From IMG/VR virus record IMGVR_UViG_3300014613_000045, positions 1 through 40,409 of that record: a stretch of 40,409 bases of DNA, one strand, 5' to 3'. Each line of letters begins with the position of its first letter. Position 1 is the first letter of the stretch. The position numbers were made by a program, and so were the translations under genes. A model generated the notes under the pieces. It saw nothing but the letters and a program-made list of their open reading frames with translations. It searched no databases and had not been told where the DNA came from. This DNA is from a virus (Duplodnaviria; Caudoviricetes). This document shows positions 1 to 40,409 of the stretch, piece after piece.

Positions 1-105
1 CCGAACCACCGAAGCCCGAACCACCGAAGCCCGAACCACCGAAGCCCGAACCACCGAAGCCCGAACCACCGAAGCCCGAACCACCGAAGCCCGAACCACC
101 GAAGC
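1..105 (+). repeat. Perfect 15-bp tandem repeat (CCGAACCACCGAAGC) x7, truncated by the window start
   Basis: Seven exact copies read directly from the sequence. Confidence 0.97.
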
Positions 106-119
106 CGGTGGACAAGTAA
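3..119 (+). CDS. 3' end of a gene with a Pro-rich (EPPKP)n C-terminal tail (partial)
   Basis: Frame 3 reads (EPPKP)7-VDK-stop (TAA 117-119), just ahead of the AGGAGG RBS of the next gene. Confidence 0.6.
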   Translation, partial: EPPKPEPPKPEPPKPEPPKPEPPKPEPPKPEPPKPVDK

Positions 120-155
120 TAACCCCGCTCTCTCACAAAAAAAGGAGGCCATCTA

Positions 156-578
156 ATGGCAAACCAGCACACCAGAACCGTCAAGTACAAGACCGAAGGT
201 GGAGAAGAAACAGTCTCGGCATACACGTTTGATGTTGAGGAATCTTCAAACATCGAACTGGAAATTCCGATCGGTGCGGCCGATCAGGAAGTGACAACCA
301 ACATCCCTATCACGGCAGTCACCAAAGGGTTCGCGCTTAGCTGCAAAAAGAAGCCGGGTCAGTCAGCCGACCTGACCGGTGAGTTGACAGTCAAAACTAA
401 CATCGCTTTGACGCCGGACGACACGTTTGTGCTCAACCCGACGAGTGGGCTGAGTTGGGACGTTGGGGAACCAACGGCAATCCCGCTCACTGTGGCCGTC
501 ACGAAGCTGTTTGTTAGCAACACCGGGTCCGGCGTCTGTCTCCTTGCAATCCGCACCGGCCTCGACGCCACCCCGTAA
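156..578 (+). CDS. Putative virion structural protein, beta-rich, paralogue 1
   Basis: AGGAGG RBS; clear similarity to 626-1057 (NQHT.T..YK.EGG, EIPIGA.D.E, TPDD.F, PLT.AVT.LF..NTG). Confidence 0.75.
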   Translation: MANQHTRTVKYKTEGGEETVSAYTFDVEESSNIELEIPIGAADQEVTTNIPITAVTKGFALSCKKKPGQSADLTGELTVKTNIALTPDDTFVLNPTSGLSWDVGEPTAIPLTVAVTKLFVSNTGSGVCLLAIRTGLDATP

Positions 579-625
579 TTTGCGGGCTGACCAAACACTG
601 TAACCCTCAATAGAGGAGGCTATAA

Positions 626-1057
626 ATGCCAAACCAACATACTGTCACACTGACCTACAAGTCAGAGGGTGGAACGTCGACCATCACAAACTACGTGTTC
701 GACTGCGGCAAGTCGATCAACGTGGAAGAGGACATCCCGATCGGAGCGACCGACCTGGAATTGGCCATCGACATCCCATCAACGGCCGACACGCTCGGTT
801 TTGCCTTCGGCGCGAAGAAGAAGGCGGGACAAGCTGCGAGTGCGAATACCGTCGAACTGGAAATCCGCACGAATGCTCCGTCGACCGGCACGCCAGACGA
901 CTCATTCACAATCACTGATACCAACGGATTTGGGTGGAACAACGCCGACCCCGTTGTCAATCCGCTGACGGCGGCGGTGACGTCGCTCTTCATCACCAAC
1001 ACCGGTAACGCGATCGCCGAATTGTCGATCCGGGCCGGAATTGATCCGACGATATAA
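626..1057 (+). CDS. Putative virion structural protein, beta-rich, paralogue 2
   Basis: GAGGAGG RBS; paralogue of 156-578. Confidence 0.75.
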   Translation: MPNQHTVTLTYKSEGGTSTITNYVFDCGKSINVEEDIPIGATDLELAIDIPSTADTLGFAFGAKKKAGQAASANTVELEIRTNAPSTGTPDDSFTITDTNGFGWNNADPVVNPLTAAVTSLFITNTGNAIAELSIRAGIDPTI

Positions 1058-1070
1058 CAGAGGCGGATTG

Positions 1071-2192
1071 ATGGCTAGGCAGTTTACAAAGTCCACCGCC
1101 AACTACATGAGCCTGGGGATCAATGCGATTGGTCCCCTGGTTCATGGTGCGCAGGTTGTATGTATTCATGCCTGGGTGTGGGTTGATTCGTTTGATGTTG
1201 GCGGAGGCGTCAATAACATCTTGACTATCATCAACGATGGGACGGATGAAGGTATATCGCTCATGCTTGGTGGATCGTCTCCAGTAATAACAGTCCGAGG
1301 ACGGGCGATTCCAGGCGGTGTACTGAATGGAGTTTCCGGCGTTTCTGCGGTGCCTCTCGGAAAATGGGTATCCGTGGGCGCGCGGTTGTGTTTTTCTGGT
1401 GACATAACGAACGCGGTGTTTCTAAGCGGACACGCAGATGCAATCAATTCGGCTGCGTGGGGGTCGCTGTTTTTCGTCGGCGGAGTTCCTACCGCAGATG
1501 ACCGGATCGGCTCGCGTTCCGGAGGCGTCGTCTCACAGTGGTTTGATGGACGGATTGCGGAAGTAGCAATTTGGACGAACGACATCGGTGATAATGCCTT
1601 TGCTCTGTTGGCAGGAGGTCTTAACCCGTTTGCCGTCCAATTCCCGCGTGCATACTTTTCCTTGTATGGCGGAGAACTATACTGGCCGTGGGGTGCAGTA
1701 CATGCACAGATTGTCGGATCAATCCCGTCTGTTGCTCATCCTGTCGTCGGTGTTGTGGACAGCTTAGAGACACAGCATAGGCTACTGGTGAAGTATAAGA
1801 CCGAAGGTGGAACTGATACGACATTTGATTACACCTATACGGTCAATAGTACGATCAGACATCGCTCGACGATTGCGGCGGGTGTTTCCGATAAGCGGGT
1901 CAATGTAACAATTCCGCTGGCCTATCTACAGTCGTTCGCGATCTCGTGTGATAGACACGGCGGGTTTTTCCCTGAGCAAATTCCGCATTTTGTTGTCAAG
2001 ACAAATTCGCCAATAACACCGACGGAGACGTTTCAGATAAAGGTCGGGCGTGGCGTTGCGTGGGGGCTGTTGTCACCGGTACCCAATCCATTAACGGACG
2101 ATGTGACGAGTCTGTATGTATCCAATATTGGTGGCGGTCACGGTGATCTAACTGTGCTCGCCGGTTTCGTTGTTCCAAGTTTGGTGTCCTGA
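1071..2192 (+). CDS. LamG/concanavalin-like domain fused to a third copy of the 156/626 domain; putative virion protein
   Basis: WFDGRIAEVAIW LamG-type motif; N-half resembles the N-terminus of 12421-14442; C-terminus has QHRLLVKYKTEGG...PLTDDVTSLYVSNIG. ATG 1071 chosen from the paralogue start. Confidence 0.7.
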   Translation: MARQFTKSTANYMSLGINAIGPLVHGAQVVCIHAWVWVDSFDVGGGVNNILTIINDGTDEGISLMLGGSSPVITVRGRAIPGGVLNGVSGVSAVPLGKWVSVGARLCFSGDITNAVFLSGHADAINSAAWGSLFFVGGVPTADDRIGSRSGGVVSQWFDGRIAEVAIWTNDIGDNAFALLAGGLNPFAVQFPRAYFSLYGGELYWPWGAVHAQIVGSIPSVAHPVVGVVDSLETQHRLLVKYKTEGGTDTTFDYTYTVNSTIRHRSTIAAGVSDKRVNVTIPLAYLQSFAISCDRHGGFFPEQIPHFVVKTNSPITPTETFQIKVGRGVAWGLLSPVPNPLTDDVTSLYVSNIGGGHGDLTVLAGFVVPSLVS

Positions 2193-2773
2193 TGGGTGGT
2201 GTAGGTCTTAGCCTCGGTATGAAGATGAGCGGTATCGGTATGAGGATCGGCAACTTCGGACGGATGTCTTTTGACGCCGAGGCAGTGATGCGCGCCGTCA
2301 ATAAGTCTGAGCGTCAAGTGCTTAGCGGGTTTGGTTCGTTCGTTCGTACCAAGTCTCGGCAGAGTATCAAGAAAGCCAAGCCAGGGAAACTATCAGACCT
2401 GCCTCCGGAACTTCGCGAAAAGTATGAGCCCCAACGTGATGCATCGGGTCGGTTCATCGAGCAGAAGACGAAAGACGGAAAACCACCGAAGATTCCGCCG
2501 GCTTCGTCAAAGCCCGGTGATCCGCCGGTGTATCACACCAAGGCGATCAAGGTGATTTCATTTGCCGTCGATCCACGACGGCATTCAGTGATCATCGGCC
2601 CGGAGAAACTTCCGCGTGCATATCCCGACGAAGCCATGCTGCTGGAGTACGGCGGAACGACCACTAGGAAGGGTCGCGGCGCCAAGTATCGAGCAAGACC
2701 GTTCATGCGACCCGCTGCTGTGGCCGGTTACGACGAAGCAATAAGGAAGTGGAGAAATTCACTCAAAGGATAG
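2192..2773 (+). CDS. HK97 gp10-like tail/neck completion protein (start uncertain)
   Basis: Basic protein with LLEYGG...YRARPFMRPA C-terminal motif, upstream of the tail tube gene. Confidence 0.7.
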   Translation: MGGVGLSLGMKMSGIGMRIGNFGRMSFDAEAVMRAVNKSERQVLSGFGSFVRTKSRQSIKKAKPGKLSDLPPELREKYEPQRDASGRFIEQKTKDGKPPKIPPASSKPGDPPVYHTKAIKVISFAVDPRRHSVIIGPEKLPRAYPDEAMLLEYGGTTTRKGRGAKYRARPFMRPAAVAGYDEAIRKWRNSLKG

Positions 2774-2778
2774 GAACC

Positions 2779-2897
2779 TGGAGGCCGGCGTCTATCGCCG
2801 GTCGCTGTGAGGCAAATCGGGAGTAGCTACCCGTAGGAGCCACAACTTCGCTGCCCTTGTGGGGGTCGCGCGAGAGATCGCACGGCCTCCATTTTTT
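2779..2897 (+). ncRNA. Structured intergenic element; candidate cis-regulatory RNA or attenuator
   Basis: Outer helix TGGAGGCCG/CGGCCTCCA followed by a T-tract; inner hairpins CCGGCG/CGCCGG, CGGG-AGTAGCTA-CCCG, GCGA-GAGA-TCGC. Confidence 0.5.
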
Positions 2898-2914
2898 GTG
2901 AAAGGAGCGAAACG

Positions 2915-3433
2915 ATGTCTGCAAAAGTCGGATTCAAATGCAAATGCTACTACGCATCGGCCGGGGCTGCGTCCGGCGTGTGGCTGGTGCTCAAACAAAC
3001 AAAAGAGACGATCGAGGTCGGCTCGGAGGATGAGCAGATCGACGGCAGCGACTTCGATAGCCCGTTCAAGAAGTACCTTCAGGGCCAACGTGACGTCCCG
3101 GTGTCCTTCACGATCAAAGAAGACCCGGCAAGCGCGTCGTGGTTGGCGTTGAATACCGCCAAACACACGGGCAAAGACATCGGGTTTGCCGCCGTCGATG
3201 GAGACTTGACTGTTTCCGGCACGCTGGTGCCAATCATGGCCGACTTCAAGGTCACGACGTTTTCGCTAACTCGCGGCATCAATGACATTAATAGCCGGAA
3301 GGTCGAGTTGCGGCTGTCCGCTGATTCGACGTACAGGCCGCAAGAAAACGACATTGTTGACGGCCCGGCATTGGAGAGGCCGCTATCCGCTGTCACGCCT
3401 CTGGTTCGTCCAACGCCAGCGTGGGCGCCGTAA
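2915..3433 (+). CDS. Major tail tube protein (putative)
   Basis: AAGGAG RBS; size, beta-rich pattern and position before chaperones and tape measure gene. Confidence 0.7.
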   Translation: MSAKVGFKCKCYYASAGAASGVWLVLKQTKETIEVGSEDEQIDGSDFDSPFKKYLQGQRDVPVSFTIKEDPASASWLALNTAKHTGKDIGFAAVDGDLTVSGTLVPIMADFKVTTFSLTRGINDINSRKVELRLSADSTYRPQENDIVDGPALERPLSAVTPLVRPTPAWAP

Positions 3434-3445
3434 AGGGCCAATCCA

Positions 3446-4045
3446 GTGCGAACATTTAAGGACAACACGGGCCGCGAGTGGACGGTCGAGATCACGTACG
3501 ACGAGGTATGCCGCGTCCATGAGTGGAGTCAACCGGCCAGCGATGCTGCGCTTCAGAAATGGATTGACGGAGGCAAGCATGGCAAGCAACCGCCTGGGCC
3601 GATCGACATTGGATTTCCGCTCGAAGGTGATCCGCCACTAGCGACGCGGCTGATGAGCGACAAGTTTCTGCTCGCCCACGTGATCTTCATCGTCATGCAG
3701 CCGCAAATAGAGGCGTCGGGAATCCAGCCCGAGGAATTGCGTCGTCATCTTGGCGGGGCAGCGCTCACGGCGATGTTCACTGCCTTCTGGGGTGCAGTCT
3801 CGGATTTTATCCGGGACGCCGGCGATACCGCCGGCGTCAAGCTGATCGAAACGAATCTGAATCTAGTCCAGGCAGCAATGAAGCTGATGGACAGCAAGAT
3901 GGGTCAGATCGACGTGGAGGGGATGATCCAGAAGCTCGACGCGATGATCGACGTGGAAGCGGAGATGACGAAGGCGATGAACGAAGTTCGATCGAACTCT
4001 GCTGTGAGTGCGCCGGAATCTGCTGTGTTAGTCCCCACGGAATGA
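3446..4045 (+). CDS. Tail assembly chaperone (gpG-like)
   Basis: GTG start; MRTFKDNTGREWTVEI N-terminus; lies between tail tube and tape measure genes. Confidence 0.65.
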   Translation: MRTFKDNTGREWTVEITYDEVCRVHEWSQPASDAALQKWIDGGKHGKQPPGPIDIGFPLEGDPPLATRLMSDKFLLAHVIFIVMQPQIEASGIQPEELRRHLGGAALTAMFTAFWGAVSDFIRDAGDTAGVKLIETNLNLVQAAMKLMDSKMGQIDVEGMIQKLDAMIDVEAEMTKAMNEVRSNSAVSAPESAVLVPTE

Positions 4046-4275
4046 CGCTCAAAGAGTTGATGTGGATGTCGGACGCGAAGCAGTTTCACGATTGGAAAAT
4101 CGCATCGCAACTATCCTTTCTGATTGCCGAGCCGAACCGCAATGCGAAGGAAATTCCAGAGCCGTTTACGGAGCAGACCTTCAACCCGTTTGAGCTGAAC
4201 ATGACCACTGAAGAGGAGTCCGTAGCCGTGTGCGAAGACCTGACACTCCTGGGCAAGATGTTCGCGGGGGCATGA
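4042..4275 (+). CDS. Tail assembly chaperone second ORF (gpT-like), possibly made by -1 frameshift
   Basis: In the -1 frame relative to 3446-4045 and open back to ~3631; directly precedes the tape measure gene. Confidence 0.55.
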   Translation: MTLKELMWMSDAKQFHDWKIASQLSFLIAEPNRNAKEIPEPFTEQTFNPFELNMTTEEESVAVCEDLTLLGKMFAGA

Positions 4276-4276
4276 G

Positions 4277-7189
4277 ATGGCTGGGAACGCTGGTGCCATC
4301 AGAATGGGTCGTGCGTTCGTGGAGTTGTTCGCGGATCGCTCGAAGCTGGTACGCGGCCTGAAGCTGGCGAAAGCGGACTTGCAAGCGTTCGGCGGCGGCG
4401 TCCGCAACATCGGCATGAAGATGGTCGGACTTGGTGCGATGGCTGCTGCCCCGTTCGTCGGCGGCATCAAGGCTTTCGCCAACTTCGACGAGAAGATGGC
4501 TAACGTCTCCACGATGCTTGACGAGCCCGACAAGTGGATGGGCGGGTTTCGTTCTGGCATCAAGTCAATGTCGGTCGAGTTCGGCAAGTCAACAGACGAT
4601 CTCGCTGCCGGGTTGTACGACATTCTCTCAGCGAGCGTCCCGCCGGCAGAAGCGATGGAGCGGCTTGCCGCAGGATCACGGCTTGCCGTTGCGGGTACTG
4701 CCGATGTGAAAGATTCCGTCGGCGCACTCAATTCGCTCATGGAAACCTACGGGGACAGTTTCACAGATGCCGGTGATGCGTCCGATTTTCTGTTCGGGAT
4801 CGTGAAGCGTGGCCGGACGGACCTCACGCAACTTGCGCCAAAGATCGGTGCCATTCTTCAACCGATGAAGCAAGCTGGATTCGCTGCTGAGGAAATGGGT
4901 GCATCTATCGCACTGGTAACGCGCGCAACTGGTGAAACCGACATGTCGCTGACCGCGTTAAAGTCGATCGCAATGGCCTTTCTAAAATCGACGAAGGAGG
5001 CAAAGGAAACGTGGAAAGAGCTGACAGACACAGAATTCAACACGCAAACGCTCAAGGATCTCGGTTTTGAGGGGGTGCTTAAACAACTCAAAGGCGTCGA
5101 TCCGGAAACGATTGCAAACATCTTTCCAAACTCACGTTCCATCACAGGCATTCTGCCTGCACTCGACAAAATGACTGACTACGCAGTCGATATGCAAGCA
5201 ATGGCAAATCGTGCGGGCAACGTCGATGTGGCGTTCGGCAAGATGTCCAAGAACGCATCGTTCAAACTGACGCAGCTCAAGAACGCGGCCGTCGTTGCGT
5301 TCATCGCGATCGGCGAAGCGTTCGCCGGGCCGATCACGAAGATCAATGAGCGGCTCTTACCGCTCATGGCATCTATAACCGAGTGGATCAGCAAGAACAA
5401 GGAACTCGTGCTGACGGTTGCGGGCGTGGTTGCCGGGGTGATCGCGGCGGGTATTGCGTTGGTCGTGCTCGGCACGTTGATCTCGGCAATGGGGACGGTC
5501 TGCGGTGTGGCTGCTACGGCGATCGGATTGCTGCTCACTCCGTTCGGCTTGGTGTCGGCGGCGATTGTCGGCCTCGGAATCTACTTTGCGAAGAACACGC
5601 AAATCATAGATGCTTTGACCAAAAGGCTAGGCCCGGTCTTCAAGGATTTGAAGACCATAGCCGTTGATGCTTTCGGCGGGATCATGAAGGCGTTGAAGAG
5701 CGGCGACTACCAGGGTGCATTGGACATCGTGGCCGGTGCCTTCAAGGACGCATGGCAACGTATCGCCGGTGACTCATCCACGATGGTTGGCAGTGCGGTT
5801 GCCTACATCCGTGACTTGTGGACCAATCTGCCACAGACGATTTCCGCGACCGTCAGTCAGATCAAGATATCGATCCTTGGATGGATTGCCGACAACTCTC
5901 TGCTCGCCTCATCAATTAAAGGTGTGGTTGCTGGAGTTGTTGCTGCCAAGCTGGCGGTTACAGCAGTTGGTATTGCAGCGGCGGCAATCAGTACCGTCGT
6001 GGCAACGATTACCGGGATCGCGACGGCGTTCGCGTTTCTGCTCACTCCGATCGGCCTGGTAAGTGCAGCCGTCGTCGCACTCGTAGCGACGGTTGCTATC
6101 GAGAGCGGGGCGATGAAGGACATCATTGCCTCACTCGGCACGACGTTTGTCGGCGTTGCGGATACGGCCAAAACCGCGTTCGGAGGCATCAAGGAAGCCA
6201 TTGCGGCTGGCGATTTAGAGGCTGCATTCCGAATAGCCAGTCTTGGAATTCAGGTTGTTTGGCAACGGATCATGAACGACCTCGGCATGATGTGGCGAGC
6301 GTTCATGGACTCTATCACTGAAGACATCGCTCCATTTGTGAAGTTCGGATTGCTAGGCACGCACAACAAAGAGATCAACGAAGCGCTGAAGGCTAGGAAA
6401 GAGCGGTCTATCACCGAAGAGACTGCTGGCGACAAGGAGCTTGCCAACCTCGAAAGGCAACTCCGCGTCGCAACCGATCCAAAACGCATTGCCGCACTAG
6501 CACAGACGAAGACGTATCGCACAACAGCAGGAGAACGTCAACGCATCTATGCGGAGAAGACGGATGCCGGGGAGGCGGTGACTGACGAGGAACGGAAACA
6601 GGCATCCGCAGACAAAGTATTTCTAGCAATGTCCGAAAGTGCTCGGCTCGAAAAGAAACGCACCGAGAACATCGCCAGTTTGCTTGAATCGTATAAATTG
6701 GCGGCAGCCTTGCCGGCTGAACAATTAGCCGTCATGCCAACTGGAGACATTCCGGCGATGAACTTTCGTGAGGCGAGTAGGAACCGCGATGAGGCATTAG
6801 ACCTTGCAAGGCACGCACCGACCCTCGGCGAAGCAGCCTTCAGCCGGTTTTTGACTGGTATGGGAGTCGGCGGGCTTGCTGGTGGTCTTACCGCTGGGGC
6901 TGCCGGTCTCGCGGGCGAATTCGGGCCGGACATACTCAAGGCCGCGCCTGATGTCATTGCCGATCTGAAGTCCAAGTGGGACAAGATGACGGGTGGGATC
7001 GGCGGGGCGACCGCTTTTTCCGGTTCATTCAACGCGGCGGCTGCAATTCGCGGTGTCGGTGTTAAGAGCGTTGCATCAGAGACGAAGAAAGCCGTCGAAG
7101 AGACTAACGGACTGATCGGCCTAACGAACGAACTACTCGCCAAGATGACTACCATCATCGGACCTCCAGGTTTAGCGGTCATAGGCTAA
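4277..7189 (+). CDS. Tail tape measure protein (TP901-type core)
   Basis: 970 aa, Ala/Gly-rich and helical, ANFDEKMANVSTML core, hydrophobic segments, canonical synteny. Confidence 0.92.
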   Translation: MAGNAGAIRMGRAFVELFADRSKLVRGLKLAKADLQAFGGGVRNIGMKMVGLGAMAAAPFVGGIKAFANFDEKMANVSTMLDEPDKWMGGFRSGIKSMSVEFGKSTDDLAAGLYDILSASVPPAEAMERLAAGSRLAVAGTADVKDSVGALNSLMETYGDSFTDAGDASDFLFGIVKRGRTDLTQLAPKIGAILQPMKQAGFAAEEMGASIALVTRATGETDMSLTALKSIAMAFLKSTKEAKETWKELTDTEFNTQTLKDLGFEGVLKQLKGVDPETIANIFPNSRSITGILPALDKMTDYAVDMQAMANRAGNVDVAFGKMSKNASFKLTQLKNAAVVAFIAIGEAFAGPITKINERLLPLMASITEWISKNKELVLTVAGVVAGVIAAGIALVVLGTLISAMGTVCGVAATAIGLLLTPFGLVSAAIVGLGIYFAKNTQIIDALTKRLGPVFKDLKTIAVDAFGGIMKALKSGDYQGALDIVAGAFKDAWQRIAGDSSTMVGSAVAYIRDLWTNLPQTISATVSQIKISILGWIADNSLLASSIKGVVAGVVAAKLAVTAVGIAAAAISTVVATITGIATAFAFLLTPIGLVSAAVVALVATVAIESGAMKDIIASLGTTFVGVADTAKTAFGGIKEAIAAGDLEAAFRIASLGIQVVWQRIMNDLGMMWRAFMDSITEDIAPFVKFGLLGTHNKEINEALKARKERSITEETAGDKELANLERQLRVATDPKRIAALAQTKTYRTTAGERQRIYAEKTDAGEAVTDEERKQASADKVFLAMSESARLEKKRTENIASLLESYKLAAALPAEQLAVMPTGDIPAMNFREASRNRDEALDLARHAPTLGEAAFSRFLTGMGVGGLAGGLTAGAAGLAGEFGPDILKAAPDVIADLKSKWDKMTGGIGGATAFSGSFNAAAAIRGVGVKSVASETKKAVEETNGLIGLTNELLAKMTTIIGPPGLAVIG

Positions 7190-7191
7190 CG

Positions 7192-8052
7192 ATGGCTGTT
7201 CGCGAAAAACCAAATAGCCGCAAGTGGTCCGAAGGCGAGACCAAAGAGTGCGAGTACCTCTTCCAGGTATCCGGCACGAATAATGACTTGCTGATCAAGG
7301 CGGAGGCACTGGCGTATGCACCGCTGATAATCAATGACGGAGTGGACGATCTCTGGCGGCAGACGGTTCAGTTGCAGCGGATCAACTGGCAAGTCTGGGA
7401 CGTCACGATCCCGTACAAAAAGACCGAGCCGAAAGAGATCGGCTGGTCGCAGGTGTCGTTCGAGCTGACGATGCAAACGGCAAAGGTCACGCAAAGCCTG
7501 GCGTATGAAGACCCGTTGAACCTTGGACTGATTCCGCCCGCGATGCTCCAGGCGACGACGGGCTATGCTCCTGGGACCGCAACGGCTCCCGATTACAAGG
7601 GGGCGATCGGCGTCAACAAGGACGGCAAAGTCGAAGGGTGCGAGATTCTCGTGCCGGAGTTCACCTGGAGCGAGACGTGGCGGCACCCGACCGCCATTGT
7701 TGAGAGCCTGGCATACCGGAACATCCTCTATGCGATCGGCCTGAGTCCGTTGAATGATGCCGTGTTCCGCGACTTCGCGGGGGCCGAAGTGTTGTTCATG
7801 GCCGCGAGCGATTCGCGATTTGACAAGACTCAAAGCGACGTGACGTACAAATTCAAAGCCAGCCCGAACATGACCAATCTCACGATCGGCGACATCACCG
7901 TGGCCGAGAAGTTAGGGCATGATTACCTCGACATCAGATACGCCGAAAAGGTGGACCCGGTTAGCAAGGTCCGCGTGGCCGTTCCTAAATACGCCTATGT
8001 CCATACGATGTATTGCGCGAGCGACTTCTCGCTGATGGGGATTGGCACCTGA
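7192..8052 (+). CDS. Distal tail / baseplate hub-like protein
   Basis: Immediately downstream of the tape measure gene; call based on position. Confidence 0.55.
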   Translation: MAVREKPNSRKWSEGETKECEYLFQVSGTNNDLLIKAEALAYAPLIINDGVDDLWRQTVQLQRINWQVWDVTIPYKKTEPKEIGWSQVSFELTMQTAKVTQSLAYEDPLNLGLIPPAMLQATTGYAPGTATAPDYKGAIGVNKDGKVEGCEILVPEFTWSETWRHPTAIVESLAYRNILYAIGLSPLNDAVFRDFAGAEVLFMAASDSRFDKTQSDVTYKFKASPNMTNLTIGDITVAEKLGHDYLDIRYAEKVDPVSKVRVAVPKYAYVHTMYCASDFSLMGIGT

Positions 8053-9635
8053 TGGGTGATCCGTTTCAAAAGGTGATCGCCGGCCAGCAGCTGCGGGGAA
8101 TCTCCAGTGCGGCATGGAACACGTTGATGGACCTCTGCCTGGCACGCAAGCGGCAGGGCATCAACGTATCTGGTCGGGCCGATCTCGTCATGCCTGATGG
8201 TGCGATCAACGTGCGCAACGACAGCGGGTACGACTGCGAAGAGTTCGACGTGCTCGGCTTGGACGATATGCTGACCGGGCCGGACGTGGACGAGGGCGAG
8301 TTCAAATACCGCTACGCCATGCGGGCGACGACGCCGGCCAGCCTGGAACACCGGGGGCGGTTCGTCGTGTTGGTCGATCCGCTCCTGGCAGCGACGGGTG
8401 AAAGCCCTGGCCAGATTGGTCGCGCATGGGTTGCCGGGGCCGTCTGCCCGTGCGTTGTCCGCGTCCGGATGCTGTCCAGTGAGTTCCCGCCGCCAGGTGG
8501 AATCGTCGTGCAGGCGGCCTGCCGGGTTGCCGTGCTGTCGGACGTGGACCTGACGACGCTGGTGGTCGATGCCGTGATTGACGGGGTGACGCTTGCCGCG
8601 GCTGACCGCGTGCTGGTGATCTCCCAGACGGACTCGACCACGAACGGCTCCTACGTGATCCAGGGGAGCGGGCCTCCGGTGCGGGCTGCCGAGTTTCCGA
8701 CCGGCGGCTCCGTGGCCGGGTACACGTATCAGGTGACCGAGGGAGACTACGGCGAGGGTATCTGGAGCGTCACGAACAGCCCCGGAGCCGACGTCGTCGA
8801 TACTGATACGCTCACGTGGATGCAAGTCAGCGACGGCAGCTATGTGATCCAGGAGGCCGTCCGCGTCGTCGTGGCAAGCAACATAGACTTGGCAGACGAA
8901 CTAGAAGAGGGCGACGAGCAGGACGGGGTGACACTGGTCGCCGATGACCGAGTCTTGCTGACCGGGCAGACGGACCCGGCAGAGAACGGCGTCCACGTCG
9001 TGCCGGCGGCGGGGGCCGCGAGCAGGGCCGACGATTGCCTAGACACCACTGACGCCTCTGGCTTCGCCTACTACGCCACGGAGGGCGACGCCGGGGCTGA
9101 GACATTGTGGCGGCTCAAGCGTGGCTCCCTGGTGGGCACAGACGCCCTGTACTTTGGCAAGATTGGCGTTCAGTCGGTAACCCGCAAGGCGCGAATCGTC
9201 GATGGGGAGCGGGGCTACCTGGAGGCAGCGTCCGCCGGCGGGGCCGACGTGCTCTGGATTCAGCCCGGTCTCGGCTTGCGGTGGGCTCTGGTCCGGATCG
9301 GCAACATGGACCTCGGCACGGTGCGGGCCGTGCTGCTGAAAGAGATGGAGAGCAAGGGGGTCGTGCCGGCGGAGATTCAGTTGTGGGACGACGACTGGGA
9401 TCTGTGGTGTGGCACCGGCGAGGTGATCACGGTCCGCGATGACCTGGGGACTGGTGAGACGTTGCCAGCCTGCCGGGCGGTACATGCCGAGCCGTCGATC
9501 TCGTCTCACGAGTACCTCTTGGACGCGGTCGGGTGCGCGGACGAATGCGCGTGCGTGATGGGGTTGTCGGGTGGCGGCTGCCTTGCTCTCAGCAGCGGCG
9601 GCGGGTTGGCTCTGTCGTGTGGGGAGGCGGTCTGA
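8052..9635 (+). CDS. Tail protein with two copies of the DGVTL..DRVL..QTD..NG..V module
   Basis: IDGVTLAAADRVLVISQTDSTTNGSYVI and QDGVTLVADDRVLLTGQTDPAENGVHVV; start coupled to the upstream stop (TGATG). Confidence 0.7.
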   Translation: MGDPFQKVIAGQQLRGISSAAWNTLMDLCLARKRQGINVSGRADLVMPDGAINVRNDSGYDCEEFDVLGLDDMLTGPDVDEGEFKYRYAMRATTPASLEHRGRFVVLVDPLLAATGESPGQIGRAWVAGAVCPCVVRVRMLSSEFPPPGGIVVQAACRVAVLSDVDLTTLVVDAVIDGVTLAAADRVLVISQTDSTTNGSYVIQGSGPPVRAAEFPTGGSVAGYTYQVTEGDYGEGIWSVTNSPGADVVDTDTLTWMQVSDGSYVIQEAVRVVVASNIDLADELEEGDEQDGVTLVADDRVLLTGQTDPAENGVHVVPAAGAASRADDCLDTTDASGFAYYATEGDAGAETLWRLKRGSLVGTDALYFGKIGVQSVTRKARIVDGERGYLEAASAGGADVLWIQPGLGLRWALVRIGNMDLGTVRAVLLKEMESKGVVPAEIQLWDDDWDLWCGTGEVITVRDDLGTGETLPACRAVHAEPSISSHEYLLDAVGCADECACVMGLSGGGCLALSSGGGLALSCGEAV

Positions 9636-11215
9636 TGGGACTGCTCTTGAATCCTTGCAGGCCGTGCTGCTGCCCATGCCAGTGTGTGCGTGACACATTC
9701 ACCGGCACAGACTCGACACCTATCGGCAACCGAGCCATGGACAGCGGCTGCACGTGGTCGATGCCTCGTCCAGCCTATCCAATTGTCGGTGTCAACACGG
9801 GCGGCGCCGGCACTGCTTCTTTTGTCATAGGTGGTGACCGTCTTTCTGTGTTGGATGGCCTTCTGGAAGTTGCGGGCAGTACGGCTAATGACGGGGCTTA
9901 TACTGAGCGGTTCGGATCATCGTATGATGCCGGTGCAGACGAGACCACTGTCAACGTCAATGAAGAGGTGATTGACTCAACGGCGGATGGCAACCTGGAG
10001 ATCATCCTCTACACGTCGATGGAACTATGGATGAACCGGGCGTCTCCGTGGCCCAACACGGACGCGGAGACGCTGTCAATGCATCTCGCAGACGTTTGCA
10101 CTGGCGACGTGACGGTTACGGCTCGTGTTCTGCCAGGAACCAATCCAAACACATCAATAGAAATAGGAAGGCTGGGCATCATTGCCAGAGCCAGTGAGGA
10201 TGGTGAAACGCGGTGGATTGCCTATGTGAATAGTCGCATCAGCGCCCAGCGGTTTTATCTTCGCGGCGTTCAGGATGGTGTTTTCATTCATACTCAGAGC
10301 GTTCTCTTGACATGGCCGGCAGTTCAAGACACATCGCAATTAGAATGTCTGGAAATCAGTCTGGTCTGTTCGGGCGAAAGCATTGTTGCAACATTGAGTG
10401 GCATTGACGGAACGGAAGTGCTTTCTACCACAAGCTCAGTCGGGCAAGACAACACCTACGTCGGAATCATGGGCAATTCGCCCTACGCACATATGTCAAT
10501 TCCGTGGCTGTTAGATGATTTTGTGGCGTGTTCGCAATCAACATCTACAGCAAACGACAACTGCACTGTGAACGACCTGTTTACGGATTCTGATTCAACG
10601 CACCTCGAAGACCACTTGCCGGATAAGGGGGCACCGTGGATCGTCAGCCACACAGCGTTGACGTATCCACCATTCGAGATTGTGAGCAACCGCGTGAATC
10701 TGAACTTTTCGGGCGCACAAAACATATTGGCCTTATTGGACGTTGGCACCGGTGATGTGGCCCTGACAGCGGACTTGGCGGCGGGCGGGCCTCAGTTTGT
10801 GAACACGTGGCATGGGCCTCAGTTTTTGAACACGTGGCATGGGATCGTAGCGAGAGCAACAGCCGATTATCAGAACTTCTGGGCGGTCGTGCCTAATCGG
10901 ATTAGCAATCAGTTGGAATTGTGGAAATGTGAGGCAGGCGTCAAGAGCCTGGAGGCATCTATGGCGAATTTATTCGGCCTTAGTCCTGATCCATCGCACG
11001 ACTATAAGCACCAGTATTTTTGGGCACGCTTTACGGGAAGCAGCATTGTTGCATCCCCTTTCTCAACAGTGCTCCCGGGGCTTTCACATAGCAGTAGCTT
11101 CGGTGAAACCAATACGCACTGCGGGATGTATCGCTCGACCGCGTTCTTCTATGGTTCGCCCCTTCCGATGTGTCGCTCTCACTTGGTTGACAACTTTGAG
11201 GTGACTGCACTATGA
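9635..11215 (+). CDS. Putative tail fibre/adhesin with Cys-rich N-terminus and two beta-sandwich modules
   Basis: NPCRPCCCPCQC start; two D.FT..DST...D.G..W modules; TGATG coupling. Confidence 0.6.
   Translation: MGLLLNPCRPCCCPCQCVRDTFTGTDSTPIGNRAMDSGCTWSMPRPAYPIVGVNTGGAGTASFVIGGDRLSVLDGLLEVAGSTANDGAYTERFGSSYDAGADETTVNVNEEVIDSTADGNLEIILYTSMELWMNRASPWPNTDAETLSMHLADVCTGDVTVTARVLPGTNPNTSIEIGRLGIIARASEDGETRWIAYVNSRISAQRFYLRGVQDGVFIHTQSVLLTWPAVQDTSQLECLEISLVCSGESIVATLSGIDGTEVLSTTSSVGQDNTYVGIMGNSPYAHMSIPWLLDDFVACSQSTSTANDNCTVNDLFTDSDSTHLEDHLPDKGAPWIVSHTALTYPPFEIVSNRVNLNFSGAQNILALLDVGTGDVALTADLAAGGPQFVNTWHGPQFLNTWHGIVARATADYQNFWAVVPNRISNQLELWKCEAGVKSLEASMANLFGLSPDPSHDYKHQYFWARFTGSSIVASPFSTVLPGLSHSSSFGETNTHCGMYRSTAFFYGSPLPMCRSHLVDNFEVTAL
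10787..10840 (+). repeat. 27-bp in-frame tandem duplication (GPQFVNTWH / GPQFLNTWH)
   Basis: GGGCCTCAGTTTGTGAACACGTGGCAT then GGGCCTCAGTTTTTGAACACGTGGCAT, 1 mismatch. Confidence 0.95.
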
Positions 11216-11538
11216 CCTGCCTCTGCCGAACCAAAGCCTACCCGTTCTACTGCATCGGGCGAAAGGTCCGCGTCCACAGCCCGGAAGAGCACGCGGCCTG
11301 CCCCGGCGTGTCGATACCGGGCGGCAAGGGGCGATTCTACAACGGCGGCACGTGCGGGCGTCGCGGGGAATCACTCGGCACGATGAAGGGCAATCTGTGC
11401 GGCGGGAACCACGGCATGTGTGCGGTCTACCGCTGCTCGAAGCACGGCAAATGCAGCGACACGCTCGTGAGGAATGACGTCCGAAGTTGTGAGACGTGTC
11501 GAGATCATACGGGGAAAGACAATCATGGCAATATCTGA
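11212..11538 (+). CDS. Small Cys-rich hypothetical protein
   Basis: ATGA overlap with the upstream gene; many Cys including C.KHGKC and CETCRD. Confidence 0.65.
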   Translation: MTCLCRTKAYPFYCIGRKVRVHSPEEHAACPGVSIPGGKGRFYNGGTCGRRGESLGTMKGNLCGGNHGMCAVYRCSKHGKCSDTLVRNDVRSCETCRDHTGKDNHGNI

Positions 11539-12421
11539 CCTTCCGAACCTTGATGAGGCACCGGCACTGGCCGACACATGGGTGATGCACGTCAACTCCG
11601 CATCACCGGCGAAGGACTATTACGTCCTGCTGTCCGACTTCGCAAGCTACGTTGGAGCGGCCGGCCTAGTGGTCCACACGCACCTCGATGCTGGGGAAGG
11701 TGGAACGCTCACTGAGGCGGCTATCAGCGATCTCGACCACACCGACGCCGATGCCTTCCATGACAACGTGAGTGGGGAGATCGCGGCGCTAACCGAGCAG
11801 GTGGCTCTTGTAGATGGCGATTGGTTCGTCATCGAACGGGCGTCGGACGGGGCAAAACGCAAATTCGACGCCGCGAACCTGCCAAGCGGCAGTTGCAGCT
11901 CCAGCAGCAGCAGCGGCGGAGGCGGGACTGGCCGGGTTGTCGAGATCATCAGTGTCGACTGCCCGGCCGACGACGCACCAACACCGGGAACACGCGACGG
12001 CGGGTCAACGCCGGCCGAGCGGCAAGCGGCTTACGAGTTTGACACCGCTATTGACACCTACCTCGACCACCGTTGTTGGCTCTCAGGTTACGCGGGCGGC
12101 GGGCTGACCTTCACGGTCGCGTGGCGGGCCGACACGGCAACCAGCGGGGACGTCCGGCTCGGGTTGGCGATCCGGCGGCTAGACACCGGCGAAGATTACG
12201 ACGTCGCCCACACGTTCGTGTTCAACAGCGTGGACTCGACCGCCCCGGACGCGGCGGGAAAGACCCAGTACGCGACGATCACCTTCACAGACGGGGCCGA
12301 TATGGATTCGGTCGTTGACGGCGAGGTGTTTATTCTGCGGTTCATACGCGAGGGCACGCACGTGAACGACGACATGACCGGGGCGCTGCAAGTCCTAGCC
12401 ATTCTCGGCGAGGAAAGCTGA
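11525..12421 (+). CDS. Putative virion structural / tail-fibre-associated protein
   Basis: MAISDLP start, acidic, Ser/Gly linker, beta-sandwich-like C-terminal domain. Confidence 0.6.
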   Translation: MAISDLPNLDEAPALADTWVMHVNSASPAKDYYVLLSDFASYVGAAGLVVHTHLDAGEGGTLTEAAISDLDHTDADAFHDNVSGEIAALTEQVALVDGDWFVIERASDGAKRKFDAANLPSGSCSSSSSSGGGGTGRVVEIISVDCPADDAPTPGTRDGGSTPAERQAAYEFDTAIDTYLDHRCWLSGYAGGGLTFTVAWRADTATSGDVRLGLAIRRLDTGEDYDVAHTFVFNSVDSTAPDAAGKTQYATITFTDGADMDSVVDGEVFILRFIREGTHVNDDMTGALQVLAILGEES

Positions 12422-14442
12422 TGTCTCGCGACTTCACGAAGTCCACCGCGAACTACATGAGCCTGGGGACGAACGCTCTCTCGCCTCTGCTCAGCGGTGC
12501 CACCACGATCTGCGGTCACGCCTGGGTGTGGGTCGACACGTTCGACACCGGGGCGACGGACAACAAGATTCTGACGATCATCCACGACGGAGCGAATGAG
12601 GGGCTGTCGCTGTTGCTCAGCGGGGCATCGCCAGTGCTCAAGGTGCAGGGACGCTCTGAGACCGGCGAGACGTTGCGTAGTCTGTCCGGCGCGACGCCGG
12701 TTCCCACTGGGCAGTGGGTATCAGTCGGCTTCCGGTGCGACTTCGCGAACGACGTAACGAACGCGGTCTTTCTGAACGGTAGCAGCGACAATGACGGGGC
12801 CATGTCGTGGGACACGACGGCTTACACGCCGGGCGTGCCGACACTCAATGACCGGATCGGCTCACACCCCGGCGGCGTTGTGACTCAGTGGTTTGATGGA
12901 CGGATTGCTGAAGTGGTGCTGTGGGCTGGCGACATCAGCGACGCTGGTTTTGCGGCCCTCGCGAAGGGCTGGCATCCGCCGGAAGTGGCGCGGCCGTTGT
13001 GCTACTTCCCGTTGCTCGGTGACGAGTCTTCTCTTGGCATGATTCGTGACAACTTCACAGACACAAACGGCGTGAGCCTGGATGCCCATGTGATGGACGT
13101 CGGCAGTGGTTGGGTTGAATACGCTGGGACTTGGCAAGTTAGCAATAACAAAGCAGAGATGACTACGGTCGGCGGCGGTCGGGTGGCCGCCGATTCAGGC
13201 AAGACAGATGTCACGATCACCGCTGAGGTGCATATCGGCCAAGCAGGGAGCACGCTTGCCCCCGGTCTCGTCGGTCGTTTAGCAGATGCAAATAATTTCT
13301 GGGCGGTCATCCTAAACCAGAGTGATCTTCAGCTTCAATTGTGGGAAGTAACGGGAGGGAGTGGTAGCCTACGTGACTCCGCTGGTTATTATTACTTGCC
13401 GAACACAACTTATCAGCTTGAATTGGTGCTAGACGGCACGGCAATTTCTGCAACTGATGGCAATGTCTCAGTAAGCTATAGCAGTGCAGCGCACCAATCG
13501 AACACAAAACATGGACTGCAAAACAATCAAGGTTCACCTATTACAAATCGAAACACATGGGACAACTTCACGGCGGCACGTCCCGGCTTCCGCGACGAGT
13601 ACGGCAACCAGACGGCGACGATCACCGGCACGATCGCAAAGGCCGTTCATCCGCCGAAGCGGGCTGGCATCTGGGTTCCTCAGTGGTTTGGGAACTCACT
13701 CACGATCGTTGAGTCAGTGCCGTCCGGCGACTTCGACCCGTACGACTGGGGTACGCCGATTTGGTGGATGGACGCGGCACAAGGGGTTGAACAAGCCGAT
13801 GGCGTACCGTCAACCGACGGGCAGAATGTACGAAACTGGCTAGACTCGACCGTGACCGGGATGGACTTTCAGCAAACCGTAGCATCGTGGAAGCCCTACT
13901 TTTATACGGGTGTTGTCAACGGTTATCCGGTCGTTCGGTTCGACGGTTCAGACGACTTTATGGAGCCGTTCAATTCCAATCGGTTGGGGGCATTCACAGA
14001 GTTGACGGCGTTCGTTGTCTTCAAAACAGACAGCAATTCTATATGGCAGGGATTACTAGGATACACGGACGCGGTCGGTGGCCGAACATTTCGCGTAGAT
14101 ATCGCAAATTCTGGTATAGGCAACACTGTTGCATGTCTGATCTATGCCAGTGGAAATGTATGGTTGGACGCTTCGTCCGTTGATCTATCGGACTGGCTCA
14201 TGATCACATTTACGATCCAACAATCCGGTACAGGACGGCTCTGGATTAGCAACGTTCTGCAAGACACCGAAGCAATCGGCACGCTGCAATATACTGGAAC
14301 TGGCGATTTGGCAATTGGAAAAGTTGTTGGAAACAAGTTTGATGGTGACCTTGCAGAGATCATCTACTACAACGCGGTACTCTCCGACGCCAACCGCATT
14401 GCCGCAACCGCAGCCCTGATGGCCAAGTACGGAATCACATGA
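12421..14442 (+). CDS. Multi-domain LamG/concanavalin-like adhesin
   Basis: Two LamG-like motifs (WFDGRIAEVVLW; FDGDLAEIIYYNAVLS, preceded by PVVRFDGSDD) and an inserted beta-sandwich module. Confidence 0.75.
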   Translation: MSRDFTKSTANYMSLGTNALSPLLSGATTICGHAWVWVDTFDTGATDNKILTIIHDGANEGLSLLLSGASPVLKVQGRSETGETLRSLSGATPVPTGQWVSVGFRCDFANDVTNAVFLNGSSDNDGAMSWDTTAYTPGVPTLNDRIGSHPGGVVTQWFDGRIAEVVLWAGDISDAGFAALAKGWHPPEVARPLCYFPLLGDESSLGMIRDNFTDTNGVSLDAHVMDVGSGWVEYAGTWQVSNNKAEMTTVGGGRVAADSGKTDVTITAEVHIGQAGSTLAPGLVGRLADANNFWAVILNQSDLQLQLWEVTGGSGSLRDSAGYYYLPNTTYQLELVLDGTAISATDGNVSVSYSSAAHQSNTKHGLQNNQGSPITNRNTWDNFTAARPGFRDEYGNQTATITGTIAKAVHPPKRAGIWVPQWFGNSLTIVESVPSGDFDPYDWGTPIWWMDAAQGVEQADGVPSTDGQNVRNWLDSTVTGMDFQQTVASWKPYFYTGVVNGYPVVRFDGSDDFMEPFNSNRLGAFTELTAFVVFKTDSNSIWQGLLGYTDAVGGRTFRVDIANSGIGNTVACLIYASGNVWLDASSVDLSDWLMITFTIQQSGTGRLWISNVLQDTEAIGTLQYTGTGDLAIGKVVGNKFDGDLAEIIYYNAVLSDANRIAATAALMAKYGIT

Positions 14443-16787
14443 GACCCTGGGACTACCAAGTCTGCGCGGCAATCCCGGTCTTCGGATCACCGGAAGCGGT
14501 CAAGGTGTGTATTGACACGCTCCGCTGCCAGACAGAGCGTCCCTGCATTGTCCTGGTGGACACCGGAAGCAACTCAGACGACTTTGCCGAGATCGAAGCG
14601 ATGCGAGCCGATGACTGCGAAGTTCATGCGATCCGCACGCGGGCAACCATTCATCCGCATGACAACGTTGCCTCCGCGATGGACTTGGCATTTTCACTCT
14701 GCCGATCGCCGTTTCTGTTCGCAACGCATGCCGACTGCTTTCTGAAACGGCGGGAACTGCTGGCCGAGATGGTCGAGTTGTGCAAGTCGAAATCGCCGAT
14801 CGTCGGGTACGGCATGTCACCCCGGAACTTCCCGGCACACCGCTGGATGGTGTCGCACGTCTGCACGATGTTCGATATGAAAGTGATGGACCGGATCAAC
14901 GCTGGGTGGTGTCAGCGCCGGCTTGTGGTGCAAGAGGGCGACGGCAAGACGCGGGTGCATGAACCGATCCGGGGCGGCTGGCCTGACACGGATTTGTTCT
15001 GGAACTACCAAGCAAAAGCCGCCGGGATCACGCCCTACCGGATCGGGCGCGAGCCGAGAGCCGACACGTCCTTTGAAGATCACAACATAGAACACTCGCG
15101 AGGCGGCGGCAACGTCCAGGGAAACGGGGAACTCATAACACGACTCGGTGCGGCGGTCGAACGGGCTCGCGAGCGGCTGAGAGAATGGAACGTTCCCAAC
15201 ACGGAACTGGCCGGGCCGATTCGCGATAATGTCCGAGTGAAGCCGGCCAGTCTCGTGCGGGATGCCGGGCCGGATGTGGTTTTGCCCAGACCTATCGCCG
15301 TTGTGATTCCGGCCGCTGGTTCACCGGACCTGACGTCTCGGTGCCTCGATCACTTGTGTTGGTATGCCGACGTGCCTTTTGATGTCATCTATGTCGACAA
15401 TGGTGGTACGCCGGACGTGGCTGAGAGAGTAGCGAGCCATGCCGAACGGCTGGGACTCGACCTAGTAACGATCCATAACTCGACAAATCGAGGATTCACG
15501 GCGGCCGTCAACCAGGGGATTCGAGCGGCGGCCGGTCGTCACGTGCTCCTGCTAAACAACGATTGTTTCATCGGGCCGGGTTGTCTCATGCGGATGCTAT
15601 CCCACCTCCAGACTGACCGAGTTGCGGCCGTGGGGCCTTTCACGAGCGATGGTGGAATTCAGTCGCTCCATCGCCAAAAGAACGTCAACATGGCGTGCGT
15701 GGGGAAAGACCTAGAACTTGACGACTCCCTCACAACGGCTCTCGCATTAACGGAGAACGCCGGGAGGTCGAAGGCGATCACGCGGCTCGCGTTTTTTTGT
15801 ACTTTGTTGTCGGCTGATGCGATCGACGAAATTGGAGACCTTGACGAGCGTTTCGCAAACCTCGGTTCAGACGACGACTGGTGTGTCCGCGCCCAAACAG
15901 CGGGCTGGCAGGTGCGGATTGCCCTGGATGCTTACGCATGCCACATACACAAGGCGACGTTTGAACGCCTTGGTTTTGATCGGCGCCAAATGCAACTCAG
16001 GGCGGAAGCAGCAAAACGGAAAAGCAGCACATGGCGGTGCATTCTGGCCGTGCCGGTCTTTAACCGGCTCGAATACGTTCGGCAGTCTCTGGAGTCGATA
16101 ATCGAACAAGACTATCCAGCATTGCGGACAATCGTGTGGGACAACGGATCGGACGACGAAACGCGAGTATATCTTGAGCAACGTCTTGCGAACGTGCCAC
16201 ACGTGACGCTGATTCGCGCGCCGGTAAACATGGGTTGCGTGTATCCGCAATCTGTGATCTGGAACCGTTACGCGCATCAAGCCGAACTGCTCGCAAAACT
16301 CGATAGCGACATGATCGTACCTCCCGACTGTATTTCCCGGCTTGCGGCAGCGTGCCAAGTATCTGACCGACTTGGATTTATGGGTGCCTTTCACTTTCGC
16401 GCGGACGGAGAGCAGTGGATCAACCCTGACCGCATCGTCAATGAGGGAAAATTATCGTTTGTCAAGCAGCAGCACGTCGGTGGGTGTGGGATGATTCGAG
16501 CCGACGTGTACCGGGCAACCGGGCCGATCAAGGTCCCGTTGAACGCCAGCAAAAAACCGTTTGCGGATGGCAGTTTTACCATCTATCAACTCGCGCTGAA
16601 TGAGGCGGGCTACCTTAACGGCTATCCGTCCCCGTTGATTCACATCGACCAAATGGAGGATACGCGATCGTCGCACTCAATTGAAACGCCGGAGTACATT
16701 GCTTACAAGGTTGAGATGCGAGGACGGACGCCAGCACAAGTGACGCAGTACAGTTGGATCAAAAATGCTAAACGGAACCTTGGCTAA
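14439..16787 (+). CDS. Triple GT-A (GT2-like) glycosyltransferase
   Basis: Three domains: AIPVFG..LVDTGS..THADC; VVIPAA..YVDNGG..NRGFTAAVNQG..LLNND..DDDWC; AVPVFNR..WDNGSDD..KLDSD. Confidence 0.88.
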   Translation: MRPWDYQVCAAIPVFGSPEAVKVCIDTLRCQTERPCIVLVDTGSNSDDFAEIEAMRADDCEVHAIRTRATIHPHDNVASAMDLAFSLCRSPFLFATHADCFLKRRELLAEMVELCKSKSPIVGYGMSPRNFPAHRWMVSHVCTMFDMKVMDRINAGWCQRRLVVQEGDGKTRVHEPIRGGWPDTDLFWNYQAKAAGITPYRIGREPRADTSFEDHNIEHSRGGGNVQGNGELITRLGAAVERARERLREWNVPNTELAGPIRDNVRVKPASLVRDAGPDVVLPRPIAVVIPAAGSPDLTSRCLDHLCWYADVPFDVIYVDNGGTPDVAERVASHAERLGLDLVTIHNSTNRGFTAAVNQGIRAAAGRHVLLLNNDCFIGPGCLMRMLSHLQTDRVAAVGPFTSDGGIQSLHRQKNVNMACVGKDLELDDSLTTALALTENAGRSKAITRLAFFCTLLSADAIDEIGDLDERFANLGSDDDWCVRAQTAGWQVRIALDAYACHIHKATFERLGFDRRQMQLRAEAAKRKSSTWRCILAVPVFNRLEYVRQSLESIIEQDYPALRTIVWDNGSDDETRVYLEQRLANVPHVTLIRAPVNMGCVYPQSVIWNRYAHQAELLAKLDSDMIVPPDCISRLAAACQVSDRLGFMGAFHFRADGEQWINPDRIVNEGKLSFVKQQHVGGCGMIRADVYRATGPIKVPLNASKKPFADGSFTIYQLALNEAGYLNGYPSPLIHIDQMEDTRSSHSIETPEYIAYKVEMRGRTPAQVTQYSWIKNAKRNLG

Positions 16788-16802
16788 ATTACAGGAGAAA
16801 GC

Positions 16803-17375
16803 ATGTACTACACAAAATATGTAAGCATGGTTGCTGCTTTGCACAGGCATCCTGAGTATGCGGGCATTGATACGGTCGTCGAAACCGGGACTGCAACGGG
16901 TGACTTCGCTATGACGCTGCGCAACCTGTTCGATCATGTTCACACGATAGAGCTGTCCGACCGTTTATTCGCGGAAGTCGGCAAGAACTTTCGCGACAGC
17001 AAGGTTCATTTTCATCACGGCGATTCAGCTATCGTGGTGCCGGAATTGTCTGTCGAAATCAATCGACCTTGTATCTGGTATCTCGACGCCCACTATTGCA
17101 AGCAGTATGAAGGTCGTGCGGCCGGCCAAAAGATGTTCCCCCTGTGGCAAGAACTTGCGGCAATTCGGGCACGGCCGTATGCCGAGATCGTCATAGTGGA
17201 TGATGTGCATAATTTTGGACGGTTCCGTGGCGAGAATTGGGGCAACTGGGAGGACGTGTCAGAGACCACCATCTGTGAGGCACTCGATCAGAGCAGAACG
17301 TTTGACGCCTATTTCGCCAAACGTGAATTCGTTGTGTACCGCAAAGGAGCAGAGAAATGTCAACAGGCGGAGTAG
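16803..17375 (+). CDS. SAM-dependent methyltransferase-like protein
   Basis: VETGTATG, HTIELS, HGDS, YLDAH, IVDD motifs. Confidence 0.75.
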   Translation: MYYTKYVSMVAALHRHPEYAGIDTVVETGTATGDFAMTLRNLFDHVHTIELSDRLFAEVGKNFRDSKVHFHHGDSAIVVPELSVEINRPCIWYLDAHYCKQYEGRAAGQKMFPLWQELAAIRARPYAEIVIVDDVHNFGRFRGENWGNWEDVSETTICEALDQSRTFDAYFAKREFVVYRKGAEKCQQAE

Positions 17376-18097
17376 CCATCTGTCACTACAATCGAACCAG
17401 CCATCTACAGCATATCATCCAGTGCGTGAAGAAAACGACGCCGGGTTGGGTCAAGGTGATCGTCTGCGACGATAGCTCGGAGCAAGCTGACGTGGTCGCA
17501 CAAATCTGCGACGAGGAGCAGGTTGTTTTGATCCGGGGCAAGAGCAGGGGCAACCCCGGAAACAAAAATCGCGCTCTGTTTGCCCTACAGGACTGTGATT
17601 ACGTTTGCCTCCTTGAAGACGACTGCAAGCCCGTAAGCGATGGATGGTTTGAGGCATACGCAGCGGTCGCTGCTGAGTTTGGAATCAACCACTTTTGCCG
17701 AGTTGTCGAAAAACGCACTACACCGGCGGCGCCAGAGATCGACAGACACGTAAAGGAGTTGCTTGGGTACACGCTGGAGTATAGCAGCAAGCTTCGCGGA
17801 GACATGATTTTCGTCACTAGGCGAGTTTTGGAGATTGTCGGCGGATGGTGTCCGATGTTCCGTGGATGTGGGCACGCTCACCAGGAATGGTCGGGGCGTA
17901 TTTTCAGGGCTGGTCTAATCGCCCACCCAAATCGCTGGATTGATTTGGTCGAATGCGAGTGGGAATCGATCGGCGACCGCCAAGGCGGACGGTGGAATGA
18001 AGAGGAAGAGTGCACGAAGCAGATTGCCAGAAATGAAAAAATCATGCTGGAGATCAGCAACACACCAGTAGTGTATTGGCCGCTACGGTTTGAGTAA
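17357..18097 (+). CDS. GT2-like glycosyltransferase
   Basis: HYNR, VIVCDDSS, NKNRAL, LLEDD, VGGW..F.G.G. Confidence 0.85.
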   Translation: MSTGGVAICHYNRTSHLQHIIQCVKKTTPGWVKVIVCDDSSEQADVVAQICDEEQVVLIRGKSRGNPGNKNRALFALQDCDYVCLLEDDCKPVSDGWFEAYAAVAAEFGINHFCRVVEKRTTPAAPEIDRHVKELLGYTLEYSSKLRGDMIFVTRRVLEIVGGWCPMFRGCGHAHQEWSGRIFRAGLIAHPNRWIDLVECEWESIGDRQGGRWNEEEECTKQIARNEKIMLEISNTPVVYWPLRFE

Positions 18098-18099
18098 AA

Positions 18100-18330
18100 A
18101 TGAACTCACTGCCCATTGACGTCGTACTAACCCGCACGACGCCCGGATGGAAAGACGGCACCGGCGTGCAAACCAGTCTGCCGGAGGGCTGCTATCGCAT
18201 CACTGGGCAGCGTATTGACCGGGGTACGCGATACCTCCTACTCGACGGCGAGGTGTGGGTGTCCTACTGGGATGTTTCCGTGGTCGCCGTTGGCGTAGCG
18301 ACCGGCAACTCAAATCTCGGCAGCGCATGA
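18100..18330 (+). CDS. Hypothetical protein
   Basis: Last ORF of the + strand operon, 2 nt after the preceding stop. Confidence 0.5.
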   Translation: MNSLPIDVVLTRTTPGWKDGTGVQTSLPEGCYRITGQRIDRGTRYLLLDGEVWVSYWDVSVVAVGVATGNSNLGSA

Positions 18331-18633
18331 ATATGCGGCGAAGCCGAGGGCAACGCCGGATACGCGGTGTATCCAATCTTGGAGTATCTCGCGGAGATGA
18401 ATCGGTTCGTCATATTGCGTTGAGAGGTGCTCCGAAAATATCACCCGCGTGGCGGTCTCAGGGTCATCGAAGGCGCCGCAACTGTTGAAGCGAATAACGA
18501 CGCGCCAATAGGTCTCGAAGTATTCCGGGTCGTCGGGATCGACGCCCTTCTCCCGTTTCAGTTCTTCAGCCTCGATTCTCCAGTAGCACCGGAAAGCGTC
18601 CTTGTGATTCCAGCGGAGCGTTCTGTGCTTCAT
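18310..18633 (-). CDS. Hypothetical protein
   Basis: ATGA-coupled to the upstream minus-strand ORF. Confidence 0.55.
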   Translation of the reverse strand: MKHRTLRWNHKDAFRCYWRIEAEELKREKGVDPDDPEYFETYWRVVIRFNSCGAFDDPETATRVIFSEHLSTQYDEPIHLREILQDWIHRVSGVALGFAAYSCAAEI

Positions 18634-18845
18634 TGCGGTTTCTCCGGTAAGATTTCACGCGGCGGTCGGCCACGTCTTGCCCTCGCCAACGGCGGATCGT
18701 TCGCCTTGCGGCTGAGCTGGTTCGCCATCGCCATGCGGCTGAACTCGCTGAAGCTAAGGCCGTTCGCCTTGCAGTATTTCTCGACGGCCGCTTGCAGGGC
18801 GAGCGGGATCACCAGCGAGTGGCGCTGGAGCCGGTGGTCAGGCAT
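18630..18845 (-). CDS. Ribbon-helix-helix (CopG-like) DNA-binding protein with AT-hook-like RRGRP
   Basis: HSLVIP.AL..AVEKYCKANGLSFSEFSRMAM; AAGGAG RBS. Confidence 0.6.
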   Translation of the reverse strand: MPDHRLQRHSLVIPLALQAAVEKYCKANGLSFSEFSRMAMANQLSRKANDPPLARARRGRPPREILPEKPQ

Positions 18846-19197
18846 GGGACTCCTTTCCGGTGGCGGCGGCGATGGCGGTCAGTATCGCCAGAGACACCTG
18901 ATCGTCTTCGTCGCAGAGGCCGCAGCGAACGGCCAACTGGCACGCTTCGAGCAGGCCCTTCACGGCACCGGCCTCAAGTGCGTCCGTCGGGATGCCAGCG
19001 CAGGCATTGACGGCCAACACGATGCGGTCGGCGTTGGCGAGTGAGTGGCCGCCTTTCCCCTCGACTTTCGCGATCCGATACGTGGGAGCCTTGTCGGCAC
19101 CGATACCATAAGCGTGATTTGTTGCGTCAAATTGAGTGTCTCCCAACTCGTCGACAACCCACGGCTCCGGTGTGTGCTTCGTTTCATTCGTCATCAT
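18838..19197 (-). CDS. Phage hypothetical protein (KHTPEPW type)
   Basis: KHTPEPW start and ANADRIVLAVNACAGI motif, typical of small phage early proteins. Confidence 0.65.
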   Translation of the reverse strand: MMTNETKHTPEPWVVDELGDTQFDATNHAYGIGADKAPTYRIAKVEGKGGHSLANADRIVLAVNACAGIPTDALEAGAVKGLLEACQLAVRCGLCDEDDQVSLAILTAIAAATGKESHA

Positions 19198-19534
19198 GCT
19201 GCCTTTCCAGAAACTTTTGGACCACCTCGAAGGCGACGTCATCAGCGATCGTCACAGCCTGGTCCCACTCGTCGTCTGAAAAATCATCGAACGTGCCAAT
19301 GCCGCAATCCTTTCGCCGGAACGTGGCACCGTTCCACCCGTGACATGTGCTTCGCGGGACTCTCGCGCACTCCGCCTCTACGTTGGCGATCTCGAGTCCC
19401 AGCCGGTCGAGCACTCCGTTGGTCCATTCGGTGCCGACTTCATCCCAGTAAGTGGGCTCGCGTGCCAGGTCGCGCAGCGGCCCCAAAAGCGTCAACCATT
19501 CTTCGCTCTCACAGACCTCGATTTTTCGTGTCAT
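19184..19534 (-). CDS. Hypothetical protein
   Basis: AGGGAG RBS; part of an overlapping operon. Confidence 0.6.
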   Translation of the reverse strand: MTRKIEVCESEEWLTLLGPLRDLAREPTYWDEVGTEWTNGVLDRLGLEIANVEAECARVPRSTCHGWNGATFRRKDCGIGTFDDFSDDEWDQAVTIADDVAFEVVQKFLERQHDDE

Positions 19535-19546
19535 CGTTTCTCCCTT

Positions 19547-19867
19547 TCGGTTGTGCCCGTCGCCGGGCGGTTAGTTTCTGGCCTCCGGATAATTCGCCAA
19601 AGTGCCGTGCAGCAGCTTGCCGCCATTCCGACGGCAGAAATCCTGAGCTGCCTGATCGGTTTGCGCGACGATCTCGGTAGCAGGTGAGTCCGCACAACAT
19701 CGGCTCATCTGGCAGATTTGCTCATCGGACAATCCGAGCGATTCCACTCCGTCTGCAGTGATCAGCACCGTACCACTAGGCTTCATGCTGACCACCATTT
19801 TCCGCTTTGCGTCTTTTCTCATCGTCTCATCTCCTCGGTTGTGCCCGGCTGGTGTCGCCGGGCGGTT
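19547..19867 (-). repeat. Two copies of an intergenic hairpin-plus-RBS leader (19547-19572 and 19835-19867)
   Basis: Minus strand AACCGCCCGGCGA..CGGGCACAACCGA followed by SD and ACGATG in front of two consecutive genes. Confidence 0.8.
19571..19822 (-). CDS. Hypothetical protein
   Basis: GAGGAG RBS. Confidence 0.6.
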   Translation of the reverse strand: MRKDAKRKMVVSMKPSGTVLITADGVESLGLSDEQICQMSRCCADSPATEIVAQTDQAAQDFCRRNGGKLLHGTLANYPEARN

Positions 19868-19877
19868 GGCGGGGTTG

Positions 19878-19949
19878 TCACCAATTCGCGATATTCATCT
19901 CGTTTTGCATCGTTCCGCCCCCCGTTTCGTTGTTTGTTGTTGTTCTCAT
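19878..19949 (-). CDS. Putative leaderless 23-aa peptide MRTTTNNETGGGTMQNEMNIANW
   Basis: ATG 6 nt after a -10 box; too short for the ORF track. Confidence 0.35.
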   Translation of the reverse strand: MRTTTNNETGGGTMQNEMNIANW

Positions 19950-19955
19950 GCGTGT

Positions 19956-19984
19956 AAAATACTACCTTTCTCGGAATCTGTCAA
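19956..19984 (-). promoter_or_regulatory. Leftward sigma70-type promoter
   Basis: TTGACA-17 nt-TATTTT on the minus strand. Confidence 0.7.
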
Positions 19985-20074
19985 GATAATATCCTACCTT
20001 TTTCTGAAGATTGTCAAAATAGTCGCAACGCCGGAAACCGTCACGACTTACAGCCTTCCGCTTGACAACCGCAC

Positions 20075-20103
20075 TTGACAAACGAAACGACCGACACTAC
20101 GAT
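20075..20103 (+). promoter_or_regulatory. Rightward sigma70-type promoter
   Basis: TTGACA-17 nt-TACGAT. Confidence 0.75.
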
Positions 20104-20109
20104 CACCCC

Positions 20110-20560
20110 GTGGTAAATATCAACACCAACTTAAAAATGCAAAACCCCCGGCTTTGGGGGTGGGTGTCGGTGGAAATCCGACAGGCCGTTGATAGCCTTC
20201 CACCCCATCCTTTCAGCCGGGGGTTTTCTGTTGTCGTACCCTCAGAGCACTCGGCAATCTCAGGACGTAAAACTCAAAGCACCGCATTTCGTCTTGTCTG
20301 CGGAAATCTCGGCCGAGTGAACGGCGCGGCTGCCATACCAACGGGAACTGGCAGTGGGGCCGAAGAGACGCTGCGCCTACGAACGCAGCGGTGGTGTTAC
20401 CGGGGAGCGACCTTACCAGCCTCCTCAGGACAGGCACAAAAAATTCCGGGCTCTTCGCACCGCAGAATCCCGGTGGCGTCCAGCCGAGTCTTGGCACCTT
20501 CGTTCTCTCTGTAGAGTCTATCTGGTGTTTGATTAGGGGCAAAAACCCTAGGACGCCGGA
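20110..20560 (+). ncRNA. Long structured non-coding leader upstream of the HNH gene
   Basis: Helices AAAACCCCCGGCT/AGCCGGGGGTTTT, TGTCGG/CCGACA, CACTCGGC/GCCGAGTG, CTGCCA/TGGCAG, CGCTGCG/CGCAGCG, GGCGTCC/GGACGCC, TAGGG/CCCTA; no convincing ORF. Confidence 0.5.
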
Positions 20561-20596
20561 CGCGGTGGTTGCGCGCAGATGAAGAGGAACATGACA

Positions 20597-20929
20597 ATGA
20601 AAAAGAAGACGAAGCAACAGAAACGACGTCGCAAGACGCCCCGTCCTGGCCTCAAACGATCGCAGGTCCACAATTATGCGGACTACCTAAAATCTCATCA
20701 TTGGCAGGTGATTCGCGAGCAGGCCCTGAAACGTGTTGGTTGTCGTTGTGAAGACTGTGAAACGACGGAAGGCGTACGCGTTTACCATCGTGAATATCAC
20801 TGGTTCAGCGAGCGACCGTCTGATCTTGAAGTGCTCTGCAACGATTGTCACGGACTGCGACACGAAGACCAGTACCTAATGGCAACGGGGATCAATCGCC
20901 GATACCAGCAAGTCATGGCCACGGTCTGA
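20597..20929 (+). CDS. Small HNH endonuclease with basic N-terminus
   Basis: YADYLKS..W..IR...L.R...RCEDC...YHREY...DLEVLCNDCH...H; GAGGA RBS. Confidence 0.85.
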   Translation: MKKKTKQQKRRRKTPRPGLKRSQVHNYADYLKSHHWQVIREQALKRVGCRCEDCETTEGVRVYHREYHWFSERPSDLEVLCNDCHGLRHEDQYLMATGINRRYQQVMATV

Positions 20930-20954
20930 CCAGGCAGACGGTAAAGGGCGTGGT

Positions 20955-21836
20955 CTACAGTTTCGGCAACACCTTCGCCGCGCTCATCCGTTGGAACGCA
21001 ATGGTCGGATCCAGGTAGCTCTTGATCGTCACGGCGACAGAGCGATGGCCCATGTGCTGTTGAGCAGCGTACTCTCCGGCTGCGGCGCAGACATGACTAG
21101 CAGATGAACGGCGGATGCAATGAAACTTCCGCAGGCGATCGAACGGCAGCCCGGCCGGGATCAGCACGTCTTTCTCAAACCGCACCCAGATTTGCCGGCG
21201 GCTGAACGGCCACGGGAAAAGCATCGGGTGATCGGGCATCGCGGCGACGGCGGCCAGCGTCTCGGGCGACAACTCATCGACCATTTCCGTATACGTCTTC
21301 GTCAGTTCGGCCGGTACGCGGAGCACACCACGTTCGTCGATCGCGGATCTTTGAACGGTGAGAAGCGAGTTGAGCCGGTGCCCCGTCTCCCACATCACCA
21401 GAATCAGCGCCAGCCAGTGCCGTCCGTCCCGCTGCGGATCGAACCGTGGAATCCTCGGAGCGGCCACACACGCCCGCTTGAGCCGCCTCATTTCATCTAC
21501 GGTCCAGGCGACCGGAACCCGCCGCGGCTCTGTCAGGCGGGGCACGTCGCCGTTGTCCGGAGCTCTGGTGACTGTCTTCCCGTCTCGGAAGGCGTCCCGC
21601 CAGAGAGTCAGCAGGGCCTGCCGTTTGGAGTTGACCGTTCGCGGTGCCCGGCCGCTGTCGTGTAGCCAGCGGAGGAACCGGAGCACGGTGTCGGGCAGCA
21701 GGTCATCGACAAGCGGCTCGCGCCCGAGGTGTGTGCCGAACAGGTTGACCGCGATCAGGTACTGCGCGATCGTTTTTGGGCCAGCGTTTTGGTGCCGCAG
21801 AGCGTAACGGTCGGTCAGAAAGTCTCGAAGGTCCAT
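20955..21836 (-). CDS. int: Tyrosine recombinase / phage integrase
   Basis: Catalytic residues R (ETGHR), K (LTKT), HxxR (FHCIRR), H (MGH), Y (KSY); N-terminal core-binding domain. Confidence 0.92.
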   Translation of the reverse strand: MDLRDFLTDRYALRHQNAGPKTIAQYLIAVNLFGTHLGREPLVDDLLPDTVLRFLRWLHDSGRAPRTVNSKRQALLTLWRDAFRDGKTVTRAPDNGDVPRLTEPRRVPVAWTVDEMRRLKRACVAAPRIPRFDPQRDGRHWLALILVMWETGHRLNSLLTVQRSAIDERGVLRVPAELTKTYTEMVDELSPETLAAVAAMPDHPMLFPWPFSRRQIWVRFEKDVLIPAGLPFDRLRKFHCIRRSSASHVCAAAGEYAAQQHMGHRSVAVTIKSYLDPTIAFQRMSAAKVLPKL

Positions 21837-22095
21837 GGCGCGACTCCGTGAGAGTGCGCCTCCGTGCAAATGTGATCCATCGTGATCAGACGCCGCAGTC
21901 TATCACGTATCGTCGGTCATTCGGTGAAAAAACGATCAGAACAAATGTGACTTGAAACATCCGGAAAGGATAACCCGGACGACAATCAGTAGGCACGGCA
22001 AATGTCTGTGCCTACAGACAGTGTACATTGAGGGCCCAAAGAATCAATGAGTTTTTGCACGAATCTGGGAAATTTCGGAAACCGTTCGGGAACGA

Positions 22096-22179
22096 GTCGA
22101 GGTGGCGAAATTGGCAACCGCGCTGGATTGAGGGTCCAGTGCCCGCAAGGGCTTGGGGGTTCAAATCCCCCCCTCGACA
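22096..22179 (+). tRNA. tRNA-Leu(GAG), no encoded CCA; candidate attP site
   Basis: Acceptor GTCGAGG/CCTCGAC, anticodon arm CTGGA-TTGAGGG-TCCAG, long variable arm GCCC-GCAA-GGGC, T arm GGGGG-TTCAAAT-CCCCC, discriminator A. Confidence 0.93.
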
Positions 22180-22361
22180 CTCGTGGAGGGGTCAAGGAAG
22201 TCAGTCAGCAGTCGTTCGACTTTTTCCAGCAGCCGAATGCAGAGGTAGTTTCCGTCGAAGACTCCATCGTGGGGGTCCGCCACTCGACCGGCCACATCGG
22301 CGGCGTCGATCAACAGCCGAATGGTTGCCTCTTGGCGATCACTGATTTTGGGGATCGGCAT
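22161..22361 (-). CDS. Small hypothetical protein overlapping the tRNA 3' end (antisense)
   Basis: AAAGGAA RBS before MPIPKISDRQ; 66 aa. Confidence 0.4.
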   Translation of the reverse strand: MPIPKISDRQEATIRLLIDAADVAGRVADPHDGVFDGNYLCIRLLEKVERLLTDFLDPSTSVEGGI

Positions 22362-22483
22362 TGGAAAGTTCCTTTTTGAAAGTGAACCAAACCCGGCAGC
22401 CGGCCCCAACCGCGAGGCGGGCAGCGGCGTTGATGACAGTCTTGAGCCGCTACTAACGACTGCCGGGATTTTAGCAAACGCAC

Positions 22484-22512
22484 TTGCAAAGTGCAACAGT
22501 AAAGTGTACTAT
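22484..22512 (+). promoter_or_regulatory. Promoter for a leaderless XRE regulator mRNA
   Basis: TTGCAA-17 nt-TACTAT, with ATG 6 nt downstream. Confidence 0.7.
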
Positions 22513-22518
22513 CGGAGC

Positions 22519-22782
22519 ATGAGCACCGTGTTGAACGACGCTGACGCAAAACGGCAAATCGCTTTTCACGTGAATCGGTTCCTGAAAAAGCGAGGATTTT
22601 CGCGATATTGGCTCGCGAAAGAGACCGGCGAATGGCAGAGCACAATCGCCAATGTTTGCAACGGCGAATGCGTCCCTGGTGCCGGTCTTCTCGCCCGAAT
22701 TGCGGATGCTCTCGAAACGACGACGGACGAACTTCTAAAGCCAATCCCAAAAACTTTGAGAAAAAGTCGGATTTCGGCTTGA
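22519..22782 (+). CDS. XRE-family helix-turn-helix regulator (Cro/CI-like)
   Basis: SRYWLAKETGEWQSTIANVCNG...P....L.RIADALETTTDELL. Confidence 0.85.
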   Translation: MSTVLNDADAKRQIAFHVNRFLKKRGFSRYWLAKETGEWQSTIANVCNGECVPGAGLLARIADALETTTDELLKPIPKTLRKSRISA

Positions 22783-22808
22783 CAGAACAATACAGTATTC
22801 TGTAGTAT
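22779..22808 (+). promoter_or_regulatory. Early rightward promoter with an overlapping inverted repeat (possible operator)
   Basis: TTGACA-18 nt-TAGTAT; TACAG-TATT-CTGTA inverted repeat overlapping spacer and -10. Confidence 0.6.
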
Positions 22809-22983
22809 TCCCCGTTGGTTGATTTAGTAGTCAATCAACGGAGTTGAAAACAAGACTGTTCTGCTGGCCTCTTCTGAGGCACCGGGACAACAACCGCTGA
22901 GGGAACGATGGCACCGGAGGCTATCGGTAATTCAGTGACACGGCGGTCACTCAACTCTGACTCACAATCCTCAGCGGGATTGC

Positions 22984-23022
22984 GGCGGGCGTCTGCGGTC
23001 GCAGGCGACCCGCCATTTTTGT
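22984..23022 (+). terminator. Intrinsic terminator / attenuator in the early leader
   Basis: GGCGGG-CGTCTGCG/CGCAGGCG-CCCGCC hairpin followed by ATTTTTGT. Confidence 0.55.
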
Positions 23023-23214
23023 GCAGTGAAATAACTCGCACAGCCGCTCCCCCGGAACGTAAGCCGGGGGAAGTCTCGGCACAGCCGAGAGTGTACGCGG
23101 CGAAACGTATGTCGCCGGCACTCCGCCAACTGACCGACGAAGTCCTGGTTAGCGGCCAGCCGTTGCAACGGTGCGGAACGGGCCGGCTGTGCGAGTTTAC
23201 TGGTGGCACCAGAG

Positions 23215-23284
23215 TCCCCCGTACGCCAATTGGAGAGCGGCCCGTATTCGCGGGTGTATGCCGGTTCGAGTCCGGCCGGGGGGT
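23215..23284 (+). ncRNA. tRNA-like RNA 1 with a non-canonical anticodon loop
   Basis: Acceptor TCCCCCG/CGGGGGG, D-loop with GG, stem GCCCG/CGGGT with a 6-nt loop, T arm GCCGG-TTCGAGT-CCGGC. Confidence 0.65.
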
Positions 23285-23321
23285 GGGCCGAGTCGACAGC
23301 CCCTCTGGTGCTACTTTGCAC

Positions 23322-23406
23322 GTCACCCGTATGCCAACCCGGAAGAGCAGCACGTGCCGTGAGAATCGGCCGTGTGTACTGTCGGTTCGAGTCCGACCGG
23401 GTGACA
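23322..23406 (+). ncRNA. tRNA-like RNA 2 with an extended, bulged anticodon arm
   Basis: Acceptor GTCACCCG/CGGGTGAC, D-loop with GG, arm GCACG-T-GCCG-TGAGAAT-CGGC-CGTGT, T arm GTCGG-TTCGAGT-CCGAC. Confidence 0.65.
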
Positions 23407-23470
23407 CTTTCCGCAGACTCCGCTACCCGCGAGGGCGCGGCGGTTCACACTAACCGAAAGGATGGCAGGG

Positions 23471-23857
23471 ATGCTCGTACTTACTCGCCGTGAGGATCAG
23501 AGGATTTTGGTCGGCGACGACATCGTGATCACGTTGGTAAGGCTAGGGAGTTATGCGGCACGCATCGGCATCGACGCGCCGCCTGACGTGGATATCCGGC
23601 GGGAAGAGGTGCCAGAATTGGAGCGTGACGATATTTACTCCGAGCGTATCGCCAAACTGAAAGAAGATGTCGCCCGGCTTCAGGCAATTCTCGACAATTG
23701 GATTCCGATGCCCCAAATCATGGGCGGCTGGGGGGAACCGGACGCGCCGGATGATGCTGTCGCGTTGATCCGCGAAGCGTGTGAAATTCGCGGTGTCGAT
23801 TTTTCGGAGCATCAACGGCTAGTTGCTGCCCAACTGCCAAGGGAGCAACCGCAATGA
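23471..23857 (+). CDS. csrA: CsrA/RsmA-family translational regulator with C-terminal extension
   Basis: MLVLTRREDQRILVGDDIVITLV......RIGIDAPPDVDIRREE is the CsrA signature. Confidence 0.88.
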   Translation: MLVLTRREDQRILVGDDIVITLVRLGSYAARIGIDAPPDVDIRREEVPELERDDIYSERIAKLKEDVARLQAILDNWIPMPQIMGGWGEPDAPDDAVALIREACEIRGVDFSEHQRLVAAQLPREQPQ

Positions 23858-24132
23858 GCGTGGCCGCGAATGTATCGCACCAATTTACCAAACTGAGAGA
23901 AGAGATCGTACGACTCGAGAGACGGACCAGGGCCGGGGCTAAGAGCGGCAATTATCAGGTGATCATCGAATACTGTTCTCTGTCGGACGCGATCGCGTAT
24001 GCCGAGCGGATGAAATCGTTCGATCCGCAGATCATCACCCCGGACGGGACGGTGTATTTCACACCTCGGCAGGAAATAGCTTTCGGAATCGAGATTGCGG
24101 AGAACGAACGGCGTGTCGGCGCGGGGATTTGA
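23854..24132 (+). CDS. Hypothetical protein
   Basis: ATGA coupling; GGGAG RBS. Confidence 0.6.
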   Translation: MSVAANVSHQFTKLREEIVRLERRTRAGAKSGNYQVIIEYCSLSDAIAYAERMKSFDPQIITPDGTVYFTPRQEIAFGIEIAENERRVGAGI

Positions 24133-24153
24133 CAACACGAAAGGATCGCAGGG

Positions 24154-24855
24154 ATGCCAGACTACACTGAACTGAAGGCAGAGGTTCTCACACGTTTCGC
24201 GGGCCACGACTACACACCGGGAGGGCCGTTGGTTTATGCGTGGCATGTTCATCATGGCATGTTGTGTGAACTCCTGAGCGAACCGATCGCGAACAGGATC
24301 GATTGGATCATCATCAACAAGCCGGCACGCGAGATTCCGATCCGTTGTGCATGGTTGTGGCCAGTCAAGGGAGCACTACCAGCCGAGTTGAACAAGGCAT
24401 GGATCGAGTGGGACAAGGCATCAGCCAAGTTGAACAAGGCATCAGCCAAGTTGAACAAGGCATGGATCGAGCAGAACAAGGCATGGATCGAGTGGGACAA
24501 GACATCGGCCGCGTTGAACAAGGCATCGTCCGAGTTGAACAAGGCATGGATCGAGCGGGACAAGGCATGGATCGAGCGGGACAAGGCATCAGCCAAGTTG
24601 AACAAGGCATCAGCCAAGTTGAACAAGGCATCAGCCAAGTTGAACAAGGCATCGGCCAAGTTGAGCAAGGCATCGGCCAAGTTGAGCAAGGCATGGATCG
24701 AGCAGAACAAGGCATCAGCCAAGTTGAGCAAGGCATCGGCCGAGTTGAACAAGGCATCGGCCGAGTGGAGCAAGGAACTTGAAGCTCTTCATGCGGCTGA
24801 GTTACCTGGCTGCCCGTGGAACGGAAAACAGTTGGTGTTCAAGGATGAAGAATGA
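24154..24855 (+). CDS. Heptad-repeat coiled-coil protein
   Basis: ~19 units of 21 bp encoding (L/W/Q/R)(N/D/S)KA(WIE/SAK/SAE); unique N- and C-termini. Confidence 0.75.
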   Translation: MPDYTELKAEVLTRFAGHDYTPGGPLVYAWHVHHGMLCELLSEPIANRIDWIIINKPAREIPIRCAWLWPVKGALPAELNKAWIEWDKASAKLNKASAKLNKAWIEQNKAWIEWDKTSAALNKASSELNKAWIERDKAWIERDKASAKLNKASAKLNKASAKLNKASAKLSKASAKLSKAWIEQNKASAKLSKASAELNKASAEWSKELEALHAAELPGCPWNGKQLVFKDEE

Positions 24856-24992
24856 TGCTCGTACTCAGCAGACGTGAAGGGCAGAGGATTTTGGTCGGCG
24901 ATGACATCGTGATCACGCTGGCACGACTCGGCACGGAGTCGGCACGTATCGGCATCGAGATTGCAGAAAACGAACAACGGAGGATCGGATAA
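24852..24992 (+). CDS. Second, truncated or chimeric CsrA homologue (46 aa)
   Basis: MMLVLSRREGQRILVGDDIVITLARLGTESARIGIEIAENEQRRIG; coupled to both neighbours; not in the ORF track. Confidence 0.75.
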   Translation: MMLVLSRREGQRILVGDDIVITLARLGTESARIGIEIAENEQRRIG

Positions 24993-25528
24993 TGCGAGAC
25001 AGCGTAAAAGTGGCCGTACCGGACGAACTTGCCAAGTGTTGCGATACGAAAAGTACGCGATACGCCCTCGGGTCCGTCCTGGTGACACCGAAGGCCGGAT
25101 GTGACGACGCTTGCTACGTCGCCGCGACGGACTGTCGTGGGCTGACGATCGTTGAATGCACGGGCACCGTGCCTGATGAAGTGCTGATTCCGGCGGTGAC
25201 ACGTTCGAGCGATGGGGAAATGCCAGGGGAATTCCCAGACGTGCAAAACTTCATTCCGGAAGCAACCACTCACAGCCATGTCACACTCGACTCACAGATC
25301 CTGCGACGCATCGCGAAAGCAATCGGGTCAGAAAACAGGCGAGTGACGCTGTTGTTCTTGGACGATCCCACCAAACCGGTGCTGCTGCTCGGCGAACACG
25401 GAATCGGCGTGCTGATGCCGGCATGGAACGAGGACGAGGGTAATCAGCGGCCTCGTTACAACGCGATCCGCAACTCATACATCCACTCGCGGGAGCAAGC
25501 AGCAGAGAAGAAGTCTAACGATGTTTGA
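24992..25528 (+). CDS. DNA polymerase III beta-clamp-like (partial-domain) protein
   Basis: TRYALGSV, AATDCRGL, GEFPDV..FIP, IGVLMP motifs. Confidence 0.55.
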   Translation: MRDSVKVAVPDELAKCCDTKSTRYALGSVLVTPKAGCDDACYVAATDCRGLTIVECTGTVPDEVLIPAVTRSSDGEMPGEFPDVQNFIPEATTHSHVTLDSQILRRIAKAIGSENRRVTLLFLDDPTKPVLLLGEHGIGVLMPAWNEDEGNQRPRYNAIRNSYIHSREQAAEKKSNDV

Positions 25529-25609
25529 CGCATGGACGTGGCAAGTCTGGTTGGCTGTGACCTGGGGGACGGTATTCACGTGGGGCTATCTGTTGTGGAA
25601 GGCAGAGCG

Positions 25610-26224
25610 ATGAGCGAAGCGACCGAACGAACAACCGCCACCATAGCAATCGGCAAGGACATCCAATATGCCAAGGTTTCCGCCCGGCTTAAGGAGTTTC
25701 ACGCCGACAATCAGTCTTGCTCCGTTGAAACGAGCGTCGAATTCAAAGAGGGGCACGTGTTGTTTGCCGCCAAAGTGACGTGCGGTCGCGGAGTATTCAC
25801 TGGTCACTCACTCGGTAAGACTGGTGCGGTCAAGCAATTCGAGAAACAGGAAACTATAGCGGTCGGGCGGGCGTTAGCGTTTGCCGGTTATCTCTCATCG
25901 GGCGAGATTGCCAGCTTTGAGGAGATGGTTGAAGCCGGGCCAACGATCCATGACAACCCGGCACCGCTGCCCGACGCGCCGAGCGTTCCGCCTCGCGGTG
26001 ATCGCGTCACGGCAGACGAATGCAAGCTGGTCTGGACGGCGTGGGGGGCGTTCCGCGAATCGACGGGATCACCGCACTCTGCCGCACAGTTCGCGGAATT
26101 TGTCGAGGGCGCGACCGGCATGGACCGCAGCCTTGTTTTGTCGGCAACGAACTGGACTCGCGCGAACATTGATGCGTGCTACCGTCGCATGAAAATGGAA
26201 AAGCCGCAGGAGCCGCCGGAATGA
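25610..26224 (+). CDS. Putative Rad52/Sak-like single-strand annealing protein
   Basis: Y.KV..RL.EF...ET.AVGRALA..G motif; adjacent to an exonuclease gene. Confidence 0.55.
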   Translation: MSEATERTTATIAIGKDIQYAKVSARLKEFHADNQSCSVETSVEFKEGHVLFAAKVTCGRGVFTGHSLGKTGAVKQFEKQETIAVGRALAFAGYLSSGEIASFEEMVEAGPTIHDNPAPLPDAPSVPPRGDRVTADECKLVWTAWGAFRESTGSPHSAAQFAEFVEGATGMDRSLVLSATNWTRANIDACYRRMKMEKPQEPPE

Positions 26225-27249
26225 CTGACCTATTCACCGAACCTGAAATGACCATCCTCGACCGCTCTACGCTTGAAGCGTGGGCGACGTGTCCCTTCGC
26301 CGCGGCTGGTCGTGAGGCTGGGCTCGTCACGAGCGTCGGCCTGATCGCCAGGGCCGGCGAGGAAGTCCACCAGGCCATCGGGCGGACGTTGCGCTCCTAC
26401 CTTGACTCGGACGGCATGTTGAGCCTCAGCGACCTCGTACACATAGCCGGGATCGAAATTCGCAGTTCACAACCGGACGTCCAGCCGGAAGCGGTCAAGG
26501 CTTTCCGGGCAAGTATGTGGGCGTTCATACGATACGTCACCGGCTTGCACTTTGTAAATATCCTGCGGTTTGACGGCGGGGAGGGCAAGCGATCCGGGCA
26601 ACTGGCGTGGGACGTCGAGAGCCTTGGTGTGCGCGTCACGTCTGAAGTTGACCTGCTACACGCGACTCCGAGCAAGGCGCTGCTGTCAGAGGTGGACTGG
26701 AAGTCCGGCTGGAAATGCTGGACCGCAGAGGCCGTGCGGGACAGTTTTCAGTTCCAGCTACACGCTTGGCTGATCTTCAACAACTATCCGGACGTGGAAG
26801 GTGTGCAGGTCACGATCTGGAACTTGCGGACGAACCGGCGGGCGTGGCCGGTCGAGTTTGAACGGCGTGACCTACAGGCGATCAACACACGCATGCTATC
26901 GGCAATCGAGCAGTGGGGTCGATACCACGGCAAGCCGCTGGACGACGTGCCGACGTGGCCGGCGCGCGAGAAGTGTCCTATATGCGACACGGCGGCGATC
27001 TGCCCGGCAGCGGACGGTGACATCGTTGACCTGCGAACCGATCCCGGTCACTTCGTCGACGTCATGCATGCGGTCGAGTGCCGGTTCAACGCGATGAAGA
27101 AACTTGCGGCCGCCTATGTGACAGAGAACGGAGACATCATGTCTCCGAGCGGCATGGCGTTCGGTCCCGGCAAACCGAAGGCGGATCGGAAGCCGCCCAA
27201 CTCACTATATCAAACCAAACAGGAGACCACGGATGATGACGACGCCTGA
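26221..27249 (+). CDS. PD-(D/E)XK exonuclease (RecB/Cas4-like, four Cys)
   Basis: S.L..W..CP, G..VH..I, EVDL, DWKSG, FQLHA, C..C.....CP. Confidence 0.85.
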   Translation: MTDLFTEPEMTILDRSTLEAWATCPFAAAGREAGLVTSVGLIARAGEEVHQAIGRTLRSYLDSDGMLSLSDLVHIAGIEIRSSQPDVQPEAVKAFRASMWAFIRYVTGLHFVNILRFDGGEGKRSGQLAWDVESLGVRVTSEVDLLHATPSKALLSEVDWKSGWKCWTAEAVRDSFQFQLHAWLIFNNYPDVEGVQVTIWNLRTNRRAWPVEFERRDLQAINTRMLSAIEQWGRYHGKPLDDVPTWPAREKCPICDTAAICPAADGDIVDLRTDPGHFVDVMHAVECRFNAMKKLAAAYVTENGDIMSPSGMAFGPGKPKADRKPPNSLYQTKQETTDDDDA

Positions 27250-27511
27250 AATCTGGACCATCCAGCGCACCGCAATCCACGCTGCGGAGTACATCAGTTT
27301 TCGCGACGAGGAAGGCAGGCTCTGCAACCTTCAACCGGCTATTGATCGCGAACGAATATTCCTAGGTCCATTCGGTAGCGAAATGGAAGTGAGCCGCGAG
27401 CAAGTCGTCCCGCTCATCTACAACCTGAGTAACTGGATGAAATACGGGACGCTGAGTCCAGTAGAGGAAGAGGAACCAAACAAAGCAGTGGAGAGCGCCT
27501 CAGCGGAGTAG
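27233..27511 (+). CDS. Hypothetical protein
   Basis: AGGAG RBS; operon position. Confidence 0.6.
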   Translation: MMTTPEIWTIQRTAIHAAEYISFRDEEGRLCNLQPAIDRERIFLGPFGSEMEVSREQVVPLIYNLSNWMKYGTLSPVEEEEPNKAVESASAE

Positions 27512-27525
27512 CCGAGGCGTACTGT

Positions 27526-27571
27526 CCCCGGTTGCCCGGCCTCAGACGTGCGGGCCGGGTGGCTGGGGTTT
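27526..27571 (+). terminator. GC-rich intergenic hairpin, possible terminator or processing site
   Basis: CCCCGGTTGCCCGGCC/GGCCGGGTGGCTGGGG followed by TTT. Confidence 0.4.
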
Positions 27572-27577
27572 GGAAAA

Positions 27578-28030
27578 ATGGAGAGTGAGATGGAGATTAC
27601 ACGACTGCTACTTGAGTCGAACGGTGCGCATTGCAGTCAGGTTGACACATTTGCGGCCGAGTGGCCGAACGGGGCGAAGGTCACGAAAAAGAACTGTTTG
27701 CGTGCTGCCGCGTTGTATTTAGACATTGACTGGGCGGCAAACAAGTTTCTTCTATCCGGCTCGGCGTGGGAGGCGTACTGGGAAGGCGAGGACAGGGCGT
27801 GGAAGGCGTGCAAGGAAGCCAATGCCAGGGCGTCGAAGGCGTACTGGGAAAAAAATGCCAAGGCGTCGAAGGCGTACAAGGAAGCCAATGCCAGGGAGTG
27901 GAAGGCGTACTTGAAAGCCAATGCCAGGGCGTCGAAGGAGTACGAGAAAGCCAATGCCAGGGCGTCGAAGGAGTACGAGAAAGCCAAGGCCATGGCGTTT
28001 TGGAATGCAGCGAAGCTGACAACGGCATAA
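27578..28030 (+). CDS. 11-residue-repeat helical protein
   Basis: 33-bp repeats encoding A(S/W)K(A/E)Y.(E/K)ANAR. Confidence 0.7.
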   Translation: MESEMEITRLLLESNGAHCSQVDTFAAEWPNGAKVTKKNCLRAAALYLDIDWAANKFLLSGSAWEAYWEGEDRAWKACKEANARASKAYWEKNAKASKAYKEANAREWKAYLKANARASKEYEKANARASKEYEKAKAMAFWNAAKLTTA

Positions 28031-28214
28031 CGGAACAATGGAGTGACTATGTCACGGACGGCATACGGGCAAGGAGGCTTCAGGGCGCAGCACGGCACGG
28101 ACGTTGTCGCTGCGCCCGTTTTGCTACCACTCTGCCGATGGTACAAGCATCGGTCTTCTGCGTGTCGAGACTTTGAGGTCGGCGGGGAAGCGTGTTTGGC
28201 GTGGAGGGGTGAGA

Positions 28215-28643
28215 TTGTCCGCACGCGATGAAATCACCGTCGAGATGGATGCCACGCTCTGGCGTGAAGTCGTCCACGACCTGACGGGTCTAATCCGCCA
28301 GCACAACGCCCACGCTCGCAACTGTGCCACGCTGACGCGCTGGCGTGATTACTTTGCCGAACAGGTTCCGGCGGGCTGTAGCGGGCTTGTGGGCGTTCGT
28401 GGCGACGTGAGCAACTTCGCCCAGCTTGCCAGGTGGCTGATGAAGTACCGGATGCCATCGCGGCTCGCGGTCCAAACGGCGGTTGCACGGGCGATGCATC
28501 CGGGCCGGCCTGCAGTGCGGGTGGACGCGGCGACTATGGCCGGTGCTCGGCAAGCGGCTGCCGAGATGGATGCCGGTGGGGACGGGGTGCTGCATCCGCC
28601 GGAGTGTGATTGCGTGTTTTGTGATCCGGAGGATGAAACCTGA
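28215..28643 (+). CDS. Hypothetical protein (TTG start, C-terminal HPPECDCVFC)
   Basis: GGAGG RBS 7 nt before TTG; TGATG coupling to the next gene. Confidence 0.5.
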   Translation: MSARDEITVEMDATLWREVVHDLTGLIRQHNAHARNCATLTRWRDYFAEQVPAGCSGLVGVRGDVSNFAQLARWLMKYRMPSRLAVQTAVARAMHPGRPAVRVDAATMAGARQAAAEMDAGGDGVLHPPECDCVFCDPEDET

Positions 28644-28930
28644 TGGCGGTTTACGTCGATGCCCTGTTCTCAGTAGAGCAGCAACAAGGATACTGCGGCT
28701 GGCAATGGACGCAAGCCTGCCACATGTTCGCGGACACGACCGCAGAACTTCACGCCTTTGCCAAGCGAATCGGCCTGAAGCGAGCCTGGTTCCAGAACAG
28801 CCGGCATCCACATTACGACCTGACCGCGACAAAGCGACGTCGGGCGTTGGCTGCCGGTGCGGTCGAGCTGACGGAGGAAACGAGGAAGCAGATCGTCAAA
28901 CGTGACCGGAGAGCAACCGATGCCGAGTGA
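28643..28930 (+). CDS. DUF4031-like protein
   Basis: VYVD...CHMFADT..ELHAFAKRIGLKRAWFQ...HYDLT..KR..A...GA. Confidence 0.8.
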   Translation: MAVYVDALFSVEQQQGYCGWQWTQACHMFADTTAELHAFAKRIGLKRAWFQNSRHPHYDLTATKRRRALAAGAVELTEETRKQIVKRDRRATDAE

Positions 28931-28931
28931 C

Positions 28932-29021
28932 ATGAAGATCACAGCCATCGCCCCGTGGTTCGGGAGCAACCGCACGCTCGCGATGCTCCCCGGCGAATCG
29001 AGCGGAAGGGATTGGCCGTAA
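28932..29021 (+). pseudogene. N-terminal stub of a Dam/D12-class DNA adenine methyltransferase that runs into the GGA-NN array
   Basis: MKITAIAPWFGSNRTLA resembles the P(W/Y).GGK..LA N-terminal motif; stops after 29 codons. Confidence 0.5.
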
Positions 29022-29219
29022 CGGACAGGAGGGGAACGGACCGGATCGGAAGGGACGGGATGGGCCCGGAGTGGCCGGAACGGAACGGACCGGATCGGAA
29101 GGGAAGGGATGGGAATGGCCGTAACGGATTGGACGGGAAAGGAGTGGAGGGGATGGGATCGGAATGGATCGGAGCGGAAGGGACAGGACTGGAGTGGCCG
29201 TCATGGACCGGAGTGGATT
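29004..29219 (+). repeat. GGA-NN pentamer array 1 (36 pentamers, 4 delimiters); candidate guide-RNA array
   Basis: Delimiters GGCCGTAAC 29014, GGCCGGAAC 29073, GGCCGTAAC 29117, GGCCGTCAT 29196; blocks of 2, 10, 7, 14 and 3 pentamers. Confidence 0.95.
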
Positions 29220-29264
29220 CGGTTTACCGAGCGGCAGTTATAACCCAAAAAGGAGTGAAATGAA

Positions 29265-29981
29265 ATGGCGACGAAGACGACAACACGAAATCGGATTGCA
29301 GGGAACGGAGCGGATCGCACGGCAAAGGACAAGGACGGCTTTGTTGTCCGCGTGGAAATCCCCGCACTGCAACAGGGGGAAGCGACGCTGATGCTGATTG
29401 GTGACCGCCCGCTGCTGGTCAACAACAAGCTGAACGTGGCTCAGGGTATTGCCGAGCAGTACGGTGGCGTCGGCGGAAAGGCTGGGACGGTCAAGAAACC
29501 ATCAGCGACCCCCGACGAGCAATACGCTCATGCGTTCTACACTCTTCTCGACAGCAACCACGCGGCCCCGCACGAGAAGGCGCGGTACGGTGTGCCGGTC
29601 AGCGGCATCAAGAAATGTGCTTGTTCTGCGATACGCACAACGGGGATCACCGACAACACAACGATCGGCTTGATCGCCAAGTCATTCTGGGTCCTTGGTG
29701 ATTCCGGCGGGTTGTGTCTGCTGAAGTACGACCGCCTGGAGCGGGACGTCCGCCCCGTTAACATCGGCAGCGGTCAGAAAACGGTTCCGCAGATGCGATA
29801 CCGGCCAATGTTCCACGGTTGGTCGATCAGGCTGCGGGTCAAGTTCAACCGCATGGTGATCACCGAAGACCAACTCGTGAACCTGTTCATGCACGCCGGG
29901 CAGTACATCGGCCTGTGTGAGATGCGAGCCGAGAAGAAGCAAGGCGAGTGCGGCGGTTTTGTGGTAGAGGGCTCATCCTAG
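29265..29981 (+). CDS. Stand-alone Cas7/RAMP-like protein
   Basis: RAMP-like order: strand + LIGDRPLL, VPVSGIKKC..SA helix, thumb-like DVRPVNIG...RYRP, WSIRLRVKF, C-terminal Gly loop AGQYIGLCEMRAEKKQGECGGF; AAGGAG RBS. Confidence 0.7.
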   Translation: MATKTTTRNRIAGNGADRTAKDKDGFVVRVEIPALQQGEATLMLIGDRPLLVNNKLNVAQGIAEQYGGVGGKAGTVKKPSATPDEQYAHAFYTLLDSNHAAPHEKARYGVPVSGIKKCACSAIRTTGITDNTTIGLIAKSFWVLGDSGGLCLLKYDRLERDVRPVNIGSGQKTVPQMRYRPMFHGWSIRLRVKFNRMVITEDQLVNLFMHAGQYIGLCEMRAEKKQGECGGFVVEGSS

Positions 29982-30409
29982 TAGCGGAACGGAGCGGATT
30001 GGAAGGGATGGGATCGGACCGGAGCGGATCGGAGCGGAATGGCCGTAGCGGATGGGATGGGATTGGAACGGACAGGACGGGAGCGGATCGGATCGGATCG
30101 GAGCGGAATGGCCGTAGCGGATTGGACCGGATCGGAAGGGACAGGACTGGAGCGGACGGGAAAGGAGCGGACGGGAGAGGATGGGATCGGACCGGATCGG
30201 AGAGGACTGGATCGGAACGGCCGTAGCGGATCGGATCGGAGCGGAAGGGAGCGGAGCGGATTGGAAGGGATCGGAGCGGAGCGGCCGTAACGGAACGGAG
30301 TGGAGCGGAGCGGATGGGACAGGAGCGGATGGGAGCGGATGGGATCGGAGCGGAATGGCCGTAGCGGATTGGAACGGATCGGAATGGCCGTAGTGGAACA
30401 GAACGGATT
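29981..30409 (+). repeat. GGA-NN pentamer array 2 (74 pentamers, 6 full delimiters); candidate guide-RNA array
   Basis: GGCCGTA(G/A)(C/T) at 30041, 30110, 30219, 30283, 30357, 30386; blocks of 11, 12, 20, 11, 13, 4 and 3 pentamers; begins at the stop codon with a partial delimiter GTAGC. Confidence 0.95.
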
Positions 30410-30428
30410 GGCTGGAAAGGAATAACCA

Positions 30429-30962
30429 ATGCCAAAAACACGATTAGAGTACACAATGTCGGATCACTGCCGCATTTCGCGTGCGGACAGGGACGTCTTT
30501 CTGAAGTGGCTGAACGACAATCCGGAGTTTAAAAAACGCCGGCCGACGATCGACGAGCTGATCAAGGAAACGCGGCGCCGGGGAAGCAAACTCAAAACGC
30601 TGCTCGAGCAGGACGTGCAGGCAGCCGCAGAAATCTACTGGCGGCAGCGGGCTCAATACCTGTTGCGGCATATCAACGTCGTCAAAATCGACATCCGGAC
30701 CAACGAAGCGACCACCAAGCCGGTCTGCGCGTACATCCCGGTCAGGATCGAACGCGATGGGCGGATCGACGAAGAGAACTACATACCCGCCCAGCGCGTC
30801 GCGAACAACCCGTCCATGAGGCAAACCGTTCTCCAGAGAGCACACGCTGACTTTCTCTCGTGGATGCACCGGTGGGAACGGTACGAGGAATTCATGCAAA
30901 CGTTTTCTCCAGTGCTCACGGCCTACCAGGAGATCGAAGCGGAACTGGAAGCGGTCGCGTGA
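30429..30962 (+). CDS. Helical protein; putative accessory gene of the RAMP/array module
   Basis: AAGGAA RBS at the array end; L...LEQDV..AAE.YW..RA..LLR.I motif; remnant pentamers follow the gene. Confidence 0.7.
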   Translation: MPKTRLEYTMSDHCRISRADRDVFLKWLNDNPEFKKRRPTIDELIKETRRRGSKLKTLLEQDVQAAAEIYWRQRAQYLLRHINVVKIDIRTNEATTKPVCAYIPVRIERDGRIDEENYIPAQRVANNPSMRQTVLQRAHADFLSWMHRWERYEEFMQTFSPVLTAYQEIEAELEAVA

Positions 30963-30981
30963 AACCGGAGCGGAGAGGCCA

Positions 30982-31341
30982 ATGGAACCGCATGACTGCG
31001 AACACGAGTTTCCCGATCATAGCGTGCTGTCTGCGGCGGAGGCAATGAGAGTGATTTACTATTGGGAAATCATACTGGATCGGAAGCCGCATCAGTGCAT
31101 GGCGGGCTGGCGCGGAGTCCCCATAGCGGACCTGCCATCCACGGAACTGGAGAAACCTATGCGGAAGCACGTGCAGATAACCGAGCCAGGTACAGCCACA
31201 CACCTCGCTCTGGCGGTCCTGTTGGATGTGGTCGAGTCGATCAGAGTCGGTGAAGTGGTCGTGTTTCCATGCAGCAATGAAAATCAGGAGTACGAAGTCA
31301 CGGTCACGAAGACGACACCGCAAAAACATGCCGGGGCGTAA
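30982..31341 (+). CDS. Hypothetical protein
   Basis: GGAGAGG RBS; operon position. Confidence 0.55.
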   Translation: MEPHDCEHEFPDHSVLSAAEAMRVIYYWEIILDRKPHQCMAGWRGVPIADLPSTELEKPMRKHVQITEPGTATHLALAVLLDVVESIRVGEVVVFPCSNENQEYEVTVTKTTPQKHAGA

Positions 31342-31361
31342 GGTAGAAATGGAAGGCACGG

Positions 31362-32198
31362 ATGGCCGTTGATTGGATTAAGATGAGGACGGACCTGTAC
31401 CGCGACCCAAAGGTCTGCATCATCACCGATTTGCTGATGGATTCAGAGGGCGAGCTGGCCCGCTACGTCAACCAAAACATGCAGCGTGATATGACCGTTA
31501 CGCGGAACGTTATGCGTAACGTTACGGTAGGCGCTTTGGTGACAGTGTGGGGTGTTTTGCGTCACCGTGGTAAGCGAATCAACGACGATTTGTTCGTCCG
31601 TTGTTGTACAGTGTCGGTCATTGACGACCTTGCGGACATTCCCGGATTCGGCGAAGCGCTTCTAACGGTTGGCTGGGCCGTTCAAACTGATGAAGGCGTT
31701 GTTTTGCCGAGATTTTTCGAGGATTACAACGTCGATCCACTCGAAGAAATCCGAGCAAAGGGGCGGGAGCGTCAACAGAAATATCGTGAACGACAGAAGG
31801 AAAAAAGCTGTACAAGGTGTGACGTTACAGTAGCGTCAGAACGTAACGCTAGAGAAAAGAAGAGAAGAGAAGAGAAGAGTAAGAAGAATACCCCCTTACC
31901 CCCTTTTGAATCTCAGCAGTTTGCAGACGCTTGGCAGAAGTGGTTGGAGTACCGAACGGAAAACCACCACCCGGCTTACAAGCCCAAGGGACTGCAGGCT
32001 TGCTGGACCAGACTGGCGGAATTTGGCGAGTCAGAAGCGATCAAGGCGATTCGATTCAGCATGGCACAAGGCTGGCGCGGGATTTTTCAGGACACGGGTG
32101 CGTCCGGAAGCAACGGCCGTTACCAAACCAAGGCTGAACGCGCGGCGGACGTCGTCCGCAACGTCAATGCAATGTTGGAAAAAGGCAGAGACACATGA
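31362..32198 (+). CDS. Phage replication initiator (lambda O-like architecture)
   Basis: DWIKMRTDL..DPKV N-terminus, RERQQKYRERQK linker, W..W..YR....SM..GW.GIF C-domain; internal iteron-like repeats. Confidence 0.8.
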   Translation: MAVDWIKMRTDLYRDPKVCIITDLLMDSEGELARYVNQNMQRDMTVTRNVMRNVTVGALVTVWGVLRHRGKRINDDLFVRCCTVSVIDDLADIPGFGEALLTVGWAVQTDEGVVLPRFFEDYNVDPLEEIRAKGRERQQKYRERQKEKSCTRCDVTVASERNAREKKRREEKSKKNTPLPPFESQQFADAWQKWLEYRTENHHPAYKPKGLQACWTRLAEFGESEAIKAIRFSMAQGWRGIFQDTGASGSNGRYQTKAERAADVVRNVNAMLEKGRDT

Positions 32199-32845
32199 CT
32201 GTCGAAGAACGAAAAGAACTCGCTGAACTGCTTGCGAATGTCTGTCTGACGTTCAATCGGGAACCGTCTGAAGGCATGATCGCAATGTACGTGCTCGCCC
32301 TGAATGATTTGCCCTTCGCGGACGTAAAGCCGGCTATTCTCAAGACTGCTCAGACATCCAAGTTCATGCCGGTGCCGGCGGAGATTCGTGAGATGACCGG
32401 GGGGGTGTCCGCTGCCGACCGTCCTGGTCTGGCGTGGGCGGCGGTCAAGCGTGCCGTCCGCCTTCACGGCGGATACCAGAGTGTCGATTTTGACGACGCT
32501 CTGATCAATGCAGCGATCCGCATGATGGGTGGGTGGAACCGTTTCTGCGAAACACCGGGGGGGGATGCGTTCGATACATGGCTCCGGCGGGACTTCGTCG
32601 CAATGTACGCTACTCTCTGCCGGTCTGGAATCAGCGGTGAGATGTTGGAGCCGTTGCCGGGGATTGTCGCGACGGAGAACGGGGGCAGCGGATACCTGGA
32701 GCATGTGCCGACTCCGGTAGTCATCGAGACGGGGTTGCCGATTGGTCCGCAGCACAGACGGATCGGGGCAGACAAGCCACGGAAGATCGGGCACCATCAC
32801 GCGGCGGTCGCGGGGCTGGCGGCGAATCTTGGGACGGAGAAATAA
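32195..32845 (+). CDS. Helicase loader/inhibitor-like protein (DUF6475-like C-terminus)
   Basis: SKFMPVPAEIRE, AW..V..AV...GGY.SV.FDD..I...I..MGGW; follows the initiator gene. Confidence 0.7.
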   Translation: MTVEERKELAELLANVCLTFNREPSEGMIAMYVLALNDLPFADVKPAILKTAQTSKFMPVPAEIREMTGGVSAADRPGLAWAAVKRAVRLHGGYQSVDFDDALINAAIRMMGGWNRFCETPGGDAFDTWLRRDFVAMYATLCRSGISGEMLEPLPGIVATENGGSGYLEHVPTPVVIETGLPIGPQHRRIGADKPRKIGHHHAAVAGLAANLGTEK

Positions 32846-32846
32846 G

Positions 32847-33053
32847 ATGACCACCGCACTGAAGATCGGCGACAAGGTGCAGCGGCGTGTTGCGTCGCCA
32901 GTGCCTTGGAACTGCGGATACGTTGCCGAGGTGCTCTACGATCCGGATTGTGTGCGGATGGTGGTGTTGCGTGTCGACATTGAGAACGAGCGTGCCGGCG
33001 TCTGGGTTGACTGCCGGCTGATCGAGAAGAACGGGGAGGGAACGAAATTGTGA
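32847..33053 (+). CDS. Hypothetical protein
   Basis: GGAG RBS; LKIGDKV start. Confidence 0.55.
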   Translation: MTTALKIGDKVQRRVASPVPWNCGYVAEVLYDPDCVRMVVLRVDIENERAGVWVDCRLIEKNGEGTKL

Positions 33054-33760
33054 GCAGCCATATTTCAGACGCCTTACTGGCAATTGAGCACGCTGGACAG
33101 ATAGCGGCCCAAATGCGACGAAAGGCGACTCTCGCGGCCAAGACGGCTGGCATGGTGCTGGTGTCTGAGGAGTACCTGAAAGCGTTGGAGGAATTGTTGG
33201 CCGCAGCCGATGCCGCCCGAACGTCTTCAGCGTCAACGCGAGACTACAAGGACGTGCTGATAAACAGCCCCTGTGATAAGTACAACGGGAAGAGAGCATT
33301 GGTCAGGCGGGCTGAATTTCAACGACTCTGCAAGGCAATTCTGATAGCCCAGGCACAGAAGAACGGGGAGACGACCGAACTGACGCTGGCATACTTGAGG
33401 GCCGAAATGAGCTATGACATTTCGCTGCGTGATCCAGTTTCTGGCGACGTCCTTCATGCGGAGAGTCCACATCAACTTGCGGGCGGAACTTACATAGTCG
33501 GTGGCACCACCGAGATGTGGCTGAACGTGACCTACAACTACTACGAGCATTTTCAACGCATCGGAAACAAAGGCATCCGAACCATCTATGGGATGAGCGG
33601 TGCTGAGAGTCTGCCAGTGTTGCAGAAAGCTGCTGATGAGTTGGATGTTGACCTCGACGACGATTACTGGAAGCCGACGGAAGGCAATGCCAGGCACGCA
33701 CTCGTGCAGTTGATGGTGTTGGCTCGGTCGCGTCCGGATGGCATTTGGCAGGGGGATTAA
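33050..33760 (+). CDS. Hypothetical protein; apparent fusion with an MSYDISL-type gene beginning at 33407
   Basis: Internal ATG 33407 directly follows a 28-bp direct repeat; C-half contains NVTYNY and DYWKPTEGNA. Confidence 0.6.
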   Translation: MSSHISDALLAIEHAGQIAAQMRRKATLAAKTAGMVLVSEEYLKALEELLAAADAARTSSASTRDYKDVLINSPCDKYNGKRALVRRAEFQRLCKAILIAQAQKNGETTELTLAYLRAEMSYDISLRDPVSGDVLHAESPHQLAGGTYIVGGTTEMWLNVTYNYYEHFQRIGNKGIRTIYGMSGAESLPVLQKAADELDVDLDDDYWKPTEGNARHALVQLMVLARSRPDGIWQGD

Positions 33761-33814
33761 ATTATGGCCGGTAAAAGTCCAACCGCACTGACGCTGGCAT
33801 ACTTGAGGGCCGAA
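33379..33814 (+). repeat. 28-bp perfect direct repeats (33379-33406, 33787-33814)
   Basis: ACTGACGCTGGCATACTTGAGGGCCGAA twice, 408 bp apart. Confidence 0.95.
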
Positions 33815-34120
33815 GGCTGGCCGCTGGTGGAAGTGGTCGAGCACTGGAACCCGTTCGCGCACATCCGCGTCGACCTGTTCGGCATCTTCGACATTTTGGC
33901 AGCCGACGACAAGGCCACGATCGGCGTGCAATGCACGACGGTTACCAACATGTCGGCACGTCGTAGGAAGATTGAGGCGTCGGCTGCGGCGGCGGAATGG
34001 GTGAAGTGTCCGGGCCGACGTATCTGGTTGATCGGGTGGAAGCAAGTCGGCGTGCTTCGGAAGGACGGAACGAAGTCAGTGAGAAAGCGTTGGGAACCAC
34101 GGATCGAAGTAATTGCGTAA
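33764..34120 (+). CDS. PD-(D/E)XK-fold nuclease, Holliday junction resolvase-like
   Basis: SPT..TL.YLR.EGW..VE.WNPFA..R.DLFGIFDILA...VQCT. Confidence 0.65.
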   Translation: MAGKSPTALTLAYLRAEGWPLVEVVEHWNPFAHIRVDLFGIFDILAADDKATIGVQCTTVTNMSARRRKIEASAAAAEWVKCPGRRIWLIGWKQVGVLRKDGTKSVRKRWEPRIEVIA

Positions 34121-34276
34121 CGGAAGGAGCCTGAAGTGTCAGAACAAATCTGCAAATGCTGCGGTGTGCCGGTATCCGAGTGTCGGTACGCAAGGCTGAA
34201 CTACAGCGTGGGCTTTGACGAGGACGATGATGAGTGGGACGGACTCGACAGCGATCTCGACGAGGATGAATAACCG

Positions 34277-34666
34277 ATGAGCTGTACGAGTGCAAGACAC
34301 ACTTGGTTCAACGGGAGTAAGCCGATGGTGAGTGACTCACAAATGAAGCCGGAACGATTGGAGCAAATCCGCCGTCGCTACCGTGAGGGGTCGCCTCATA
34401 GCGGTGACGTGCAAATCGACGTTCACGACCTTGTCAACGAACTTGCTCGCCTCCGCCGCAAGGCGGCAGCGTTGGATGTGATGGAGAAGTGGGGACTCAG
34501 CGTCGAAATGATTCACGGATGGTATCCGTACCAAACTACGCGCTGTGACCTGCATGACGGTGGGTTCTATTCCCAGGCGGAAGACGACGCCCACTACGAT
34601 ACACCGTGCGAAGCAATCGAGGCGGCCGCCGCGTGGCTGGAGAAACAGGAGCAAGCCGATGAGTAA
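34277..34666 (+). CDS. Hypothetical protein (start uncertain)
   Basis: ERLEQIRRR...D...L..EL.RLR pattern. Confidence 0.5.
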   Translation: MSCTSARHTWFNGSKPMVSDSQMKPERLEQIRRRYREGSPHSGDVQIDVHDLVNELARLRRKAAALDVMEKWGLSVEMIHGWYPYQTTRCDLHDGGFYSQAEDDAHYDTPCEAIEAAAAWLEKQEQADE

Positions 34667-34982
34667 TTCAGGATGCCGGATCGGGGCCTGTGCTCACGGG
34701 CTCACGAAAGAAACGTGCGTGATATGTCTGCGAGACGAACTGGAGCGACTGCGGGACGACAAACCGGCACGGAAGCCGAACACGCGGATACAGATACGAG
34801 CCGTTGAATGCCCCAAAACCATGCAGCCGGGCGAGTCAATCCAGGTGGCCGGGGTGCGCATTCGGTTTCCCGAACGCACGCATATCGAGTTGGCCGTCGT
34901 GGAAGGAATCACCGTTGTTCACCTTGACAGAATGGGGGGGGTTCGCGCAAAATACGGCTACGACAGTTGCCATTGGGCATAG
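34659..34982 (+). CDS. Hypothetical protein
   Basis: AGGAG RBS; overlaps the upstream stop. Confidence 0.5.
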   Translation: MSNSGCRIGACAHGLTKETCVICLRDELERLRDDKPARKPNTRIQIRAVECPKTMQPGESIQVAGVRIRFPERTHIELAVVEGITVVHLDRMGGVRAKYGYDSCHWA

Positions 34983-35016
34983 TACCCGGCGACGGTGATA
35001 CCGCCATTGGGCATAG

Positions 35017-35074
35017 AACCCGGCGGTTTGCTTTCACGCATTGCGTGTGAAGGTGAACCGCCGGGTTTTTTTGT
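35017..35074 (+). terminator. Long-stem intrinsic terminator at the early/late boundary
   Basis: AACCCGGCGGTTTGCTTTCACGC/GTGTGAAGGTGAACCGCCGGGTT followed by a T-tract. Confidence 0.8.
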
Positions 35075-35087
35075 TGGAATCAACTCA

Positions 35088-35297
35088 GTGACACGCGACA
35101 CCAACGGCTTCGTGGTTTTGCCAACCTGGTTTCTTGCTGTTTTTCTCGCGGCCGCACTCACCTTCCTCGGCGCTTTTTTTGGGGGGGGCGTGTCTGTCTA
35201 CAGCGACGTCAAGGTGATCAAGACACAAGTGCAGAGCCTGGATGGTCGCATGGAACGAATGGAAGATGCGGCGAGAGTCCCGAACAGTGGCAAATAG
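35088..35297 (+). CDS. Small membrane protein (one TM helix + coiled coil; possibly holin-like)
   Basis: WFLAVFLAAALTFLGAFFGGGV followed by a heptad tail; GTG start uncertain. Confidence 0.55.
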   Translation: MTRDTNGFVVLPTWFLAVFLAAALTFLGAFFGGGVSVYSDVKVIKTQVQSLDGRMERMEDAARVPNSGK

Positions 35298-35313
35298 TCG
35301 GGGGGCGGTGACG

Positions 35314-35841
35314 ATGGAAGTACAAATCCGCTGGCTGATCAGGCGAGACATGGCCGAGGTGCTCGAAATCGAGCGGGCCGCCTTCGACCATGCTTGGACG
35401 GAAGAAGACTTTCTGTGCTGTCTCGGACAGCGGAACTGCATCGGCATGGTGGCCGAGCACAATCATGACATTGTCGGCTTCATGATCTACGCGCTTCACA
35501 AATCGAATCTCCGCATCCTGAACTTCGCCGTCGCCCCGTCCGCCCGTCGCCAGGGCGTGGCCACGCAGATGGTCAGGCGATTGGGCTGCAAGCTTTCGCA
35601 GCAACGGCGGAAGGAGATCATTCTGGAAGTCCGTGAGACGAATCTCATGGCCCAGAAATTCTTCCGCAGTCAGGGCTTCCGTGCCGTCTGCGTCCTGAGA
35701 GACCACTACGACGACACGCAAGACGACGCCTATCAAATGGTGTATCGGCTGCCATCCGAAGACGAACCACTGGACCCGTACACATGGGAAAAGCGCATCA
35801 CCGAATACTGCGACCAGCCGATTTTCAAACGGAGCGAATGA
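35314..35841 (+). CDS. rimI: RimI-like GNAT N-acetyltransferase
   Basis: IRWLIRRDM.EVLEIE, ILNFAVAP..RRQGVA, LEVRETN..AQKFF...GF......HY......DAY.M. Confidence 0.88.
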   Translation: MEVQIRWLIRRDMAEVLEIERAAFDHAWTEEDFLCCLGQRNCIGMVAEHNHDIVGFMIYALHKSNLRILNFAVAPSARRQGVATQMVRRLGCKLSQQRRKEIILEVRETNLMAQKFFRSQGFRAVCVLRDHYDDTQDDAYQMVYRLPSEDEPLDPYTWEKRITEYCDQPIFKRSE

Positions 35842-36485
35842 TGACCGAACATCCAATCAATCTGGCGATCACCATCTTTTCCGGCTTCACACAAGGGTCC
35901 GGTGACATCGTCAACGTCGGCATGGTGCGGCTCGAAGACGCGGCCGAAGCCTACTGCGAGGGCCGGCCGGCCGTGCGCGTGCGGCGCTACACGTGGGACG
36001 CGGATGTGCGGGACATGGTCAACAATCTCTGGGGCCATCGGCCGAACGGTGGGGACAACCGCAAGCAGCACCACCTGATTGCCGGGTACAGCTACGGCGG
36101 GCAGACGGCCGTTGACATGTGCTGGGAGCTGAGCAGCCGCAACGATGTGACAGTGGTCGCATTGGCCTTGTGCGATCCGGTCAGGCGCTGCAAGTGGATG
36201 CCGGGCGTGCTGGGCGGGCTCGGTCTCGGCAAGTTCCACATCCCGCCCGTCGTCGAGAGGGTGTGGGGGTATCGGCAGAAACATCCACGATGGAGTTTGC
36301 GTCGTGGGGTGGACGTGTTCCAGCCGGCGGGGCACGACGTGGTTGCGGTCGATCCCCACAAAACGAAGATCGAACCTCCGGTGATCGTGCAGGAAATTCA
36401 TCAGTACATCGACAACGATGCATCGTTTCGGGAGAGGTTTTTGAAGTCCGTTGAACAGGCGGTTGCAGACGTGAGGAAGACTTAG
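35838..36485 (+). CDS. Alpha/beta-hydrolase fold protein
   Basis: Nucleophile elbow AGYSYGG, LCDPV, C-terminal H..ID. Confidence 0.75.
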   Translation: MMTEHPINLAITIFSGFTQGSGDIVNVGMVRLEDAAEAYCEGRPAVRVRRYTWDADVRDMVNNLWGHRPNGGDNRKQHHLIAGYSYGGQTAVDMCWELSSRNDVTVVALALCDPVRRCKWMPGVLGGLGLGKFHIPPVVERVWGYRQKHPRWSLRRGVDVFQPAGHDVVAVDPHKTKIEPPVIVQEIHQYIDNDASFRERFLKSVEQAVADVRKT

Positions 36486-36491
36486 AATGAG

Positions 36492-37073
36492 ATGCAACGC
36501 AAAGATCGATATCAACTCAACACAGTAGAGCCTTTCTCGGCAGATGCGGAGGCGACACTTACTCGAAACGCGCAGTCAGGGGACATCGAGGCTCGAAACC
36601 AGTTGGTTGAATCCATGATTCCGTGGGTCATTCATCTGGCAGGGCGTTTTCACGACCGGATTGACGGGGCAATTGATTTACACGATTTAATTCAGTGGGG
36701 CAATATTGGTCTGATGACGGCCGTCGACAGACTTGACCCCTGTAAGGGGCGGCTGTCAACGTACTCGCGGTACTGGATACAGAGAGAAATGTGGTCGGCA
36801 TACTATCAGGAGCGCCGACATGGTTTAACGTTGTCACTAGATGATCTTGGCGGCAACATTGCAGCTCCGGAACAGTGGTGTGAAGAGTACAACCGGATGG
36901 AATGGACTCTGCGATTTCTCCATGATCGAGAGAGAGACATCATCATGTCCCATTTTTATGGGGAGAGTTTTCATCAGATCGGACGACGGTTAGACCGTAG
37001 CGCCGCACGGATACGGCAAATCTTTCTAGCAGGGGTTGAAAAGTTGCGCTGGATACAGGGGGAGAAACCATGA
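36492..37073 (+). CDS. Sigma-70 family RNA polymerase sigma factor
   Basis: GDIEARNQLVE, DLIQWGNIGLMTAVDRLDP.KGRLSTYSRYWI (region 2); L.DRERDII...SF.QIGRRL..S..RIRQI (region 4). Confidence 0.92.
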   Translation: MQRKDRYQLNTVEPFSADAEATLTRNAQSGDIEARNQLVESMIPWVIHLAGRFHDRIDGAIDLHDLIQWGNIGLMTAVDRLDPCKGRLSTYSRYWIQREMWSAYYQERRHGLTLSLDDLGGNIAAPEQWCEEYNRMEWTLRFLHDRERDIIMSHFYGESFHQIGRRLDRSAARIRQIFLAGVEKLRWIQGEKP

Positions 37074-37615
37074 AGCGAACCATCCTACTCGCGGCTTTGT
37101 TTCTGATGCTCACCGCAGAGGTGGTGTGCGTTGCCGGAGATGAACCGCTCGACGGCCTGTTGACCCAACTTGTGCAGGACTCGGAGCAGGTTGAGCAGAA
37201 GAGCAAGGCGCTTCACGCTCGTCTGCAGGAGGCACGCAAGGCTCAGCAAGAGCGAGATGAAGCCTGGCGGCAGCAAGACGAGGAAACGTGGTACAGCGTT
37301 TTCAGCAAGAACTTCGTCGTGACGGCGATCGGCAAATCCTTTGCGGAAGACATCCTCGCGGCAGCGGAGGCGTACCGCATGGAGTTGGCACCTGATCTCG
37401 CACCGGGGAACGAGGAAGTGCTGATTCATGTCGGCATAACGGACGGGCCGGAAGACAACTTCGCGCTCGTCAAAGGGAGACCGCCGTTTGTACGTGGTGC
37501 TCATCGCGTCTGGTTGGAAACGAGCCGTCAGAGGGCGACCGGTGACGGGTTGAAGGCAGAATTGAGGAAGGTGTTTGAAGGGCCGCAGACACTACCGGAA
37601 GGGCAAGTGATATGA
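37070..37615 (+). CDS. Secreted hypothetical protein
   Basis: Signal peptide MKRTILLAALFLMLTA. Confidence 0.7.
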   Translation: MKRTILLAALFLMLTAEVVCVAGDEPLDGLLTQLVQDSEQVEQKSKALHARLQEARKAQQERDEAWRQQDEETWYSVFSKNFVVTAIGKSFAEDILAAAEAYRMELAPDLAPGNEEVLIHVGITDGPEDNFALVKGRPPFVRGAHRVWLETSRQRATGDGLKAELRKVFEGPQTLPEGQVI

Positions 37616-37923
37616 AGCGAACCATCCCCATCGCGGCCCTGTTTCTGATGCTCACCGCTGTGTGCGGGTGCCAACCGCAACCGCAAGTCAATATGTCGGA
37701 TGTGATCACGGACTGGTATGTCCAAGATGTTGATACTGGAGAACGGTTCGGCCCGCTTCGATTTCGGGATCAAGCGGAAAGTTGGCTGGACTACTTCCAA
37801 ACAGGAGCAGACTCGCCAAACAACCTTCGGATCGTGTTCATGGAACCACACAACGGACAACTATTGGAATGGGATAAATGTGCGGGGCCAATCATGCTTG
37901 ACCGGGAAACGAAACTGCCATGA
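37612..37923 (+). CDS. Putative lipoprotein
   Basis: Signal peptide MKRTIPIAALFLMLTAVCG-C, lipobox-like. Confidence 0.6.
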   Translation: MKRTIPIAALFLMLTAVCGCQPQPQVNMSDVITDWYVQDVDTGERFGPLRFRDQAESWLDYFQTGADSPNNLRIVFMEPHNGQLLEWDKCAGPIMLDRETKLP

Positions 37924-39491
37924 AACGAACCATCCTACCCATTGCGGCCCTGTTTGTGATGCTCACCGCCGTGTGTGTGGCAGCCAGCGACTATCCGGCC
38001 GTCGTGAAAATCAAGAACGGATGCACGGCAGTGTGTGTCTCGTCTTCTGGGCTGATAATGACCGCGCGTCATTGTGGCACAGATGCCAGTGTCATTGTTG
38101 ACGTTGGGGGCAAGGATGTCCCCGCCACGTTGGTGCATGTCGGCAAGGATGCCGGCGACGCACCCGTGGTTTACGACATGGATGGCGACGGCTATCAGTT
38201 CGTGCGGGTCGGCAAAAAGGTGCCCGATGTCGGCGATGCGGTCTACTGCGTGGGGTATCCGGACGGCGATACCGAGAACAAGATTGTGCTGAAGGGCAAG
38301 TTGACCGGCGGGGCCATATCAATTGACGGGCTGCGCGGCAACGTCGTGGACTTTCAGGGGATGCACGGCATGAGCGGCTGCCCGTTGTTCAATGCCGCAG
38401 GCGAAGTGATCGGGCTACTCCACGGGGCGGCAGCTAACGGGAGTCTGTATCTGGGAGCCCTCTCCACGCGGGCAGCGTATGAAGCCGTTGCAGGCAAGGA
38501 ACCTGCCGCTGGGTGTCCACCTGGCTGCAAAGAGGGCCAATGTGGGAAGAGTGATGAGAAACAAAAGCCGGTTCTGTACGTGTTCACGCTGCCCGACGAT
38601 CAGTGCCCGCCGTGTGTCGCTTTCAAGGCTGACGTTCGATCCGGTTTCTTCGATCAATACCAGGTAGAGTATGTGACCTGGAGCGGCAATAGCTGGGATC
38701 ATCCTGGAATCGCGGCGGCATTCCGCACATCGACGGGGTTGACCCAGGTTGAGGGCACGCCAACGTTTTGGGTAAAGGGTGCCACGAAAGCGCAAGCTGG
38801 CTACGAGCCAAAACAACGCAATCATCTCATCTCTTGGTTAGATGGAATTGCTCGAGCCGTCATTCGCGTGCCAGAGGCGGTGGTGGGAGTCCCTTCCGAT
38901 TCTCCCCCCCTCCCACCACCGCCAAAGGAAGAGGCACCAGTACCGACGCTTGGGGCACCGTCGCCACTCGCAGGCGACGTGACAGCAAGCATAGACTGGG
39001 CTGGCGTGACGCTGGTGGCCCTTGCCTCGGATGCGACGCCTAAACTTGCACGGTTTCTCCGCGGGCCGGCGGTGCGGGCTATTGAGTCGCTCAGCGGCGG
39101 TAAGGCCGTGCTGGTCATCGTCGCTAAACGGACAGAGCCATCGCGATACCAGGCCGCCGTGGAAGCGGCTAGTGTAGAACCGAGTCCGTTCTATCTGCTC
39201 GTGCTGGCGGAAAAGCAAGACCTCGGATTGAAAGGGCTGATTGCCAAAGCGCTCGAGGGGAAGGCGGCCGAGGCCCTGGGTGAGAAAGTCCCGCTACCGA
39301 TCAAGGTTATCTTTCAACGGGTCAACGGCAGACGCTTTGCGGCAATCAAGGATGCCCTGTTGACGGCTGAGCCCTCGCCATTCGTACGGGCCGAGGAAAG
39401 CCCAGACGACGAGGAAGACGTGCCATGGTATGCGGGCCTCGTGGGAGTGTTGGGGCCGGCGGTGAAACTGTGGAAGGGGAAAAAGGCGTGA
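37920..39491 (+). CDS. Secreted trypsin-like serine protease fused to a thioredoxin-like domain
   Basis: Signal peptide; TARHC and GMSGCPLFN..GEVIG; CPPC motif; Pro-rich linker. Confidence 0.85.
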   Translation: MKRTILPIAALFVMLTAVCVAASDYPAVVKIKNGCTAVCVSSSGLIMTARHCGTDASVIVDVGGKDVPATLVHVGKDAGDAPVVYDMDGDGYQFVRVGKKVPDVGDAVYCVGYPDGDTENKIVLKGKLTGGAISIDGLRGNVVDFQGMHGMSGCPLFNAAGEVIGLLHGAAANGSLYLGALSTRAAYEAVAGKEPAAGCPPGCKEGQCGKSDEKQKPVLYVFTLPDDQCPPCVAFKADVRSGFFDQYQVEYVTWSGNSWDHPGIAAAFRTSTGLTQVEGTPTFWVKGATKAQAGYEPKQRNHLISWLDGIARAVIRVPEAVVGVPSDSPPLPPPPKEEAPVPTLGAPSPLAGDVTASIDWAGVTLVALASDATPKLARFLRGPAVRAIESLSGGKAVLVIVAKRTEPSRYQAAVEAASVEPSPFYLLVLAEKQDLGLKGLIAKALEGKAAEALGEKVPLPIKVIFQRVNGRRFAAIKDALLTAEPSPFVRAEESPDDEEDVPWYAGLVGVLGPAVKLWKGKKA

Positions 39492-39769
39492 CGACACTTA
39501 TCACTCTGGTCCTGAGCTACATCGGCGGAGACATCCTCGTTGCAATCTTGGCTCGCGTGGGCATCGGCGGGGCAAAGGCGGCGGCTGTGGCGACGGTGGT
39601 CAACACGGGCACGGATGCCGCACCAGTGTTGTCGGCAGTAGCAAAGGCACTCGGCAAACTGCACAAGGCGCGAGCGGTCCTACCTCCCGAAGAACATGCG
39701 GGGGTTGACGAAGCGATCGGCGAACTGAGCGCGGCGCAGGAGTCGCTCACGAGAGGATTTTTCAAATGA
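39488..39769 (+). CDS. Small hydrophobic hypothetical protein
   Basis: GTGA overlap; hydrophobic N-terminus. Confidence 0.5.
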   Translation: MTTLITLVLSYIGGDILVAILARVGIGGAKAAAVATVVNTGTDAAPVLSAVAKALGKLHKARAVLPPEEHAGVDEAIGELSAAQESLTRGFFK

Positions 39770-39963
39770 CCTCGGAAGAACGCCGAAAAGGCGGGCGCGC
39801 AGCGGCATACGAGGCAGGGATCGATCCGTCGCCCAAACAAATCCTAGCGAGGGCGAAGCAAATTCGCAAAGAGCGGAAGTCGCGCCCTGGTGCCAAGCTC
39901 GTAAGCCGCTTGCTATGCGACCGCGAACCAGTGGTCCATACACTTCATTTGAAAGGATTCTGA
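39766..39963 (+). CDS. Small basic hypothetical protein
   Basis: GAGGA RBS; ATGA overlap. Confidence 0.55.
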   Translation: MTSEERRKGGRAAAYEAGIDPSPKQILARAKQIRKERKSRPGAKLVSRLLCDREPVVHTLHLKGF

Positions 39964-39964
39964 G

Positions 39965-40363
39965 ATGCAAGAAATGATCTTGGTAACGATCGCGGCGTGT
40001 TTTGCGGTCCTCTGGATACTGTCGATGGCCGGCAATTCCCGGTTTGCACGAGACATCGATCAAAAGCTGGGCGATATGCTCCTTGAGAATTCTGAGGCGC
40101 AGACAACAATCACTGAACTTAGCGAGAGCGTGGAAGCCCAGGGGGAACGCATCAACACCCTTGATGGTGAGATCAAGGGTAACTTTGCGACCACCATGAA
40201 GGTAATGAACGGTGTAGCCAACGACGTGGATACCCTGATACGCACCAAGATAGACTTACAGAGAGCCATTGCCGATCTCGACAAAACCAAGAGCGACAAG
40301 CGACCGTCAAGAGCTAAAACGCCGAGGAAACCATCAGGCCGTCCGGCTACCCAGTCTACCTAG
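39965..40363 (+). CDS. Membrane-anchored coiled-coil protein
   Basis: N-terminal TM helix followed by heptads; AAGGA RBS. Confidence 0.65.
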   Translation: MQEMILVTIAACFAVLWILSMAGNSRFARDIDQKLGDMLLENSEAQTTITELSESVEAQGERINTLDGEIKGNFATTMKVMNGVANDVDTLIRTKIDLQRAIADLDKTKSDKRPSRAKTPRKPSGRPATQST

Positions 40364-40409
40364 ACCCCTAGGCTGTGTAGGTACTTCTTTGCCTTTGGCA
40401 CGTGAGACA

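What the first reader, a model, noticed from the sequence alone, without database searches (positions are those of the whole stretch)
29004..30990. Candidate phage RNA-guided system: lone Cas7/RAMP-like gene between two GGA-NN pentamer arrays, plus an accessory gene
Seen: a 238-aa ORF (29265-29981) is bracketed by two same-strand arrays (29004-29219 and 29981-30409) with ~110 pentamers in strict 5-nt phase. GGA is nearly invariant (2 exceptions) while the last two bases vary. A 9-mer GGCCGTA(G/A)C divides the arrays into units, and a 177-aa gene follows. Knowledge: the ORF has the motif order of RAMP/Cas7 backbone proteins, which polymerise along a guide RNA with a fixed nucleotide step. No cas1/2/3/5/6 gene or repeat-spacer CRISPR array is in the window. 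Inference: each delimiter-bounded unit is a processed small RNA coated by one subunit per pentamer, with GGA as the protein handle and the NN pairs spelling a discontinuous target. No nuclease is linked, so the likely output is binding or silencing, for example of rival phages. From memory and unverified, this resembles recently reported viral VIPR-type systems with GGY/NN repeats; the GGA constant triplet would be a distinct variant.
Basis: partly seen in the sequence, partly recalled or inferred. Interest (0 to 1): 0.97.

Follow-up and report, generated by a model that had tools for sequence, protein, structure and literature searches.

The report
GGA-type VIPR with one-strand guides
This phage carries a VIPR system, a CRISPR-related RNA-guided gene silencer described in 2026, whose guide repeats read GGA instead of the usual GG-pyrimidine, and across its relatives the guides are predicted to pair almost only with the coding strand of target genes, which hints at a strand-restricted or even mRNA-directed version.

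Summary
In detail: a 238-aa RAMP gene between two pentamer arrays (107 of 108 regular units GGA-NN), then a 177-aa partner. The protein folds like Csm3/Cas7 and its family profile hits SUSP1 Vipr (E 1.9e-5), so this is a VIPR system. The 9-nt 'delimiter' is a 1-nt overlap between guides, matching the text description of the published 'staggered' layout. GGA marks a whole clade (26 of 36 loci; none GGY). A sister clade uses GGY. This scan already noted GGA-NN VIPR on other DNA (e1-5330577), and other non-canonical triplets are in print. New here: the clade's NN pairs match the reverse complement of codon positions 1-2 (r 0.92-0.93; sense about -0.1). This supports the 1-nt wobble skip and implies nearly all guides pair with the coding strand, whereas GGY relatives are mixed. 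Decoded that way, guides of two unrelated relatives spell the terminase motif AG(L/F)DLG. No target was found for this window's own guides, and expression is untested. Most likely it silences rival phage genes on DNA; mRNA targeting is not excluded. Verdict: new variant of a known kind.

The parts
29004..29219 (+). Upstream staggered array; predicted guides start at 29018 (11 pentamers), 29077 (8) and 29121 (15); junctions at 29014, 29073, 29117, 29196
29251..29255 (+). AGGAG ribosome-binding-site-like motif 9 nt before the vipr start
   Evidence: sequence
29265..29981 (+). vipr: 238-aa stand-alone RAMP; N53, S113, G114, R124, R180, E219, M220, R221 align with SUSP1-type H17, E71, M72, K82, R138, D177, W178, R179
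29981..30414 (+). Downstream staggered array; predicted guides start at 29981 (12), 30045 (13), 30114 (21), 30223 (12), 30287 (14), 30361 (5); junctions at 30041, 30110, 30219, 30283, 30357, 30386
30429..30962 (+). vap accessory gene: 177 aa, mostly helical, conserved beside vipr in the clade; no Pfam family or solved fold recognised

Best explanation
This is a phage VIPR system of the staggered-array kind with a GGA handle, whose roughly nine guide RNAs would each be coated by one Vipr subunit per pentamer and are predicted to pair with the coding strand of rival-phage genes, likely silencing them on DNA. Shown: RAMP fold, Vipr kinship, GGA arrays and the vap gene across a clade. Inferred from guide statistics: the NN pairs read codon positions 1-2, skip the wobble base and are almost all antisense. 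Inferred from SUSP1: cutting of the early-operon transcript near each junction into 45-110-nt RNAs, filament assembly, triplex-type dsDNA binding and transcriptional block without cleavage. The smaller residues at the third-base pocket (S113/G114 for E71/M72) likely make room for A. In two relatives the likely target is the terminase nuclease motif of related phages; this window's own targets are unknown.
For: AlphaFold2 model pLDDT 90.9; all listed Foldseek rows with E<=0.001 are CRISPR RAMP chains, best E 1.1e-5; 94-sequence profile hits SUSP1 Vipr, PDB 36pp, E 1.9e-5. G1/G2 contact residues R180, E219 and R221 are invariant in 94 of 94 homologues; the non-target-DNA clamp K82 maps to R124, kept in 90% or more. 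26 of 36 proteins in the clade have GGA arrays, 1 is mixed, 9 have none called (mostly contigs ending at the gene), none GGY. 1,026 NN from 127 distinct guides correlate r=0.93 with reverse-complemented codon positions 1-2 and -0.09 with sense; 100 of 127 guides favour antisense against 79.8% expected if all are antisense and 19.6% if all sense; 7 of 7 window guides tested do. It holds for 24 loci (r 0.92, antisense share 0.89-1.0 by bootstrap), four other codon backgrounds (r 0.74-0.88) and after removing base marginals (r 0.79, p 0.0003). The best of 6,697 cross-locus guide pairs (13 of 14 bases; 5 shuffles reached 12 at most) decodes to AG(L/F)DLG, present as AGLDLG in 86 of 120 homologues of a clade member's terminase; 0, 0 and 2 of 1,000 shuffles matched as well.
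Against: No RNA, binding or silencing data. Five window guides scanned in viral contigs gave only chance-level matches (92/95); scans of all guides against 233 kb and 898 kb of related DNA showed no excess over shuffles. The terminase motif was first picked by eye; two of the three guides come from sibling phages, a fourth look-alike guide was not significant (212 of 1,000), and only 2 of 9 pattern matches lay in frame in a terminase. The codon-pair order test was not significant (z 0.97). Locus L044 goes the other way (2 of 9 antisense). Small residues at 113/114 also occur in GGY relatives, so they do not by themselves explain A. SUSP1 VIPR silences from either strand, so DNA silencing does not predict a one-sided bias. 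Support for the GGA branch is only SH-aLRT 80 in a quick tree.
Confidence: 0.65

Rival explanations
1. The GGA clade has switched to RNA: guides antisense to mRNA with a wobble skip let the filament block translation or destabilise rival-phage transcripts, as type III CRISPR RAMPs engage RNA.
For: Near-total antisense polarity is what RNA targeting requires; the GGY sister clade is mixed (0.60 sense, 0.22 antisense). SUSP1 VIPR can form a guide-ssRNA duplex (720927). A D130-N131 insertion after helix 1 is conserved in the clade and absent from GGY relatives.
Against: The basic residue that clamps the non-target DNA strand is kept (K82 to R124). In SUSP1, RNA targets give mostly incomplete filaments. 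A strand-dependent transcription roadblock or strand-biased guide origin would give the same statistics.
Confidence: 0.2
2. The polarity reflects how guides are made, not how they act: new guides are copied from one strand or from transcripts, and the complex itself works on either DNA strand.
For: Guide acquisition is not explained in the parts of the VIPR papers read; the bias runs evenly along guide positions 1-8 and vanishes at the fixed ends; related guides recur within loci.
Against: No acquisition factor is linked; the nearby PD-(D/E)XK gene is an ordinary phage exonuclease (phrog_69; Cas4 only E 0.008). GGY relatives with the same layout lack the bias.
Confidence: 0.1
3. The arrays act mainly as CsrA sponges, like CsrB or RsmZ (recalled: CsrA binds GGA motifs), and Vipr merely packages them.
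For: csrA lies in 4 of 7 GGA-clade virus records (two copies in this window) against 1 of 14 GGY/GGC-clade records (Fisher p 0.025).
Against: A sponge needs no codon-like NN content; A at the first N (the ANGGA position) is 0.29 against 0.27 expected from the codon model. Records are fragments and host lineage confounds the count. A side effect of CsrA on these RNAs is not excluded.
Confidence: 0.04

Closest known systems
VIPR systems with 'staggered' vrRNA arrays (bioRxiv 10.64898/2026.04.26.720920, results text and legend of fig. S18; figure not seen)
   Same: Stand-alone RAMP plus one vap gene in a phage, tail-less pentamer guides overlapping by 1 nt, unit lengths mostly 8-14, no cas genes or CRISPR array.
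   Different: Fixed triplet is GGA, first unit GTA; guides are predicted to be almost all antisense. The paper lists NNNGG among alternative repeats, which would include this, but names no GGA system in its text.
Type II VIPR of coliphage SUSP1 (720920; structure 10.64898/2026.04.26.720927; PDB 36pp)
   Same: Homologous protein (E 1.9e-5); G1/G2 contacts and non-target-strand clamp conserved; wobble-aligned 1-nt skip.
   Different: SUSP1 has separate guides with a structured 3' tail, a pocket said to exclude purines at base 3, GGY>GGA among the handle changes tested (the text says handle perturbation abolished silencing; figure not seen), targets on both strands, and a vap with no detectable similarity (Felixounavirus VpaE1 copy).
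Non-canonical VIPR arrays (GAC/NN, CAC/NN, WGT/NN, TGH/NN; bioRxiv 10.64898/2026.10.21.760802)
   Same: Vipr-fold protein beside pentamer arrays with another fixed triplet.
   Different: GGA is not named in the text; the full list of 21 clusters is in fig. S10, which I could not see, so it may be there.
Class 1 CRISPR backbone RAMPs (Csm3, Cmr, Cas7)
   Same: Fold (TM 0.35-0.50 by query), guide-coating filament.
   Different: No Cas1/2/3/5/6/10 among 47 ORFs scanned, no repeat-spacer array; 5-nt step and gapped code.

Membership tests
VIPR | Vipr protein with RAMP fold (RRM core, thumb, G-loop), homologous to described Vipr | tested here: met
VIPR | Minimal locus: vipr plus vap, no cas genes or CRISPR array | tested here: met
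   Pfam on 47 ORFs, tandem repeats, PADLOC on 5 window proteins; vap conserved. The record is about 34% complete.
VIPR | Viral genome | tested here: met
   tail, tape-measure and replication genes; virus record
VIPR | Flanking pentamer repeats: fixed triplet plus variable NN (GGY or a related consensus) | tested here: met
   107 of 108 GGA-NN, 15 of 16 dinucleotides used; fits the NNNGG class named in the methods
VIPR | NN pairs read with a 1-nt skip aligned to the wobble position | tested here: inconclusive
   Indirect support from codon-phase composition and a terminase motif; no full-length natural target found
VIPR | Guides are expressed as small RNAs that co-purify with Vipr | not testable with these tools
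   needs sRNA-seq and pull-down
VIPR | RNA-guided dsDNA binding and transcriptional silencing | not testable with these tools
   clamp residue conserved; activity untested
Staggered-array VIPR | Successive guides overlap by 1 nt, no tail | tested here: met
   9-nt junctions in 130 parsed guides; in L038 and L041 the shared G starts a full GGA unit; compared with the legend only
Type II VIPR (SUSP1 / P. fulva) | GGY handle | tested here: not met
Type II VIPR (SUSP1 / P. fulva) | Conserved structured 3' tail after each repeat tract | tested here: not met
   units abut through 9-nt junctions
Class 1 CRISPR-Cas | Repeat-spacer array and further cas genes | tested here: not met
CsrB/RsmZ-type CsrA sponge | GGA motifs selected for CsrA binding (ANGGA excess); family match | tested here: not met
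   no Rfam match at gathering score; no excess of A at the first N

The most novel reading that the evidence does not exclude
The GGA clade is an RNA-targeting branch of VIPR: an orthogonal, purine-handle Vipr that reads mRNA codon by codon, skipping the wobble base, so that each guide in effect spells a peptide motif (such as the terminase AGLDLG) in antisense. It would be a missing link between DNA-binding VIPR and RNA-targeting type III CRISPR.
Probability: 0.2. Interest if true: 0.88.

Novelty: new variant of a known kind. Interest (0 to 1): 0.55.

Why it matters
GGA is a handle that the SUSP1 protein is described as excluding, so this clade likely offers a non-cross-loading VIPR for multiplexed gene control and a natural test of how the third-base pocket sets specificity. 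The one-sided polarity makes two open questions directly testable: whether some VIPRs act on RNA or only from one DNA strand, and how new guides arise. It also gives a practical decoding rule (read the reverse complement as codons) that turns guides into peptide motifs for target hunting.

Tried and rejected
Targets of window guides: exact 16-18-base gapped scans of viral contigs for 5 of 9 guides gave 3, 8, 0, 31 and 13 matches, none extending beyond chance (best 22/30, 19/26, 20/24, 20/22). All guides against session DNA, skips 0-3, including the window itself (98 guides, 233 kb; 78-110 guides, 898 kb, skips 0-2) and against 97 Vipr proteins: no excess over shuffles; a lone 17/18 match (L001 guide on L111) lies in a frame with stops. 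Junction hairpin: the junction could form a 3-bp stem, but its pairing probability in the folded array was 0.0. Codon-pair order test not significant. vap: no Pfam family, no Foldseek match with E<=0.001, best VIA Z 5.1 on the C-terminal helices only; one longer relative among 7,997 candidates; so no nuclease was recognised, but its fold is not shown to be new. Expression: no RNA holder listed. Promoter scan: no sigma-70-like site on + in 28600-31400. Array turnover: none seen in four runs. Host: not determined; the only GTDB locus (L052) is a 15-kb contig in a Spongiibacteraceae bin. A single pocket residue that separates GGA from GGY was not found. The wide profile search over representatives and a Vipr-Vap complex prediction did not run, so distant relatives and any Vipr-Vap contact remain untested.

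Full report
Observation. The locus lies in the early, replication-linked + strand region of a phage record (40,409 bases, about 34% complete; runs that hold it are labelled groundwater metagenome). Array 1 (29004-29219) precedes a 238-aa ORF (29265-29981), array 2 starts on its stop codon, and a 177-aa ORF follows (30429-30962). Of 108 regular pentamers 107 are GGA-NN. Runs reach 20 units, while 100 Markov simulations never passed 3. Ten 9-nt junctions shift the phase by one base; 7 of 10 read GGCCGTA(G/A)C. Read as GGCC plus a first unit GTA-NN, they define nine units of 5-21 pentamers.

The protein. 97 homologues were found among 251 candidates, 46-73% identical apart from the protein itself; 94 were aligned (three short ones left out). 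The AlphaFold2 model has pLDDT 90.9, and every listed Foldseek row with E<=0.001 is a CRISPR RAMP chain (best E 1.1e-5, TM 0.35-0.50 apart from a Cas6 at 0.25). The profile hits one PDB sequence below E 1: SUSP1 Vipr, 36pp, E 1.9e-5. A Felixounavirus Vipr whose numbering agrees with the structure paper at 11 of 12 named residues maps H17, R138, D177 and R179 to N53, R180, E219 and R221 (all invariant in the 94), the DNA clamp K82 to R124, and the pyrimidine pocket E71/M72 to S113/G114. GGY relatives also have small residues there, so the cause of the A preference is not pinned down.

The clade. Three scans gave 15, 36 and 1 loci, and a scan with a 30%-identical GGY relative gave 20 more. After dropping near-duplicates and fragments under 150 aa, 61 proteins were classed by the third base in flanking GG runs: 26 GGA, 13 GGY, 2 mixed, 20 uncalled. 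In a quick tree 36 rows group together (SH-aLRT 80) with all 26 GGA and no GGY; 18 rows (support 100) hold all 13 GGY. Both groups have 9-nt junctions; in L038 and L041 the shared G opens a full GGA unit, which is the 1-nt overlap in the legend of fig. S18 of 720920. L007-L009 (33-38% identical) carry degenerate A-third arrays, and L013/L014 CA-type arrays. The vap gene has tblastn matches in 26 session loci; its fold was not recognised.

What the guides encode. Under the published 1-nt skip with the wobble base skipped, each NN is codon positions 1-2, read directly or as reverse complement; skips of 0, 2 or 3 would mix all phases. 130 guides were parsed; with the first and last two units dropped as partly fixed, 127 distinct guides gave 1,026 NN. 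They correlate 0.93 with antisense positions 1-2, -0.09 with sense, and at most 0.49 with other phases; 100 of 127 favour antisense, as expected (79.8%) if all are antisense. An independent parse of 24 loci gave r 0.92 and an antisense share of 0.89-1.0 by bootstrap over loci, while 11 GGY loci (388 NN) gave 0.60 sense and 0.22 antisense. The result held with four other codon tables and after removing single-base marginals (r 0.79, p 0.0003; other phases 0.12-0.50). Against it: L044 leans sense, L042 and L052 are neutral, the codon-pair order test was not significant, and GGY residuals also correlate 0.56 with antisense, so the contrast with GGY rests mostly on marginals. 720920 states that SUSP1 and P. 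fulva targets occur on both strands; its counts are in a figure I could not see.

Targets. Decoded in antisense, guides of L001/L002 (siblings) and L041 read YYAG(F/L)(D/E)LG and YVAGL(D/E)LG. I noticed this by eye, but the same pair is the best of 6,697 cross-locus pairs (13 of 14 bases). A complete clade member (G003) has a terminase with YVAGVDLG. Against 120 of its 431 homologues, 3 of 121 guides beat all 40 shuffles in antisense and 0 of 121 in sense; with 1,000 shuffles 0, 0 and 2 matched as well, while a fourth guide was not significant. A degenerate pattern scan gave 9 matches: 2 in frame in one family of terminases, 1 across a terminase stop codon, 6 elsewhere. That this Asp is the first catalytic residue of the terminase nuclease is recalled, not tested. 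Other decoded motifs (GSGKT-like, LGDVLD-like) are recalled resemblances only. For this window's guides no target was found (see Tried and rejected).

Mechanism. Shown: anatomy, fold, kinship, clade-wide GGA and codon-phased antisense composition. Inferred from SUSP1: RNAs of about 45-110 nt, one subunit per pentamer, dsDNA triplex, silencing. I put 0.65 on DNA silencing through the coding strand, because the DNA clamp is kept and RNA targets assemble poorly in SUSP1; 0.2 on mRNA targeting; 0.1 on a bias from guide origin; 0.04 on a CsrA sponge. csrA is in 4 of 7 GGA-clade records and 1 of 14 GGY/GGC-clade records, but NN content shows no CsrA-type selection. Confidence that this is a VIPR system is about 0.95.

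Literature seen. 10.64898/2026.04.26.720920: whole text, plus a term search and part 5 of 5 of the supplementary PDF of PMC13142463; figures, tables and data files not seen. 10.64898/2026.04.26.720927: part 1 of 6, passages and Discussion. 10.64898/2026.10.15.759431: part 1 of 8 and passages. 10.64898/2026.10.21.760802: passages and section 4.22. GGA appears in 720920 only as a tested SUSP1 substitution and not in the main text of the other three. Searches listed no paper on a natural GGA VIPR or on one-sided polarity (20 of 33, 6 of 9, 10 of 23 and 10 of 18 hits listed). Unseen figures (S10, S17, S18 of 720920; S10 of 760802) and closed bioRxiv supplements may already show either.

Verdict. 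A real VIPR locus; a new variant of a known kind. The scan has noted many staggered VIPRs, one GGA-NN system and one with guides aimed at a packaging gene on other DNA; look-ups for a strand bias returned nothing. The GGA handle alone would merit about 0.4; the clade-wide antisense polarity, with its testable RNA-or-DNA question, lifts it to 0.55.

Noticed in passing
window 23462-23857 and 24855-24959: Two csrA-like genes 4-6 kb upstream of vipr; csrA is in 4 of 7 GGA-clade virus records against 1 of 14 GGY/GGC-clade records. CsrA binding to GGA is recalled.
   Followed up: partly
window 22096-22180 and 23214-23285: A tRNA-Leu(GAG) and a second, irregular tRNA-like element.
   Followed up: no
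window 24154-24855 and 27548-28030: Two ORFs built of 21-nt and 33-nt tandem repeats (7- and 11-residue helical repeats).
   Followed up: no
window 1-106: Seven perfect copies of a 15-nt repeat at the contig start.
   Followed up: no
window 14439-18097 and 36492-39491: Phage-borne glycosyltransferases, an ECF-like sigma factor and a trypsin-like protease with a thioredoxin-like domain.
   Followed up: no
L007 3596-3900, L008 3570-3950, L009 3600-4000: Distant relatives have degenerate arrays in which the third-position A is kept better than the two Gs.
   Followed up: partly
L013 2786-3662, L014 2749-3893: Vipr relatives with CA(A/C/T)-NN arrays.
   Followed up: no
runs X2-X5, loose ends over 29132-30355: Other GGA-pentamer arrays, not identical to this one, occur in the same samples, some with AT-rich flanks.
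   Followed up: no
L001 2768-4053, L002 3703-4613, L020: The last one or two NN of each guide are fixed within a locus (AA-AC, AA-AT, GC-AT), like a minimal in-register 3' handle; sibling phages L001 and L002 share some guides and differ in others.
   Followed up: partly
L044 27-639: One GGA locus whose guides lean sense (2 of 9 antisense).
   Followed up: no
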